Shown piece by piece: positions 1 through 64,000 of a stretch of 64,000 bases of DNA. The DNA is from Algoriphagus sp. (GTDB taxonomy: Bacteria > Bacteroidota > Bacteroidia > Cytophagales > Cyclobacteriaceae). The stretch spans positions 9,256 to 73,255 of the forward strand of contig JBKJKX010000047.1 of assembly GCA_046597285.1 (NCBI GenBank), read 5' to 3'. Each line of letters opens with the position of its first letter. Within the stretch, counting starts at the first letter, position 1. Position numbers and translations under genes: made by a program. The notes beneath the pieces are model-generated. The model saw nothing but the letters and a program-made list of their open reading frames with translations. It was not told the origin of the DNA and made no database searches.

Positions 1-925
1 TTTTGATAAAGTCCAATCTCCGGTATAACTCGTCTACTATTTCGATACTGTTTGAGCCAGGGAGAGGAACCAAAACGACAGCTAACATCGGGACTCCATT
101 TCGCTTTAATACCGTTTTCTCATTCAAAGCAGAAAGCTCTGCTTTTCCTATATCTTGAAAACGGACAATGTTATTTTGATCCTCTTTAATAATCAGATCA
201 TTGAATTCTTGAGGTGAACCCAACCGGCTTTTGGTTCGAACTGATAGTTCAATATTCTGACCTTCGATTCTTCCGGAAGGGAGCTCTATGTTCTCGCTTT
301 GAACTTTACTCAGTACATCAAGGGGAGTGATCCCATAGGAAGCCATTTTGAGCGGATCCATTCTCAATCGGATGGCATACTCTTTTTCACCCCAAATTTG
401 AACTCTGCTTACTCCTGGAATCGTCTGAAGTCTTTCTTTAAAAATATTATTAGCAATATCTGAAATCTCTAAGAGGCTTCGCGACTCGCTGCTGACATTT
501 AAATAAAATATAGGTTGGGAATCCGCATCTGACTTTGCTACAACAGGTGGCTCTGCATCTGGAGGAAGATTTCGCTGGGCTCCGGCTACTTTATCTCGTA
601 CGTCGTTTGCAGCGGCTTCCAAATCTCCTCCTACTTCAAATTCCACTGTGATATTACTTCGTCCGTCGGCACTTACTGAGGTCATGGATTTGATTCCCTG
701 AATACCATTTATTTGCTCTTCAAGCGGCTCTGTAATCTGGGCTTCAATTACATCAGCATTGGCGCCGACATAGCTTGTGCTTACGCTTATCACAGGTGGA
801 TCCACACTTGGGAATTCGCGGATACCTAAAAGAGAAATACCAATAGCCCCGAATAATAAAATCACCAGGGACATCACGATGGCCAATACCGGCCGATTAA
901 TACTGATCTCTGAAAGACTTGCCAT
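1..925 (-). CDS. RND efflux permease subunit (AcrB/AcrD/AcrF family), 5' part; continues beyond the window start
   Basis: Not in the ORF track because it is truncated. The reverse complement from ATG at 925 reads MASLSEISINRPVLAIVMSLVILLFGAIGISLLGIREFPSVDPPVISVSTSYVGANADVIEAQITEPLEEQINGIQGIKSMTSVS, a typical AcrB-family N-terminus. It starts 1 bp after the adaptor stop codon. Confidence 0.93.
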   Translation of the reverse strand, partial: MASLSEISINRPVLAIVMSLVILLFGAIGISLLGIREFPSVDPPVISVSTSYVGANADVIEAQITEPLEEQINGIQGIKSMTSVSADGRSNITVEFEVGGDLEAAANDVRDKVAGAQRNLPPDAEPPVVAKSDADSQPIFYLNVSSESRSLLEISDIANNIFKERLQTIPGVSRVQIWGEKEYAIRLRMDPLKMASYGITPLDVLSKVQSENIELPSGRIEGQNIELSVRTKSRLGSPQEFNDLIIKEDQNNIVRFQDIGKAELSALNEKTVLKRNGVPMLAVVLVPLPGSNSIEIVDELYRRLDFIK

Positions 926-926
926 C

Positions 927-2006
927 TTAATTGATTTGAGTAGACTTGACCGGCATTCCCTGCCTTGCTTGCATTACACCTGTGGTGAGAACCAGATCAC
1001 CTTCATTCAAGCCTTTCAAAACTTGAACATGAGTGTCTGTACGAGTGCCAATTTCAATAATTCTTTCTTCAGCTTTTCCTTCTGCATTTACAACAAAAAC
1101 TTTGTATCCAGTCAACTCGGGAATAACAGCTTCAGCGGGTACCATCAATGCGCTTTCAAGAGTCGAAAGCACAAATCGAATTCTTGCAAACATTCCCGGC
1201 AAAAATCGGCCCTCTCGGTTTGAGCTTTGAGCTCTCAATTTTAAGGTTCGGGTAGCTGGATCTATTTGAGGTTCAAAAGCAAAAACCTTTCCTTCTACCT
1301 CCTGATTAGAAGATTCATTCGTGAAGAATACAGACGCGCCAACTTTAGCATCACTGGCATATCTTTCTGGAATTGAAAACTCAATTTTGATCGGATCAAT
1401 ATTTACGAAAGACGCAATCACATCGTTTGTTCCGATCACACTTCCTTCGCTTATCATTCTCAAACCAAGCGTTCCATTGAATGGAGCTCTAATTACTGTT
1501 TTGGATAGCTGTGCTTCTACGAGTTTCAAATCAGAAAGAGTGGTGTTGAATTGATTCAGTACAATATCATATTCCTCTTGGCTAATCGCTTCTCTTGCCA
1601 AAAGTTGCTTTTGTCTATTTTCCTGGCTTTCAAAAAGCTTCTGGGTGAATTGAAGTTTTTGATACTGTGCCTGCAATTGGTCGTCATTCAAATAAACAAG
1701 TGGAGTTCCTTTTGAAACGTACTGACCTTCTTTGAAGGCAATCCTATCTACCAATCCAGAAATTTCCGACCTCAAATCAACGGATTCGTTCGGCAAAATA
1801 GTACCTGTTACTTGAAGCTGATTGGTAAGGGTTTCCAACTTTAACTTAACCACATTTACCTGCAAATCTTGGGAGGCGCCAGCAGGACCACCGGCTACAG
1901 GACTTGGCTCAGGAGCATTCCGGGTATTCAACCTGGGATAAAAAAAGGCTACCGCAATGATTAGAATGATGCCGACGATCACAATGATCTTAGTCTGTTT
2001 TTTCAT
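927..2006 (-). CDS. RND efflux periplasmic adaptor subunit (membrane fusion protein)
   Basis: N-terminal membrane anchor, lipoyl/barrel-sandwich motif (SEISGLVDRIAFKEGQYVSKG), coiled-coil hairpin, IRAPFNG, and a C-terminal GLNEGDLVLTTG motif. Confidence 0.95.
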   Translation of the reverse strand: MKKQTKIIVIVGIILIIAVAFFYPRLNTRNAPEPSPVAGGPAGASQDLQVNVVKLKLETLTNQLQVTGTILPNESVDLRSEISGLVDRIAFKEGQYVSKGTPLVYLNDDQLQAQYQKLQFTQKLFESQENRQKQLLAREAISQEEYDIVLNQFNTTLSDLKLVEAQLSKTVIRAPFNGTLGLRMISEGSVIGTNDVIASFVNIDPIKIEFSIPERYASDAKVGASVFFTNESSNQEVEGKVFAFEPQIDPATRTLKLRAQSSNREGRFLPGMFARIRFVLSTLESALMVPAEAVIPELTGYKVFVVNAEGKAEERIIEIGTRTDTHVQVLKGLNEGDLVLTTGVMQARQGMPVKSTQIN

Positions 2007-2027
2007 AAAGAAAATAAAATACTCGGT

Positions 2028-2810
2028 TTAGGTTTGACTTTGGATAAAAGCTAGGGAGAGCTCGTTGAACTGTCGTGGCTGTTCTACATTGACTACATGC
2101 CCACATTTATCCAATATTTTTAGAATTGAACTAGTATGATTTTTAACTATTTTCTTTACCGGCTCCAAAAACATCACATCCTGATCACCCATCACATACA
2201 AAGTCGGAATTCCCAAATCAGATTCTTTAAAATACTTCAGTAGAGGATTAATATTTTTTGTCAATTTGAACCATCGGATAAACTCCTTTTGGCAAAGTTT
2301 CTGAGCCTCTCTGATAAACAAGTTTCTTGATTCGGCATGTTGCTTTCTTGGCATGATTACAAAAGCAAACAAACTGTAAAGCCACATATATGGAATGATT
2401 CTTTTAAAAGCATTCCCAAGAAAAACCAGAACTCTTGATTGGGTAGTCAATCGAGTAACAGCACCTGCCATCACAAGTGATTTTACTCTTTCCGGCTTCA
2501 ATTCGGCTAATTGCCTCACTAGAATTGTCCCTAAAGAAACACCCATAAAATGTGCAGGGGGCAATTTGATATGATCAAGGACCTCGATGATATCCTCAGT
2601 GACTGCTCGGATTGTATATTCTTCGTTGTAAATGGCCTTTGGAAGTTCGGCAGATTTCCCATGACCCCTTAAATCAATCAGCAATAAATTATAGTGTTCT
2701 CTGAAATCCTTCAATTGCTTAAACCAAACAGCAGAAGAACCTCCAGCACCATGGATGAAGACAACCCATTCCTTACTTACAGAGTGAACGAATTCTTTAT
2801 AATACAGCAT
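2028..2810 (-). CDS. alpha/beta fold hydrolase (MenH-like fold)
   Basis: FIHGAGGS oxyanion motif, DLRGHGKS, nucleophile elbow GVSLG, C-terminal catalytic His in CGHVVN. Confidence 0.88.
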   Translation of the reverse strand: MLYYKEFVHSVSKEWVVFIHGAGGSSAVWFKQLKDFREHYNLLLIDLRGHGKSAELPKAIYNEEYTIRAVTEDIIEVLDHIKLPPAHFMGVSLGTILVRQLAELKPERVKSLVMAGAVTRLTTQSRVLVFLGNAFKRIIPYMWLYSLFAFVIMPRKQHAESRNLFIREAQKLCQKEFIRWFKLTKNINPLLKYFKESDLGIPTLYVMGDQDVMFLEPVKKIVKNHTSSILKILDKCGHVVNVEQPRQFNELSLAFIQSQT

Positions 2811-3022
2811 GGAGGTTAGACTCTAAGCCCGGTAAAAAGTTTACTGGAGTGTAAAACTAACTGAGATTACTCAGTATTAGAGGATAAAACTTACTGGAGG
2901 CAAATCTTTGCCATTAATGGAGAAAAAATGGGATATCGTATTGAGCTGTCAATGGGTTGCCTTAATCTAGCATCCTGATGTCATTTTTATTGAAAGAAGA
3001 ACAAGAAATTCGGGGATTCTCT

Positions 3023-3393
3023 TTACAATTTCCAGCCGACTGTGGTTTGGAAAATATAATCTGTTTGGGAAGCTCCTTCTGTTGGTTGATTGTCAAAATT
3101 GAATGAAGAGCCTATTTTGAAATACAGGTAAAATTTGAATTCCTATCGATGTCAAACTTGAAATTGGGGCGAACACGCTTTCTCTCTGTAAAACTTGGAT
3201 ATACGACTGTTGTCGTAACTGAATCCAAATATCCGATATCGGAAATAGTGAATTGGGCACCTAAAAATACTTCTCCTGATAGTGTAGAAGATCCTTCATT
3301 TTGAAACTTTTCATTGTTAAGCCTACTATGGTTTGTGTTTCTTATGGCTAAATTTTGCCGGCAGCTTACTTCAGGTTTAATATCAGATCTAAC
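3023..3393 (-). pseudogene. Degenerate, frameshifted C-terminal remnant of a DUF481-like outer-membrane beta-barrel gene
   Basis: Minus frame A (3393 to TAG at 3112) reads ...NNEKFQNEGSSTLSGEVFLGAQFTISDIGYLDSVTTTVVYPSFTERKRVRPNFKFDID... A shifted frame continues YLYFKIGSSFNFDNQPTEGASQTDYIFQTTVGWKL* (stop 3023-3025). There is no start codon and an in-frame stop lies upstream. Family recognised from memory. Confidence 0.5.
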
Positions 3394-3481
3394 TTACAAT
3401 AACACCTTTCCTATTGGCTGGCGAATATATGACCCGTTAACAGACTTACACCACCTAGTGAATTACCAAGCACAGCACACC

Positions 3482-3511
3482 AAAAAAAAGCACCCTGTTT
3501 AGGGTGCTTTT
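3482..3511. terminator. Rho-independent terminator after the TonB-dependent receptor
   Basis: 11-bp stem AAAAGCACCCT/AGGGTGCTTTT with a GTTT loop and A/T tracts on both sides, 25 bp past the stop at 3536. Confidence 0.85.
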
Positions 3512-3535
3512 AAAATTTTTTATACTTCTAATCGA

Positions 3536-6500
3536 TTAATTGAATATGTATCTCAGGCCAAACTGCATTCTCCATACATCTGATACACCTGCTGTAGGTC
3601 TATAAGTTTCAGAAATAAGATCAGCACCAAAGTTTCTCAATCTGTACTGAGAAACTCCCTGTGCATTGGCAGGACCCCCTTGACTACTTGAAGGAACTAC
3701 CAATGGCTGAGTGGTATTGAATGTTTTGCCTAGACCCCAATCTGGGTTGAGCAAGTTGCCTACGTTTAATATATCCACTCGGAATTCCAGTGTATTTCTC
3801 TTTCCATTGATATTAGTGAACAATTGCTGAGCAAAAGAGAAGTCAGCTCGGCTTACCATAGGCATGATTACTGCACCTCTTTCGGCATATTGTCCTCTGT
3901 TTTCTTTGAGGTAGTCATCCTGCTCGATATATGCTTCCCAAGCAGTTGCCTGCTGCTGAGCCGTGAAAATCACAGGCTGTCCAGAAACAGTCACAGTGTA
4001 TTGTTGGAAGTTCATTTCGCTAGGATTGGCGTGGATGTAGATTAAGTCATTTGAAGTTCCACCGTCACCATTCATATCACCACCGAACACATAACTGGCG
4101 TTACCGATAGTTCTAGTTTCCCAGAATAGCGATACAGAGGTATTACCAAACTTGAAAAGATCTTTGTTATAACTAACGACAGCAAATACTCTATGGCCTA
4201 GATTATTAGAAGATATGCCAAGTCCTGGGTTATTTGGATCTCTTGATATTTGATTACCGAACCACGAACCTGAAGCAATTGATCCCGCATCTACTGTATT
4301 CTTGGATTCACCATAGCTGTAAGCAGTTTTAACATACAGGCCATTTCCAAAAGGTTTTTCCAAAGAAATGGAAGCAACCCAAGAATTGCCTATGGCTTGA
4401 TTGGACAACACTATCGCATTCGGGATATTGCTTGCGATTCTGTTCCTTGTATATCTTGGCCTATCATCAGGACCAGTAAACAAGGCTTGGTGAACAGGTA
4501 AATTACCATTGTAATAAGCAATACCGTTGACATCAGAGCTGTAAATGAATTCACCTGTCGCAACAACTCCACCAGGCAGTAGCTGATCTATACCAATATT
4601 AGATCTCCAAACCTGTGGAAATTTGAAAGTTGGTTCAGACAATGCTAGTTCATAAGATGCTGCAGGAGCTCCTGTTACTTCAGTAGGTTTATAGGCATTT
4701 GGATCTGGATTAAACGGTCTTAAAACAGAATTGTCAAATTGAGCAAAACCTGTCAAAATTCCATTGTTCCCAACTTGATTGGAAATCCAAACATAAGCAG
4801 GTCTTCCTGTAAAAATTCCTGTTCCACCTCTTACTTGAGTTTTCTGATTATCAAACACATCCCAGTTGAATCCTACTCTTGGTGACCAAAGGATATTAGC
4901 TTCGGGAAGTTGGTCAGTTTTGAAATTCACAAACGCACTTTCAGAATTTCTGAAAAACAGTTTTTCCACATCTTCATTTCTAAGGGCTGTTTGGCCAAAG
5001 AAAGGCACATCTAATCTTAGACCGAAAGTAGTTTTTAAGTTTTTTCGGATTTGGATTTCATCCTGGGCATAAAAGCCTACATAATCAACCTCTAAAGGCT
5101 GAACAGGTTTTTCTGATCCAGGGATGTTATTCCATCTCACTTGAAATCTTCTCAGATTAACATTAGAAGGAACGGAATTTCCGTTTGCCAAAAAGTTGTT
5201 TGCATCTTTATAGAAATCATTCAAAGAATTATATACATAAGCAGACTGCGAACCTGGGAAAAACACGTTTTCGGATTCATATCTCTCATAGCTGAAACCG
5301 GCAGTGATGGTGTGCTTTCCAGCAAATATTTGAAGGTTATCTTGAATCTGGAAAGTTTTGTATCTCAATTCATTGTTAGGAGTAAATGGCTCAAATCCAA
5401 AAGAGGTGTACGTCGCACCTTCTTGTAAAATATCAACCATAGGGAAGAAATCTCCTCTTGATCCACGGCTTTCGTCTTGATATGTATAACCCACGATTAA
5501 GCTATTGGTCATATTTTCTCTTAGCCTTGAGTTCAATTCAGCCACGATAGATCGAATGTTTTCCCCAATACTGTAGTTTGAATTTTGGAAGTTCAGCGCC
5601 TCTGGTCTGCCATTTCTGTTACCAAAGCCCAAAGAAGAGGAATTTGACATCAATACATCGGTAGATGAATTAAGGTGATTGTATCTAACACTCAGCTTAT
5701 TCTTATCGTTGATGTTGTAATCAAGCTTTACAAGAAACTTAGTTCCTAAGGTCTCATTATCATAATTTTCGTAAGGACCGGTTGCATAATTAAATTTATC
5801 CTTTAAAAACCCACTAAGCTGATCTAGGTCGGAAGCCAAAACTCGAGTAACGTTACCTTCAATGGGCTCACCTCGATTGGCGGTCCAAGTAGTTCCGGGT
5901 CTAGCTTCAGTCTCATCTTCGAAGGAAGCGAAGAAGAACAATTTATCCTTAATGATCGGGCCTCCTAAACGGAATCCAATTTGACTATAGGTAAAGTCAC
6001 CTGGATTAAATGTGTTATCACCAGCTTCTGTACCCACGTTGTTGTTATTTCTAAAAAAATAATAAGCAGAACCGGAGAATTCATTTGTGCCGCTTTTGGT
6101 AACAGTATTCACACCTGCACCTGTAAAGTTTCCTTGTCTTACATCATAAGGAGCTACGTTTACAGAAATTTGCTCAATCGCGTCAAGAGAAATTGGCGAT
6201 ACACCTGTTCTTCCTCCTGGATTGCTTCCGCTTCCCAAACCAAAAGAGTTATTGAAATAAGAACCATCAACTGTAATGTTGTTCAACCTTGAATCCTGCC
6301 CTGCAAAAGATTGCCCGTTTGACTGAGGAGTCAATCTGGTAAAGTCATTTATGCTTCGGGAAATAGTTGGTAGTGTACTAAGAGCCTTACTATCGATAGC
6401 TGTGCTGGCACCCGTTCTGTCATTTGAAAAAACGTTGCTTGGAGTGGAAGTCACCACTACTTCAGAAAGCTCCTGCCCGTCTTCATACATGACCAAATTT

Positions 6501-6823
6501 ACATTGGCGAAAACCCCCAAAGAAAGTACTATGCCCTCCACATCCTGAGTAGCATAACCTATAAATGATGCTGATAATCTGTATGGACCACCTACTCTCA
6601 TTCCTGGGATTGAGAAGTTACCATCAAGATTAGAAACTGCACCATAGCGAGTACCGGATGGCAAGTGAGTTGCCACTACATTTGCACCTGGAAGAGCCTG
6701 ACCATTTGCCTCGGTCACCTTGCCGGACATACCGGCTGTTGTAACTCCCTGTGCCAATACAAGACCTGTGCTTAGCACTAAGAAAATAACTGCCAACAAG
6801 TTTTTCAGTAAATTTTGCCTCAT
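3536..6823 (-). CDS. TonB-dependent receptor, Oar-like, with an N-terminal carboxypeptidase-regulatory-like domain
   Basis: Signal peptide from MRQNLL (ATG at 6823; the ORF track extends to 6886), GKVTEANGQALPGANV, plug motif GNFTGAGVNTVTKSGTNEF, C-terminal FGLRYIFN. Confidence 0.92.
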   Translation of the reverse strand: MRQNLLKNLLAVIFLVLSTGLVLAQGVTTAGMSGKVTEANGQALPGANVVATHLPSGTRYGAVSNLDGNFSIPGMRVGGPYRLSASFIGYATQDVEGIVLSLGVFANVNLVMYEDGQELSEVVVTSTPSNVFSNDRTGASTAIDSKALSTLPTISRSINDFTRLTPQSNGQSFAGQDSRLNNITVDGSYFNNSFGLGSGSNPGGRTGVSPISLDAIEQISVNVAPYDVRQGNFTGAGVNTVTKSGTNEFSGSAYYFFRNNNNVGTEAGDNTFNPGDFTYSQIGFRLGGPIIKDKLFFFASFEDETEARPGTTWTANRGEPIEGNVTRVLASDLDQLSGFLKDKFNYATGPYENYDNETLGTKFLVKLDYNINDKNKLSVRYNHLNSSTDVLMSNSSSLGFGNRNGRPEALNFQNSNYSIGENIRSIVAELNSRLRENMTNSLIVGYTYQDESRGSRGDFFPMVDILQEGATYTSFGFEPFTPNNELRYKTFQIQDNLQIFAGKHTITAGFSYERYESENVFFPGSQSAYVYNSLNDFYKDANNFLANGNSVPSNVNLRRFQVRWNNIPGSEKPVQPLEVDYVGFYAQDEIQIRKNLKTTFGLRLDVPFFGQTALRNEDVEKLFFRNSESAFVNFKTDQLPEANILWSPRVGFNWDVFDNQKTQVRGGTGIFTGRPAYVWISNQVGNNGILTGFAQFDNSVLRPFNPDPNAYKPTEVTGAPAASYELALSEPTFKFPQVWRSNIGIDQLLPGGVVATGEFIYSSDVNGIAYYNGNLPVHQALFTGPDDRPRYTRNRIASNIPNAIVLSNQAIGNSWVASISLEKPFGNGLYVKTAYSYGESKNTVDAGSIASGSWFGNQISRDPNNPGLGISSNNLGHRVFAVVSYNKDLFKFGNTSVSLFWETRTIGNASYVFGGDMNGDGGTSNDLIYIHANPSEMNFQQYTVTVSGQPVIFTAQQQATAWEAYIEQDDYLKENRGQYAERGAVIMPMVSRADFSFAQQLFTNINGKRNTLEFRVDILNVGNLLNPDWGLGKTFNTTQPLVVPSSSQGGPANAQGVSQYRLRNFGADLISETYRPTAGVSDVWRMQFGLRYIFN

Positions 6824-6867
6824 AGTTTTTTGTTTAAGATATAAGTTGGTTTTTAATAGATTCATCG

Positions 6868-6875
6868 CAAAGGTA
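6868..6875 (-). promoter_or_regulatory. Bacteroidota housekeeping promoter -7 element (TACCTTTG)
   Basis: Exact TAnnTTTG match 45 bp upstream of the receptor ATG. No clear -33 TTTG at canonical spacing. Confidence 0.55.
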
Positions 6876-6938
6876 ATCTTGGGCAAATGGATGTAGGGGT
6901 AGTTTCCGTTAAATTTTCACGGGCAAATTTCACAATTT

Positions 6939-6956
6939 TTAACAATTTGTTAACAT
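6939..6956 (-). promoter_or_regulatory. Candidate transcription-factor site ATGTTAACAAATTGTTAA (TGTTA-N6-TGTTA, 11-bp period)
   Basis: 17/18 identical to 37239-37256, in the same orientation relative to the downstream gene. Confidence 0.45.
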
Positions 6957-7171
6957 CTTGAAGAAAATAATATTTTCATTTTATCTTGAAAAACAAGGGA
7001 TTGTTAAAGGTGTTGCTAGAAATTATGGTGCTTTTCGAAATAAAACTAATGTGATAACCGCTTTCCTTGTCAAATTGTTAATTGGCACAAAAGCAAAATC
7101 TACATTAGGTACTGAGTCCAATTACAGTCATTAGATCTATATTTATAATCAACTTCCAAATATTCTACGCA

Positions 7172-7861
7172 TTGAGAAATCGGAATTTACTTTGGCTTTA
7201 CTTGTTTTTAGTGGGTACACTGGTGGATATTACCTTCCTTCTAGAGCGGAAAAATGAATGGAGATTTTTTTCTAAACCTATGATTTTGTTGGGTTTAATC
7301 TTGTATTTCTACCAGATTACAAAACCAATATCGAATACTTTGCTCGCCAAAGCTCTACTCAGTGGACTGATTTTTTCTTGGATTGGTGATGTCTTACTGA
7401 TGTGGCCCGATTTATTTGCCTACGGACTTGGTTCCTTCTTGTTGGCACACGTCTGCTACATTATTGGATTCAAAGTCGCTCAAAAAGCCCCAGAAAATTT
7501 GGGGAGCATCAATTTTCTAAAACAATTCTTCTATAACCTTCCGATATACATTTCAGCCGCAATTGTCTTTTACTTGGTCAACCCAAACTTGGGAGTTCTA
7601 AAAATTCCGGTAATTCTTTACATTTTAGTCATCGTCAGCATGCTCAGCACAGCTAGAGACCGATTTGGTAAATGTAACCCTTCCTCATTTTGGCAAGTAT
7701 TCATTGGAGCTTGCCTATTTTTCATTTCTGACGGATTTATTGCAATCAGCAAATTTTATCAGGCTTTTCCCGAATCGGGTATCCTGATCATGGGAACTTA
7801 TGCAATAGGCCAATTGCTGATCGTGATGGGAATACGATCCCACATCATCCAACCTCAATAA
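7172..7861 (+). CDS. Lysoplasmalogenase / YhhN family membrane protein
   Basis: Multi-TM protein with SKPMI, FSWIGDVLLM, FLLAHVCYI and GACLFFISDGFIA motifs. Confidence 0.88.
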   Translation: MRNRNLLWLYLFLVGTLVDITFLLERKNEWRFFSKPMILLGLILYFYQITKPISNTLLAKALLSGLIFSWIGDVLLMWPDLFAYGLGSFLLAHVCYIIGFKVAQKAPENLGSINFLKQFFYNLPIYISAAIVFYLVNPNLGVLKIPVILYILVIVSMLSTARDRFGKCNPSSFWQVFIGACLFFISDGFIAISKFYQAFPESGILIMGTYAIGQLLIVMGIRSHIIQPQ

Positions 7862-7883
7862 AAAAAGGGCCTGAGCCCCATTT

Positions 7884-9638
7884 TTATTTCTTTAAACTTA
7901 CCCTGATGGATAATTCCTGAAGCTGATCCTCTGAGATCGTACTTGGAGAATCTATCATGACGTCTCTTCCAGAATTATTTTTTGGGAAGGCTATATAATC
8001 CCTAATGGAATCCGAGCCTCCGAAAATGGCGCAAAGCCGATCAAATCCAAAAGCAATCCCTCCGTGTGGTGGCGCTCCATATTCAAAAGCCTCCATTAAG
8101 AATCCGAACTGCTTTTGTGCCTCTTCGTCAGAAAACCCAAGATGTGTAAACATCAATTGCTGCGTAGGGCGATCGTGGATTCGAATCGAACCGCCTCCAA
8201 TTTCGACTCCATTGATGACTAGGTCATAAGCGTTCGCGCGTACTTCTCCCGGATCAGTTTCCAATAAAGGAATGTCCTCGCTCTTTGGAGAAGTGAATGG
8301 ATGGTGCATTGCATGAAATCGCTTCGTTTCTTCATCCCATTCCAAAAGTGGAAAATCAACAACCCAAAGCGGCTTGAAAACAGTTCTGTCTCTCAGCCCA
8401 AGGTCTTCGCCCATTTTAAGTCTCAGCTCAGACATCTGTTTTCTCACAGACTTGGCATCTCCGCTCAACACCAAAATCAAATCTCCAGGCTTGGCTTCAA
8501 AAGCATTTGCCCAAGCTTGAAGATCTTCTGAGGAATAGAACTTATCAACTGAAGACTTCAAGGATCCGTCGATATTGTATTTCAAATACACCATGCCTTT
8601 TGCTCCGATTTGCGGACGCTTCACCCAATCAGTCAGCTCATCAAGTTGCTTTCTAGTGTATTCAGACGCCCCTTTGGCACAGATTCCCAAAACAAGTTCG
8701 GCCTGATCAAAAATTGAAAACCCATTTCCCTGAACCAGTTCGATCAGTTCAACAAACTTCATGTCAAAGCGAAGATCTGGTTTATCATTCCCGTAAAACT
8801 TCATGGAATCAGCATAAGTCATTCGCCTCACTTCTTCCAATTCTACTCCTTTCACTTCTCTGAAAAGATGTCTTGTTAGGCCTTCAAACGTATTCAGAAT
8901 ATCCTCTTGAGTCACAAAGGCCATTTCACAGTCAATCTGTGTAAACTCAGGCTGACGATCTGCTCTGAGATCTTCGTCTCGAAAGCATTTTACAATCTGG
9001 AAATACCGGTCAAAACCACTGACCATCAGCAATTGCTTGAAGGTCTGAGGGGACTGAGGCAAAGCATAAAATTCTCCCGGATTCACTCTGCTTGGAACTA
9101 CGAAATCACGCGCTCCTTCAGGAGTTGATTTAATAAGAACTGGAGTTTCAACCTCGATAAATGCCTGTGTATCCATGTATTTCCGAGTCTCTTGCATCAT
9201 TTTATGACGAAGCTGAAGTTTTTCACGGACTACATTCCTTCTCAAATCAAGGTATCGGTATTTCATTCGGAGCTCATCGCCGCCGTCTGTTTCGTCTTCA
9301 ATAATAAAGGGAGGTACTTTGGCAGAATTGAGAACCTCAAGTGATTTCACTTTTATCTCAATTTCGCCAGTCGCAAGCTTATCATTTTTGGAAGTACGCT
9401 CGATGACTGTTCCGCTTGCCTGAACAACAAATTCACGACCTAATTGACCTGCCTTTTCTAAAAGTGACTTGTCGGAAGAGCCTTCTTCAAAAATCAATTG
9501 TGTCAATCCATAGCGGTCCCTCAGATCTACCCAGATCAGTCCACCTTTATTTCTTACTCGCTGTACCCAGCCTGCAAGTGTGACTTCTTGATTTTGATGA
9601 TTTAGGCGCAGTTCGCCGCATGTGTGCGTTCTCAGCAT
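7884..9638 (-). CDS. aspS: Aspartate--tRNA ligase
   Basis: [11 protein letters not shown] start, OB-fold anticodon domain, motif 2 [26 protein letters not shown] domain, motif 3 [12 protein letters not shown]. Confidence 0.99.
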
Positions 9639-9959
9639 GATTTAATTCTTTTTTGGGAGGTTAAAGATAAAGAAATGAAAATCACCACGCACGAATGATT
9701 GGGTGAACAGCCTCCTTTTTGATTATTTCTTTGAAGAAATTTAGCTTCAGAGCCTGTTTTATTGAAAAGAGTGTAACAAAATGAGGTCTTAATAGAAATG
9801 ATTAAAATTAAAAATTGAATATTAAATCCTAAGTTTTCTTCGTTGGCATTATAGTTGGTGACTCGTATCAGGAAGGTTTCTTCCTCAAAACTAGGAAAAA
9901 AGCCCCTTTTTCCGTTTTTTGATACAAAATTCTATTTCCCCCATATAGATTAGATAGTA

Positions 9960-11264
9960 ATGAAAAAGATTTGGATTGGTTTTGTAGCGCTTATACTCAC
10001 TCTAGGCGTAGCTACCTCCCTCCAGTATTTTAGCTTAACCCAATATTCATATATTGAACCTACTCCAGTAAAAACCATCCAAGAAAAGGCACCCGTTGAG
10101 GTATTCCTTTACGGAATCAATGTAACAGGACTCAATATCGTGGAAGGCACGGTGAGTAAAAATCAAACACTTGGATCAATCCTAGCTCCTTTCAATGTTC
10201 CGTATCAAATCATTGATGAGCTCGCAAGGAGATCCAAAAAGGTATTCGATGTGAGAGGGATTTCAATTAATAACAAGTTCACTATTCTGACCCCGGAGGA
10301 TTCAACCAAAGCTCAGTTTTTCATTTACGAGCCAAATCCTGCAGAATTTGTAGTATTCAACCTGGACTCCCTCAATATTTATAAAGCTGATAAACCTGCA
10401 GAAATCAGAATCAGAGAAGTGGGTGGAGTCATACAGACTTCCCTCTATGTAGATATGGTCAAGCAAAATATCACTCCAGACATGATTGACCAGTTTGCGG
10501 ATTTATATGGCTGGTCAGTGGATTTTCAGCGCTTGCAAAAAGGCGATAAATTCAAAGTCGTATATGAGGAAAAAGTAATTGAAGGAAATGTCATCAGTGT
10601 TTCTGATATCAAGCTGGCTTATTTTGAGCATGTGGGAATTCCTTATCATGCGATCCCATTCGACCAAAATGGAGAAATCAATTTTTTTGACCAAGAAGGT
10701 AACAGCTTGAAGAAAGCGTTTCTCAGAGATCCTCTAAAGTATTCCAGAATCAGTTCCCGATATAATCTGAAGAGATTTCACCCTGTACAAAAACGATACA
10801 AAGCTCATCTTGGAACTGACTATGCCGCACCTTCTGGTACAGAAATCAGATCTGTTGGAGAAGGGACAGTTTTAGAAGCCAAATACACTTCTGCTAACGG
10901 AAATTATGTGAAAATCAAACACAACGGAACTTATACGACGCAATACCTTCACATGTCCAAAATCGGAAAAGGCGTAAAAGCCGGTTCCCGAATCAGACAA
11001 GGCCAAGTGATTGGGTATGTAGGAAGTACAGGTCTTGCAACTGGACCTCACTTGTGTTTCAGATTCTGGAAAAATGGTAAGCAGGAAGATTGGTTGCAAG
11101 AAAAAATCCCTCCCTCCGAGCCAATTTCAGCTAGTAACCGAATGGCTTTTGATTCCAAAAAATCTGAAGCAATGGGTTTATTAGCAGGTATTTCTCTCAC
11201 AGCAGAACCTAAAAAACTGTTTGCAAAAGAAATCCAGGACGATTTTGGCACTCCAGGACATTAA
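9960..11264 (+). CDS. Peptidoglycan DD-metalloendopeptidase, M23 family (MepM/OapA-like architecture)
   Basis: N-terminal TM, RFHPV, HLGTDYAAP (HxxxD), YLHM, IGYVGSTGLATGPHLC. Confidence 0.93.
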   Translation: MKKIWIGFVALILTLGVATSLQYFSLTQYSYIEPTPVKTIQEKAPVEVFLYGINVTGLNIVEGTVSKNQTLGSILAPFNVPYQIIDELARRSKKVFDVRGISINNKFTILTPEDSTKAQFFIYEPNPAEFVVFNLDSLNIYKADKPAEIRIREVGGVIQTSLYVDMVKQNITPDMIDQFADLYGWSVDFQRLQKGDKFKVVYEEKVIEGNVISVSDIKLAYFEHVGIPYHAIPFDQNGEINFFDQEGNSLKKAFLRDPLKYSRISSRYNLKRFHPVQKRYKAHLGTDYAAPSGTEIRSVGEGTVLEAKYTSANGNYVKIKHNGTYTTQYLHMSKIGKGVKAGSRIRQGQVIGYVGSTGLATGPHLCFRFWKNGKQEDWLQEKIPPSEPISASNRMAFDSKKSEAMGLLAGISLTAEPKKLFAKEIQDDFGTPGH

Positions 11265-11329
11265 TTCATTTTCCTGAAAATCAAGCCTGATTGATCCATT
11301 GACTTTCTGCCAAAATTCCCTCCTACTTA

Positions 11330-12070
11330 ATGGACCAAGAATCATTCATCCGGATCAATAAATACCTGAGTGAAGTTGGCTTTTGTTCCAGAAGGGCTGC
11401 CGATCTATTGATGGAGCAAGGAAGAATAACATTAAATGGGAAAATACCTGAATTGGGAACCAAAGTAGGTCCTGAGGATGAAGTGAGAGTGGACGGTAAT
11501 CTTGTTGGAAAGCCCATTCAAACGCATACCTACATTGCTTTTCACAAGCCAGTTGGAATAGTTTGCACTACGGATACAAAAGGAGAAAAGAATAACATCA
11601 TTGATTTTATCAATCACCCACAGCGGATTTTCCCAATCGGAAGACTGGACAAAGTCAGTGAAGGGCTTATTTTTTTGACGAGCGAGGGAGATATCGTCAA
11701 CAAGATCCTACGATCCAAAAACAATCACGAAAAGGAATACATCGTCACGGTGGATAAAACTGCCAATGATCATTTCATTGAGAGGATGTCAAAAGGAATT
11801 CCAATTTTGGGAACGATGACAGATCCTTGCAAAGTGGAAAGGGTAAGTAAATTCAAGTTCCGGATTATCCTCAAACAAGGGCTAAATCGACAAATCCGAA
11901 GAATGTGCGAATACCTAGGTTTTAGTGTGACTCAACTCAAAAGAATCCGAATCATGAATATCCATTTGGATATCCCTGTCGGGAAATGGAGGGATTTGAC
12001 AGAAAAAGAACTGAAGGAACTGAAGGAATTGGTAGCTGATAGCTCAAAAACTTTTGACGGTGATGATTGA
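11330..12070 (+). CDS. rluF: 23S rRNA pseudouridine synthase RluF
   Basis: S4 domain (RINKYLSEVGFCSRR), catalytic GRLD, GLNRQIRRMC. Confidence 0.9.
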   Translation: MDQESFIRINKYLSEVGFCSRRAADLLMEQGRITLNGKIPELGTKVGPEDEVRVDGNLVGKPIQTHTYIAFHKPVGIVCTTDTKGEKNNIIDFINHPQRIFPIGRLDKVSEGLIFLTSEGDIVNKILRSKNNHEKEYIVTVDKTANDHFIERMSKGIPILGTMTDPCKVERVSKFKFRIILKQGLNRQIRRMCEYLGFSVTQLKRIRIMNIHLDIPVGKWRDLTEKELKELKELVADSSKTFDGDD

Positions 12071-12092
12071 AACGATTTTTTTCAATCAATAC

Positions 12093-13367
12093 TCACTTCA
12101 ATTTTGTGACCATTATTTTGTCGATTCTCTGACCATCTTTATCAAGTACCTCTAGTTCGTAGCCTTCCACTTTTATTTTTTCGCCAACTGATGGGACCTG
12201 ACTGCTTTTATGTATGATTAATCCTGCGACTGTGGTGAAAGGATTATTTTTGCTATTCAGATTGAGTTCAAAATATTTTACAAAATCAATCAAAGAATAC
12301 TGACCATCAACCAGCCAGCTGTTTTCGTCTCGTGGTGTGATCTGATATTCGTCCTGATCAAATTCTGTAGATTCTCCGACTAAAGCGTCTACAACATCAT
12401 CCATTGTTACGATTCCCATAGTAGAACCATACTCGTCTATCACGATGCCATAGTGCATTTTTTCTTTTTTGAAAATCTCCAAAACAGGATAGGCAAAAGA
12501 TGTCTCGTTGATGAAAAGAGGCTTTTTTAAGTAATCAGTCAGTTTAAATCCTGACTCCAATTGAGGAGAAAAAAGATCCTTCAGAAGTACAATTCCGATG
12601 ACCTCATCCAGGTTATTATTTTTACAAACCGGATAAGCAGAATGCTTTTCCTTATTGATTTTAGTACTTATAGTTTGCCATGAATCCGAAATATTAAAAA
12701 AAACTAAATCTGTCCGATGGGTTAAAAGACTATTAATCCTTCGGTCTCCTAGTTCAAAAACCCTTTCAACTATATCCTGCTCAATATTCTGAATCTCGCC
12801 CCCTTCTGCACTTTCTTTTATCAAAGCTTTAATTTCTTCTTCGGAAACCCGGGAATCCGTTGGTTTCTTTATCCCGAATACCATCAAAAGAAAGTCGTTA
12901 GAAGAAGTAAGTAACCATACAAAGGGACCGGTGATTTTGGATAAAATGTTCATCGGTCGTGCAAGTGCAATTGCAATAGGTTCCGGAAAAGTCATTCCAA
13001 GCCTTTTAGGAAACAATTCACCTAAAACAATTGAAAGGTAGGTGATGAAAATTACGATGATTCCAGTTGAAAGAGTTTTAGCATAAGGTGCAATCAAATC
13101 AATTTGCAAAATAAATCCCTCTACATCATTTGTCAGGTTTTCACCGCTATACACACCTAATAGAATTCCAATTAAAGTAATCCCTATTTGAACCGTGGAA
13201 AGAAAACGGGTTGGATTTTCAGATAATTCCAAAGCTTTCTTAGCCCCTAGTGTTCCTTTTTTACTTGCGGCTTCTAGTTTGAATTTTCTGGATGACACCA
13301 AAGCCAGTTCAGACATAGCAAAAATACCATTGAGTAAAACCAAGGCGATAATAATGAGTATTTCCAT
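12093..13367 (-). CDS. Hemolysin family / HlyC-CorC transporter (DUF21 + CBS pair + CorC_HlyC)
   Basis: MEILII start (ATG at 13367; ORF to 13403), FAMSELALVSSRK, FLSTVQIGIT, GELFPK, VIDEYG...VTMDD. Confidence 0.93.
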   Translation of the reverse strand: MEILIIIALVLLNGIFAMSELALVSSRKFKLEAASKKGTLGAKKALELSENPTRFLSTVQIGITLIGILLGVYSGENLTNDVEGFILQIDLIAPYAKTLSTGIIVIFITYLSIVLGELFPKRLGMTFPEPIAIALARPMNILSKITGPFVWLLTSSNDFLLMVFGIKKPTDSRVSEEEIKALIKESAEGGEIQNIEQDIVERVFELGDRRINSLLTHRTDLVFFNISDSWQTISTKINKEKHSAYPVCKNNNLDEVIGIVLLKDLFSPQLESGFKLTDYLKKPLFINETSFAYPVLEIFKKEKMHYGIVIDEYGSTMGIVTMDDVVDALVGESTEFDQDEYQITPRDENSWLVDGQYSLIDFVKYFELNLNSKNNPFTTVAGLIIHKSSQVPSVGEKIKVEGYELEVLDKDGQRIDKIMVTKLK

Positions 13368-13782
13368 TCGAGGGTTAAGAGGTTCTAATTCGATAAAGAT
13401 CACACTAAATAAAACAAGATCAGATTCTTCCCAGCAAAAACAGCCAAAAAGCCCATGAAATTCGGAGGTGTTTTTTGTTGCATAAGGATGAAACCTAAAA
13501 CTTTATTTACTTTTTTCAGTTGATAGAGTTTCTATTTTCCTCTCTTTTCAAGAATTGCTGAAGGAGGGGTTTCCCTTTTGAGTTGTAGTTTTCTGATTAC
13601 CTGGGCTGGAATTAAACTCTTACAAAATTCCAGTCAGATGACATTTTTCAGAAAATCAACCAACTCGGATTTAAAACATTAATTTTCATTGGATATTGAA
13701 ACAACTTCATTCCATCAATCATTATTGGATTGAATACTAAACCTAAAAGAAGGTAATTTGAATTTCCTTTAAATATTTTCTT

Positions 13783-15219
13783 ATGATCAACTCTCCCGTC
13801 ATTCAAAGCTCTCCCTCTGCTATTGAGGAAGCATTCAATTTGCAGCAAAAAAAAGCCAAACTCTGGAGAAAATCTACAGCAGAAGAACGGATTGAGCGCC
13901 TCAATCAGATTAAAATCTGGATCAAAAAGAACCAGGATGAAATTAGAAATGCCCTAAATTCAGATTTCAACAAACCAATTCCTGAAACAGATCTGAGTGA
14001 GATTTACCCCGTAACTTCAGAAATCAACCACACTATAAAGAATCTAAAGTCATGGATGAAAGCCAAATCGGTCTCTACTCCTTTGGCTATGCTGGGGACA
14101 AAAGGGAAGATTCTTTTTGAGCCTAAAGGTACTTCCCTGATTATTGCTCCCTGGAATTATCCTTTTAATTTGGCGGTGGCTCCAATGATTTCTGCTTTGG
14201 CTGCAGGCTGTACAGTGATATTAAAGCCATCGGAAATAACTCCTCATACCTCTGCTTTGGTTCAAAAAATGGTGGAGGACCTTTTTGATTCCTCTGAAGT
14301 TGCCGTTTTTCAAGGGAAAGCAGAAGTCGCTCAAACTTTGCTAAGTCTTCCTTTTGACCATATATTCTTCACCGGAAGCCCTGGAGTTGGCAAAATTGTA
14401 ATGAAAGCTGCATCTGAGAATTTGACCTCAGTAACCCTGGAACTTGGAGGAAAATCTCCTGCAATTGTTGACAACACGGCTGATTTGAAAGATGCTGCAG
14501 AAAAATTAGTGTCAGGAAAATTTATCAACTGCGGACAAACGTGTATTGCCCCAGATTATATTCTCGTTCATCAAGAGCAGTGTTTCCAACTGGTAATGGA
14601 AATGAAACTTGCGATTCAAAAAATGTATGACCCCAATTATAAAGGAATTGACAAATCTCCGGATTTGGCAAGAATAGTCAATGAAAAGCACTTTTTAAGA
14701 ATCAATGGATACCTGACAGACGCAATCAATAAAGGCGCCTCATTAGAATTTGGAGGGAAAACTGATTTGGCACACCGATACTTTGAGCCGACTATTTTAT
14801 CAAATGTAAATGAAGAAATGAACGTGATGCAGGAGGAAATTTTTGGACCCATATTACCAGTTATGACTTACCAAAATTTGGACGAGGCGATAGAATATAT
14901 TAACTCCAAACCAAAACCATTGGCACTTTATTTCTTTGGGAATGACTCAGAGGCAACGAATAAAGTACTGACAGAGACTAGCTCGGGAAACGCAGTCATC
15001 AATGATTGTGTTTTGCACTTCTTACACAACGAGCTTCCATTTGGAGGAGTTAATAACAGTGGGATTGGAAAAGCACACGGGCATTTTGGCTTTTTGGCAT
15101 TTTCAAATGAAAAAGGAATCCTGAAGCAGCGAGTTGGAATGAACAATACCAGCCTTCTTAAACCTCCATACGGTGCAAAGGCAAAACAAATTATATCCTC
15201 TTTAATCAAATGGCTTTAA
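13783..15219 (+). CDS. Aldehyde dehydrogenase (class 3 / fatty or coniferyl aldehyde type)
   Basis: PWNYPF, KPSE, FTGS, LELGGKSP, catalytic GQTCIAPDY, EEIFGP, PFGGVNNSG. Confidence 0.96.
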   Translation: MINSPVIQSSPSAIEEAFNLQQKKAKLWRKSTAEERIERLNQIKIWIKKNQDEIRNALNSDFNKPIPETDLSEIYPVTSEINHTIKNLKSWMKAKSVSTPLAMLGTKGKILFEPKGTSLIIAPWNYPFNLAVAPMISALAAGCTVILKPSEITPHTSALVQKMVEDLFDSSEVAVFQGKAEVAQTLLSLPFDHIFFTGSPGVGKIVMKAASENLTSVTLELGGKSPAIVDNTADLKDAAEKLVSGKFINCGQTCIAPDYILVHQEQCFQLVMEMKLAIQKMYDPNYKGIDKSPDLARIVNEKHFLRINGYLTDAINKGASLEFGGKTDLAHRYFEPTILSNVNEEMNVMQEEIFGPILPVMTYQNLDEAIEYINSKPKPLALYFFGNDSEATNKVLTETSSGNAVINDCVLHFLHNELPFGGVNNSGIGKAHGHFGFLAFSNEKGILKQRVGMNNTSLLKPPYGAKAKQIISSLIKWL

Positions 15220-16100
15220 AAATGAACTCATTTAGACAAATTCAATTATTCAGGTTTTTGGCCCAATTATTACTCCTACTTTTTATTTGGTCTTGCGACT
15301 CTAGCAAGGATGAAGATCCAATTGGTCTTTTGCCCGCATTAAATTTAGTAAATCAGGCTTATGGAACTGACACGAAACAGACCTTGGATGTTTATTTACC
15401 TCCTGGAAGATCGATTGAAGAAACTCCAGTTCTCGTTTATATACACGGAGGTGCCTGGATTGATGGTAGTAAAAGTGAATTTTTAGGTTTTCAATCTCTG
15501 CTAGAAAAATCTTTCCTTGGATATGCTTTTATTTCGATCGATTACAGGCTTTTCAATCTTAACAATGGGGGTAATAAATTCCCGACCCAGGAAAATGATG
15601 TCCTCAAATCAATTGAATACATTCTGAGCAAAACTACAGGTTGGAATATTTCCAATAAAATTATCCTTGCCGGAGCCAGCGCGGGGGGACATTTGGCTCT
15701 TTTGCATAGTTATAAACATCAGGATATAGGCAATATCCAAGCGGTGATTGCATTTTTTCCACCTACAGACCTTGCTCCATTTTATAATTTCAATTCTATT
15801 ACCTCTACACTCTTAACAGGTCTAATTGGTGGTGCTCCGGCAGAACAACCGCGAATATATTCTGCGTCTAGCCCTGTTACTTTTATAAATGAAAATTCAA
15901 TTCCAACTGTGTTTTTTCATGGAACCACAGATAATGTAGTGCCAATCAGCCAAAGCGAAATTCTAAAAAAGGAATTGGAATCTTTTAGCGTTCCTTTTCT
16001 GTATAAATCCATTCCTGGTCAAGGACATGGCTTCACCGAGGCCACTTATGCCACTTCGATTCAAGAGGCCTCTGTTTATTTGAAGACTGTATTAAAATAA
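15210..16100 (+). CDS. alpha/beta hydrolase (esterase/lipase, BD-FAE-like), probable lipoprotein
   Basis: Lipobox IWSC, HGGAW, GASAGG nucleophile, HGTTD and GHGF catalytic motifs. Confidence 0.88.
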   Translation: MALKMNSFRQIQLFRFLAQLLLLLFIWSCDSSKDEDPIGLLPALNLVNQAYGTDTKQTLDVYLPPGRSIEETPVLVYIHGGAWIDGSKSEFLGFQSLLEKSFLGYAFISIDYRLFNLNNGGNKFPTQENDVLKSIEYILSKTTGWNISNKIILAGASAGGHLALLHSYKHQDIGNIQAVIAFFPPTDLAPFYNFNSITSTLLTGLIGGAPAEQPRIYSASSPVTFINENSIPTVFFHGTTDNVVPISQSEILKKELESFSVPFLYKSIPGQGHGFTEATYATSIQEASVYLKTVLK

Positions 16101-16123
16101 AAAAACCCGGTCAAGGCCGGGTT
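16098..16123 (-). terminator. Terminator between the convergent hydrolase and ECF sigma operon
   Basis: Stem AACCCGG/CCGGGTT with an A-tract on the left, which is a U-tract for minus-strand transcripts. Confidence 0.7.
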
Positions 16124-16134
16124 ACCAAATTTTT

Positions 16135-16368
16135 TCAGACTTTTTGAAGTCCCGTAGAGTGAGCCTTCAACTTGATGGCTTTTACTACTTTTTCCGAAGG
16201 CGAAAGCTGGAATTGTTCCAGTTGATCAAGTGTGCTCAGCATCTCCACATATTCTTGCATCAGCGATTCATCGCTATGCAAGGCTTGCACCAAAAGATCT
16301 TGCTCCACCTCGTTCATTTCCTGATAGATATACCTGATCAGGTCATTTGGGGTAAATGGTTTTATCAT
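16135..16368 (-). CDS. Small protein overlapping the ECF sigma gene; candidate anti-sigma factor
   Basis: 77-79 aa (MIKPFTPNDLIRYIYQE...), overlapping the sigma 3' end, helical, no TM. Confidence 0.75.
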   Translation of the reverse strand: MIKPFTPNDLIRYIYQEMNEVEQDLLVQALHSDESLMQEYVEMLSTLDQLEQFQLSPSEKVVKAIKLKAHSTGLQKV

Positions 16369-16945
16369 AGGCAAAGTTTAACTGTTTCATTTTTTTTCTA
16401 AGATGGATGAGCGCGTATCGCATTCTTCCCAAGGCTGTGTTGATACTCACTCCAGTCTGATCCGCGATCTCCTGAAAACTCATATCCACATAATATCTCA
16501 TAATCAGAACTTCTTTTTGAGTTTCAGGAAGTTCTTCAATCAGTCGTTTTACCAGTTCAATATTTTCATCTCGTACCTGTCGGTCCTCAATGGATTCCTC
16601 TGAAAACTTGAGAGAATTGAAAATATTCGAACCATCCTCCATTAAAATTGTCGGATACCTTTTGGCTTTTCTAAAGTAATCAATGGCCAAATTGTGAGCA
16701 ATTCTCATCACCCAAGGTTGGAATTTTCCCTCCTCATTGTATTTGTCTGAATTGATGGTGTTGACCACTTTAACAAATACATCTTGCAACAAATCTTCTG
16801 CAATTTCCTGATCCTTAACAATCAAGAAAATCGTGGTGTAAATCTTCTTTTGGTATCTGTCTACCAATAAATCAAATGCAGGCTCACTGCCATTTCGATA
16901 TTGAGCAATTAGCTCGCTGTCCTGAGGACCTATTCCCTTACTCAT
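16343..16945 (-). CDS. ECF RNA polymerase sigma-70 factor
   Basis: Region 2 AEDLLQDVF...WVMRIAHNLAIDYFRK and region 4 MSFQEIADQTGVSINTALGRMRYA. Probable start MSKG at 16945 (ORF to 16966). Confidence 0.95.
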   Translation of the reverse strand: MSKGIGPQDSELIAQYRNGSEPAFDLLVDRYQKKIYTTIFLIVKDQEIAEDLLQDVFVKVVNTINSDKYNEEGKFQPWVMRIAHNLAIDYFRKAKRYPTILMEDGSNIFNSLKFSEESIEDRQVRDENIELVKRLIEELPETQKEVLIMRYYVDMSFQEIADQTGVSINTALGRMRYALIHLRKKMKQLNFAYDKTIYPK

Positions 16946-17290
16946 TTTAAGTTGGTTAATTATCAACGTAAAAGTCTAGGCCATAGTATTTGTTAAGGTT
17001 CGAAGAATTATAAAGAATTTAAAAGTAGGCTTTCATAATCCAACTTACAAAGAAAAACAGAGGATATTTCGAGTTTTAATTCTAAAAACAGAATGGAAAC
17101 CGAATTTTGAAAATCGAAAAAAATCCTTGCACTGCTATTTGGTAAATGCTTTCTTGAAAAACACTGAGCCAATGTCCAAGCCAGAAGATGTTAATATCTA
17201 GTCATGTTCATCCATTTTTTGACTTTTCAAATCAGGAGATTTCAAAGGCATTGCTTAACTTCGGGAGACTTAATATTTAATTAATCAATA

Positions 17291-17638
17291 ATGGAACTGA
17301 GCGGAAAAGTAATTCAGCAACTGCCCGAGGTAGGCGGTAATTCAAAAAGTGGTAATGCTTGGAGAAAGCAAGAATATATCTTGGAAACGGGAGGACAATA
17401 TCCTAAAAAAGTTTGCGTATCACTTTGGGGGGACAAAATAGACCAATTTTCACTGAAAGCGGGTGAAAATGTAACGATGGGCATTGACGTTGAAAGCCGT
17501 GAGTACAATGGCCGATGGTATACTGAAGTGAAAGCTTATAAGGTTGACCGCTCAGGCGCATCAGGATCTATTCCTTCAGATATGCCAGAGGTTGATAGTT
17601 TTCACTCCGATGGAGATGAAGACAAATTACCTTTCTAA
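17291..17638 (+). CDS. DUF3127 family OB-fold protein (SSB-like)
   Basis: MELSGKVI...GNAWRKQEYILET...YPKKVC...VESREYNGRWYTEVKAYK, with acidic tail DGDEDKLPF. Confidence 0.88.
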   Translation: MELSGKVIQQLPEVGGNSKSGNAWRKQEYILETGGQYPKKVCVSLWGDKIDQFSLKAGENVTMGIDVESREYNGRWYTEVKAYKVDRSGASGSIPSDMPEVDSFHSDGDEDKLPF

Positions 17639-17655
17639 AAAAAGCAAAAATTGCT

Positions 17656-18117
17656 ATGTGGGATGATTTTGAGGATGAAGAAGCAGAGTGGGATGAGGAT
17701 GGAGAATTTGATCCGAGAAAGGAGCTGGAAAAAATCTACAAGCATCCTTTAATGATCAAAGCCAAAGAAATTATAGGGCTTACAAGGGCGCTTGTTGGCA
17801 GTTTGGATGAGGCCAGACGTGAGTTGTATGGAGGTTTAATGATGGAAGATGCAACTCTGATGAGTTCCAAATTTGCGGGTGCTGAATCTATCCAGGATTA
17901 TGTTCTGAAAATGGAAAAGGCAGTCATTATGAAGGTTCATGCAAAAAATCTAAACTCCATGACTTATCAATTGGCGCTGGAAGAAACACATGCTGAAGAA
18001 CATCTAGAACTTTTGAGACAGGCAATTGAAGAGTACCGGAAGCTTTTCGTAGAATGGCTAAAAGGCTTTGATCGAACAGAAAAATTTGATGACGGATGGG
18101 GAATGTTTACAGATTAA
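17656..18117 (+). CDS. Conserved hypothetical protein, probable four-helix bundle (Avd/IVP-like)
   Basis: Clean 153-aa ORF 17 bp after DUF3127, acidic N-terminus, amphipathic helices, KFAGAE and EEYRKLFVEW motifs. Confidence 0.7.
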   Translation: MWDDFEDEEAEWDEDGEFDPRKELEKIYKHPLMIKAKEIIGLTRALVGSLDEARRELYGGLMMEDATLMSSKFAGAESIQDYVLKMEKAVIMKVHAKNLNSMTYQLALEETHAEEHLELLRQAIEEYRKLFVEWLKGFDRTEKFDDGWGMFTD

Positions 18118-18263
18118 ATCTTTCCACTTCCAAATTTAAATCCCAGCCAACCGCCAAGAATCATCAGAATTAAAGTTATCCCGCCTAAAAGTAACAAGAC
18201 ATTCAACGGGATTTCCCATGGGACATCACCGATTTTAAATCGAATTGGTTTTTTCCAGTCCAT
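18114..18263 (-). CDS. Small single-pass membrane protein (49 aa)
   Basis: Below the track cutoff. MDWKKPIRFKIGDVPWEIPLNVLLLLGGITLILMILGGWLGFKFGSGKI*, with one strong hydrophobic segment, fills the gap after the purE terminator. Confidence 0.65.
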   Translation of the reverse strand: MDWKKPIRFKIGDVPWEIPLNVLLLLGGITLILMILGGWLGFKFGSGKI

Positions 18264-18275
18264 AAACTATTAATG

Positions 18276-18302
18276 AAAATGCGGCCAGATAAGCCGCATT
18301 TT
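18276..18302 (-). terminator. Terminator after purKE
   Basis: 10-bp stem AAAATGCGGC/GCCGCATTTT directly after the purE stop. Confidence 0.75.
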
Positions 18303-18818
18303 TTATTTTTTTAGAATTTCTTTCCAGCCTTTTTGCTCAATTTGAGCGGCCGACTCTTCTACTTTCTCTCTCAAGGTTTTCTTATATGCATCCAATCTAG
18401 CAGCAACCTCAGGATCAAACGAACCTACTATCGAAGCTGCGAGAATCCCGGCATTCTTGCCACCATTCAAAGCAACTGTTGCCACAGGTATTCCCCCTGG
18501 CATTTGCAAAATAGACAGGATACTATCCCAGCCATCAATCGAATTGGAGCTTTTAATCGGCACCCCCACTACGGGAAGACTTGTCAAAGATGCAACCATT
18601 CCCGGAAGATGTGCTGCCCCACCAGCACCTGCCACGATCACTTTAATTCCTCGCTCCCGGGCTGTTTCAGCATAAGATATCATTCGATGGGGAGTTCGAT
18701 GAGCAGAAACAACTGTCAATTCGTAGCTGACACCAAGCTCTTCAAGCATTTGTGCTGCTTCAGACATGATCGGAAGATCTGACTGACTTCCCATGATTAT
18801 TCCTACTGATGGATTCAT
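18303..18818 (-). CDS. purE: N5-carboxyaminoimidazole ribonucleotide mutase
   Basis: IIMGSQSDL, VSAHRTP, AGAGGAAHLPGM, PVATVA. Confidence 0.98.
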   Translation of the reverse strand: MNPSVGIIMGSQSDLPIMSEAAQMLEELGVSYELTVVSAHRTPHRMISYAETARERGIKVIVAGAGGAAHLPGMVASLTSLPVVGVPIKSSNSIDGWDSILSILQMPGGIPVATVALNGGKNAGILAASIVGSFDPEVAARLDAYKKTLREKVEESAAQIEQKGWKEILKK

Positions 18819-19963
18819 TGAGTTGATTTAATTTTGATTAATTCTTTGATTCTATTCGCTCTTTTCTTGAGGTTATCCACATTTTCATCCAGAATGGTCA
18901 CATGGCCCATCTTGCGAAAAGGCTTAGTTAATTTCTTACCATACATATGAATATACACTCCTTTTTCTGCCAAAGCTTCTTCCTGACCTTCAACCAAAAC
19001 AGGTCCTGAATATCCTTCTTCTCCAAGTAAATTAATCATGGCTGCAGGAGTTCTGAGATCGGGATTTCCAAGAGGCCAGTTCATCACAGCTCTCAAATGC
19101 TGCTCAAACTGAGAAGTGAAATTAGCTTCTATCGTATGATGCCCGCTGTTATGCGGTCTGGGGGCAATCTCGTTCACGAGAATTTCTCCTGATTTAGTAA
19201 CAAACATTTCAACGGCCAAGATGCCAACCATACCTAATTTTAGGATAACATCTTTGGCGATTTCTTTAGCTTTTTGCTCCACTTCCGGGCTAATTTCCGC
19301 AGGGGCAAAAAGAAACTCAACCAAATTGGCTGTTGGGTGAAAAGCGCATTCAACTGCCGGATAGGCCACCAAATCTCCGGATTCATTCCTTGCAACAGTT
19401 ACTGCGATTTCTTTCTCAAAGTCTATCAATTTTTCCAGGAGCCCTGGCGAATCAAAAGCTTTTTCAAGATCGGCCTCTGTTCTCAAAATCTGAACCCCCC
19501 TGCCATCATACCCTTCTCTTCCCAGCTTGTTTACAGCTGGAAGAAATCCGGAATTGTGTATAACTTCTGCTTTATCTGCTGTCAGGACAAATTCGGCAGT
19601 CGGGATTCCGTGTTGCTGATAAAATTGCTTTTGGGCACGCTTATCCTGGATCAATCGAAGTATCTCTGGCTGTGGATAAACACGCTTCCCTTCAGCATAA
19701 AGCGCTTCTAGTGCCTCCGTATTGACGTTTTCAATTTCAACAGTAATTACATCACAGTCTTGACCGAAGGCATATACTGTGTTATAATCTTTCAGAGAAC
19801 CGACCGTAAATTTTTGGGAAATGTCCTTACACGGAGCATCCGGATCCGGATCCAAAATGTGGATATCCTGATTGTAGTTGATAGCCGACTGAATAAGCAT
19901 CCGGCCAAGTTGACCGCCGCCGAGAACGCCGAGGATTATTGATTGAGGATTTTGTAATGCCAT
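18815..19963 (-). CDS. purK: 5-(carboxyamino)imidazole ribonucleotide synthase
   Basis: GVLGGGQLGRML, ATP-grasp GYDGRG, NEIAPRPHNSGH, RKMGHVT; 4-bp overlap with purE. Confidence 0.98.
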   Translation of the reverse strand: MALQNPQSIILGVLGGGQLGRMLIQSAINYNQDIHILDPDPDAPCKDISQKFTVGSLKDYNTVYAFGQDCDVITVEIENVNTEALEALYAEGKRVYPQPEILRLIQDKRAQKQFYQQHGIPTAEFVLTADKAEVIHNSGFLPAVNKLGREGYDGRGVQILRTEADLEKAFDSPGLLEKLIDFEKEIAVTVARNESGDLVAYPAVECAFHPTANLVEFLFAPAEISPEVEQKAKEIAKDVILKLGMVGILAVEMFVTKSGEILVNEIAPRPHNSGHHTIEANFTSQFEQHLRAVMNWPLGNPDLRTPAAMINLLGEEGYSGPVLVEGQEEALAEKGVYIHMYGKKLTKPFRKMGHVTILDENVDNLKKRANRIKELIKIKSTQ

Positions 19964-19974
19964 AAGAGGCTCAA

Positions 19975-20014
19975 AAATAAGACAATCTGTTTCAATTAAC
20001 AGATTGTCTTATTT
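19975..20014. repeat. Perfect 17-bp inverted repeat (terminator and/or operator)
   Basis: AAATAAGACAATCTGTT-TCAATT-AACAGATTGTCTTATTT. It overlaps a minus-strand TATTTTTG (-7-like) at 19972-19979 just upstream of purK. Confidence 0.85.
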
Positions 20015-20047
20015 CATCAAGGCTTTTCAAAGAAAGAAACTGAAAAA

Positions 20048-20194
20048 TCACCTTCCTCCAATCACTTTAAACAAGATTGCTATGATCGCGATTACAAGGA
20101 GAATATGGATTAAACCTCCCACGTTGTACACAAAAAACCCAAAAATCCATCCAATAACTAGAATGACTGCAATTACATAAAGTAGATTATTCAT
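20048..20194 (-). CDS. lmo0937 family (DUF5670-like) small membrane protein, 48 aa
   Basis: MNNLLYVIAVILVIGWIFGFFVYNVGGLIHILLVIAIIAILFKVIGGR*, with the characteristic GGLIHILLVIA motif; missed by the ORF track. Confidence 0.9.
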   Translation of the reverse strand: MNNLLYVIAVILVIGWIFGFFVYNVGGLIHILLVIAIIAILFKVIGGR

Positions 20195-20266
20195 GGTTTA
20201 AGTATTTTAGGTGAATAATTGATTGCTTATGAATTTACAGATTCTAGTCGACAGTTAAATAAAAAA

Positions 20267-22027
20267 TTAAAACTTTATTCCCATCAATTCCATCAATTTA
20301 TGTGCATTGAAACTCGGGCATGCTCCGGAATTAATTTTATAATCAAAGTCAATGCTCTGATCATGTATCTCTGAATGAAAGCTGAAATTTTTTAAGGATT
20401 CAATCCTTTTTTCTAATTCTGCTAACTCAATATCGTGTGTACTGATAATCCCTATTGCATTGGTTTTTCTTACCTGTCGGATAAGCGCCTCGCTGCCTGC
20501 AATTCTATCTTCGGTATTCGTCCCCTTCAAAATTTCATCCAGCAAGAAAAAAATTTCTTCTCCAGCTTCCAATCGCTCAATCAGAATATGGATCCGACTC
20601 AATTCGGCATAAAATGAACTCACACTTTCGCCCAGATTATCTGAATTCCTCATACTTGTGTAAAGCTGCGTAGGCCCTAATTCAAACTCTTTTGCAAAAG
20701 GATTTAGACCTAAATTCATCAAAACACAGTTGATTCCCAATGTCCTCATGAAAGTGGTTTTTCCACTCATATTCGATCCTGTGAGTAGAATGATTCTCTG
20801 ATTTTCATCCAAAACAAAATCATTTGCAATGGCTTTTTCCGGATGAAGCAAGGGGTGAGTTATTCCTGTAGCCATCAATCCCGATTTAGGAAGTTGAACC
20901 ACTTTCCCTTGGACGCCAACCTCAGCCTCAAAAGCACCTAAAGAAATCAAAACTTCCCAGTTTTCCAGCTGTTCCGGAAATTCAGACACCGTTTCTCCAT
21001 GATTTCTCTTCCAGGAATTGAGTCTCATGAAAAGAAACAAATCTGTCCAAAAGAGCAAATTGATAGGCAGATACAGGAGGTTTAAGCGATTTTGAATCCA
21101 AAGTCCAAGTCGATCAAGTTGATTCAATAATTCGGAAGCTTTTTCATCTTTTGATAAAAAATGCGATTGAGCAACTTTAAGAATGGGAGAATTGAAGTTT
21201 TCCCGCTCCAATTCAGCTATCCAATATCGGTAGATTTTAAGCTGATTTCGAGATGGAATTAGTTCTGCAGCTTGTTTCAGGGGCTTGAAAACAGCGGACA
21301 AAAATATCATTCCAATCAGGATCCAACTACCCAAAATGGCGGGAGGGAGCACCGCAAAATAAACAAGTGATGAAAGAATAATTCCTCCGATCGGTCCAAT
21401 AAAAGCAAAACCAGAAATCCATGATTTCGTCTTTTGAGGCTCTCTCAGCCATTGGATCCATCCTTCCGCCGATTTTTCTGTCAGATAAAAAGCCAGTCCT
21501 ATACTTTCAATGGCTTGTAAAAATTTAGGTTTACTAGAAAGCTCCTGAGCCGCCAATCGCTGCGCTTCCGATTCATCAAGATGAAAAGAACTCTTCATTT
21601 TGAAAGCAAGTGCTTTTTTTGCTTTCGGAGAAATAGTGTGATTGAGTAATTGAAAAAGGGAATGCTCGCCAAAAAGATCCAAATCATTTGAAAACGGATG
21701 CAACTTGTCCATAAATTCCGAGCCTGTATCAAGGCCGGAGAGATTTCTGGCTTTTCGTTTTTCAGTTCGTTGTTCAAGTTTTTGCAGCGCCAGATAAATC
21801 GCCTCCTGATCTTTCTGGTAATTATATCTTCGAATCAATTCGATAAATCCACCGACCGCCATTCCAAAAGGAATAAACCAATAAGCTGCATCTGACAAAG
21901 TGAGAACTAACAAGGCCACTAATCCTAAAAACAACAAAAGCCTCAACAAGGAAAGACTGCCTGCTTTCTTTTTTACCAAACTCAGTTTATCTGAAAGTCC
22001 TTCGCTTTCAAAATCAAATCCTTTCAT
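20267..22027 (-). CDS. Membrane-anchored MutS-related ATPase (domain III/V only)
   Basis: Two N-terminal TM pairs, DLDLFGEHSLFQ motif, Walker A LTGSNMSGKTTF, LLDEILKGTN, STHD; no mismatch-binding domain I. Confidence 0.9.
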   Translation of the reverse strand: MKGFDFESEGLSDKLSLVKKKAGSLSLLRLLLFLGLVALLVLTLSDAAYWFIPFGMAVGGFIELIRRYNYQKDQEAIYLALQKLEQRTEKRKARNLSGLDTGSEFMDKLHPFSNDLDLFGEHSLFQLLNHTISPKAKKALAFKMKSSFHLDESEAQRLAAQELSSKPKFLQAIESIGLAFYLTEKSAEGWIQWLREPQKTKSWISGFAFIGPIGGIILSSLVYFAVLPPAILGSWILIGMIFLSAVFKPLKQAAELIPSRNQLKIYRYWIAELERENFNSPILKVAQSHFLSKDEKASELLNQLDRLGLWIQNRLNLLYLPINLLFWTDLFLFMRLNSWKRNHGETVSEFPEQLENWEVLISLGAFEAEVGVQGKVVQLPKSGLMATGITHPLLHPEKAIANDFVLDENQRIILLTGSNMSGKTTFMRTLGINCVLMNLGLNPFAKEFELGPTQLYTSMRNSDNLGESVSSFYAELSRIHILIERLEAGEEIFFLLDEILKGTNTEDRIAGSEALIRQVRKTNAIGIISTHDIELAELEKRIESLKNFSFHSEIHDQSIDFDYKINSGACPSFNAHKLMELMGIKF

Positions 22028-22156
22028 GCCTAAAGATAGAGATTGAACAAGAAAGACTCCTACACAAAATAAATAGGGAGTTGAACAAAAAAATCTTTCT
22101 GGTACCTTATCCGTTTATCTTGAAAATCAGAAGTTGCAATGAAATCGAAACCAGAA

Positions 22157-22315
22157 ATGCCAAAGTCTAAAACTCAGGAATCAGTAGCAGAGGAATGGGA
22201 TTTAAGCCGCGGTATGGGGATCTTTCCTGATGACATTTCTTTGACTCAAAACATTGGTTGTGTCGGTGGTTCAGATAAAAAATCAACCTCAAAAAAAATC
22301 TTCCCCAGAAAATAA
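22157..22315 (+). CDS. Small hypothetical protein (52 aa; 58 aa if started at 22139)
   Basis: MPKSKTQESVAEEWDLSRGMGIFPDDISLTQNIGCVGGSDKKSTSKKIFPRK*, which fills the intergenic gap in the same orientation as the next gene. Confidence 0.6.
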   Translation: MPKSKTQESVAEEWDLSRGMGIFPDDISLTQNIGCVGGSDKKSTSKKIFPRK

Positions 22316-22353
22316 AAGTTAACTTCTAACATTTTTTTCAAACTTATCCAAAT

Positions 22354-23181
22354 ATGAAAATTTTAAGCAAAAGATCCATTCTTGCCACTTTCGTCGGTTG
22401 TATCCTTTTATTTTCCAGTTGCGATTCCGACATTGATCCCATAGCAGAGCCAGACTTATCAGTGGTAAATGATGATCTTGAAATGAATCAAGCTTTTGAA
22501 GATTTGGATTTACTCACAATTTCGACCCTCGAATCCAACGGGTTGGGAGCAAGAACTTTGGCCCAAACCAAGGATGATTTGTGTTCCACAGCTAAAGTCA
22601 TCAAGGATTTGGTAGCCAAAAAGATAACGATTGATTTCGGTGCAGGTTGCACAAGTCCAAATGGTATCATTCGAAAAGGGAAAATCTTCTTGGCCTACTC
22701 TGGAAATTTGCTTTTTCCAGGATCAACTATTATTACAACTTTCGAAGGGTATGAGGTAAACGGGCTTAAAATAGAAGGTACTCGAATTCTTACCAATTTA
22801 GCCATCAACCCAACTACTAAAACGATCACTTTAGCGGTGAAAATCCAAACAGGAAAAGTGACTTGGCCAGATAACACATTTATTACTTTTGTAAGCGACC
22901 AAGTCAGAACTTTAAAGCTAGGCGATCTCGGCTATGAAATTTCTGTGACAGGTACTGCTTCCGGCAAAACTCGTGGCGGGTTTGACTATTCTTCCCTCAC
23001 ATCAACATCCTTAACTATTAAACAAACTTGCGTGGAATCTGGAGTGTTTATTCCTACAAGCGGGATTTTGCAATTGACGGCTCGTGGCACTCTCTTCTCT
23101 ATAGATTACGGTATTGGCACCTGTGACAAACTCATTACTCTCACATATCCTGGTGGAACAAAAGAAGTGACGCTGGATTAA
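22354..23181 (+). CDS. Hypothetical lipoprotein (beta-rich)
   Basis: Lipobox LFSSC, Gly/Thr-rich beta-strand pattern, Cys pairs. Confidence 0.8.
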   Translation: MKILSKRSILATFVGCILLFSSCDSDIDPIAEPDLSVVNDDLEMNQAFEDLDLLTISTLESNGLGARTLAQTKDDLCSTAKVIKDLVAKKITIDFGAGCTSPNGIIRKGKIFLAYSGNLLFPGSTIITTFEGYEVNGLKIEGTRILTNLAINPTTKTITLAVKIQTGKVTWPDNTFITFVSDQVRTLKLGDLGYEISVTGTASGKTRGGFDYSSLTSTSLTIKQTCVESGVFIPTSGILQLTARGTLFSIDYGIGTCDKLITLTYPGGTKEVTLD

Positions 23182-23200
23182 TCAGACCAGATTTTAAATC

Positions 23201-23233
23201 AAAACGGCTATCTTTCACAGGTAGCCGTTTTTT
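23201..23233 (+). terminator. Terminator after the lipoprotein gene
   Basis: Stem AAAACGGCTA/TAGCCGTTTT followed by a T-tract. Confidence 0.7.
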
Positions 23234-23911
23234 ATGGAAAAGAAAATTATTGGGGGATTTGAACATATCTTATACGAAAGGCCTCAAATTACTCCGGAGG
23301 AAATGATCGTAAAATCAAGAGAATTCTATCTTGAAATGGATCAGCGAAGGACCGTTAGGGAGTTTGATACCCGACAGATACCACTGGAAGTGATGGAAAA
23401 TATCATCCTAACCGCAAGCACAGCTCCATCGGGAGCTCATAAGCAACCCTGGACTTTTTGCCTTGTTTCAGACCCAGAGATAAAGCTAAAAATCCGTGAA
23501 GCCGCTGAAGAAGAAGAGAAAATCAGCTACACAAGTCGAATGCCTAATACTTGGAAAGATGATCTGAAACCGCTCGGAACAAATTGGGAGAAACCATTTC
23601 TGCAAGATGCTCCTTATTTAATTGTCGTCTTCAAGCAATCATTCGGAATTGAACGCGGTGAAAAAATCCAGCACTATTATGTAAGTGAATCAGTGGGAAT
23701 AGCCTGTGGCTTTTTAATAGCAGCTATTCATCATGCCGGACTTGTGGCAGTAACACATACTCCAAGTCCAATGAATTTTTTGACCGAAATCCTTCAACGA
23801 CCTTCGAACGAGAAGCCATTTCTTCTAATCCCGGTTGGGTTCTCAAAAGATGAAACCTACGTTCCAGACATCCGGAGGAAACCATTGGAAATGGTTCGTA
23901 GGAAGTTTTGA
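23234..23911 (+). CDS. Nitroreductase superfamily protein, iodotyrosine deiodinase (IYD)-like
   Basis: RRTVREF, TAPSGAHKQPW, AEEEEKISY, GTNWEKPFL..AP, HYYVSESVGIA, VTHTPSPM. Confidence 0.88.
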   Translation: MEKKIIGGFEHILYERPQITPEEMIVKSREFYLEMDQRRTVREFDTRQIPLEVMENIILTASTAPSGAHKQPWTFCLVSDPEIKLKIREAAEEEEKISYTSRMPNTWKDDLKPLGTNWEKPFLQDAPYLIVVFKQSFGIERGEKIQHYYVSESVGIACGFLIAAIHHAGLVAVTHTPSPMNFLTEILQRPSNEKPFLLIPVGFSKDETYVPDIRRKPLEMVRRKF

Positions 23912-23932
23912 TTTTCAGAATTGCAAACGAGA

Positions 23933-24793
23933 TTATTCTGCCTCTTTTTCTGTACTCATTCCCCCAGTTGGATAATGATGATAAACATCACTTTTTGGAT
24001 AAGGAATCTCGATTTTTTGATTTTCAAAAGCCTCCTTAATCGCTTCCATATTTGAAAAATACACTTCCCAATAGTCAGGAGTATTTACCCAAACTCTAAC
24101 CACCATATCAAGTGAACTTGCCCCAAAAGAATTGAAAGCAATTAACGGAGCAGGATCCTTCAAAATATGTTCATCCCTATCGATTATCTCCAAAATGAGA
24201 TCTTTCACGAATTTTAGATTTGTTCCGTAGGCCACACCAATTGTAAAATCCACTCTCCGTGTTGATTGTGAGCTGAAATTGACAACATCTGAGTTGGCAA
24301 GGTTTCCATTGGGAATGATCACTTCCTTGTTATCAAAAGTGTTCAAGTGGGTGTAAAGCACATCAATCTTTTGAACGGTACCAGTATGGCCTTGACCCGT
24401 AATCGTATCACCAACTCTGAATGGCTTGAAAAGCAAAATCAATACACCCCCTGCAAAATTTGAAAGTGATCCTTGAAGGGCAAGGCCGATTGCCAGACCT
24501 GCAGCTCCCAAAACCGCAAGAAAAGAAGATGCCGGAACTCCCAGGATAGTTGCGATTCCGATGAATAAGGAAACGAACAACAAGGCTTTTACCAAGCCAA
24601 TTAAAAAGTCATTTAAGGATGGATTTTCCTCTCTTCTTTGAAGAATTTTGGTAAATCCTCTTACAAGCTTTAATACTAGGAACCTGCCAATCAAGTAGAA
24701 AAATAATGCGTAAATAAGGGATGGTACAATTTTATACCCTAGCTGAATTCCCTGTTCCAATAGCGTTTTGACTGTTTCCGGAGATAATTCCAT
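23933..24793 (-). CDS. mscS: Small-conductance mechanosensitive channel
   Basis: GAAGLAIGLALQGSLSNFAGG, KPFRVGD, IPNGNL, RRVDFTIGVAY. Confidence 0.93.
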   Translation of the reverse strand: MELSPETVKTLLEQGIQLGYKIVPSLIYALFFYLIGRFLVLKLVRGFTKILQRREENPSLNDFLIGLVKALLFVSLFIGIATILGVPASSFLAVLGAAGLAIGLALQGSLSNFAGGVLILLFKPFRVGDTITGQGHTGTVQKIDVLYTHLNTFDNKEVIIPNGNLANSDVVNFSSQSTRRVDFTIGVAYGTNLKFVKDLILEIIDRDEHILKDPAPLIAFNSFGASSLDMVVRVWVNTPDYWEVYFSNMEAIKEAFENQKIEIPYPKSDVYHHYPTGGMSTEKEAE

Positions 24794-24829
24794 TACTCTT
24801 AGTTGGTTTAATTACTGGTTTCAAAAGTC

Positions 24830-25534
24830 CTAAAATAGGACATAGACTTGCCAACGAAAAGCCCAATTCCAGGTAATTTTAAAATCTTGGATATTGGCTT
24901 CTAGCAAAATCCTCTCCCAATCCTGTCTTGAAAAACTCCTTAATACGGAAATAGGTGCATCATTTTGGACCATTGGAGACCGGCTAAACCAACTGGTTAA
25001 CAGTTTAATACTGTGGTAAGCCAATGGATGCCGATGAAGGTCATTGATCACTATTCCCAGTTTCGCCTTTTGGCGAAAAGCTGTCAATAAGGATACCAGT
25101 TCTGAATCCGTGAAATGATGCGTAAAAAGTGTGCAAGTCACAACATCCACCGAATCTGATGCAAATTCAGAATCAAATACGTTCTGCGTTTTCCAATTAA
25201 TTCCTGATAAATCTGACAATCGTTGTTTTGCTAGCTCGATGATATTTGGATTGGCATCAACTCCTGTAAAATCAACTTTGAAATCTTTTGAAAGAGCCCA
25301 ATCATTCATGATTCGAATCATATCTCCTCCTCCACAGCCAATATCTGCAATCGTATAGGATTGCTTAGGTTTTGCTTTGAAAAGTTTGGAAAGCCCGGAT
25401 GTAGTAACGTAGTTGCCTCCCAGCAAGCGGTTGATTGTTTTCAGCTCACGCAAAGTTTGCTCCAGGACTTCGCCGGAGCATTCAAGATCATCCATGAGTT
25501 CTTTTTCTTCACTCCTTCGATCAAATCTGCTCAT
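24830..25534 (-). CDS. SAM-dependent methyltransferase (type III PKS-associated)
   Basis: ELMDD...L.ELKTINRLLGG N-terminus, DIGCGGGD motif I, TLFTHHF, INDLHRH; 4-bp overlap with the PKS stop. Confidence 0.9.
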   Translation of the reverse strand: MSRFDRRSEEKELMDDLECSGEVLEQTLRELKTINRLLGGNYVTTSGLSKLFKAKPKQSYTIADIGCGGGDMIRIMNDWALSKDFKVDFTGVDANPNIIELAKQRLSDLSGINWKTQNVFDSEFASDSVDVVTCTLFTHHFTDSELVSLLTAFRQKAKLGIVINDLHRHPLAYHSIKLLTSWFSRSPMVQNDAPISVLRSFSRQDWERILLEANIQDFKITWNWAFRWQVYVLF

Positions 25535-26610
25535 CGCTTTTCCAGATAAAGGGTTTCCAAAGTGAGGCCCGGTCCAAATCCCAAAGACAAAATTTTTCCA
25601 GTGATTTCTACGTCTTCCATCATTCTGGACAGTACAAAAAGGATTGTTGCAGAAGACATATTTCCATATTGATTCAGCACGTCCCGTGCATGTTTATTCA
25701 CCGACGGAGGCAATTCGAATGCTTCCTGTACCTTTTGCAAAATCTGTTTACCTCCAGGATGAATTGCAAAATTCTTGATCCCGGAAAGGTTGAATTTCCT
25801 TTCAAAAACATCTCTGAGTTTTCTGATTCCTTCATCCAGTAGAGATGGAATGTATTTGCTCAGATGCATTTCAAATCCAAAATCTCCAATTCCCCAAGCC
25901 ATGTCTTCCTCACCTTCGCGCAAAACCTGGCTTAGGTAAGACTCAATAGACAATCCTTTATCTGATTTCATAATCAAGGCAGCTGCTGCCCCATCTGCGA
26001 AAAGTGAATTGGCAAGGATATTATCCTCTACATACTCTTTCTGAAAATGCAACGTGCAAAGTTCGACTGATACCAGCAATACTTTTGCTTCTGGCTCAGC
26101 ATGAAGAATTTTATCCGCAAGCTTGATTCCCGTAAAGGCCGCATAGCATCCCATGAAATGAACACAATAGCGCTCCACAGTATCACTCAGACCCAGCCTT
26201 CGCATCAACTCCAACTCAACACCCGGCGCAACCATCCCTGTACAGGAGACTAAAATTAAATGAGTAATGGAATCTGCCGTTTGACTAGATTTTTCCAAGC
26301 AATCATTGACTGCCTTTTCACATAAATCAGGTGCCTCAGCCCGAAAAATTTTCATTCTTGCCTTAGTCCCAGGGAATGGCTCTAGATTCTTATCCTTCGG
26401 AAAAAATGAAAATTCAGCAGGATCCTTTTTGGAAAAGTCATTCAATACGCTGTATCGGGTAGAAATTCCCGACATCCTGTATAAAAATCCCAGCTTTCTC
26501 CCCTCCACTTCATCAAGTTCGTGGGCTACTTTCATAAAATCCGAAATGACCGACTGCTCTATCGCCATACCTGGGTTTGCCAAGCCAATACTTACAATGC
26601 TGGATTTCAT
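25531..26610 (-). CDS. Type III polyketide synthase (chalcone/stilbene synthase family)
   Basis: Intact Cys-His-Asn triad: MGCYAA, AIHPGG, YGNMSS; also VELCTLH, FADGAAA, GFGPGLTLE. Confidence 0.96.
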   Translation of the reverse strand: MKSSIVSIGLANPGMAIEQSVISDFMKVAHELDEVEGRKLGFLYRMSGISTRYSVLNDFSKKDPAEFSFFPKDKNLEPFPGTKARMKIFRAEAPDLCEKAVNDCLEKSSQTADSITHLILVSCTGMVAPGVELELMRRLGLSDTVERYCVHFMGCYAAFTGIKLADKILHAEPEAKVLLVSVELCTLHFQKEYVEDNILANSLFADGAAAALIMKSDKGLSIESYLSQVLREGEEDMAWGIGDFGFEMHLSKYIPSLLDEGIRKLRDVFERKFNLSGIKNFAIHPGGKQILQKVQEAFELPPSVNKHARDVLNQYGNMSSATILFVLSRMMEDVEITGKILSLGFGPGLTLETLYLEKR

Positions 26611-26702
26611 GTAATCAAGTTAAAAGATAATTTCTAAATTGGAAGAACTGCTTTGTAACCTCGAGGCTAGTATAAGGTTCTTCAGAATAATATATATACG
26701 AT

Positions 26703-27602
26703 ATGATTACAAAATCGAGCCTAAAACACCTGCGCATCCTTTTCTCATTATTTCTGATGCCTGTTTTTTTCTTTGCTTTAGCTTTGACTCCGAACCTGAA
26801 CGAGCAAAGACTTCTCTATGTGTTTATTGCTATTCATTTATTTCTGTATCCCTCCAGCAATGGTTACAACAGTTATTTTGACAAAGACGAGGAAAGTATC
26901 GGAGGCTTAAAGAACCCACCCAAAGTCACACGGGATTTATATTGGCTTTCTATGTTATTCTTCCTGATTGCCATTGGACTCGGATTGCTCATCAATTGGA
27001 GTTTTGCATCGATGCTTCTTATTTATGGTTTGGTGAGCATGGCTTACAGTCATCCAATCATCCGTATCAAAAAGTATCCCTTTCTGAGTTGGTTTATCGC
27101 GGGATTTTTTCAGGGATTTTTCACCTTCGGAATGGTTTACGCTGGGATCAGCGACCTGAATTGGACTGTGATGATCAAACCTCATGTGATTATCCCGGGT
27201 CTATTAACAAGTGTGATGCTATGGGGAAGTTACCCGCTGACCCAAGTCTATCAGCATGGAGAAGATTCCAGAAGAGGAGATAGAACGCTTAGCCTAGTTT
27301 TGGGAATCAAAGGAACCTTTCTATTTGCCTCGATCCTATTTTTGATCACCGGACTTGCATTTGCCTGGTATTTCATAGAAAGAAATCAACTCGATATCCT
27401 TTGGGTCTACTTGAGTGCAATGGCTCCAATAATGGTGTTTTTCCTAATCTGGTTTAGTTTTATCCGACTGAATCCAAAAAAATACGCCAGCTATAGTTGG
27501 GCAATGGGGATGAATACCATTTCAGCTTTGGCATTGAATGCGTTCTTTATCTACTATTTCCTCGAAAACACCCAAATCCTTCAGGTTTTTGGGGCCTATT
27601 GA
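26703..27602 (+). CDS. UbiA superfamily prenyltransferase
   Basis: About 9 TM segments, first Asp-rich loop NGYNSYFDKDEESIGG, YS..P..RIK, second motif YQHGEDSRRGDRT. Confidence 0.88.
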   Translation: MITKSSLKHLRILFSLFLMPVFFFALALTPNLNEQRLLYVFIAIHLFLYPSSNGYNSYFDKDEESIGGLKNPPKVTRDLYWLSMLFFLIAIGLGLLINWSFASMLLIYGLVSMAYSHPIIRIKKYPFLSWFIAGFFQGFFTFGMVYAGISDLNWTVMIKPHVIIPGLLTSVMLWGSYPLTQVYQHGEDSRRGDRTLSLVLGIKGTFLFASILFLITGLAFAWYFIERNQLDILWVYLSAMAPIMVFFLIWFSFIRLNPKKYASYSWAMGMNTISALALNAFFIYYFLENTQILQVFGAY

Positions 27603-27607
27603 AATTA

Positions 27608-28723
27608 TTAAAAAGGCCTTCCGTGTGTATTCCTAATGATTTGCTTCGCAAAAAAAGGGATATTCTTAATCAGCTTTCTGGTTAAAACCGAAGCACTCTT
27701 TGCTCCAAAAAGATTCTGCACAATTCTTCCTACTCGTAAGCGAGTTTGAAACTCCTTTCGCCAGGCATTTTCATAGATTGATTCAATTTCCCGGCGGCTT
27801 TTACCGACAATGATAGCTTCTGCTGCCATTTTCCCCGAATGAATTGCAATCGCCATCCCGTTTCCGCAAAGTGGTGTTATCAAACCTGCGGAATCGCCGG
27901 CCATAAGAATATGATCCTCAACAGGTTTTTTTGGCTCAAAATTAATTTCATTGATTACTTCAGGCTTTTGGAAGAGAAACTCACTTTCATTAAAAAGTTT
28001 CTTGAGTACAGGGTTCTTCCAGAGAATTTCCCGCTCCATCTCTTCCACCGAGCCAAATTTGCGAAGTTGATCCCTACTTCCCAGGTAGCAAAGATTATAC
28101 TTGCCTTCCTCGATAGAATTTATGCCGCAATAGCCTCCTTCAAAATTATGGAGCGCAACGACATCTCTGGCAAAATCAGTTTTGATATGATACTTTACTC
28201 CGATATAAGGACTTCGCTTTTGAATAAATGGCCGCCCCATTACCTTATCTAACCGGGATCTTTTTCCAAAAGCTCCGATTACCTGTCTGGCCGAAACATG
28301 TGATTGATCAGAAAGCTCTAATTGAAATTCATCCGCTTTTTGATCAAAAGAATAATCTACCACCTGTATGCCAGTTCGGAATTTAACTCCAAAACCCTGA
28401 GCCTGTCTGTATATAAAATCATCCAGAACATACCGGCTGATGCCAAACCCGCCAAGGTCAAGAGGGATTTTGACATCCCCTCCCTTGGTATCTGTGAATA
28501 AAAAAAAATTGATATCCGGAAGGTCAAAATCTCCGGGCAACAAGCCCTCTCTTTCCAGAAAATCGAGCGCTTCATTGGAAATATATTCTCCACAAACGCG
28601 GTGAAAAGGATATTGCTTTTTTTCAATCAAAAGAACTTCATGGCCATTTTTGGCTAGTAAACAGGCAGAAACTAGACCCGCTAGTCCACCCCCGATCACG
28701 ATCACATCTTGTTTAGGTTTCAA
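27608..28723 (-). CDS. NAD(P)/FAD-dependent oxidoreductase (geranylgeranyl-reductase / flavin monooxygenase fold)
   Basis: GGGLAG dinucleotide motif, HRVCGEYIS, AGDSAGLITPLCGNGMAIA. Confidence 0.9.
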   Translation of the reverse strand: MKPKQDVIVIGGGLAGLVSACLLAKNGHEVLLIEKKQYPFHRVCGEYISNEALDFLEREGLLPGDFDLPDINFFLFTDTKGGDVKIPLDLGGFGISRYVLDDFIYRQAQGFGVKFRTGIQVVDYSFDQKADEFQLELSDQSHVSARQVIGAFGKRSRLDKVMGRPFIQKRSPYIGVKYHIKTDFARDVVALHNFEGGYCGINSIEEGKYNLCYLGSRDQLRKFGSVEEMEREILWKNPVLKKLFNESEFLFQKPEVINEINFEPKKPVEDHILMAGDSAGLITPLCGNGMAIAIHSGKMAAEAIIVGKSRREIESIYENAWRKEFQTRLRVGRIVQNLFGAKSASVLTRKLIKNIPFFAKQIIRNTHGRPF

Positions 28724-28832
28724 TAGATTGCCTTTAATTCGGAGATTAAACCGTTTATCAAATATTAAGTTTACTTGGTGACTCTTCCCAGAAAATGAAA
28801 GTTTATTTAATTCTTAATCCAAACGATTTACG

Positions 28833-31367
28833 ATGAAATACACACAACCCAAATTATTAAAGAGATTTATGCTAGTTCTGGGAGTGCTGGGAGTTTTGCT
28901 ATTCGCTGAAGACTCTTTTGCGCAAAAGAAGAGGAAAAAAGACTCCAAAGATACACCTGCCACCGCAATAGCTCCCCCGGCGCGTCCGCAAAATGGTGCA
29001 GCTACAGCAGGCCCAAAACCTTTTAAAGAGGTAATAACAGCCAAAGCAAAGACGAAAGATGGACTATTCAAAGTTCACCAAATCGAAAACAAGTTTTACT
29101 ATGAAATTCCTGATTCTCTGCTTGGAAAAGATATGCTCATGGTGACGACTATTGCCAAAACCGCAGATGGAATTGGATACGGCGGAGAGCGTACAAATAC
29201 CCTTATGCTTAGATGGGAAAAAAAGAACGATGATATTCTGTTGAAAGTGGTATCGGTGAATAACTATGCCGCTGACTCACTTCCAATAGCGACAGCAGTA
29301 AAAAACTCTAATCTTGAGCCGATCCTTCAGAAATTTGACATTAAATCCCGAGGCACAGATTCTACTGGAATCGTTATTGAAGTGACAGATCTGTTCAATA
29401 AGGACGTTCAGGCTCTTGGTCTACAGCGTAACCGCCGGACAGAATTTAAAGTAAGCAGACTAGATACAGATCGTACTTACATCGAGCATATCCACACTTA
29501 CCCGATTAACATCGAGTCAAGATACGTATTGACCTATGCTGCTGCTGAGCCACCATCAAATAGCTCAACCGGACTGATTACATTGGAGATGAACTCTTCC
29601 ATGATACTTCTTCCTGAAGAGCCAATGATGCAAAGACTCTCTGACAAAAGAGTTGGCTGGTTTAGCCGATCCATTGTGGATTATGGTGCAGAAGCTCAGA
29701 AAGCCTCTACTCGAACTTTCCTGGATCGATGGAGACTTGAAGTGAAAGATGAGGATATCGAGAAATTCAAAAGAGGTGAATTAGTAGAGCCTAAGAAGCA
29801 AATTGTATATTATATCGATCCAGCAACTCCAAAACAATGGGTTCCTCACTTAATTGCCGGCGTAAATGACTGGCAAAAAGCTTTCGAAGAAGCTGGTTTC
29901 AAAAATGCAATCATCGCTAAAGAAGCACCAACACCAGAGGAGGATCCAACCTGGAGTCCTGAAGATGCTCGCTATTCTGTGATCAGATACTTCGCATCTG
30001 ACATTCAAAATGCTTACGGACCTCATGTTTCCGATCCAAGGTCAGGAGAGATTCTTGAATCGGATATCGGATGGTATCACAATGTGATGAACCTGCTTAG
30101 AAACTGGTTCTTCATCCAAACAGCCGCCATTAACCCTTCAGCGAGAAGTGTCCAGTTTAACGATGATGTCATGGGCAGACTGGTAAGATTTGTATCCTCC
30201 CACGAAGTAGGTCATACATTGGGTCTACCGCACAACTTCGGCTCCTCACATGCATATCCTGTAGATAAGCTTAGAGATCCGGTTTTTACTAAAGAAATGG
30301 GAACAGCTCCCTCTCTGATGGACTATGCAAGATTCAACTATATCGCACAGCCTGAAGATGTCGGAGTTAGTCTAATGCCGGAAGTTGGTCCTTATGATAA
30401 ATATGCAATCGCTTGGGGATATAGACCTATTTTGGATGCAAAGACTCCTGAAGCAGAACAAAAGACACTGAATGAATGGATATTAGCTAAAAAAGGTGAT
30501 CCGGTGTATCGATACGGTCGTCAGGGAAACAGCTATGATCCGACTACCCAAAGCGAAGATCTAGGAGACGATGCAATGAAAGCTTCTGACTATGGTATCA
30601 AAAACCTAAAGCGAATCATGCCAAACCTGATGGAGTGGACTGCTGAAAAAGACAAACCATTTAAAGGCTACGAAGATCTCTCTGAAATGTACGGTCAAGT
30701 AATCGGCCAATACAACAGATATATGGGCCATGTGAGAACAAACGTAGGTGGCGTGATGGAAATCTATAAGTCATCCGGACAAGAAGAAGCTATCTATACG
30801 CATACTTCAAAAGAAACCCAAAAATCAGCAATTGCTTTCCTGAATAAAGAATTGTTTGCCACTCCGACGTGGTTGACAGATGATGCCATCATTTCAAGAA
30901 TTGGAGACTTTGGTGCACTTGAAAGAATCCGAGGAGTTCAGGTCACAACGCTCAATGGAATTTTGGATTGGGGCAGACTTGGAAGAGTAATTGAAAATGA
31001 AGCGATAAATGGAAATGGGGCCTACAAAATCACCGGGCTATTTGATGATCTGAGAAAAGGTATCTGGACCGAATTGGCCTCAGGAAGAACAATAGATGTG
31101 CACAGAAGATCACTTCAGAGAGCGCATATAGAGCGATTGGAGTTGATGTTGACGGGAGAAGTAACGCCGCTTCCGGCTGCATTCAGAGGATTTGCAGGTC
31201 CCCAAATCGATGCTTCTCAGTCAGACATTAGACCGATAGCAAGAGGAGAATTCAAAACCCTTCAAAAAGAAATCAGAGCTGCAATTCCAAGAACTTCTGA
31301 TAGAATGTCAAAGCTTCACTTGGAAGATGCTTTGGAGAGAATCAACAAAATCCTTGATCCTCAGTAA
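28833..31367 (+). CDS. Secreted zinc-dependent metalloprotease (metzincin; DUF5118/DUF5117/DUF4953, EcxA-like)
   Basis: Signal peptide, DPRSGEIL, HEVGHTLGLPHN (HExxHxxGxxH), Met-turn SLMDY. Confidence 0.93.
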   Translation: MKYTQPKLLKRFMLVLGVLGVLLFAEDSFAQKKRKKDSKDTPATAIAPPARPQNGAATAGPKPFKEVITAKAKTKDGLFKVHQIENKFYYEIPDSLLGKDMLMVTTIAKTADGIGYGGERTNTLMLRWEKKNDDILLKVVSVNNYAADSLPIATAVKNSNLEPILQKFDIKSRGTDSTGIVIEVTDLFNKDVQALGLQRNRRTEFKVSRLDTDRTYIEHIHTYPINIESRYVLTYAAAEPPSNSSTGLITLEMNSSMILLPEEPMMQRLSDKRVGWFSRSIVDYGAEAQKASTRTFLDRWRLEVKDEDIEKFKRGELVEPKKQIVYYIDPATPKQWVPHLIAGVNDWQKAFEEAGFKNAIIAKEAPTPEEDPTWSPEDARYSVIRYFASDIQNAYGPHVSDPRSGEILESDIGWYHNVMNLLRNWFFIQTAAINPSARSVQFNDDVMGRLVRFVSSHEVGHTLGLPHNFGSSHAYPVDKLRDPVFTKEMGTAPSLMDYARFNYIAQPEDVGVSLMPEVGPYDKYAIAWGYRPILDAKTPEAEQKTLNEWILAKKGDPVYRYGRQGNSYDPTTQSEDLGDDAMKASDYGIKNLKRIMPNLMEWTAEKDKPFKGYEDLSEMYGQVIGQYNRYMGHVRTNVGGVMEIYKSSGQEEAIYTHTSKETQKSAIAFLNKELFATPTWLTDDAIISRIGDFGALERIRGVQVTTLNGILDWGRLGRVIENEAINGNGAYKITGLFDDLRKGIWTELASGRTIDVHRRSLQRAHIERLELMLTGEVTPLPAAFRGFAGPQIDASQSDIRPIARGEFKTLQKEIRAAIPRTSDRMSKLHLEDALERINKILDPQ

Positions 31368-31384
31368 AAATTAAACTCCCACTG

Positions 31385-31412
31385 AAGGGCGTCCTTTGGG
31401 CGCCCTTTTTTT
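31385..31412 (+). terminator. Terminator after the metalloprotease gene
   Basis: Stem AAGGGCGTCC/GGGCGCCCTT followed by a T7 tract. Confidence 0.85.
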
Positions 31413-31455
31413 GTGACCACATAATTTCCTTAATTTAGATCAACAATATCTAGCC

Positions 31456-31866
31456 ATGTTAACCCCTGATTCGATTCTTTTAAGCCACAAACTCCGAGTC
31501 ACGGATTGCAGAATGGAGATTATTCGCCAGTTTTTAGAGAAGCAAGTGGCTCTGGCCCATGCGGATTTGGAAGACAATCTGAATAATAAATTTGATCGGG
31601 TTACAATCTATCGCACGTTGAAGACTTTTTTGGACAAGGATCTTATTCACAAAGTGCTAGATGATAGCGGAGCTACGAAATATGCCCTTTGCTCACACGA
31701 GGATCATCACGATCATAGTCACGAGCATGTTCATTTCAAATGTGAAATCTGTGGAGAAACAACCTGCTTGGAATCAATCAGTCTTCCATCAATAAAATTG
31801 CCTGGTGGTTTCATTAAAAAAGAGATGAACTTACTCGTCCAGGGTATCTGCGAAAAATGTCATTAA
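31456..31866 (+). CDS. Fur family transcriptional regulator
   Basis: RVTDCR, DRVTIYRTL, His-rich HEDHHDHSHEHVHF, CEIC and CEKC. Confidence 0.93.
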   Translation: MLTPDSILLSHKLRVTDCRMEIIRQFLEKQVALAHADLEDNLNNKFDRVTIYRTLKTFLDKDLIHKVLDDSGATKYALCSHEDHHDHSHEHVHFKCEICGETTCLESISLPSIKLPGGFIKKEMNLLVQGICEKCH

Positions 31867-32099
31867 AACTCAACAGGGTCAGGTCTTTTACTTGTTTTGG
31901 GAACATCTGAAGGCCAAATTACCCCCGGAGGCAAATCAATTTTAGGTGGATTGATATTTTCAACTCCTCCATCTCCATCGTCCTCGCTGCTATTTCCACG
32001 CCTATAGGAGTTTTTTGTCATTGTAGCAACGAAGTAAATTAAAATCACATACGCCACCCCACACAAGATCAGATCAATTAATAAACTACTCATCAGCAA
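31863..32099 (-). CDS. Small single-TM hypothetical protein
   Basis: N-terminal TM, acidic DDGDGG, Pro-rich PPKIDLPPGVIWP. Confidence 0.7.
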   Translation of the reverse strand: MLMSSLLIDLILCGVAYVILIYFVATMTKNSYRRGNSSEDDGDGGVENINPPKIDLPPGVIWPSDVPKTSKRPDPVEF

Positions 32100-32243
32100 A
32101 ATTTTGATATAAGTTAAAGCAATAGACCTTTTAAATCAAAGACTTAGCTGAAATGTTTATTAAAAGAACTCTATTTTATGATTTTTTTCGGCTTGTTTAA
32201 TCCCAAGGATACTTGGATATTTGCGCTCTGAAATAGAAAAAGA

Positions 32244-32717
32244 ATGATTATCAAAACAAAAAAATATCAATTGCCGACCGGTACCTACATCAAAATGGGC
32301 TTGGTTAATATATTAAAAGAGCAATGGTGGGTTATTTTAATTGCTTTAGCCATTTGCTTGGGATTCTTCTGGATTGCTTCCATTTGGTGGTTTGTAGGAG
32401 CCATTATTGCGTATGGCCTTTATGTGTTATTCTGGGCAATCCAATTTACCGGAGTGACCCAAATGGAGCAGAATAAAGTGATTTTCGAAAAACTTTCCTA
32501 CGAGATCGATAGTCGCCAAATCCTGATGAAGCTCAATGTAAGAGAAGGCATGCCCGTTCAATGGAATATGATCAAGCGGGTAGAAATGAACAAAGACGCT
32601 TATGTTCTTTACATGTCCAAGGCGCAGTTCATTCATCTCCCTTTCCGGATTTTCAACTCGGATAACGAACGAAAATTCATGGAGACAATCCTGAAAAGAA
32701 AAGAGCTGATCAAATAA
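32244..32717 (+). CDS. YcxB-like membrane protein
   Basis: Two TM segments followed by a C-terminal domain QWNMIKRVE...YVLYMSKAQFIHLP. Confidence 0.75.
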   Translation: MIIKTKKYQLPTGTYIKMGLVNILKEQWWVILIALAICLGFFWIASIWWFVGAIIAYGLYVLFWAIQFTGVTQMEQNKVIFEKLSYEIDSRQILMKLNVREGMPVQWNMIKRVEMNKDAYVLYMSKAQFIHLPFRIFNSDNERKFMETILKRKELIK

Positions 32718-32719
32718 AA

Positions 32720-32755
32720 AAATAGCCCTCCGAATTGGTTTTCGGAGGGCTATTT
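32720..32755. terminator. Bidirectional terminator
   Basis: 15-bp stem AAATAGCCCTCCGAA/TTCGGAGGGCTATTT between convergent genes. Confidence 0.88.
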
Positions 32756-32766
32756 CATTTCACCTT

Positions 32767-35700
32767 TTATTGAAGCTGTTTGAGAATCAATTCAATTGCT
32801 TTATCCAGCTGATTTTGGTTTCCTTTCAACCGATCCACAAAGCCCTCATCCACTCTCACGTCAGGTGTGACTCCATCTTTTTCTAGATTTCTCCCATCTA
32901 AAGTATAGCACCCCCAAGCCGGAAGTCGATAGAATGATCCGTCAACCAAACCTGCACCAGTCGTGAAAATTATCCAACGGTAAGTTTCTGTACCTACAAT
33001 CGTCCCTAGCCCCAATTCTTTGAAACCCTGCGCTGTCATCTCAGCATCAGATAGTGATTGCTCATTGATCAGTAGGATGATTGGTCTGTCAGAAGGAGAA
33101 AAATTTGGTTGATTGGTAAGTTTTCCATCACGGTATTTCCACTGGAGATAGCTTTTTTGACTTAGAAAATTCAAAACCTGATCATGAACATTTCCTCCGG
33201 TGTTATATCTAAGGTCTACAATCAACCCTTCCCGGTTTCCCTTTTGGGAGACCATTTTTTGTAAAAAGTAATCAAGTTGCTCTCCTCCCATATTTTTCAT
33301 GTGGACATAAGAAATTCGGTCTGAGGATTTTTGGTCAACGTAGGCTTCATTTTGGTCCATCCATTCGTCGTAAAGGCTGGTTTTCATTTCATTATAAGAT
33401 GCCGGATGGGTCTTGAAAACGACTTCCTTTCCTGCTCTGGCAAATGTCAAAGTAAGCTCCTCTGCCATGGCAGGTGCCGAAAAATACAATTCCCTGTTTT
33501 GAGACTTATCTACCAAAACTCCATTAACAGCAATTAATTCGTCTCCCGGCAATACAGGCAAAGGATCCAAATCTGCTCTACTATTCTTGAGAATTCGGTG
33601 GACGCGGTAAGGATTTTCCTCATCAAAGACGATTCCGGCAGTCATGGTTTTGCTTCCGAAGTAAACGTCCTCTTCTTCCCCTGTTGATCTGAATCCGAAA
33701 TGGGAAGTATTTAACTCTCCTAGCATATCATTGAAAATAATCCGAAGGTCTTCACGACTATTCACATAGGGCAAAAACTCCGCATATCTTTCGCGATGGC
33801 CTTCCCAATCCTCTCCATGAAAATCTCCATCATAGAAATTCTGCTCCATTCCCGCCCAAGCTTCATAATACATCTGCTCAAACTCATCCTTCCTGTTTTT
33901 GGAGAAGTTTTGAGAAATCTTGATCTCCTCTATCTTATTTGTATTCGCATCAAGTGAATTGATTTTCCCTCCTGCCAAAAGAAAAAGTTTGTCTTTTACT
34001 GTTACTATTTCAAAATTGGAAATTGTTTGATCAGTTACTTTCTCAGTCTTTGGACTTTCAAAATCCTCCAGCGTGGTTTTCCAAAGGTTCGAATTTCCCT
34101 CACTATGGTCTGAGGTAAAATAGATCATTGTTTTCTTCTCCTTCTGGATTACATAAGGACTGCTTTGCTGGCCAAATCCCGGCCCGATTAGTTCGATTCG
34201 CTTCATCCGATCTCCAGATGCAATTTTCACCTGAGGCTTTGACTTTGTCGTATCTTTTTTCTCAAATAGGGCTTCCAGCTGATCAGATTCGAATACTTCT
34301 GAAAATTTATCCAATTTCATGCGATACAGATGGGAAGCCACAGTACCATAAGGATAGCTCGGCTTAGTCCGGTCACTTGTGAAATAAAGGTATTTACCAT
34401 CCGGGGACCAAAAAGGATTCGCTTCTGTGACGAGCGTCTCCGTCAAATTCATGCTCTTTTTCGTGGGGTGATGGTAAACAAAAATCTCTCTCTCAAAATT
34501 TCTGATCAGGCTGTAGACAATGTATTGATCATCCGGAGAGAAATAGGGATTTGAGTTATAGAAGCCCCAAAGTTCATCCTCGACTACGGTTTCACTCGCT
34601 AAAGTTTTCAGATCAATTATCCGGATTTGATTCCTTCCACTCAGATACACCCCTAGACTCCTTTCTTTATTGAGAGTCAATTGCCTGTTTCGCTGTTTGT
34701 CAGTGGTCAGTTGTTTTTCCAATTTTGGATTTTCCGCAGAGATCGTAAACCAATTGGGATAACCTCCTACAGTACGGGAATAAAGCAGGGTTTTGTTATC
34801 AGCCAGCCATTTTACTTCCACGACTGCCTCGTTAGGCTTGGTTGTAATTTGCTTCACATATTTGCCTTTGGCATCTGAAATGAAAAGTACTCCTCGAGAA
34901 ACAAAGGCGATTTTTTCTCCATCCGCCGAAATATCAAATCCACTCAGCTTTCCGCTGACATTGTGGGTGATTTCTTTCCCTAAAGTCTGATTTTGATAAA
35001 TCTGAATTTCAGGTTGGACAGTGGTGCCGGAAGCCACGTCGAAAACAAAAATCTGGTAATCTTTTCTAAAGACAACTTTTTCCCCGTTCGCACTCACTTT
35101 GGGCCACATGATGGAAGTGGGGAAATCAGTCAACTGGGTTTTAGTATTTCCCTTTAATGTGTAAAGATTATATTCTCCATTAGCCTCATCGGATTTGAAA
35201 TAAACCGCCCCATTCTGATCGATCGTGGCTCCAAAGTCCTTTCCTTCAAAATCTGTGTATTGTGTGAATTTCCCCGAAACAGGCTCATAAGATTGGATGT
35301 CCGGATTGTATTCACCTTTGTAGCGCTTTCGATGTGCGAAGTTTTTACTTTCCCAGGTATCGTTGAAAAAGATCTCCCCGGTTTTTGGATGGATCACTGT
35401 ATTATGGACTGTATTGAAATAATGGGGGAATAGCCTCTTGGGAGTACCACCGTTTATATTTACTACATAGCTGGATGAACTATTGTAGCGATCGGAAGTA
35501 AAGTAAATCTGGTCGCTTGCCCAGCTCCATGAATCTACTTCATCATCTCCCTCATGAAAAGTAAGTTGTTGAATATCTCCTCCATTTAAGGACATCAGGA
35601 AAATATCTTTATTCCCAAACTGCTCTCCTGAAAACGCGAGCCATTTTCCATCGGGAGATACGGCAGGCTTCGTTTCGATTCCTTCCATCCCCGTGAGTCG

Positions 35701-35874
35701 AAGAGCCTGACCACCCGAAGTAGCTACTTTCCAAAGGTCTCCTTCGTAACTGAAGATGATTTCTTTTGCATCTGGCGTCAAGGTGGGGTCCTGAATAAAA
35801 TAGGGACTGGTTGATTGAGCTTTTGCAGGAAACCCACAAAAGGCCAGTAGAATAATTAAAGTTATTTTGTTCAT
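32767..35874 (-). CDS. S41 family peptidase, tricorn protease-like
   Basis: Signal peptide, PD40/WD-like propeller repeats (PAVSPDGKWLAF), MLGELNTSH, DLRYNTGG, SLSDAEM, GVTPD. Confidence 0.93.
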   Translation of the reverse strand: MNKITLIILLAFCGFPAKAQSTSPYFIQDPTLTPDAKEIIFSYEGDLWKVATSGGQALRLTGMEGIETKPAVSPDGKWLAFSGEQFGNKDIFLMSLNGGDIQQLTFHEGDDEVDSWSWASDQIYFTSDRYNSSSSYVVNINGGTPKRLFPHYFNTVHNTVIHPKTGEIFFNDTWESKNFAHRKRYKGEYNPDIQSYEPVSGKFTQYTDFEGKDFGATIDQNGAVYFKSDEANGEYNLYTLKGNTKTQLTDFPTSIMWPKVSANGEKVVFRKDYQIFVFDVASGTTVQPEIQIYQNQTLGKEITHNVSGKLSGFDISADGEKIAFVSRGVLFISDAKGKYVKQITTKPNEAVVEVKWLADNKTLLYSRTVGGYPNWFTISAENPKLEKQLTTDKQRNRQLTLNKERSLGVYLSGRNQIRIIDLKTLASETVVEDELWGFYNSNPYFSPDDQYIVYSLIRNFEREIFVYHHPTKKSMNLTETLVTEANPFWSPDGKYLYFTSDRTKPSYPYGTVASHLYRMKLDKFSEVFESDQLEALFEKKDTTKSKPQVKIASGDRMKRIELIGPGFGQQSSPYVIQKEKKTMIYFTSDHSEGNSNLWKTTLEDFESPKTEKVTDQTISNFEIVTVKDKLFLLAGGKINSLDANTNKIEEIKISQNFSKNRKDEFEQMYYEAWAGMEQNFYDGDFHGEDWEGHRERYAEFLPYVNSREDLRIIFNDMLGELNTSHFGFRSTGEEEDVYFGSKTMTAGIVFDEENPYRVHRILKNSRADLDPLPVLPGDELIAVNGVLVDKSQNRELYFSAPAMAEELTLTFARAGKEVVFKTHPASYNEMKTSLYDEWMDQNEAYVDQKSSDRISYVHMKNMGGEQLDYFLQKMVSQKGNREGLIVDLRYNTGGNVHDQVLNFLSQKSYLQWKYRDGKLTNQPNFSPSDRPIILLINEQSLSDAEMTAQGFKELGLGTIVGTETYRWIIFTTGAGLVDGSFYRLPAWGCYTLDGRNLEKDGVTPDVRVDEGFVDRLKGNQNQLDKAIELILKQLQ

Positions 35875-35981
35875 GAAAAAGCAAGATTAGATGTTTTCAA
35901 GTGAAAAGTACCCCAAAAATCTCAATTAAGAAATTGAGATTCTTAAGGGGATAAAGAAGAATTTTTTCAAAGTATTTCAAC

Positions 35982-36016
35982 AAAAAAGCCCTCCCATTTA
36001 TAAATCGGAGGGCTTT
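35982..36016 (-). terminator. Terminator after the fasciclin gene
   Basis: Stem AAAGCCCTCC/GGAGGGCTTT with an A-tract on the left. Confidence 0.7.
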
Positions 36017-36035
36017 AAATTTTTTAAGACTTGAA

Positions 36036-36536
36036 TTACATTGGAGGCAAAATCACCGTGTCAATCACGTGAACTACTCCATTGCTAGCTTCGATATCAG
36101 CAGCAGTAACTGTAGCGTTGTTGATCATCGCTTTTCCATCTTTCAAAGTGACAGTAATGTTCTTTCCCTGTACAGTTGCAGCGGTCCGACCATTTTTCAA
36201 GTCTTTTGACATTATTTTGCCAGGGACTACATGGTAAGTTAAAACTGCAACGAGCTGAGCTTTATTCTCGGGCTTCAACAAATTTTCAACAGTTCCAGCA
36301 GGTAGTTTTGCAAACGCCTCATTTGTTGGAGCGAAAACAGTGAATGGTCCGTCACCTTTCAATACATCAACAAGATCACCAGCTTTAACTGCTGCAACGA
36401 GAGTTGACAAGAAATCTGTGGCAACTGCCAAATCCACGATGTCGGCTTCAACTTCGTGTACATTCTGATTTTTTGTAGTAAATGAAGATGCGAATATCAT
36501 CAACGCCAACATTACGATACTTCCTAATTTTTTCAT
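36036..36536 (-). CDS. Fasciclin (FAS1) domain protein, secreted
   Basis: MKKLGS start at 36536 (ORF to 36599), [33 protein letters not shown]. Confidence 0.95.
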
Positions 36537-36720
36537 GATAGTAAATAGTTTTGGTTTGTGGATAAAGAACAGACTGGTTAAAGCTTTGTTTATGAGCAAT
36601 TTGTTAAGAAATAATAAAAGGATAAAAAAACTTAGAGACGGCAGACGTATCTTTTAGACGGGAAAAGATCGTCAATTTTCATGCTTATTGCCACTCAGAT
36701 AAAATCTGCATCTTTAGCGC

Positions 36721-37194
36721 ATGCAAATTCGACTGATAGCGATCGGAAAAACAGACAATCCGTCCATTCAAAAACTGACTGAAGAATATCTTCAGCGGTT
36801 GGGGCATTACATTCGATTTGAACTGGAGATTATCCCGGATCTCAAAAATACCAAATCACTCAGTATTCCGGCTCAAAAGGACAGAGAAGGTGAGTTGATT
36901 CTCAAAAAACTTCACTCATCTGACGATCTTATTTTACTCGATGAGAGAGGGAAGACGTTCAGTTCATTGGAGTACTCTGATTTCCTTCAGAAAAAGATGA
37001 ACTCCGGATTGAAACAGCTGATTTTCGTGATCGGAGGCCCTTACGGATTTTCTGATGCAGTTTATACCCGTGCAAATGGAAAAATATCTCTTTCCAAAAT
37101 GACTTTTTCGCACCAGATGATCCGCCCTTTTTTCGCAGAACAATTGTATAGAGCATTTACCATACTTGGCAATGAGCCCTACCATCATGAATAG
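36721..37194 (+). CDS. rlmH: 23S rRNA (pseudouridine1915-N3)-methyltransferase
   Basis: IAIGKT, LLDERG, FVIGGPYG, SLSKMTFSHQMIR, EQLYRAFTI...PYHHE. Confidence 0.97.
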   Translation: MQIRLIAIGKTDNPSIQKLTEEYLQRLGHYIRFELEIIPDLKNTKSLSIPAQKDREGELILKKLHSSDDLILLDERGKTFSSLEYSDFLQKKMNSGLKQLIFVIGGPYGFSDAVYTRANGKISLSKMTFSHQMIRPFFAEQLYRAFTILGNEPYHHE

Positions 37195-37238
37195 CCAACA
37201 TTACTCCCATGTTAAGTTTTTGGCTTTTTATTTGCTCA

Positions 37239-37256
37239 ATGTTATCAAATTGTTAA
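37239..37256 (+). promoter_or_regulatory. Candidate transcription-factor site ATGTTATCAAATTGTTAA
   Basis: TGTTA-N6-TGTTA, 17/18 identical to the reverse complement of 6939-6956, 37 bp upstream of the ATG at 37293. Confidence 0.45.
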
Positions 37257-37292
37257 TTTTATCCTATCTGAATAACACTGGATTCATGTGCG

Positions 37293-38117
37293 ATGAAAAA
37301 CTTACTCTTCATACTGCTTATTCTGGGAGGTCTTGGCTCAGCCAAGTCCCAGGAAATGTTGGTGTCTGGGGAAAGCTTACTCTTTGAATCAGAAGCAGAG
37401 AGATTTTATTGGACTGAAGGCAAAAACCAACCGTTATCACTTTTTCGTGCCGTGAGTGCAGAGGAAATTAATCCCGGAAACTCGTGGCACAATTTGGTAA
37501 GGGAGCTTGATCAAAAGAGGGCAAAAGAATCAAAGGAGCTCAATTTCCTTAGATTGATCTTTCAGAAAACACACCAATCCTTACTTAAAAAGTATGAGCA
37601 GCATTCTACCTTCAATGATATGCTCGAAACCGGAAAGTATGATTGTGTGAGCGCTTCGGCCGCATTAGGAATGCTTTTGGATCGATATGGCTATCAATTC
37701 GATATCGTAGAAACAGATTACCATGTATTCATTTTGGTAGTGGTGGATGGTAAAAATATCGTCCTCGAAAGCACCCTCCCTGTTGGGGGAATGATTACCG
37801 CCCCCTTTGAAGTCAATGCATATTTGGAAGCTTACAAGCAGGAAGAGTTTGCTCAACTGGGATCATTGAACCAACGAATTGGCTCCCCTAAGATAGATTT
37901 GTCCAATAATGCGATTTTTAGAATAGTTACTCTTTACCAACTTGCAGGATTGCTTTATTACAATGATGCAATCCTACTATTCAACCATCAAAAATACGAA
38001 GAAGCATCTAATCAGCTCACAAAGGCTTTGGAGCTCTATACATCTGATCGAATTGAAGGACTAAAAGATTTGACTAAAGAAATGGCCTACAAAACTGTCG
38101 GACACCAAATTCGATAA
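37293..38117 (+). CDS. Secreted hypothetical protein with a transglutaminase/papain-like core and a C-terminal TPR-like helix pair
   Basis: Signal peptide; GKYDCVS (Cys), TDYHVFI (His), IVLEST (acidic); YYNDA...KYEEA...KALELY. Confidence 0.6.
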   Translation: MKNLLFILLILGGLGSAKSQEMLVSGESLLFESEAERFYWTEGKNQPLSLFRAVSAEEINPGNSWHNLVRELDQKRAKESKELNFLRLIFQKTHQSLLKKYEQHSTFNDMLETGKYDCVSASAALGMLLDRYGYQFDIVETDYHVFILVVVDGKNIVLESTLPVGGMITAPFEVNAYLEAYKQEEFAQLGSLNQRIGSPKIDLSNNAIFRIVTLYQLAGLLYYNDAILLFNHQKYEEASNQLTKALELYTSDRIEGLKDLTKEMAYKTVGHQIR

Positions 38118-38146
38118 AAAAAAGCCTCTCATTTACGAGAGGCCTT
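38115..38146. terminator. Terminator-like hairpin between convergent genes
   Basis: Stem GCCTCTC/GAGAGGC with a left A-tract. Confidence 0.6.
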
Positions 38147-38237
38147 AGCTCACTTCGGTTCAATCACCCCAATCGTCCGAAACTTTGCTTTATAAAAAAT
38201 ATTTTCTCTTAACTGTTTTATACAGAGTGATTTATAC

Positions 38238-38768
38238 TCACTGTAGGTTCACTTTAAATTTTCCATTGGTTACTGTAATAGAAGATGAGGTATCGCTCAT
38301 TTTTCCCACAAATTCAAATGTTCCTTCAACAAGTTCCTTGTTATCCTCGGATACAACTATTCTGCCAGAACTACCCTGATTTATCGTAGAAAATTGATCC
38401 GCTACTGTTAGACCATTTATCCAAGAGGCAAAATCAACTTTATTGAAGCCTAATTCATAGGTAGCAGGTCCGCTATATTCTGAGATTCTAAGCACAAAGC
38501 CTTTACCGCTATTATCCGTTCCTTGTATAGTGAGTGTTGTTGCTGTCCCGCTCGTAATCTTAGTTCCATAAACAGTATCAAAGTCTTTGGAAGAGGTAAA
38601 AGTCCCTATACCTGAAACTGAAGCGGTTATTTCCTCATCGGCAGATGGATTTTCGTCAGTGGAGCAAGCCCCAAAGGCAATTAAAATTCCAATTAACGCT
38701 ATTTTCCTAATGGCAGACTTCAAGGTTTTCATACAAGGTTGATTTAATAAAACAAACAAATCCTCCAA
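38238..38768 (-). CDS. Lipoprotein, DUF6252-like
   Basis: Lipobox FGAC after MKTLKS, beta-rich, ending VEGTFEF...ITVTNGKF. Confidence 0.7.
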   Translation of the reverse strand: MEDLFVLLNQPCMKTLKSAIRKIALIGILIAFGACSTDENPSADEEITASVSGIGTFTSSKDFDTVYGTKITSGTATTLTIQGTDNSGKGFVLRISEYSGPATYELGFNKVDFASWINGLTVADQFSTINQGSSGRIVVSEDNKELVEGTFEFVGKMSDTSSSITVTNGKFKVNLQ

Positions 38769-38825
38769 AGTAGCTTAAACCACTGATGGGGAAATTAGCT
38801 ATCAATACTTACGGTATTTCAACAA

Positions 38826-39338
38826 TTAATGTTGATGACCGCCTAGACCATGTACATGTCCATGTTCAATTTCCACAGGCTCTGCGTCCCGAATAGAGAT
38901 GATTTTACCCACAAAGTGTAAATCAAACCCTGCCAAGGGAGAATTAAAATCCATATGAACCCCACGGTAATCTACTTTGGTAATTTCTCCGCGTATTTGA
39001 TTTCCTTTATCGTCCTGCATTGGAATGACTTGACCTACTCTGAGCAAATTCTTATTTTTCTTCCCGTCCTCCTTAAAATTGGACTTGGGAATGATCACCT
39101 TTTTTGATTCATCATAATCCCCATATCCATTTTCGAAGTCCAAAAAAACCGAGAACACTTCCCCTTCCCACTTACCTTCCATAGCCTCTTCCAACCTGGG
39201 AAGAACACCTCCTGCACCAAAAAGAAAAATAAAAGGGTGGGATTCAGTCACTTCTTCAAACTGGATCGGGCCTGTTTCACCATCATCTACTTTGAGCGAA
39301 TAAGAAACAGTAACAACTTTATTTTTTTCTACAATCAT
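38826..39338 (-). CDS. slyD: FKBP-type peptidyl-prolyl isomerase, SlyD-like
   Basis: VVTVSY, DFNSPLAGFDLHF, His-rich tail EIEHGHVHGLGGHQH. Confidence 0.88.
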   Translation of the reverse strand: MIVEKNKVVTVSYSLKVDDGETGPIQFEEVTESHPFIFLFGAGGVLPRLEEAMEGKWEGEVFSVFLDFENGYGDYDESKKVIIPKSNFKEDGKKNKNLLRVGQVIPMQDDKGNQIRGEITKVDYRGVHMDFNSPLAGFDLHFVGKIISIRDAEPVEIEHGHVHGLGGHQH

Positions 39339-39374
39339 GTTACTCCAATTTAAAATTTGACCCTTACTAAATTT

Positions 39375-41087
39375 TTATCTGAAAAAATACGTTACTCCAA
39401 ACTGAGCCACAAAGTTCTTTCGGTCATATCCAGGGACGAAGTATTGATCAGGTTGATTCTCCAAAAACCACTTGTAATTGAGTGTGCTTACGTATTGAAA
39501 TCTTCCACTCAGTAGAAAGTCTCCCTGTTTCCAATCCGCAATCAACGAAGGGACAAGATCCACATATTTATTTCGGAAGTCCTTTGAAGCCTCATACCTG
39601 TACAAGTAGAAGTCATTATTGTATTCGATTCGCTCCATTTGGAAACCAATCCTGTTCATCTTATTCACCCAGGAAAATTCCACAAAAATCATATTGCTTC
39701 CGGGACCATTCCCAACTCCCAACACCTGCCCGTTTTGCGTATAACCATGCCTCACATGATCATGAATGTACCAAGTCTTTAGATCTCTGATGTCTTCCCG
39801 AATCGTCTGACCAGTTTGAGTCATTTCTGAACTAATCTGAATATGATGTCCGGGTTTTTTCAAATCCATTAGGTAGGAAAATCCAAAAGTAAATGCCCGC
39901 CCTGATTCTGGAGTGATCAGAAAATCATTGAGGGCTGTACTATTTCCATTCGTCCCGTATTCTCCATAAAATTCAAAATGTCCTTCCGCGCTCAGCCATC
40001 TGAAGTAACCAGAACTGAATTGCTGTCTCTTATCGCGGATCGGATCGTACACATTTTTCGGGCCTTTTCTGCCGTTGAAAACTGGGAGAAGATCTGCGAA
40101 ATCAGTAACATCGGCTCTATACAAATGATTGATCGAGCCATATCCTAAAAATAAACCAGGAACCCATTTTGGCTGATACGTGAATATTAAGCCTGCCAAA
40201 TACCTCTTCCCGTCATTTTGTTTTGGAATGTAAACAGGGTTTTCCTGAATTGAATAGTCAGGCCACGGAGGAAGAAACTTGGAAGGCTTCAAAAATCCGG
40301 AAATTACTTGCCCTTCAAAGGATCCGATTTTCGTTGGGATTGGCTTTCGGGTATTTATCGTCAAATGAAGAAACCCGGGAGCATTATTTCCAAGGAGAAG
40401 TGAATTTCTTCGTCCAGGCCCCCACCAAAGATTTTCAGTTGATAAACCCACCGAAATCTCTTCGTGATTGAATCTTATGCTGGATTGTCCGGCCAATAAT
40501 CTGTTGTATGATTTATCACCAAATCGCTCAGGCATGTCGATTCGGTTCATGTATTCATAATAAAAAAGTATAGTTGCTTGATGCTCGATCGGGAACCCAA
40601 TATAATCCTGATTTTGAGCCATCAAAAGCTCTGGCTGAATTTGCAAACTAAACTTGCGGTACTCAGCATATACTCCTCCGCTCAAGATATTTTGAAACCC
40701 CCGGTTCGGGATAAAAGCACCGTCATTTACTCCAAAGGCATAAGTAGAATTATATTGGAGTTTATAGGTAGCCGGAAGGACGAGGAATTTGCCAATACTG
40801 TCCTTGCCAAACCTCCTGTGAAAAGAAGAATTGTCCAGATCTACTATCGAACTATCCAGATCAAATCCATCCTTCACACCAAATGCGAAAACCGGATAAA
40901 GTGGACGAATCATAAAGGAAGAGGCAGAATCTACCAAACCCAAAAGCTGGGCTCTTCTGAGATAATCGTCCAGAACAGGAGTGCCGACAGGGATTGTTTG
41001 GGCTTGGAGGAAATTCAAGGAGAAAGACAATCCAAACAGGATCCCCAAAAATCTATAGTTCAGAATCAATTTTTTCATCCTGATCAA
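39375..41087 (-). CDS. Capsule assembly Wzi family outer-membrane protein
   Basis: Signal peptide, STENLWWGPG...LLLGNNAPG motif, beta-barrel C-terminus VTYFFR. Confidence 0.85.
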   Translation of the reverse strand: MIRMKKLILNYRFLGILFGLSFSLNFLQAQTIPVGTPVLDDYLRRAQLLGLVDSASSFMIRPLYPVFAFGVKDGFDLDSSIVDLDNSSFHRRFGKDSIGKFLVLPATYKLQYNSTYAFGVNDGAFIPNRGFQNILSGGVYAEYRKFSLQIQPELLMAQNQDYIGFPIEHQATILFYYEYMNRIDMPERFGDKSYNRLLAGQSSIRFNHEEISVGLSTENLWWGPGRRNSLLLGNNAPGFLHLTINTRKPIPTKIGSFEGQVISGFLKPSKFLPPWPDYSIQENPVYIPKQNDGKRYLAGLIFTYQPKWVPGLFLGYGSINHLYRADVTDFADLLPVFNGRKGPKNVYDPIRDKRQQFSSGYFRWLSAEGHFEFYGEYGTNGNSTALNDFLITPESGRAFTFGFSYLMDLKKPGHHIQISSEMTQTGQTIREDIRDLKTWYIHDHVRHGYTQNGQVLGVGNGPGSNMIFVEFSWVNKMNRIGFQMERIEYNNDFYLYRYEASKDFRNKYVDLVPSLIADWKQGDFLLSGRFQYVSTLNYKWFLENQPDQYFVPGYDRKNFVAQFGVTYFFR

Positions 41088-41749
41088 TTTACAATTAGAG
41101 CTTCCACTGTGACCTTGGCCAAAGACCAGGACTCATCACAAACCGGGTTCGGTGAATTAAGTTGTTTCAGTTCCGAATCCATGAATATTCTAGCTGTGGG
41201 ATTACTGTGCTCTAGGATTTGAGAAATGCTATACCGGGTCGTGTAATTTGCAAAAGCCCCAAAAATACAAAGCCCCGGCAAGTTCGTTTGGATAGCCCCT
41301 GACTTTGGAACGTTTTGTTTAAAGTAGTTGTCCGGATAAGATTGATAGAGACAATACGTTGATTCACAAGGCGAGTTTGAAAAAGTAGTACGAAAGGTTT
41401 CTTCATTATCTACTCCAAAAAACCAATAATCAGGGCCCGAAAGACTATCAGAGGGATTGCCATCCCAGCTGTCATGCACGAGGATTTCTATCGTCACTTT
41501 GATTAAATTATGTGTGGGCAAATTATTCAGATTGACTGCTACTTCCTCATTATGGTAATATCCTGCTACTGTGTCATTTTGGAAAACAAACAACTTTCCG
41601 TTCTCAAATCCTGCCAAATCAAGGTTGGAAAAGTTATTGGAATACACCAACTGCTCTGACTCCAGCGTCTCAGCACAGGAAGAAAATAAGACTACTCCAA
41701 GGAGAAAAAGAAGAGCTATTCCTCCCCTCAATCTGTTTCCGAAACCCAT
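41084..41749 (-). CDS. Hypothetical lipoprotein
   Basis: Lipobox FSSC, HDSWDGN motif, Cys pairs; 4-bp overlap with the Wzi gene. Confidence 0.75.
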   Translation of the reverse strand: MGFGNRLRGGIALLFLLGVVLFSSCAETLESEQLVYSNNFSNLDLAGFENGKLFVFQNDTVAGYYHNEEVAVNLNNLPTHNLIKVTIEILVHDSWDGNPSDSLSGPDYWFFGVDNEETFRTTFSNSPCESTYCLYQSYPDNYFKQNVPKSGAIQTNLPGLCIFGAFANYTTRYSISQILEHSNPTARIFMDSELKQLNSPNPVCDESWSLAKVTVEALIVN

Positions 41750-41891
41750 TTACTAGTAGTTGTAATGAAAAAAACTATTTCTGCAAAGAAACAAAAAAGG
41801 AGCCAAATGAGACTTACCATACAAAACCAAATTTCCTTACGCACCATAAAAGTGGAATCAGTATTTTTGATCAAATTTTTAAACAATACTG

Positions 41892-42992
41892 ATGGCTAAC
41901 TTTACTATTGTCGCGGGCGCAAGACCCAACTTCATGAAAATCGCACCTATCATCCACCAGCTTCAAAAAAAACAGGCAGCGGGTATTCCGGTTCAATTTC
42001 GACTCGTTCATACCGGTCAGCATTACGATAAAAAGATGTCTGGTGATTTTTTTGAGCAACTTTCAATTCCCGAACCTGATGCGAATTTGGGTGGTGGTGG
42101 TGGCACCCAAGCGGAGCAAACTTCTGCAATCATGATTGCATTTGAAAAAGAACTTATAGAAAACAGGCCAGATCTGGTCCTAGTCGTGGGTGATGTAACG
42201 AGCACTTTGGCTTGTTCGATTGCAGCAAAAAAGCTCCAAATCGATGTTGCGCATGTAGAAGGAGGTATCCGATCCGGAGACCTGAGCATGCCAGAAGAAA
42301 TCAACCGAATGGTAACTGACAGCATCACAGATCACTTTTTCACCACTTCTGAAATTGCAAACGGAAATCTTCGAAAAAGCGGTGTTGCAGAGGAAAAGAT
42401 TCATTTTGTAGGCAATACAATGATCGATACATTAATTGCTCAGATGCCAAGATTTGTTCGCCCTCATGGAGAGATTTATGATAATCTTGTTCCTGGCCAA
42501 TATTTCGTAATGACCATGCATCGCCCTGCCAATGTAGATCAGGAACATAAGCTAAAAGCGATGATCGATGCAATTTTGGAAGGAACTCAAGGATTGCCTA
42601 TCGTTTTCCCGGTTCACCCTCGCACAGCCAAGAATCTTCAGTCTTTGGGAATCGAAGCTCCAAATCTACTGATGAGCGATCCTTTGGGCTATTTGGAATT
42701 TAACTACCTGGTCAAAAATGCAAAGGGGGTGATAACCGACTCAGGAGGAATCACTGAGGAAGCATCCGTAATGAATGTACCCTGCATCACTCTCCGCGAC
42801 AATACCGAGCGGGCAGAAACCATCCACCTAGGAACAAACGAACTTGTCGGAACCGACCCCAAAAAACTGAAACCATTCCTTGAGAAAATCATGCAAGGAG
42901 AATGGAAACAATACCAAGGAATCCCGCTTTGGGATGGCAAAACTGCCGAGCGAATCGTGGATATTCTGGTCAAAACCTACCCAGCTAACTAA
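41892..42992 (+). CDS. wecB: UDP-N-acetylglucosamine 2-epimerase (non-hydrolysing)
   Basis: GARPNFMK, HTGQHYD, HVEGG.RS, MPEEINR, TDSGG..EE, RDNTER. Confidence 0.95.
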   Translation: MANFTIVAGARPNFMKIAPIIHQLQKKQAAGIPVQFRLVHTGQHYDKKMSGDFFEQLSIPEPDANLGGGGGTQAEQTSAIMIAFEKELIENRPDLVLVVGDVTSTLACSIAAKKLQIDVAHVEGGIRSGDLSMPEEINRMVTDSITDHFFTTSEIANGNLRKSGVAEEKIHFVGNTMIDTLIAQMPRFVRPHGEIYDNLVPGQYFVMTMHRPANVDQEHKLKAMIDAILEGTQGLPIVFPVHPRTAKNLQSLGIEAPNLLMSDPLGYLEFNYLVKNAKGVITDSGGITEEASVMNVPCITLRDNTERAETIHLGTNELVGTDPKKLKPFLEKIMQGEWKQYQGIPLWDGKTAERIVDILVKTYPAN

Positions 42993-43480
42993 TGGAATCT
43001 AAGCGTAGAATTGATTTTCTTGTGAAAACCCTGAACCTTCTTCCTCATCCGGAAGGAGGTTTTTACAAAGAAACCTTTCGCTCTATTGAAGGAATCGAAA
43101 CAGAACAAGGTGAAAGAAATCTCTGCACCTCCATCTTTTTTCTTCTGACATCAGAAAATATTTCCAGATTCCATCGCATCAAAAGCGATGAGCTATGGTT
43201 TTTCCATGAGGGAAGTCCGCTGACTGTTCATACGCTGGGAGACACCGGATATGAAAGCCTTTATCTTGGTATTCCCTTTTCAGGTTCCGATTGCCTTCCT
43301 CAACAATTAGTCAAGGCAAATACCGTTTTTGGAACCACAGTGGACCGTTCAGAAAGTTATAGTCTGGTTTCCTGTGTTGTGGCTCCCGGGTTTGATTTCA
43401 GGGATTTTGAATTGTTTGATTCGAAAGATCTTTTGCCACTTTTCCCCCAGGCAGAAGCGATCATTCGAAGGTTGACCTGA
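42992..43480 (+). CDS. Cupin, DUF985 family
   Basis: PHPEGGFYKET, TSIFFLL, FHRIKSDELW, VSCVVAPGFDF. Confidence 0.92.
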   Translation: MESKRRIDFLVKTLNLLPHPEGGFYKETFRSIEGIETEQGERNLCTSIFFLLTSENISRFHRIKSDELWFFHEGSPLTVHTLGDTGYESLYLGIPFSGSDCLPQQLVKANTVFGTTVDRSESYSLVSCVVAPGFDFRDFELFDSKDLLPLFPQAEAIIRRLT

Positions 43481-43500
43481 TCTGATTTTTCAACTCAAAC

Positions 43501-43938
43501 TCAACTTCCGTATTTCAAAATAATGGCAAGTTGGCCTGCATGATAAGCGGTGTGGGTGGTGATTCGACCCAATGCTTCTGCCATCGTCTTTTTCCCAAAC
43601 TCTTTGGTTTCGATGATTTCGTTCCAGCTATTTTGTTGAGAAATTGATTTCTCCAGCATCTCACCGGCATATTTCAGAATCGATAGTAACTCTTGAAGAT
43701 TTGTCCATTCTCCGGTATCTTTTCCTGCAATGAGTGTTTTGGCTACAATTTTTACCTCAGATAAACCAAAAACATTTTTGGCAAAAAGCAATTCAACCTC
43801 TGCAATATACCTGATCAGGAAACCCGCCGAATTGGGACAATTTCCAAGATACTTCTTAAGGTTCGGCTCCTGAATATTAACAAGAAGGTTAGAAAATCGA
43901 GTCCTGCCTTCTTTCCACAAATCGAGTAATTCCTGCAT
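43501..43938 (-). CDS. DinB family protein
   Basis: NSAGFLIRYIAEVE and THTAYHAGQ in a four-helix DinB pattern. Confidence 0.82.
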   Translation of the reverse strand: MQELLDLWKEGRTRFSNLLVNIQEPNLKKYLGNCPNSAGFLIRYIAEVELLFAKNVFGLSEVKIVAKTLIAGKDTGEWTNLQELLSILKYAGEMLEKSISQQNSWNEIIETKEFGKKTMAEALGRITTHTAYHAGQLAIILKYGS

Positions 43939-43987
43939 GTTCTAGTGATTTAAGGAGATTTTTCCTTCCTGATTTTTATGTAAAAGA

Positions 43988-44896
43988 TTACTCGTGATCA
44001 TGATTTTTTTCAAGGCAGCACACCTCTGAATCAATTTCAGTCTCTATCGTATAATGCTCAAAAGGGTATTTTTTCATGATTTCTTTCACTTGATTCTTGA
44101 CAGACAACATATCGTTAAGATCCTTAATCGGCCCCAGCTTTAAGTGAGTTGTGAACACATGATGCTCACCATCCAGAGACCAAATATGGGTATGGTGAAT
44201 GGATTCGACATGCTCAATGTTCAAAATTTCTTTTTCAATTACCTCTCTATTCACATCGGTTGGTTCACCTTGTAAAAAAATAATGAGCGTTTCTTTCAAT
44301 CGCTTGACCACATTCCAAAGGATGTAAAGCGTAATCAGAAATGACAATGCAGGATCCAGGTAGGGAATATCTTTAAAATGTAGCACGATGGCAACAATCA
44401 AAATAGCAAACCAGCCGAGGACATCCTCCACGAGATGCCAGGAGATCACTCGCTCATTGAGCGTCTTTCCCTTGCTCATTTTCCATGCTGCATAGCCATT
44501 GACTAAAACACCTACAACCGCAAAAATCAACATCCCTGTGGCGTTTGATGATTCTGGATTTAGTATTCTTCCAATCGCTTCTTTGATCACGTACACTGAT
44601 CCCGCTATCAGGACAATACTATTGATCAAAGCGCCCAATAGGGAAAATCGTCGAAAGCCAAAGGAGAAAGCTTTTGTCGGGGATTGCTTCGATTTGATGT
44701 CCAAGTACCAGGAAGTGCCCAAAGACAAACTATCTCCCAAGTCATGAATCGCATCAGATATGATCGCCACACTATTGACATAATATCCGCCAATCAGCTC
44801 AAAAACAGTAAACCCAAGATTTAGAAAAAATGCAGTCTTTAGGTTCTTACTGGAATGATCGTGATTATGATTATGCGACATTTTTGCTGAGATCAA
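43988..44896 (-). CDS. Cation diffusion facilitator (CDF) family transporter
   Basis: His-rich N-terminus SHNHNHDH, SDAIHDLGD, HLVEDVLG, HHTHIWSLDG. Confidence 0.94.
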   Translation of the reverse strand: MISAKMSHNHNHDHSSKNLKTAFFLNLGFTVFELIGGYYVNSVAIISDAIHDLGDSLSLGTSWYLDIKSKQSPTKAFSFGFRRFSLLGALINSIVLIAGSVYVIKEAIGRILNPESSNATGMLIFAVVGVLVNGYAAWKMSKGKTLNERVISWHLVEDVLGWFAILIVAIVLHFKDIPYLDPALSFLITLYILWNVVKRLKETLIIFLQGEPTDVNREVIEKEILNIEHVESIHHTHIWSLDGEHHVFTTHLKLGPIKDLNDMLSVKNQVKEIMKKYPFEHYTIETEIDSEVCCLEKNHDHE

Positions 44897-44920
44897 TTAG
44901 TTGCTCCTTCTAACTCTTTG

Positions 44921-45481
44921 TCAATCCTTCCAGCCCCAAGGTGCGTCTGGAGTTTCGATCGGCTTAGTCAAATCAAACCTGACCGAGAAATGGGTATCCG
45001 CTCCAAGTCTTCTGAGATTATAGGTGAAGGATATTTCGTCCACCGTAATCCACCAAACATTCCCAAAAGCGGCAGGAAGCAAGTCGGCAGTAAATTGATC
45101 GGCTGGGAAAAACTGAGTTGAAGCCGAGCCCGTATTGGTAGACATACCACCATATTGGGTCACTTTATCTTCCAAACCATTCTCATGACGATGATCGTGC
45201 TTGAGTTGGATCAGGTCATTTTCCATGGTGAGAACCCAGGTTCTGGAACGGTCATCCCCTACAAAAAACGGAATTCTCATCCTCCCTTCTTCACAACTTC
45301 TGACATGCATCACATGCTTCCCTGCAAATCGTGGATCACTTTCGGGTGTTACCAATTTGCCTTCGTAAGAGTTGCCGCAATGTGCCGAGAGTGTCTCCCA
45401 GAACTTTGCGGAGGCGGACTTTTCTTGTGCGGAAGCAGTGAAACCGAAACCAAGAATGGCTAAAATCAAAAGGTATTTCAT
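44921..45481 (-). CDS. Secreted conserved hypothetical protein with an HDHRH motif
   Basis: Signal peptide, CGNSYEG, MHVRSC, LKHDHRHENG..D.VTQYGG. Confidence 0.8.
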   Translation of the reverse strand: MKYLLILAILGFGFTASAQEKSASAKFWETLSAHCGNSYEGKLVTPESDPRFAGKHVMHVRSCEEGRMRIPFFVGDDRSRTWVLTMENDLIQLKHDHRHENGLEDKVTQYGGMSTNTGSASTQFFPADQFTADLLPAAFGNVWWITVDEISFTYNLRRLGADTHFSVRFDLTKPIETPDAPWGWKD

Positions 45482-45531
45482 ACGTGAATCAGATTGTCCA
45501 ATTGATTAAGATAAAGAAGGAATTCAAATTT

Positions 45532-46242
45532 CTAATTGCGACCAACTCTTTCCTTCGGAAAATAAATAACCAACTGATCAAGCTTGCTTTGGAATTTATC
45601 CAAATGCCCAGTGAAATCTTTCTTCGTATTCAAAAAGTGAACATGCACAAAGCTATCATGATGGGTATAAATCCGTTGGCCAATTTTAGAATATACTCCA
45701 ATCAATTCGCCTGATTCAGAATTGTGCTCATAATTTTTCTGATTTTGCGCGGCCACGTAGCCTTCTATTTCCTGGGCTCTTGGGGTGACGATATGGGTGA
45801 CCATCTGATCAAAATATCCTTCAATTCGAAAGAAAAAAGGTTCCTCCAAATTGATACCGCTTTTGACGGCTGCTTCCTTGATCTTATCTTCCAATTCAGC
45901 AAAAGATTCGGCATTTCCGGTCAGTCTGAATTTTTTCCATTCCGCCACATCAGCATAAACCAAAAAAGGTTCCTCCATTTTCCAATCATTCACAACCACT
46001 GTTTCTCCGGAAACCAGACTTCTAGCTCCATACATCTTTCCATCCAAAACCGATATTTCCCCTTCCATTTTCCCAAGCGGACCCATGGCTATCAAGTGTT
46101 TGAATTTCTGAAGGCTATCCAAAGAAATGGTCGGTGAGAATCCATTTTTAGCTATTTCACTCATCGCCCCCGTATGCATCACCTGTCCAAAACCATACGA
46201 AAAAGTCATACTAAATGACAGAAAAAGAAGTTGTTTTTTCAT
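45532..46242 (-). CDS. Alpha-acetolactate decarboxylase-fold protein with a signal peptide
   Basis: GPLGKMEGEISVLDG, PFFFRIEG, GELIGVYS, HVHF...GHLD. Confidence 0.78.
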   Translation of the reverse strand: MKKQLLFLSFSMTFSYGFGQVMHTGAMSEIAKNGFSPTISLDSLQKFKHLIAMGPLGKMEGEISVLDGKMYGARSLVSGETVVVNDWKMEEPFLVYADVAEWKKFRLTGNAESFAELEDKIKEAAVKSGINLEEPFFFRIEGYFDQMVTHIVTPRAQEIEGYVAAQNQKNYEHNSESGELIGVYSKIGQRIYTHHDSFVHVHFLNTKKDFTGHLDKFQSKLDQLVIYFPKERVGRN

Positions 46243-46375
46243 GCTGAAAATTTAAAGAAATGCATTGAAGAGGTATTATGAAACGGTTATAAGGTCGAAA
46301 TTATCTTCAAAATAGATAAGAACAAGCCAGATTTTCATTCGCTTTTTTATGCCTTCAGAGAAGGATCATTAAAAC

Positions 46376-46404
46376 AAAAAAGGCTCCCAAACGGGAGCCT
46401 CTTT
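46376..46404 (-). terminator. Terminator after the second TonB-dependent receptor
   Basis: Stem AGGCTCCC/GGGAGCCT with a left A-tract. Confidence 0.8.
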
Positions 46405-46422
46405 ACTATTTATATAAATACC

Positions 46423-49326
46423 TTAGAAAGAATATGCAAAGCTAAATTTGATTTTCACGCCAGGGGCAATACTCGAGAAAATCTGATCCTGAGCATCATA
46501 AGACTGGAATACAAACTCTCTTTTTTCATTCAATAAGTTCTCTACTCCGAAGCCTGCCTGAACTCGCTCATCTGCTCCAAATGTCTTGTTTAAATTAAGA
46601 TTCAAAGAATTAAAGGGCACAGAGTACGTATCCGTTCTGTTTCCGAAACCAACATAGTTAAGCGTAGGACCCTGAACGTTGTAGAAAACTCCTGCTTCCC
46701 ATCCGGTGGCGTAATTCTGGAACGCTAAACCTGTGTTGATTATGTATGGTGCCTGACCTGCCATATCACGGGTGTTTTTTACAATTTCTCCCTCTCTTGC
46801 AGTAAGAGATCTCGATTTAAACTCAGACGCAGACATTTTGATTTGAGAATCAGTCACGGTGACATTCGTATTCCAGCTGAAGTTCTTTAAAGCAGGAGCA
46901 ATCATGTCTAAAGACTTTCTAAACTCAAACTCCAAACCTGCCACGGTGCCATTTCCTACGTTTCTTGGCTGGAAAGATCCCGGATCTGAAAGGAATTGTA
47001 CGATCTCTATAGGTCTTTCAAAAGTTTTATAGAAGGCACTTACAGAAAGCATTTGACCTCTTTCCTGAAATGCTTCCCATCTCAAATCATAATTGTTGAT
47101 GCGGGTTGAAGTAAGATTGCCATCCCAAAGTACTTCAGTACCACCGTTAGTGGTTTCTTTATAAAGACCTCCGATAAACGTACGGCCGGTGATCGGATCC
47201 AGAATTTCAGCGTAAGACAATTCTTTGAAAGATGGTCTTGCAGTTGTTCTTGATGCAGATAATCTTAGATTTTGATTCTCCTTTAAATTGTAAATAAGAT
47301 TTACAGTAGGGAAGAAATCTAAATCATTGAGCATCTCAACTAAATCATAGACGATCGTTCCTGTCTGGTTTGTACCGGTATAATACTGGTTGAATTTCTC
47401 AACTCTTAATCCCAGGATAGCTTTCAGATTGTTTGCTGGATTTGCTTCCAATGAAGTGTAACCACCGATATTGGTCACGATAGACTGATATTCATTTGGA
47501 TTGATTGGAAGGAAGTCAGCATTGTATCGTACCCCATTTCTGTTTGTTGCTGAGAATAAATTCTCTTCATTCAGGATCGCATTTGGATCACCGTTCAACT
47601 CTGTATTACCTGTTGCAAACTGGAAACTCTGGATTGTGAAATCACGGTTTTTGAAAGCATAGCTTGAACCAAATTTCAATTTGGCATCTCTGTCAAACAG
47701 GGAAAGCTGTCTCGTTAAGTCGATTTTACCTACAACATTATTCTCTTCAAGATTTCTCCAGATACGGGCAGGAAGACCTACTTCTGTTGAAATTGTATTT
47801 TCCGGAACTCGGAATCTTGTGAATCTGACATCCGGATCTTCGATCGTGGACCGAGTCGGAGCGATTTTCCAATTGATTTCCCAGTTTCTGCCGTTCAGGA
47901 AATGGGTTCCTCCCAGAAGCACACTGGTTAATGCTCTCTGACTATACTCGAGATTGTATTGTTTCGCGGCAAAGTTTGCCCCCAGGTTGGTGTTGATAAA
48001 ATCAAATTCTCCTGCTTTTGATTCTCCATTCTGAAGGTGAATGAAATTGATCTTAAACTTAGATTTATCAGTTTTCATAGCAATACCGGCCAATCCGCCA
48101 AGCATAACATTATTCACACCGTAGTCACCCACTTGTCTTTCCAAGGGTTCCAACTCAGTTTCAGTAGACTCTCTTGGTTTTGCATAAAGGCTAAACTCAG
48201 CATCCTGGTAAAATTCAGTTTCGTTTTTGTACGTCACAGCCACATTGTATCCCCAAGTCACTTTTGACCCTGCAATTTGATTTCCAAGTGAAAAGCCTAA
48301 TCCAGAATCCATCAAACTATTATTTCTATATCCACCCAAAGTTTGATTGAAGCCACCAAGAATTTCCTGATACTCCAAACCCGCAGGGCTATTTGGATTG
48401 CCTACTACGCCACCATACTGGGGAATGTTTGTACTTCCTCCCGTAGGAATTGCTCTGGTTCCATCGTCAAAACCCAACCAATCTGTCTGGCCACCATCGT
48501 ATGTGAGGTAATTGCTATTGAAGTGCATAGAAGGATTGATTCCTCCTGAGATATTCAGTTTAGCAGATTTCTCCTCAGGAAAGTCTTTTGTCTCGATATC
48601 TACCACACCTCCGGTGAAATCAGCTGGAAGCTCAGCGGTAAAAGATTTAGAGACAATAATATTGTCAATTACGTTGGTAGGGAAAATATCCATTTGGATC
48701 GTGTTTCGATCCGGATCGAGTCCGGGAATGTCCATTCCGTTCAGAACAGTCTTAGTGTATCGATCTCCGAGACCACGTACGTAAACATATTTCCCACCTT
48801 CGATGGATACACCGGTTACACGTTTTACCGCAGATGCGGCATCACCGTCTCCAATTTGTCTGAAAGTACTTGCAGAAATACCGTCCATCAAGTTGGCTGC
48901 ATTTCTCTTTACTGACATCAGGGCGTTTTCTGTAGTTCTGATAGCTCCCGCAGAAACCGTCACTGTTTCCAGTTCGGAAGCTTCTTCAAGCATCATAACA
49001 TCATTTACTACAAATACAGCTCCTTCTTTCACTTCCACGCTGGTCACATCCACTGTTGAATAGGACATGTAGGAAATTTGAAGTGAGTAAGTTCCCGGGG
49101 CAACCTGAATTTCAAACTTTCCGTCGAAATCGGTAATTGCTCCGGTAGAGATTTCTTTAACCAAAATAGAAACTCCAAATAGAGGTTCGCCGGTAGATTG
49201 CTCATAGACAGCACCTCTGATGGTACCTGTCTGAGCGAAGGCAAAGCCTGCAATAAACTGAGCTATGACAAGCAGAAGGAGAATTAACGTTCGCTTAAGG
49301 AACAGTTTGGATGATTTATTTTTCAT
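46423..49326 (-). CDS. TonB-dependent receptor (non-SusC type)
   Basis: Signal peptide, carboxypeptidase-like N-domain, plug AVKRVTGVSIEGGKYVYVRGLGDRY, RTTARPSFKEL, C-terminal FAYSF. Confidence 0.93.
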   Translation of the reverse strand: MKNKSSKLFLKRTLILLLLVIAQFIAGFAFAQTGTIRGAVYEQSTGEPLFGVSILVKEISTGAITDFDGKFEIQVAPGTYSLQISYMSYSTVDVTSVEVKEGAVFVVNDVMMLEEASELETVTVSAGAIRTTENALMSVKRNAANLMDGISASTFRQIGDGDAASAVKRVTGVSIEGGKYVYVRGLGDRYTKTVLNGMDIPGLDPDRNTIQMDIFPTNVIDNIIVSKSFTAELPADFTGGVVDIETKDFPEEKSAKLNISGGINPSMHFNSNYLTYDGGQTDWLGFDDGTRAIPTGGSTNIPQYGGVVGNPNSPAGLEYQEILGGFNQTLGGYRNNSLMDSGLGFSLGNQIAGSKVTWGYNVAVTYKNETEFYQDAEFSLYAKPRESTETELEPLERQVGDYGVNNVMLGGLAGIAMKTDKSKFKINFIHLQNGESKAGEFDFINTNLGANFAAKQYNLEYSQRALTSVLLGGTHFLNGRNWEINWKIAPTRSTIEDPDVRFTRFRVPENTISTEVGLPARIWRNLEENNVVGKIDLTRQLSLFDRDAKLKFGSSYAFKNRDFTIQSFQFATGNTELNGDPNAILNEENLFSATNRNGVRYNADFLPINPNEYQSIVTNIGGYTSLEANPANNLKAILGLRVEKFNQYYTGTNQTGTIVYDLVEMLNDLDFFPTVNLIYNLKENQNLRLSASRTTARPSFKELSYAEILDPITGRTFIGGLYKETTNGGTEVLWDGNLTSTRINNYDLRWEAFQERGQMLSVSAFYKTFERPIEIVQFLSDPGSFQPRNVGNGTVAGLEFEFRKSLDMIAPALKNFSWNTNVTVTDSQIKMSASEFKSRSLTAREGEIVKNTRDMAGQAPYIINTGLAFQNYATGWEAGVFYNVQGPTLNYVGFGNRTDTYSVPFNSLNLNLNKTFGADERVQAGFGVENLLNEKREFVFQSYDAQDQIFSSIAPGVKIKFSFAYSF

Positions 49327-49357
49327 ACAGCAAATTGATTTTTACTTAATTCAAAAG

Positions 49358-49391
49358 GGAAAGGAAGTAACCTTGCAAGTCCTTCCTTTCC
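49358..49391 (-). promoter_or_regulatory. Intra-operon stem-loop between the lipoprotein and the receptor
   Basis: 10-bp stem GGAAAGGAAG/CTTCCTTTCC with a 14-nt loop in the 86-bp gap. Confidence 0.55.
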
Positions 49392-49412
49392 AATTGGAAT
49401 CCTTTGTTATTA

Positions 49413-50645
49413 TTATTTGAAATCAGCTAATTGACCGGCTACGTCAGCCCAAGTCCAGCCTGTGAATACAGATTTTATTGCTCCCACAGTATTTGCTTTA
49501 GCTGCTACTTCAGAAGCAGAAGCGTCAGTACCATTTCTGAACACAGTTTTTAGAGTTACTCCGGCAGCAAGAGTTGCTTCCAGTTTTGTGAATTTGAGTG
49601 TGCCAGCAGCAAATGTTGCCAAGGTTTTGTCACCGCTAAGAGACAAATCTCCTCTTCCTGTTGTAGTAGCAGGATCTGCGAATCCGAAGAAGTAAAGGTT
49701 TTCAAAAGTGCCTTTTGCACCGTCTCTGAAGTCACCGAACTCGGCAATGTTATTTCCTTTGATTGAACCGTTTTTTAGGGTATGGGCTGCACTGAATGAA
49801 CCTTCAGGTCCGTCGATCTCTAAGGCATGGTCTGTCTCAGAACCGGAAATCACGATAAAGTTGTCCAAAATACCTGACCATGCCTGATCTGTATCTAGTC
49901 CGTCGTCTCCAACATTCCATACTATCGCATTCTTAACAGAAACTTTTCCACCAAACCATTCGATTCCATCATCCTGGTTTCCGATTACTTCAACGTTTTC
50001 GATTACTGTACCTGAACCAACTCCTCCAAGTGTAAGACCATTGATTTCGTTTCCTTCTCCGATGTTAGCACCGCCATGACGGATTGATATGTATTTGATA
50101 ACACCTGAATTATCAGCATCATCCGAACCTCCATACAAACCATTGATATCTGAAGCAGGAATTCCTTCGATTTGGATTTCAGTTACATCCCCGCCGAATG
50201 ATCCTTTTGCTTTACCTAAAACAAGTACACCACCCCAAAGTCCTGTCAAATCAGCATCTAAATTTGGAGATGCGATTTGGCCTGGTTTGATTTCGTCAGC
50301 GGTGGTAGTGAAAATAATAGGACTTGTTGCTGTTCCAACTGCATTGATTTTTGCTCCTCTGGCAATCACTAAAGCTGAAGCATTTGCCCCTGTACCAACT
50401 TCACCCTTTACAATAACTCCTGGCTGGATGGTCAGCGTGTTTCCTGCAGTTACAGCAATTCTTCCTGATAAAACGTAGGTTTTTCCTGTTGTCCAGGTTT
50501 GACTTGAAGTGATGTTTCCGGTAATTTTAACATCGCTTGCGCCAGTAGTATTGTCGATAACCGGCTTTTCATTCCCTTCGATGCAGCTTGTGAATCCGAT
50601 CACCGCCGCTAAAAGTAAAGTGCTGAAAGCTTTAAAGTTTTTCAT
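49413..50645 (-). CDS. Surface lipoprotein with a parallel beta-helix pattern, partner of the downstream receptor
   Basis: Lipobox FTSC, TLTIQPG...ALVIARGAKINAVGT...PIIFT, GLWGG, DDADNSG...YISIRHGG, DDGIEWFGG. Confidence 0.8.
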   Translation of the reverse strand: MKNFKAFSTLLLAAVIGFTSCIEGNEKPVIDNTTGASDVKITGNITSSQTWTTGKTYVLSGRIAVTAGNTLTIQPGVIVKGEVGTGANASALVIARGAKINAVGTATSPIIFTTTADEIKPGQIASPNLDADLTGLWGGVLVLGKAKGSFGGDVTEIQIEGIPASDINGLYGGSDDADNSGVIKYISIRHGGANIGEGNEINGLTLGGVGSGTVIENVEVIGNQDDGIEWFGGKVSVKNAIVWNVGDDGLDTDQAWSGILDNFIVISGSETDHALEIDGPEGSFSAAHTLKNGSIKGNNIAEFGDFRDGAKGTFENLYFFGFADPATTTGRGDLSLSGDKTLATFAAGTLKFTKLEATLAAGVTLKTVFRNGTDASASEVAAKANTVGAIKSVFTGWTWADVAGQLADFK

Positions 50646-50780
50646 TTGGTATAATTGAAATGTGGTTTAGCTTTTTTTACAATACAAAATTGGGTCAATT
50701 ATATCCGGCAAGTGAATTATTTGAATTATGCTTTTTTTAACATTGAAGACAGCATTTAATATTGAATTAACAAAAAGGGC

Positions 50781-50810
50781 AAAAAAAAAGGCCTTCTTGT
50801 CAGAAGGCCT
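50781..50810 (-). terminator. Terminator after the MoxR ATPase gene
   Basis: Stem AGGCCTTCT/AGAAGGCCT with a left A9 tract. Confidence 0.82.
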
Positions 50811-50821
50811 CTTAAACACGG

Positions 50822-50843
50822 TTTCAATGTTATTTCAATGTTA
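50822..50843. repeat. Perfect 11-bp tandem repeat (TTTCAATGTTA)x2 overlapping the MoxR stop codon
   Basis: Read directly: tttcaatgtta tttcaatgtta. It contains TGTTA-N6-TGTTA. Confidence 0.8.
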
Positions 50844-51801
50844 CCGATTTGTTTATCGGCACTTTTTCCAGCAAGATTTTAACAAGGTTTCGGGTGTTAA
50901 TTCCATCGGCTTCTGCCTCATAATTGAGGATGATCCGGTGATTGAGCACATCTTCGGCAATTTCCTTTATGTCTTCCGGCAATACAAAATCACGGCCATC
51001 CAGATAAGCAACCGCTTTTGCCGCAAGGTTAAGATTAATACTGGCTCTTGGAGATACCCCAAACTGAATGTATTTCGCTTCATTCTTCAATCCATAATCG
51101 GAAGGGAATCGGGTAGCGAATACCAACTCGATGATGTAATGCTCCAAAGGCTCAGCAATTTTCACCGCATTGATTTCATTTTTAATGTCAAAAATATCTT
51201 GTTTGGAAAGAATTGCTCGCACATCAGAAGTAAACTGCATGTTTGCCATGCGACGCATGACCTCCATCTCGTCGGACTTACTCGGATAGTCGATGTGGAC
51301 TTTCATCATGAATCTATCTACTTGCGCCTCGGGCAAGGGATAAGTTCCTTCCTGATCCACCGGGTTCTGAGTAGCCAAAACCAAAAATGGTTTATCTAAC
51401 AAGTAGGTGGTATCGCCAATCGTCACTTGCTTCTCCTGCATCGCTTCCAGCAAAGCTGACTGCACCTTAGCAGGAGATCGGTTCACTTCATCCGCCAGGA
51501 TCAGGTTAGAAAAAATAGGTCCCTTCTTCACCTCAAAATTCCCATTCTGCTGATTGTAAATCATCGTTCCGATGAGGTCGGAAGGCAATAAGTCAGGAGT
51601 AAATTGAATCCGGTTGAAATCCAGATGAAGGACTTTTGCCAATGTATTTACCGTAAGTGTCTTTGCAAGGCCCGGCACACCTTCCAGCAAAATATGTCCA
51701 TTGGTAAAAAGACCAATCAGCAGTCGGGTAACCATTCGGTCCTGACCTACCACTACTTTTTTTACCTCCTGAATTACTTCTGCTATTTTTTCCTGATGCA
51801 T
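50830..51801 (-). CDS. moxR: MoxR family AAA+ ATPase
   Basis: HILLEGVPGLAKT, RIQFTPDLLPSD, LADEVNR, ATQNP..QEGTYPLPEAQ.DRF, GVSPRA. Confidence 0.93.
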   Translation of the reverse strand: MHQEKIAEVIQEVKKVVVGQDRMVTRLLIGLFTNGHILLEGVPGLAKTLTVNTLAKVLHLDFNRIQFTPDLLPSDLIGTMIYNQQNGNFEVKKGPIFSNLILADEVNRSPAKVQSALLEAMQEKQVTIGDTTYLLDKPFLVLATQNPVDQEGTYPLPEAQVDRFMMKVHIDYPSKSDEMEVMRRMANMQFTSDVRAILSKQDIFDIKNEINAVKIAEPLEHYIIELVFATRFPSDYGLKNEAKYIQFGVSPRASINLNLAAKAVAYLDGRDFVLPEDIKEIAEDVLNHRIILNYEAEADGINTRNLVKILLEKVPINKSVTLK

Positions 51802-51918
51802 GAAATCTGTAATGTTTAATACTGAACACGTGGGCTAAAATACTTGAATTTGTCCCAAAGGACAATCTTAAATCTTTGAAGCGGCAAACCCTCGTGCCGA
51901 ATGGGATTTTAGGAATTT

Positions 51919-52554
51919 TTAAGACCTGTCAGGCTTATTTTTTCCATGTGAAGGAGCTCCAGTTTTGGCGAACCCCGTCAATCCTAATTGGTGATAAACT
52001 GACTTTTGGTCCATCTCTCTCACTTCTCCTGATTCAAATCCGGCAATGTTGATTTTTTCCATCGACCATCTTACCAGACGTAGGGTCGGAAATCCAACTG
52101 CTGCCGTCATTTTGCGAACCTGTCGGTTTTTCCCTTCGATCAAGGTAAGCTCAATCCAGGAGTCCGGAAGCAAAGCCCTGTATCTAATCGGCGGATTTCT
52201 CTCAGGTAACTCTAGCCCTTCTGGCAAAAGTTTGGCAAGTGCCTGCTTGGTCAGGTATTCTTTTCCGTCAATAGTGATCGTGACACCTTTCCTCAATTGC
52301 ACCAAAGCCGCCTCAGTTGGTATCCCCTCCACCTGCGCCAAATAGGTGCGTTGGTGGCCAAAGCGAGGATTCAGCATATGATGATTTAGCCATTTATCAT
52401 CAGTGATCAGTAGCATGCCTTCGCTGTCTTTATCCAGTCTGCCGACAGGATATATTTCCTTCGGAAAAGCAGCAAGAGAGGCCAAAGTGGGCCCCTCTCC
52501 TGAGAATTGTGTCAAAACCCCAAAGGGCTTATACGTGATGAAATAACTTGGCAC
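51919..52554 (-). CDS. rRNA pseudouridine synthase, RluE-like (no S4 domain)
   Basis: KPFGVLTQF, GRLDKDSEG, RNPPIRYR, EGKNRQVRKMTA.VG.PTLRL. Confidence 0.88.
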   Translation of the reverse strand: MPSYFITYKPFGVLTQFSGEGPTLASLAAFPKEIYPVGRLDKDSEGMLLITDDKWLNHHMLNPRFGHQRTYLAQVEGIPTEAALVQLRKGVTITIDGKEYLTKQALAKLLPEGLELPERNPPIRYRALLPDSWIELTLIEGKNRQVRKMTAAVGFPTLRLVRWSMEKINIAGFESGEVREMDQKSVYHQLGLTGFAKTGAPSHGKNKPDRS

Positions 52555-52566
52555 GGGCTATGAAGC

Positions 52567-52743
52567 TTAACTTCCGCAACCGATGCAGTCGAAGTGTGAG
52601 TCCATTGGTTTCACACCTTTCAGTTGCATTTCCAAATTATGAATCTGATCTCTGGTCTCCATATCTGAAAACATGTTCCCGGTAAGGGTTGACTTCAGAG
52701 AGTTGATTGCCTCCTGAATGGCGCTGATTTGTTGTTCGGTCAT
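52567..52743 (-). CDS. Small protein (58 aa) ending in a CxxCGS motif
   Basis: MTEQQISAIQEAINSLKSTLTGNMFSDMETRDQIHNLEMQLKGVKPMDSHFDCIGCGS*. It is below the track cutoff and ends 12 bp before the next co-oriented gene. Confidence 0.8.
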   Translation of the reverse strand: MTEQQISAIQEAINSLKSTLTGNMFSDMETRDQIHNLEMQLKGVKPMDSHFDCIGCGS

Positions 52744-52880
52744 AAGTGGTTTTAGGGTTGAAGTGTGGGGTTAAAATAGGTAAGAATTAGGAAAAGTTCT
52801 GATTCAAAACCCAAATTATTACAACAAAAATGATTCCTGTTGATCGCGAGTAACTTAACTTCCAAAAAATAATTTCAAAA

Positions 52881-54005
52881 ATGTCTGTTGACCAACTAAT
52901 CCAACTCCGAAGAGCCCTCCATCAGAATCCCGAAATCGCTGAAGAAGAATCCGCAACTGCGAAAAGAATTTTAAACTTTTTCGATCTGCTAAAACCTGAT
53001 CAAACTATTCTGAATCTGGGAGGCCATGGATTAGCATTTGTTTTCAAAGGAGAAAATCCTGGAGTCCGAACGCTTTACCGCTGTGAACTGGATGCGTTGC
53101 CAATTGCCGAAATGGGAGAAAAAGAACACAAAAGTCTAGTGTTCGGAAAAGCTCATCTCTGCGGACACGATGGTCACATGGCAATTATTTGTGGATTAGG
53201 TGAAAGACTCGCAGCTCAAAAACCTGAAAATGGTGAGGTGGTCTTGTTGTTCCAGCCTGCAGAAGAAACTGGTCAAGGGGCAAAGGCTGTTTTAGCAGAT
53301 CCAAGATTTAATCAGATAAAGCCTGATTTTGCTTTTGCCCTCCATAATCTTCCCGGCTATCCACTTCATCAGGTAGTGTTGAAATCCGGCCCATTTGCTG
53401 CCGGCAGTACCGGCATGACAATTTCCCTCACCGGAACAACTTCTCATGCTGCGCATCCGGAAGATGGGCGCAATCCTGCACAGGCGATTGCCAAGTTAAT
53501 TCAAACACTTCCAGCTTTGCCAGAAAAACTAGAAGGATTTAGCCTAGTGACAATCATTCATGCGGAGCTGGGACGTAAAGCATTCGGAACAAGCGCAGGA
53601 GAAGGAAGCCTGAGTTTAACCCTACGGGCATTTAACCAGCAGGAGCTGGAGCAGTTGGTGAATCTGGCGAAGCAAGCCGCAACCGACCAAGCTAAAGAAC
53701 AAGGATTAAAAGTCGGATTCAGTTTTGAGCAGAGTTTCGCTGTTTCCAAAAATAATCCTGACTTATATAAAATGGCTGAAACCGTGGTGAATCAACTCCA
53801 GATGAATACCGTGGTGAAGCCGGACCCTTTTCGTTTTTCAGAAGATTTTGGTGCGTTTTCTCAAGCCTGCCCCGCTTTTCTTTTTGGGTTAGGTGCGGGG
53901 AAAGATTGTCCTCAGCTACATGAAGCCACTTATGATTTCCCGGATGAATTGATTGAAACCGGAATTAAAATTTTTGAGGGAATGGTGAGGAAAATTCACG
54001 GGTAA
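52881..54005 (+). CDS. M20D family amidohydrolase
   Basis: LHQNPE, RCELDALP, HLCGHDGH, FQPAEE, HAAHP, SEDFG, LHEATYDFPD. Confidence 0.92.
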   Translation: MSVDQLIQLRRALHQNPEIAEEESATAKRILNFFDLLKPDQTILNLGGHGLAFVFKGENPGVRTLYRCELDALPIAEMGEKEHKSLVFGKAHLCGHDGHMAIICGLGERLAAQKPENGEVVLLFQPAEETGQGAKAVLADPRFNQIKPDFAFALHNLPGYPLHQVVLKSGPFAAGSTGMTISLTGTTSHAAHPEDGRNPAQAIAKLIQTLPALPEKLEGFSLVTIIHAELGRKAFGTSAGEGSLSLTLRAFNQQELEQLVNLAKQAATDQAKEQGLKVGFSFEQSFAVSKNNPDLYKMAETVVNQLQMNTVVKPDPFRFSEDFGAFSQACPAFLFGLGAGKDCPQLHEATYDFPDELIETGIKIFEGMVRKIHG

Positions 54006-54259
54006 AGTGAGCATTAATTAAAACCACAAAGAACACAAACGTTTGCAAAGAAGGCCAGGAAATTTCCCATCGGGATATCCTATTGGTAGCCAGGATACAA
54101 TCCCTGTGTAAATGATTAGAAGTGAATTTGGTTTTTGGCCGTTTTCACATCAATCGGAAAGTATTGGTTCGGCCAAAAACAATTGAGATTGATGATTGAT
54201 AATAAATCCAATTGATCTGGATTCGAGATTACAAATCTCTAATAGCAGGAACTATTTTA

Positions 54260-54333
54260 CCGTCACTGAGAGGTACGAAGCAGCCTATACAAAAAGAAGA
54301 TTGCTTCTCCGCTGCCTCTGATCGCAATGATGG
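54260..54333. repeat. Degenerate REP-like palindromic element
   Basis: CCGTCACTGAGAGGTACGAAGCAGCCT...AGATTGCTTC...TCGCAATGATGG, imperfectly self-complementary. It resembles the GTCATTGCGAG..GAAGCAATCT/AGATTGCTTC..CTCGCAATGAC repeat type (recalled, not searched). Confidence 0.55.
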
Positions 54334-54337
54334 AATC

Positions 54338-54367
54338 AAAAAAAGCCGGCTTCAACCGGCTTTTTTT
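54338..54367. terminator. Bidirectional terminator
   Basis: AAAAAAAGCCGG-CTTCAA-CCGGCTTTTTTT. Confidence 0.85.
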
Positions 54368-54370
54368 GAT

Positions 54371-55156
54371 TTAGAAATCTGAATACTCGGCAGGATACAA
54401 GAGTCTCTGATCGTTTTTATTCATCACATTCTGATACTCCGGCATCACTTTCATTCTGTCCCAATCAGGATCAGTTCCGAATGCTTTCCAATGTGCTTCG
54501 CGGGATTCGATGTTGGTAAAGGTGGTCATGTACATCAGATTGGGCATGTTAGCTCCTGAAATCACTTGTGCATAAAACACAGGATTGAAATCCAACTTGG
54601 TGAAGATATCTATTTCTCCTTCGTTGAACATTTTTACTTTTTGCTCATGCAAAAGCTCAGTAGGGCTTTCATAGCTTCTCAATTCATACACTCTGTCCTT
54701 CTTCGGACCTGTCACTTTTGATTCCGTGAATCTCGGCTGTCCGGTGAAAGCCTGCAAAAATGCAGTTTCAATTCGCTTGTAAGGAGGATTGTCAAACGGC
54801 GCATTGATATATGCTGCACCTGCGGAAAGGTAGGCGGCGTCCTTCTTCAATTTGGCGTCTAAGCCTGCATAAACCTTCATAGATTTATAAGGAATAAGTA
54901 CATAGACTACTTTCCCAGCATCTGCCTGTGAGGCGATCGGCTTGAATACGCCAACTTTGGCGATGCCATTTCTATGCAGTGCTGGCAAAAGCGCCTTTTC
55001 AAGATACGCGTCTAGCTGACTTTCCTGACTTGCAGTTTCGATGTGATATTTCCTCAATTCATAAAAATCTTTTTTGGTATTTTGAGCGAATACGCTCAAG
55101 GTCAAAAGAGTAAAAATTACAAGCAAAGTAATCGGGATCAGTTTTTTTGTTTTCAT
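54371..55156 (-). CDS. Secreted NIPSNAP family protein (two domains)
   Basis: Signal peptide, FYELRKYH and VYELRSYE repeats, REAHWKAF..DPDW. Confidence 0.88.
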   Translation of the reverse strand: MKTKKLIPITLLVIFTLLTLSVFAQNTKKDFYELRKYHIETASQESQLDAYLEKALLPALHRNGIAKVGVFKPIASQADAGKVVYVLIPYKSMKVYAGLDAKLKKDAAYLSAGAAYINAPFDNPPYKRIETAFLQAFTGQPRFTESKVTGPKKDRVYELRSYESPTELLHEQKVKMFNEGEIDIFTKLDFNPVFYAQVISGANMPNLMYMTTFTNIESREAHWKAFGTDPDWDRMKVMPEYQNVMNKNDQRLLYPAEYSDF

Positions 55157-55299
55157 GACTATAGGTTTTTTTAGGTTATTCCTTTTCGAATGCTAAGTTA
55201 AATTCAAAGTTGTCAGTTTATTTACCGCTTAAGGATTTGACTTTGTTCACTATAAGATTTTAAACAAAACCCCAAAGCTTTCACCTCGGGGTTTGATTA

Positions 55300-57630
55300 T
55301 TACTTTTTGTTTTTTGCTTTCTGCATTGGGTTGGTTCCGGATGAGGAACCTCTCGGACCGCTCGCATCTTTGAAAAGCTCAAATCGGTTTGGCATATATT
55401 GCCGAGGCCAGTAGTTGCTCGATTCGTCGATATCTGCGGTTTCCCGCTTGGGATCGAGAACCAGTTTGACCAGTTCCTTTTTCTTTGGGAAAACTTTGGT
55501 CACCTGATATTCATTTTTTCTCCAGATTTCGGCAGGAATCCGCTCGATCTCAGATGTGCCGTCAGCATACTGAAATTCCAAAATTACTGGCATCACGAGA
55601 CCTCCGACATTTTTGAACGTGACTTCATAGAAGTTCAGATTGCTGTCCATCACTTCCTTTCCCCTCGGGGAAAGTCCGGCCATGAATTTCTTATATGCTT
55701 CCTCATCTTCCGGAGTTACTGCAAATTGATCGTAGGTCGTGTAGAAATCTCGAGTCGCCGGATCTGCTTCTATTACAGTTTGAGGGACATCCGTTTTGTT
55801 GTAGTCTTTGGAGACAAAAGAATCGTCGCGATCAAACGCAGCTTTAGCTTCTTTTTTCTTTTCCGCAGGAAGTCTGTTATCCAGCTTGAACCATGCTACG
55901 TTTTCGATGGAAATATCAACCGGATCTGTACCATAAAACCAGCCTCTCCAAAACCAATCCAAGTCCACTGCCGAAGCATCTTCCATTGTTCTGAAAAAAT
56001 CGTCCGGCGTAGGATGCTTAAACATCCACCTTCTTGAATATTCTTTGAAGGCGTAATCAAACAACTCACGACCCATTACCGTCTCGCGAAGGATGTTCAA
56101 GGCAGTTGCCGGCTTGGCATACGCATTTGGCCCAAACTGAATGATGTTTTCTGAATTGGTCATGATCGGCTCGAGTTGACTCTTTTCGCTTCTCATATAA
56201 GGGATGATCGCATGTGCCGGACCACGACGGGCAGGAAAATTTCGATCCCATTCTTGCTGCGCCATAAACTGGAGGAAAGTATTCAACCCCTCATCCATCC
56301 AAGTCCATTGTCTTTCGTCAGAGTTCACGATCATCGGGAAATAGTTGTGACCCACTTCGTGAATGATGACTGAGATCATCCCATTTTTCACCGCTTCGGT
56401 GTAGGTTCCGTCGGCGGCGGTCCTTCCGTTGTTGAAACAGATCATAGGATATTCCATCCCGTTGGATGCTTCCACAGAGATAGCGGTCGGATAGGGATAA
56501 TCAAATGTGTGTGCAGAGTAGGATTTGAGTGTATGCGCGACTACCCGGGTAGAAAACTGCTCCCAAAGCGGATTGCTTTCCTTGCTGTAATAAGACATCG
56601 CCATCACATCTTTCCCTGCTTGCTTGACAGCCATCGCATCCCAGATGAATTTTCGGGAAGAAGTCCAAGCAAAGTCCCGAACGTTTTCAGCTTTGAAAAT
56701 CCAAGTCTTTTTGTCTTTGGATTTGCCTTTTTCAAGCTTTTCGGCTTCTGCCTGAGTTCGGATGATAACTGGATTATCGAAGGTCTGCTTTGCTTTATTC
56801 CATCTTTCCAATTCTACCGAAGACAAAACCTGCTCGGGATTCTGCAAGACGCCCGTTGCTCCTACCATGTGATCAGCCGGCACGGTGATTCTCACTTCAT
56901 AGTCTCCAAAAGTTAGTGCAAATTCACCGGAACCCAGGAATTGCTTGTTTTGCCAGCCGTCGAAATCTGAATAAACGGCCATTCTCGGAAACCACTCTGC
57001 CATCGTGTAAAGTGAATTACCATCTCCGGGGAAAAGCTCGTAACCGGAGCGGGCACCAGAAAAGAACAATCTATCGTGAATGTTGAAAGACCAGTTTACT
57101 GCGAAAGTAAAGCTCTCACCGGCCTTCAAAGGCTGAGGAAGATTGATTCGCATCATGGTCTTATTCACAGCAACAGAAAGTGGATTACCCTGAGCATCTT
57201 TGACATCTAGCACTTGATAGGCAAAATCATCATTGTGCCAAAGAATCCCTTCCAGCTTCTTAAGAGACATGTCAGAGCCTATGTTACTTTCGGTCACTTT
57301 AGGTGTATCTGAATCTTTGCTCCGCTGATTTTGATCAAGCTGTACCCAGAGATACGTAAGTTCATCTGGAGAATTATTGACGTAAGTAACCTTCTCAGAA
57401 CCTTTGACCGATCGATTGTCGTCATTGAGTTCAACATCGATCACATAGTTCGCTTTTTGCTGCCAATACTGGTGCCCCGGAGCACCGGAGGCTGTACGAT
57501 AGACATTTGGGGTTCGGAGCATAGGCCCCAACTGCTCAAATCTCACTGCATGATTTTGCTCAGTTTGTTGAGCAAATGCCGGGATAATTCCTAAAATCGC
57601 AGTAATACCGAGTGATAGTAATTTTTTCAT
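55300..57630 (-). CDS. Secreted M1 family zinc aminopeptidase
   Basis: Signal peptide, YRTASGAPGHQYWQQ, GMEYPM, HEVGHNYF...WMDEG (HExxH-x18-E). Confidence 0.94.
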   Translation of the reverse strand: MKKLLSLGITAILGIIPAFAQQTEQNHAVRFEQLGPMLRTPNVYRTASGAPGHQYWQQKANYVIDVELNDDNRSVKGSEKVTYVNNSPDELTYLWVQLDQNQRSKDSDTPKVTESNIGSDMSLKKLEGILWHNDDFAYQVLDVKDAQGNPLSVAVNKTMMRINLPQPLKAGESFTFAVNWSFNIHDRLFFSGARSGYELFPGDGNSLYTMAEWFPRMAVYSDFDGWQNKQFLGSGEFALTFGDYEVRITVPADHMVGATGVLQNPEQVLSSVELERWNKAKQTFDNPVIIRTQAEAEKLEKGKSKDKKTWIFKAENVRDFAWTSSRKFIWDAMAVKQAGKDVMAMSYYSKESNPLWEQFSTRVVAHTLKSYSAHTFDYPYPTAISVEASNGMEYPMICFNNGRTAADGTYTEAVKNGMISVIIHEVGHNYFPMIVNSDERQWTWMDEGLNTFLQFMAQQEWDRNFPARRGPAHAIIPYMRSEKSQLEPIMTNSENIIQFGPNAYAKPATALNILRETVMGRELFDYAFKEYSRRWMFKHPTPDDFFRTMEDASAVDLDWFWRGWFYGTDPVDISIENVAWFKLDNRLPAEKKKEAKAAFDRDDSFVSKDYNKTDVPQTVIEADPATRDFYTTYDQFAVTPEDEEAYKKFMAGLSPRGKEVMDSNLNFYEVTFKNVGGLVMPVILEFQYADGTSEIERIPAEIWRKNEYQVTKVFPKKKELVKLVLDPKRETADIDESSNYWPRQYMPNRFELFKDASGPRGSSSGTNPMQKAKNKK

Positions 57631-57681
57631 ATTTCTTACACTTTCAATTTTCTATTCGTACCTATTTAATGACATCAAAAT

Positions 57682-58263
57682 TTACCAAAACTTAGTTTCC
57701 AACATCAGCATCAATCCTATCCCAAAAACCATGGAGGAAATCACCAATGCCCACTCCCTTCTGCTGATTCCTGCTATTCCTACTACTATGGACGTGATCA
57801 GTAAAAACGCCCCAACTATTACAAGTTGCCCAACTTCCAACCCAACATTAAAAGCTAACAAAGGTTGCCAAAGGCTGGCCTCTTTACCCAATAATTGTCT
57901 CAGATAGTTGGAAAAGCCCAAGCCATGGATCAACCCGAAAAATAGTGCAAAAACATAATTCAGCTGGATACCTCTGCCCGTATTTGGCCTTGGTTTGAGA
58001 ATCGTGACAAAAGCAGTGATAGCGATGGTAACCGGAATCAAAAATTCGATAACATCAGTTCGTACATTGAAGACCTTGAAAGTCGCAAGCGCTAACGTGA
58101 GAGAGTGACCTAACGTAAAGGCGGTGACCAAAATGAGAATTTTCTTCCAGTCTCTTGGAATGAAAACAGCACAAAGTGCCAAGACGAAAAGGATATGATC
58201 ATAGCCCTGAACATTAAGGATATGCTGCCATCCCAGACGGAAATACAATTGAAAGGAATTCAT
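57682..58263 (-). CDS. HupE/UreJ family membrane protein
   Basis: HIL...YDHILF, AFTLGHS, FGLIHGLGF, FNVGLEVGQ. Confidence 0.92.
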   Translation of the reverse strand: MNSFQLYFRLGWQHILNVQGYDHILFVLALCAVFIPRDWKKILILVTAFTLGHSLTLALATFKVFNVRTDVIEFLIPVTIAITAFVTILKPRPNTGRGIQLNYVFALFFGLIHGLGFSNYLRQLLGKEASLWQPLLAFNVGLEVGQLVIVGAFLLITSIVVGIAGISRREWALVISSMVFGIGLMLMLETKFW

Positions 58264-58346
58264 AAATCAAGTGAAATACTTCAAAAGAAGTAATTTGGCG
58301 CAATAATACAGGTTTATTAGCAGAAAAGACAAAGGACTCAGACCAA

Positions 58347-58838
58347 ATGCAACTCATTTACACTTACTTGATTCCGCTGGGATGGATGGTTATTTTTCAC
58401 CCTTTCCACATCAGTCTGACAGAGATCCGACAAAACCAGGAAAGCAAAAAACTCGAGATCGCTCAGAAGATTTTTTGGGATGATCTGGAAATTGGGCTCA
58501 AGGAATTTCATGCCGTAGAAATCGACTTCCTCAATCCAAAAGAACCGGAAAAGCTAAAGTCACAAGTCAATGATTACTTATTTTCAGTCAATGAAATCCG
58601 AATCGATGGGAAAAAAGTAAGTTTCAAAATGCTTGGATATGAAGTGGAAGAGGACGCCGTCTGGTTTTACTTTGAATCGGATCCGGTCAATTGGAAAAGC
58701 AAAATAGAAGTCAGAAATGCAGTTTTGATAGAAAGTTATCCTGACCAGCAAAACATCATTCATGTCTATAAACCCGGTAAAAATCTGAAAAGTCTTCTCC
58801 TCGGCAAGGGAAATGACAAGGGAATTCTAGCGTTTTAA
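58347..58838 (+). CDS. DUF6702-like exported protein
   Basis: Hydrophobic N-terminus followed by HPFHISLTEI, IFWDDLE, QQNIIH. Confidence 0.78.
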   Translation: MQLIYTYLIPLGWMVIFHPFHISLTEIRQNQESKKLEIAQKIFWDDLEIGLKEFHAVEIDFLNPKEPEKLKSQVNDYLFSVNEIRIDGKKVSFKMLGYEVEEDAVWFYFESDPVNWKSKIEVRNAVLIESYPDQQNIIHVYKPGKNLKSLLLGKGNDKGILAF

Positions 58839-58867
58839 ATATCAAAAATTACCACTGTTAAGTTAAG

Positions 58868-59422
58868 CTAGACACCCATGCTCAAATCCAACTTTGAAAA
58901 AGAAATCCAGTGGCCTTCTATTCTTTTGAGTAAGTGGATCTCAGCAACAAAATATTCTTCCTGAATGGATCTCTTTTTAGCCAGATTCAGAATTCCGTCA
59001 AAGTGGATTTCTTTCAAATCTTTGAAAGCAATTGTCATGTGGGGGTGGAAATTCCTGTCACTCAGTTCATCTACCAGGTTCAATTCTCTTTTGCAAAACT
59101 CCTTTAGTGCTGACTGCAATTTGATCAAAAGCACATCTGATTTTACTTTTATAAAAATCACCCGTTTTCCAAAAATATCAACTCCCCCGAGCGTAATAGG
59201 AAAGCCTTCAAATTGTATCGTAAATTTTCGAAGGGCCTGAATCAGCTTTTCTTCTTTTGCCTCATTGTAACTAAAAGGCATCTTTAAGGTCACATGAGCC
59301 GGGGATTTTAGCGCGTATTTAACGTTGAATTTTTCTTTGATCTCATTTTTAATTTCGATACAATTTTCCTGGATCAAACCTTCAGGAACAATCGCTAAAA
59401 AATACTTCTGCATTACTTTCAT
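58868..59422 (-). CDS. 2H phosphoesterase (2'-5' RNA ligase family)
   Basis: Two HxT motifs, AHVTL and PHMTI. Confidence 0.9.
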   Translation of the reverse strand: MKVMQKYFLAIVPEGLIQENCIEIKNEIKEKFNVKYALKSPAHVTLKMPFSYNEAKEEKLIQALRKFTIQFEGFPITLGGVDIFGKRVIFIKVKSDVLLIKLQSALKEFCKRELNLVDELSDRNFHPHMTIAFKDLKEIHFDGILNLAKKRSIQEEYFVAEIHLLKRIEGHWISFSKLDLSMGV

Positions 59423-59468
59423 TCTGTAAAATAACGGCTAAGCGACCTTTTTGAAGCCCATGAAAAAA

Positions 59469-60386
59469 CTATTTTTCTTTAGTCAGGTAAAAACAAACCT
59501 GATCTCCTTTTCCTTCCTGATTAAATTTGTTGGCTTTTTCGGTAAACCTTTTCATTGTTTCTAGATCAAAATGCTTCCCAAGTGTTCTCTGATCCAACGG
59601 AAGTCCTTTTTCATAAAGTTCCGTGCCCCAAAACTGAATTCCTGTTGAGTCAAATTCAACTTCATCTAACCTGAAGCCGACCTTTTCGGCCAAAACTCTA
59701 AACCCTTGAACCGAGGGGATTATCAAATGTCTTGGTGCATCAAGCTGAACCCACAATTCTCGTTTTGCTTTCCATACCGCTCCAGCTGTGACAGGAGTTC
59801 GAATCAGTAATTTCCCGCCGGAATTTAACTTTTCAAAACAAACTTCCAGAATCTGACTGGGGATTTCCATGTGTTCAAAAGCGTGGTGCATCATGATCAG
59901 ATCAAACTTCAGATCGGTTTCCTCGATTTTTTTTTTATTAAGTTGGAGTGAGGAATTGATTCTCTGTGTCTTTTCAATAAATGGATCAAAACCATGCAAA
60001 TCTCGATAACCTGAGGCAAAGAGCTCATATAGTAGTTGGCCATTTCCACAGCCTACATCTGCTATTTTGGCACCGAATCCCCTATGAACCTTCTTTAACC
60101 AATACCCATAACTCGGCTCTAATTTTGAAATGCCGGTCAACAAAAACCCCCTCATTCGGATGTTTTTAAGAATGCGGGTTTTCAAATCTGACTTATTCAA
60201 CTTGTTGAATGAGTAATAAGCAGCGTTGGAATAATAAGGTGAAAGATCTTCAGGAATATTTTCAAGTTGAAGGGATCCGCAGTTGAGGCATTCAGCATAA
60301 AAGAACTCGCCCCCCATTCCAAACATTCTCTCTTTTGCTTCAAAAAGTACTTGATTGCTACTCCCGCAAAACTTGCATTCTCCCAT
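59469..60386 (-). CDS. Class I SAM-dependent methyltransferase with an N-terminal zinc ribbon
   Basis: CKFCG...CLNCG, DVGCGNG, HAFEH, WVQLDAPRHL. Confidence 0.88.
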   Translation of the reverse strand: MGECKFCGSSNQVLFEAKERMFGMGGEFFYAECLNCGSLQLENIPEDLSPYYSNAAYYSFNKLNKSDLKTRILKNIRMRGFLLTGISKLEPSYGYWLKKVHRGFGAKIADVGCGNGQLLYELFASGYRDLHGFDPFIEKTQRINSSLQLNKKKIEETDLKFDLIMMHHAFEHMEIPSQILEVCFEKLNSGGKLLIRTPVTAGAVWKAKRELWVQLDAPRHLIIPSVQGFRVLAEKVGFRLDEVEFDSTGIQFWGTELYEKGLPLDQRTLGKHFDLETMKRFTEKANKFNQEGKGDQVCFYLTKEK

Positions 60387-60389
60387 TTG

Positions 60390-61760
60390 TCAATATGCGT
60401 TTTCTCTGTTGAAAACCAGTTCATAAACGGTCTTCACCATTATTCCCATATCCAAGAGAAAAGTCCAGTTGTTAATGTAAAAAGAGTCAAGACGAACCCT
60501 GGAGCGAATCTGATGCGGGTTTTCTATTTCCCCTCGGAAACCTCTCACTTGAGCTAGACCGGTTATTCCCGGACGGATTTTATGCCTTGCGTTATAGCGC
60601 TCAATCTGAGTTTTAAAAGTCTGATTCATTGAAATCGTATGTGGTCTCGGACCTACGATAGACATATCTCCCAGAAGCACATTCAGAAATTGTGGCATTT
60701 CATCCATAGAATAATTCCTGAGGAATGATCCAATTTTGGTTACTCTTGGATCATTTTTGATGGCTTGTTTGACATCCGAATAATCATTTGGTGTCATCGA
60801 TCTAAATTTCAAACAATTGAATTCTGTATTGTTTACTCCGTTCCTTTTCTGGATGAAAAACACCGGACCTTTTGATTCCAACTTGATTAGAATCCCAACT
60901 AAGGGAATCAGCCAAGAAAGGATGAACACCGTAACAAGACTAGCAAAAACGACATCAAATGTTCTCTTTGCTATGGCATTGAAGACATTGTCAAGGGGAA
61001 TTTCATTGACGTTAATGACAAAGAAATCTCCGTACCGGGAAAATGATAAGTTCTTCTCCAACTGCAAACTTCCCCCGGGAATCATTTTGACTTTGATGTA
61101 ATTTTCATCAGCAAAGTCAATGACAGTTTTTACCAACGCTGGATCCAAATACTCGTGGATATAAATAAGGTCTAAATCCAGGCTGGGAGCATCCTCAAAA
61201 AACTGGGAAATGTTACCTCTTGTGTGACGGCAATCTGCCTTGTCGTCAAAGTATCCCAAAAAGTTGATTCCAAAATCTTTTCTGATTCGGAATACATCTG
61301 CAAGTTTCGGGCTTGTTCCCCCTTTACCAACTATAATTGCATTTCTATAGTTATTGCCTTGGGCACGATATCTCTTGAGTATTATTTGAACTGACACTCT
61401 GAAAATTCCCATCAAAACCAACATTCCTAAACCTAAAGCCAAAACAGGAACAATCTCAAGGGTTGGGGGATGAAGCGGAATCCATAAAATAGCTGTGAGT
61501 CCGGTAAACCATAAAACGGTTACAATTAATTGCTTAAATGTATTTTCGTATTCGGCTGTTCGTCCAATTCTATGGTCTTTGCGAAGGCCAGAAATAAGAG
61601 CCCACAAAAGAGAAAGCGGAAGGAATGCTTCAAAATTAATTTCTTCGAATAATCCGGTAGCTTGGAAAATTAAAAACCATAAAAACAAAGAAAGGACTGA
61701 AGCTAAAAAGTCAAATGCCGAAAACAGCCAAGGAAAATAGTTATCAAATCTTCTCTTCAT
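60390..61760 (-). CDS. Undecaprenyl-phosphate glucose phosphotransferase (WcaJ-like priming glycosyltransferase)
   Basis: N-terminal TMs, CoA-binding-like domain, KRTFD, KFRSM, DPRVTKIG, DEMPQFLNVL.GDMSIVGPRP, PGITGLAQV. Confidence 0.93.
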   Translation of the reverse strand: MKRRFDNYFPWLFSAFDFLASVLSLFLWFLIFQATGLFEEINFEAFLPLSLLWALISGLRKDHRIGRTAEYENTFKQLIVTVLWFTGLTAILWIPLHPPTLEIVPVLALGLGMLVLMGIFRVSVQIILKRYRAQGNNYRNAIIVGKGGTSPKLADVFRIRKDFGINFLGYFDDKADCRHTRGNISQFFEDAPSLDLDLIYIHEYLDPALVKTVIDFADENYIKVKMIPGGSLQLEKNLSFSRYGDFFVINVNEIPLDNVFNAIAKRTFDVVFASLVTVFILSWLIPLVGILIKLESKGPVFFIQKRNGVNNTEFNCLKFRSMTPNDYSDVKQAIKNDPRVTKIGSFLRNYSMDEMPQFLNVLLGDMSIVGPRPHTISMNQTFKTQIERYNARHKIRPGITGLAQVRGFRGEIENPHQIRSRVRLDSFYINNWTFLLDMGIMVKTVYELVFNRENAY

Positions 61761-61873
61761 AAAAGTGCAAAAGCAAACAATTTATAAATCTTTCAAAAAC
61801 CAAGCTAGATTTGCAAGTCTAAGGTTTGGATAGATTCTAAATTAAAATTACTAAAAGAATCATCAAGCCTAAT

Positions 61874-61881
61874 TACTTTTG
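61874..61881 (+). promoter_or_regulatory. Bacteroidota -7 promoter element (TACTTTTG)
   Basis: Exact TAnnTTTG match about 35 bp upstream of the ATG at 61916. Confidence 0.5.
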
Positions 61882-61915
61882 CATTTATTTTACCGAATTG
61901 CCTGGCAGGCCCATC

Positions 61916-62587
61916 ATGAGTTTTATTTCCGATTTATTTGCTTCCTCCGACAATCCCAAATCTTTGGGAGCTAAGTTCCGAAACCGACGACTTCATGATT
62001 TTGAAGGGTTATTTTTTAACAATTTCTCTCCAGACCAACCTCTCCGAATACTAGATGTAGGCGGCACAGGTTATTTCTGGGAAAATAGCTGTTTACCAAA
62101 ACTCAAGCAAATTGAGATTGTTCTCCTCAATCTTCATGAAGAAGAAATCAATCATCCGACCATTCGAAGTGTAAGAGGCGATGCGGTTGCTATGCCGGAA
62201 TTTGGCGACAAAAGCTTTGATTTGGTCTTCTCAAATTCTGTAATTGAACACGTCTACACGCTGGAAAATCAACAAAAAATGGCTGATGAAATCATGCGTG
62301 TCAGTAATAAATTTTTCATCCAGACACCCAACCGAACTTTTCCTATCGAGGCGCATTATGCACTTCCTTATGCTCAATATATGCCTAAAAAGTTTATTTA
62401 TTTTTTACTTACCAAAACTAAGATGAGTCGCCTGAATAAATGGAAACCGGAAGATGCTCAGCAGTATTTAGATGAAATACGGCTATTGGACGAAGAGCAG
62501 CTCAGACAATTATTCCCTCAAGCTGAGATTTACAAGGAAAAACTCCTTGGATTGGTGAAATCATTTGCGGCCCATAACTTGGGTTAA
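61916..62587 (+). CDS. Class I SAM-dependent methyltransferase
   Basis: LDVGGT, FDLVFSNSVIEHV, QTPNRTFPIEAH. ATG at 61916 (the track starts at TTG 61898). Confidence 0.88.
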   Translation: MSFISDLFASSDNPKSLGAKFRNRRLHDFEGLFFNNFSPDQPLRILDVGGTGYFWENSCLPKLKQIEIVLLNLHEEEINHPTIRSVRGDAVAMPEFGDKSFDLVFSNSVIEHVYTLENQQKMADEIMRVSNKFFIQTPNRTFPIEAHYALPYAQYMPKKFIYFLLTKTKMSRLNKWKPEDAQQYLDEIRLLDEEQLRQLFPQAEIYKEKLLGLVKSFAAHNLG

Positions 62588-64000
62588 TCCGCAAATTGAA
62601 GTCTGACAAGATTCGCATAGAATCCGTCCTCTTTTGCAAGCAGATCTAGGTGATGGCCCTGCTCTACGATCTCACCATCTTTCAAAACATAGATCCGATC
62701 CACTTTGCGTATGGTAGCTAATCTGTGTGCAATTATGATGGTTGTCCTACCTTTCATCAGCTCGTCCAAAGCCTCCTGAACCAGAGCCTCAGATTCTGCA
62801 TCGAGCGAGGAGGTCGCTTCGTCTAAAATCAAGATAGATGGATCTTTTAAAATAGCCCTTGCAATCGCTACCCGTTGTCTTTGTCCTCCGGAAAGTTTCA
62901 CTCCCCGCTCCCCGACCAGCGTATCTAGTCCTTCAGGAAATTTGCTGATAAACTGCCATGCATTTGCTTTTTTTGCAGCAAGTATAAGTTCTTCCTCGGT
63001 TGCTGATGGCTTGGCATAGGCGATATTCTCACGAATCGATCCCCCAAAAAGCAATACTTCTTGTGGCACCATTCCAATATGACTTCGAAGGATATGTAGA
63101 TCCCAGTTTTTCAATTCTTTGTCATCGACCAGAATTCTACCCTTTTCCAACTCATAAAAGCGAAGAAGCAACTGGATAATCGTGGATTTTCCTGCACCGG
63201 AATGACCGACAAGGGCAACTTTCTCTCCCGGTTGAACTTCGAATGAGACGCGCTTCAGAACCTCAGCTTCAGGCCGTGTCGGATACTGGAAACGCACATT
63301 TTCAAACGTGATTTTTCCCAGAAAATCTTCCTCTATCATTCCTTTGGTTGATTCAGGTTCCTCCTCAAGGATTTCTAAAACACGCTCAGAGGAACCGATC
63401 GCTTTTTGAACTTGGCCGTAAATATCTCCCAAACCTGCAATCGATCCACCGATGAAGGTGGTGTAAAGGACGAAGGAAACCAGATCTCCCACACTCATTT
63501 CACCAGAACTTACCAGGCTTGCACCGTACCACATCACAGCGACAATGCCTCCAAAAAGTGCAAAAATAATAAAGGAAATAAATGCACCGCGATATTTGGC
63601 TCCTTTGAGAGCTACTGCTACTACTCTGTTGAGTCCGCTTCCGTACCGCTGTGATTCATATGCTTCACCTACGAAAGATTTTACGGTTGAGATGGATTGA
63701 AGTGTCTCCTCCACGATCACATTTGCTGCCGCCAATTCGTCCTGAGTTTTCTTGGAGAGTTTTCGGATGAATTTTCCAAAAACCATCGCTATCACTACCA
63801 AGACAGGAAAAGTCAACAACATGAAAAGAGTCAATCTTGGAGTCGTAAACAGCAAAAAAGCAACCCCGGCAACCAGCGTGATGACTTGTCTGAAAAGCTC
63901 AGCCAAAGTCACCGAAAAGGTATCCTGAAGTAAACTGACATCTGAAGTAATCCGGCTGATGAGTTCTCCGGTTCTTCTTTTATCAAAGAAAGTCATCGGC
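62584..64000 (-). CDS. ABC transporter, fused TM + ATPase (MsbA-like exporter); 5' end lies outside the window
   Basis: TM domain, Walker A GHSGAGKST, signature LSGGQRQR, LDEATSSLD, IAHRL. Confidence 0.95.
   Translation of the reverse strand, partial: PMTFFDKRRTGELISRITSDVSLLQDTFSVTLAELFRQVITLVAGVAFLLFTTPRLTLFMLLTFPVLVVIAMVFGKFIRKLSKKTQDELAAANVIVEETLQSISTVKSFVGEAYESQRYGSGLNRVVAVALKGAKYRGAFISFIIFALFGGIVAVMWYGASLVSSGEMSVGDLVSFVLYTTFIGGSIAGLGDIYGQVQKAIGSSERVLEILEEEPESTKGMIEEDFLGKITFENVRFQYPTRPEAEVLKRVSFEVQPGEKVALVGHSGAGKSTIIQLLLRFYELEKGRILVDDKELKNWDLHILRSHIGMVPQEVLLFGGSIRENIAYAKPSATEEELILAAKKANAWQFISKFPEGLDTLVGERGVKLSGGQRQRVAIARAILKDPSILILDEATSSLDAESEALVQEALDELMKGRTTIIIAHRLATIRKVDRIYVLKDGEIVEQGHHLDLLAKEDGFYANLVRLQFAD

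What the first reader, a model, noticed from the sequence alone, without database searches (positions are those of the whole stretch)
24830..28723. Type III PKS + methyltransferase + UbiA prenyltransferase + FAD oxidoreductase: candidate uncharacterised meroterpenoid/quinone lipid pathway
Seen: four adjacent genes; PKS catalytic triad intact; PKS and methyltransferase overlap by 4 bp; UbiA keeps both Asp-rich motifs; the flavoprotein keeps its FAD motifs. Known: bacterial type III PKSs with methyltransferases and flavin hydroxylases make alkylresorcinols, alkylpyrones and alkylquinones (for example Streptomyces srsABC and Bacillus bpsAB), and UbiA enzymes prenylate aromatic acceptors. Inference: a resorcinol or pyrone ring is methylated, prenylated and oxidised to a membrane redox or antioxidant lipid. 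I do not know of a characterised product for this Bacteroidota arrangement, but I could not search.
Basis: partly seen in the sequence, partly recalled or inferred. Interest (0 to 1): 0.75.

Follow-up and report, generated by a model that had tools for sequence, protein, structure and literature searches.

The report
Prenylated phenolic-lipid gene cassette in Algoriphagus
Four neighbouring genes in this Algoriphagus-like bacterium form a conserved cassette that most likely makes a methylated, hydroxylated and prenylated alkylresorcinol membrane lipid; a cluster with the same four enzyme classes is already characterised in an actinomycete, so this is a new member of a known kind.

Summary
Methyltransferase (24830-25534, -), type III PKS (25531-26610, -; ATGA overlap), UbiA-family prenyltransferase (26703-27602, +) and flavoprotein (27608-28723, -) are real, intact genes.

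Synteny within Algoriphagus proves nothing, because the flanks are conserved too. Three other results tie the UbiA to the PKS:
- The UbiA belongs to a small subfamily. In 27 of 36 distant metagenome loci it sits beside a type III PKS, in at least four gene orders, including a UbiA>PKS>MT>FAD operon.
- Only these four genes are conserved around it.
- Dyadobacter carries a natural UbiA-PKS fusion.

PKS, MT and FAD are homologous to UbiA-less PKS>MT>FAD operons in Alphaproteobacteria, the srs/pkq/hid type. All 13 cavity residues I checked are identical there.

agqABCD of Actinoplanes missouriensis (type III PKS, monooxygenase, methyltransferase, UbiA-like O-prenyltransferase) makes 6-alkyl-4-O-dihydrogeranyl-2-methoxyhydroquinones.

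Orthology to Agq proteins could not be tested, and the Bacteroidota product is unknown. PKS-less relatives of this UbiA lie in operons with cytochrome bd oxidase or next to YceI, which leaves a respiratory-quinone reading open. Interest is moderate.

The parts
24830..25534 (-). Class I SAM-dependent methyltransferase (234 aa), translationally coupled to the PKS
   Evidence: Pfam Methyltransf_25/11/31. Best NCBIfam hit is PRK06202, 151 bits, below its cut-off of 243. ATGA overlap with the PKS stop codon. 34% identical over its full length to the MT of a Paracoccus PKS>MT>FAD operon. Found in 40 loci next to the UbiA/PKS pair.
25531..26610 (-). Type III polyketide synthase (359 aa), probably an alkylresorcinol-type synthase
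   Evidence: Pfam Chal_sti_synt_N and _C. Triad C155/H284/N317. CHS G256 is replaced by W239, T197 by H188, F265 by M248. All 13 cavity positions checked are invariant in 51 PKSs, including those of UbiA-less trios. AF2 model pLDDT 88, type III PKS fold, Foldseek TM about 0.8.
26611..26702 (.). 92-bp AT-rich spacer between the divergent PKS-MT unit and the UbiA gene; presumed divergent promoter region
   Evidence: Sequence read. The role as promoter region is inferred from gene orientation only; no transcript data exist.
26703..27602 (+). UbiA-superfamily membrane prenyltransferase (299 aa) of a small PKS-linked subfamily
   Evidence: PF01040, 66.5 bits. No MenA or UbiA equivalog match. Only 787 50%-identity clusters at E<=1e-3 among 1.84 billion. 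AF2 pLDDT 93.9 with nine long helices; Foldseek best matches are AfUbiA 4tq4, DGGGPS, UBIAD1 and ApUbiA, TM 0.57-0.70. PKS adjacent in 27 of 36 distant loci. Natural UbiA-PKS fusion WP_149244224.1.
27608..28723 (-). FAD-dependent oxidoreductase (371 aa, TTG start); probable ring hydroxylase of the SrsC/PkqC/HidB/AgqB type
   Evidence: FAD_binding_3. Best NCBIfam hit is the GG-reductase superfamily TIGR02032, 122 bits, below its cut-off of 158.8. A profile search of the PDB is led by phenol/pyrrole flavin halogenases, but the WxWxIP motif is replaced by G-G-Y-C-G-I. 31% identical over 95% of its length to the FAD gene of the Paracoccus PKS>MT>FAD operon. Invariant R-V-C44-G-E.

Best explanation
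The four genes are one biosynthetic cassette for a prenylated phenolic lipid, the Bacteroidota counterpart of the actinomycete agqABCD cluster.

Proposed steps, all inferred:
1. The type III PKS primes with a fatty acyl thioester from primary metabolism. No ligase or ACP gene is linked. It adds three malonyl units and closes the ring by aldol condensation, giving an alkylresorcinol or alkylresorcylic acid.
2. The flavoprotein hydroxylates the ring.
3. The SAM methyltransferase methylates it.
4. The membrane UbiA enzyme transfers a prenyl group from a prenyl diphosphate to the resulting alkyl-methoxy-hydroquinone. By analogy with AgqD this would go onto a phenolic oxygen. Carbon prenylation is the alternative.

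The product stays in the membrane as an amphiphilic phenol or quinol lipid.

Shown here: gene identities, intact catalytic motifs, evolutionary linkage of the four genes, homology of three of them to UbiA-less PKS-MT-FAD operons.

Inferred: substrates, order of steps, site of prenylation, chain lengths, physiological role.
For: 1. Families and motifs are intact.

2. The UbiA subfamily is small. In 80 diverse metagenome loci, GC 0.31-0.70, a type III PKS lies beside it in 27 of the 36 loci that have at least 3 kb on both sides. Four or more gene orders occur: MT<PKS<|>UbiA|<FAD (12 loci), FAD<MT<PKS<|>UbiA, PKS>MT>FAD>UbiA, and a whole clade with UbiA>PKS>MT>FAD.

3. The linkage also holds with different flanks in Fulvivirga maritima and two MAG or metagenome contigs, in Runella limosa-type loci, and in high-GC contigs.

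4. Clustering of all ORFs near the UbiA shows only these four genes are conserved: 82, 59, 40 and 37 loci, against 12 or fewer for the next cluster.

5. A 652-aa UbiA-PKS fusion protein exists in Dyadobacter sp. 32, with six members from independent assemblies.

6. A Paracoccus plasmid carries PKS>MT>FAD without UbiA, with 42%, 34% and 31% identity to the three window proteins. Novosphingobium has a similar set. The PKS cavity residues are identical there, so the PKS chemistry is that of the trio systems.

7. Literature. The srsABC, pkqABC and hidABC trios make alkylresorcinol-derived methoxy-quinones or phenols (PMC9927152, PMC10896814). agqABCD adds a UbiA-like O-prenyltransferase and makes 6-alkyl-4-O-dihydrogeranyl-2-methoxyhydroquinones (PMC3227686, PMC3569393, PMC7692728). 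LosA, the PKS of a Micromonospora locus that also encodes a UbiA, a methyltransferase and a gene annotated acyl-CoA dehydrogenase, makes alkylresorcinols (PMC7587189).
Against: - There is no chemistry or expression data for any Bacteroidota cassette; no RNA run holds this sequence.
This UbiA subfamily may have been recruited independently.
- About a quarter of subfamily members have no PKS nearby, so the subfamily is not exclusively PKS-dedicated.
- The flavoprotein's best family match is the geranylgeranyl-reductase superfamily, so it might reduce the prenyl chain rather than hydroxylate the ring.
- In the window the four genes lie on both strands, so co-transcription is impossible for all four.
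Confidence: 0.7

Rival explanations
1. The cassette makes a true, C-prenylated polyketide benzoquinone that serves as a membrane electron carrier. This would be a second respiratory quinone in menaquinone-only Bacteroidota, analogous to mycobacterial polyketide quinones, with the UbiA acting like UbiA or MenA on ring carbon.
For: - Trio systems make redox-active polyketide quinones that are used in hypoxic respiration (PMC9927152, PMC5916927).
- Two PKS-less members of this same UbiA subfamily (P0284, P0345; 39-40% identity to the window UbiA) sit directly upstream of cydA-cydB and a rubrerythrin-like gene.
- Other members sit next to YceI, a family I know from memory as polyisoprenoid-binding.
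- Most characterised UbiA-superfamily aromatic prenyltransferases form C-C bonds (PMC3227686).
Against: - The only characterised enzyme in this kind of cluster, AgqD, O-prenylates. That blocks quinone/quinol cycling (PMC3227686, PMC3569393).
- A genomic and literature survey predicts or reports essentially only menaquinones in Bacteroidota (PMC13386864).
- There are no cyd genes in the window.
- The alkyl chain already anchors the ring in the membrane, so a prenyl tail is not needed for that purpose.
Confidence: 0.15
2. The UbiA gene is functionally unrelated to the PKS, for example a housekeeping quinone, haem or lipid prenyltransferase. It merely neighbours a three-gene srs/pkq-like system.
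For: - UbiA is on the opposite strand from the PKS in the window.
- Within Algoriphagus the whole region, including unrelated flanks, is syntenic, so adjacency there proves nothing.
- Trios without UbiA exist.
- JGI labels homologues MenA or UbiA.
Against: - Linkage survives rearrangement into several gene orders and into four-gene operons.
- There is a natural UbiA-PKS fusion.
- No MenA, UbiA or CyoE equivalog model matches; the best NCBIfam score is 30 bits.
- The subfamily is small.
Confidence: 0.04
3. The flavoprotein is a prenyl-chain reductase of the geranylgeranyl-reductase or MenJ type that saturates the prenyl group, rather than a ring hydroxylase.
For: - The best NCBIfam matches are GG-red-SF (122 bits, full-length) and MenJ (82 bits).
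- There is an invariant Cys in R-V-C-G-E. From memory, this resembles the catalytic Cys motif of archaeal GGR.
- The agq product carries a dihydro-geranyl chain (PMC3569393). As I recall, its reductase was not assigned.
Against: - The score is below the family cut-off of 158.8.
- The GGR YxWxFP-type motif is absent; the sequence is G-G-Y-C-G-I.
- The same protein, with the same invariant residues, occurs in PKS>MT>FAD operons that lack any UbiA gene, where there is no prenyl chain to reduce.
- SrsC-type partners are described as hydroxylases (PMC9927152, PMC8086630).
- Related GGR-like proteins can be monooxygenases: QhpG, 74 bits.
Confidence: 0.12
4. The PKS makes an alkylpyrone or a small aromatic ring (phloroglucinol- or DpgA-like) rather than a long-chain alkylresorcinol. 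The prenyl group would then supply the lipid tail.
For: - The best NCBIfam hit is DpgA, 120 bits, far below its cut-off.
- No acyl-activating gene is linked.
- Bacterial type III PKSs often give pyrones as well (PMC8086630).
Against: - The cavity residues are identical to those of the PKSs in UbiA-less trios.
- An invariant Trp sits at the CHS Gly256 position. A Trp is reported as the resorcinol determinant in ArsB, PkqA and the Streptomyces enzyme (PMC9927152), but I did not verify that the positions correspond.
- PKSs of trio operons (planctomycete enzymes, HidC) and LosA from a UbiA-containing locus all gave long-chain alkylresorcinols (PMC10896814, PMC7587189).
Confidence: 0.1

Closest known systems
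agqABCD of Actinoplanes missouriensis (Awakawa et al. 2011, ChemBioChem 12:439; a reference cluster in antiSMASH KnownClusterBlast)
   Same: The same four enzyme classes sit in one locus: type III PKS (alkylresorcinol synthase), flavin monooxygenase, SAM methyltransferase and a membrane UbiA-like prenyltransferase. The product is a prenylated alkyl-methoxy-hydroquinone lipid (PMC7692728, PMC3227686, PMC3569393, PMC10896814).
   Different: A different phylum (Bacteroidota versus Actinomycetota). In the window the genes are split over both strands. Sequence orthology to AgqA-D was not tested. The UbiA here belongs to a small subfamily remote from solved or named UbiA families. The product, the prenyl length and O- versus C-prenylation are unknown. 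Dyadobacter relatives fuse UbiA to the PKS.
srsABC (Streptomyces griseus), pkqABC (Mycobacterium smegmatis, Streptomyces sp. MNU77), hidABC (picocyanobacteria) and the planctomycete mtr-fdo-t3pks operons
   Same: A type III PKS plus methyltransferase plus FAD oxidoreductase that turn an alkylresorcinol into methoxy-alkyl-quinones or phenols. The window's three proteins are full-length homologues of a PKS>MT>FAD operon in Paracoccus, and the MT follows the PKS directly, as in srsA-srsB.
   Different: Those systems have no prenyltransferase. Here a UbiA gene is a conserved fourth member. Direct similarity to SrsA-C, PkqA-C or HidA-C was not measured.
Uncharacterised UbiA genes beside srs-like operons in Jiangella sp. 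GA3 and Micromonospora endolithica (los locus), and a prenyltransferase in the hierridin-like cluster of Raphidiopsis
   Same: A prenyltransferase sits next to a PKS-MT-flavoenzyme set. In Jiangella it is divergently transcribed from the operon, as here (PMC13608877, PMC7587189, PMC8086630).
   Different: These are only noted in passing in those papers. The family relationship of those prenyltransferases to the window's UbiA is unknown.
MenA, UbiA and UBIAD1 quinone prenyltransferases
   Same: The same nine-helix fold and two acidic motifs. JGI annotates homologues as MenA or UbiA.
   Different: No equivalog model matches. A profile search of PDB sequences gives only E = 1e-4 to 7e-4, to chlorophyll synthase and ApUbiA. 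Motif spacing differs: NSxxDxD and DxxxxD.

Membership tests
Type III polyketide synthase (CHS/STS-like) | Chal_sti_synt N- and C-terminal domains above Pfam cut-offs | tested here: met
   97 and 74.8 bits against a cut-off of 27.
Type III polyketide synthase (CHS/STS-like) | Cys-His-Asn catalytic triad and thiolase-like fold | tested here: met
   C155/H284/N317 align to CHS C164/H303/N336 and are invariant in 51 sequences. AF2 model, Foldseek TM about 0.8 to Steely1, CHS and STS.
Alkylresorcinol-synthase type (ArsB, SrsA, PkqA, HidC, AgqA) | Trp at the ArsB-281 position, which favours aldol (resorcinol) ring closure | tested here: inconclusive
   An invariant W239 aligns with CHS Gly256. The Trp rule is taken from PMC9927152. 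I could not align ArsB itself to confirm that the positions correspond.
Alkylresorcinol-synthase type (ArsB, SrsA, PkqA, HidC, AgqA) | Long-chain acyl starter and an alkylresorcinol product | not testable with these tools
   This needs an enzyme assay.
UbiA prenyltransferase superfamily | PF01040 above cut-off, and the multi-helix membrane fold of AfUbiA and ApUbiA | tested here: met
   66.5 bits against 34.2. pLDDT 93.9 with nine long helices. Foldseek matches 4tq4, 7bpu, 8djk and 4od4, probability 1.00, TM 0.57-0.70.
UbiA prenyltransferase superfamily | Two conserved Asp-rich motifs | tested here: met
   N56/D60/D62 and D188/D193 are invariant in 48 sequences. Spacing is non-canonical: NSYFDKD and DSRRGD.
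MenA or UbiA proper (quinone prenyltransferase equivalogs) | A match to NCBIfam equivalog models | tested here: not met
   Only three weak hits of 30 bits or less, to GGGP transferase and generic prenyltransferase models.
agqABCD-type prenylated phenolic-lipid cluster | Type III PKS, flavin monooxygenase, methyltransferase and UbiA-like prenyltransferase linked in one locus | tested here: met
   Adjacent in the window. Linkage is conserved across rearrangements, four-gene operons and a fusion.
agqABCD-type prenylated phenolic-lipid cluster | Sequence orthology to AgqA-D | not tested
agqABCD-type prenylated phenolic-lipid cluster | O-prenylated alkyl-methoxyhydroquinone product | not testable with these tools
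   This needs LC-MS and NMR.
srs/pkq/hid-type PKS-MT-FAD trio | All three proteins homologous to those of a contiguous PKS>MT>FAD operon | tested here: met
   Paracoccus plasmid NZ_CP040763: PKS 42%, MT 34%, FAD 31% identity, near full length. Direct comparison with SrsABC, PkqABC or HidABC was not done.
Geranylgeranyl reductase family (TIGR02032) | A score above the family cut-off | tested here: not met
   122.4 bits against a cut-off of 158.8.
Flavin-dependent halogenases (PltA, Mpy16, CmlS type) | WxWxIP motif | tested here: not met
   These give the best PDB profile hits (84-64 bits), but the aligned segment reads G-G-Y-C-G-I-S instead of W-x-W-x-I-P.

The most novel reading that the evidence does not exclude
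This PKS-linked UbiA subfamily consists of quinone-type (C-)prenyltransferases. The cassette would then give Cytophagales and other Bacteroidota, thought to rely on menaquinone alone, a second, polyketide-derived prenylated benzoquinone for respiration, for example feeding cytochrome bd. The UbiA-cydAB operons and the YceI neighbours of PKS-less relatives hint at this.
Probability: 0.15. Interest if true: 0.75.

Novelty: new member of a known kind. Interest (0 to 1): 0.38.

Why it matters
Type III PKS regions are among the commonest orphan clusters that antiSMASH reports in Bacteroidota; they are about 11% of clusters in Flavobacteriaceae (PMC10734526) and appear with no known match in Reichenbachiella (PMC10752948).

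Recognising this cassette as an agq-like, vertically inherited four-gene unit gives these orphans a concrete, testable product class: prenylated alkyl-methoxy-(hydro)quinone lipids. All four genes are present in 73 of the 80 Algoriphagus-type loci examined.

It also defines a compact UbiA subfamily with a clear acceptor hypothesis. The natural UbiA-PKS fusion suggests direct hand-over of the polyketide at the membrane.

If the product were a redox-active quinone, it would bear on how aerobic, menaquinone-only Bacteroidota respire. If it is an O-prenyl ether as in Actinoplanes, it is an ordinary membrane phenolic lipid.

Tried and rejected
1. Synteny in 80 genome loci found with the PKS. All were Algoriphagus or Cyclobacteriaceae, with conserved unrelated flanks (zincin, Fur, MscS, nitroreductase). 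I rejected this as evidence of functional linkage.

2. tblastn of the UbiA against 72,556 plasmids found no match.

3. Sequence search of the UbiA against the PDB found nothing at E<=1. A profile search gave only marginal hits.

5. A search for RNA-seq runs that hold the locus found none; only DNA metagenomes hold it.

6. Look-ups for organism names of the UbiA>PKS>MT>FAD operon clade returned mostly unnamed metagenome proteins.

7. Literature searches for a characterised Bacteroidota cassette found none. The agq paper itself is not held, so its details come from citing papers and, where flagged, from memory.

8. I considered and rejected a halogenase function for the flavoprotein, because the WxWxIP motif is missing, and a MenA identity for the UbiA.

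9. I read the 92-bp spacer by eye for promoter motifs and saw no clear match; nothing is claimed from it.

Full report
**1. What is there**

The window comes from an Algoriphagus-like member of the Cyclobacteriaceae (Bacteroidota). The best PKS homologues are Algoriphagus proteins, and a metagenome-derived chromosome, OW818636.1, is 95% identical at the protein level.

At the stated coordinates there are four intact genes:
- a class I SAM methyltransferase, 24830-25534, minus strand;
- a type III PKS, 25531-26610, minus strand;
- a UbiA-family membrane protein, 26703-27602, plus strand;
- a flavoprotein, 27608-28723, minus strand, with a TTG start.

Pfam and NCBIfam confirm the families. The PKS stop codon and the methyltransferase start codon overlap as ATGA. 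UbiA is divergent from the PKS across a 92-bp AT-rich spacer and convergent with the flavoprotein gene, 5 bp apart.

The neighbours have no obvious link to the four genes: MscS channel, nitroreductase, DUF4953 zincin, Fur and a MutS2-like protein.

**2. Motifs**

Alignment to alfalfa chalcone synthase gives the triad C155/H284/N317 and the gatekeeper F204. The cavity positions are distinctive: CHS T132/S133 become C123/T124, T194 becomes C185, T197 becomes H188, G256 becomes W239, and F265 becomes M248.

The UbiA protein keeps two acidic motifs with unusual spacing, N56-S-Y-F-D60-K-D62 and E187-D188-S-R-R-G-D193. These are invariant over 48 sequences down to 46% identity.

The flavoprotein has GGGLAG and GDSAG, plus an invariant R-V-C44-G-E.

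**3. Is the UbiA gene really part of the system?**

Eighty genome loci recovered with the PKS all came from Algoriphagus or close relatives. They share the unrelated flanks as well, so that synteny carries no weight. It does show the cassette is vertically inherited. Of the 80 loci, 73 have all four genes, six are cut by contig ends, and one has an internally deleted UbiA.

The informative evidence came from the UbiA side. An exhaustive HMMER search of 1.84 billion cluster representatives found only 787 clusters at E<=1e-3, so this is a compact subfamily. One representative, P0296 (652 aa), is an N-terminal UbiA fused to a C-terminal type III PKS. It is WP_149244224.1 of Dyadobacter sp. 32, and five more 652-aa members come from independent assemblies.

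Look-ups of members with 48-56% identity showed the MT<PKS<|>UbiA core with entirely different flanks. This held in Fulvivirga maritima, a JGI metagenome contig and another MAG. The flavoprotein gene was adjacent, absent, or displaced by 2.3 kb.

A metagenome scan seeded with distant, GC-rich members returned 80 loci with GC 0.31-0.70. Among the 36 loci with at least 3 kb on both sides, 27 carry a type III PKS next to the UbiA gene. The gene orders seen were MT<PKS<|>UbiA|<FAD (12 loci), FAD<MT<PKS<|>UbiA, PKS>MT>FAD>UbiA (the type found in Runella limosa), and UbiA>PKS>MT>FAD.

A neighbour-joining tree of the UbiA proteins shows the co-directional operon type forming its own large clade, with the window lying in the divergent-type clade. 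GC-rich contigs carry the four genes as well.

Clustering of all ORFs around the UbiA genes shows a sharp drop after four families: 82, 59, 40 and 37 loci, then 12 or fewer. There is no conserved fifth gene, and no acyl-CoA ligase, ACP or prenyl-diphosphate synthase.

Linkage that survives rearrangement, four-gene operons and a gene fusion together make functional coupling of UbiA and PKS very likely.

**4. Relation to known three-gene systems**

A tblastn search of the flavoprotein against plasmids found a Paracoccus liaowanqingii plasmid with a contiguous type III PKS > methyltransferase > FAD monooxygenase operon and no UbiA gene. Its proteins are 42%, 34% and 31% identical to the window's three, nearly full-length. 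Novosphingobium has a similar set.

All 13 PKS positions checked are identical in 51 PKSs, apart from L/I at one position and a single M-to-L change at another. The set includes these UbiA-less systems and the Dyadobacter fusion. The PKS chemistry is therefore expected to be the same with or without UbiA.

In the literature, this trio is srsABC (S. griseus), pkqABC (M. smegmatis, Streptomyces sp. MNU77), hidABC (picocyanobacteria) and the planctomycete operons. In each, an alkylresorcinol from the PKS is methylated and hydroxylated, giving alkyl-methoxy-benzoquinones or hierridins (PMC9927152, PMC10896814, PMC8086630).

PMC9927152 reports a Trp at ArsB position 281 (Gly in the pyrone-forming ArsC) as the resorcinol determinant. 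The invariant W239 at the CHS Gly256 position may be that residue, but I could not verify the correspondence.

**5. The flavoprotein**

Its best family match is the geranylgeranyl-reductase superfamily, below the cut-off (122 bits against 158.8). A profile built from 24 sequences hits phenol/pyrrole flavin halogenases best in the PDB, then 3nix, archaeal GGR and FixC.

The halogenase WxWxIP motif, which occupies the place of the GGR YxWxFP motif, is replaced by G-G-Y-C-G-I. So the protein is neither a typical halogenase nor a typical GGR.

The same protein, with the same invariant residues, occurs in trios that lack a prenyltransferase. I therefore favour ring hydroxylation, as described for SrsC-type partners. 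Prenyl reduction remains a minority alternative.

**6. The UbiA protein**

AlphaFold2 with a 48-sequence alignment gives pLDDT 93.9 and nine long helices. Foldseek finds AfUbiA, DGGGP synthase, UBIAD1 and ApUbiA, with probability 1.00 and TM 0.57-0.70.

No named equivalog matches, and profile-to-PDB sequence hits are marginal. It is a bona fide UbiA-fold enzyme of an uncharacterised subfamily.

**7. Comparison with what is known: the decisive point**

The reference list of the loseolamycin paper led to Awakawa et al. 2011 (ChemBioChem 12:439), which describes the agqABCD cluster of Actinoplanes missouriensis. Citing papers that are held in the library state the following:
- agqA is a type III PKS for alkylresorcinols, and agqB-D are the accompanying genes (PMC7692728).
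- The alkylresorcinols are subsequently prenylated and hydroxylated (PMC10896814).
- AgqD is a membrane-bound UbiA-like enzyme that O-prenylates alkyl-methoxyhydroquinone (PMC3227686).
- The products are 6-alkyl-4-O-dihydrogeranyl-2-methoxyhydroquinones (PMC3569393).
- The cluster is a KnownClusterBlast reference (PMC8698034).

From memory of the abstract, AgqB is the monooxygenase and AgqC the methyltransferase.

The four-enzyme combination is thus a known kind. UbiA genes beside srs-like operons have also been noticed, without characterisation, in Jiangella, where the gene is divergent as here (PMC13608877), and in the Micromonospora los locus, whose PKS alone gave alkylresorcinols (PMC7587189). 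A prenyltransferase is also reported in a Raphidiopsis hierridin-like cluster (PMC8086630).

I found no paper on the Bacteroidota cassette. antiSMASH tables for Cytophagales list such type III PKS regions without a known match (PMC10752948). I did not confirm that those regions are this same cassette.

**8. Mechanism proposed**

All steps are inferred. A fatty acyl thioester and three malonyl-CoA give an alkylresorcinol or alkylresorcylic acid (PKS). The ring is hydroxylated (flavoprotein) and methylated (MT). The UbiA enzyme then prenylates it at the membrane. The Dyadobacter fusion suggests the PKS works at the membrane surface next to the UbiA active site.

Whether prenylation is on oxygen, as with AgqD, or on carbon decides whether the product is a blocked hydroquinone ether or a true quinone.

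**9. What keeps the more novel reading alive**

About a quarter of subfamily members lack a nearby PKS.
- Two representatives (39-40% identical to the window UbiA) sit immediately upstream of cydA-cydB and a rubrerythrin-like gene.
- Three sit next to YceI, which I know from memory as a polyisoprenoid-binding family.
- Two sit next to a PF04240 carotenoid-biosynthesis protein.

These contexts are compatible with an isoprenoid-quinone-type function. I rate a respiratory prenyl-benzoquinone in Bacteroidota at about 15%.

**10. Verdict**

This is a new, apparently uncharacterised member of the agq/srs family of type III PKS phenolic-lipid clusters, of moderate interest. Its value lies in the defined PKS-linked UbiA subfamily and the natural fusion, which make the chemistry readily testable.

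Noticed in passing
L176:8001-11733, and a JGI contig carrying P0284 (no DNA held): PKS-less members of the same UbiA subfamily (39-40% identical to the window UbiA) lie directly upstream of cytochrome bd oxidase subunits I and II and a rubrerythrin/rubredoxin-like gene, all in the same direction. This is seen in two independent GC-rich contigs.
   Followed up: partly
L175:8001-10081; L169:3308-5665; L140: Other PKS-less members sit next to YceI-family genes. From memory, YceI is a polyisoprenoid-binding family. About five representatives (P0258, P0273, P0318, P0328, P0363) carry a roughly 200-aa C-terminal extension with no Pfam match.
   Followed up: partly
L102:7320-8870 and L111:7320-8870: A UbiA-subfamily gene is translationally coupled (4-bp overlap) to a PF04240 'carotenoid biosynthesis protein' gene. 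From memory, this resembles the lycopene-elongase/CruF pairing, and it suggests some members act on carotenoids.
   Followed up: no
P0367 (920 aa; JGI contig of 218 kb): A single protein fuses this UbiA domain to a YdbH-like (AsmA-family) intermembrane lipid-transport domain. It is a singleton cluster, so it could be a gene-calling artefact.
   Followed up: no
L061:1567-1946: One Algoriphagus-type MAG contig has an internally deleted UbiA gene: only residues 1-44 and 250-297 remain, between intact FAD and PKS genes. The contig is short and probably low-coverage, so it could be a real loss or an assembly artefact.
   Followed up: partly
L007, L016, L043, L048, L051, L057, L058, L061, L067, L069 (genome contigs record titles): Contigs whose gene content and order are plainly Algoriphagus/Cyclobacteriaceae are filed under MAGs labelled Planctomycetota, uncultured Limnohabitans, Reyranella massiliensis or Spirosoma fluviale. 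These are probably mislabelled or misbinned records.
   Followed up: no
L166:2074-7083 (Hymenobacter sp. DG01 plasmid): A 38%-identical homologue of the flavoprotein follows an isonitrile synthase and a TauD/TfdA dioxygenase on a plasmid, with no PKS. This flavoprotein family is therefore also used in an unrelated-looking pathway.
   Followed up: no
window:20267-22027 (-) and window:23234-23911 (+): Two neighbours of the cassette. One is a 586-aa membrane-anchored protein with only a MutS domain V (MutS2-like). The other is a nitroreductase-family protein with a weak BluB-like match. A nitroreductase also lies near the cassette in Fulvivirga (L081), but it is not conserved more widely.
   Followed up: partly
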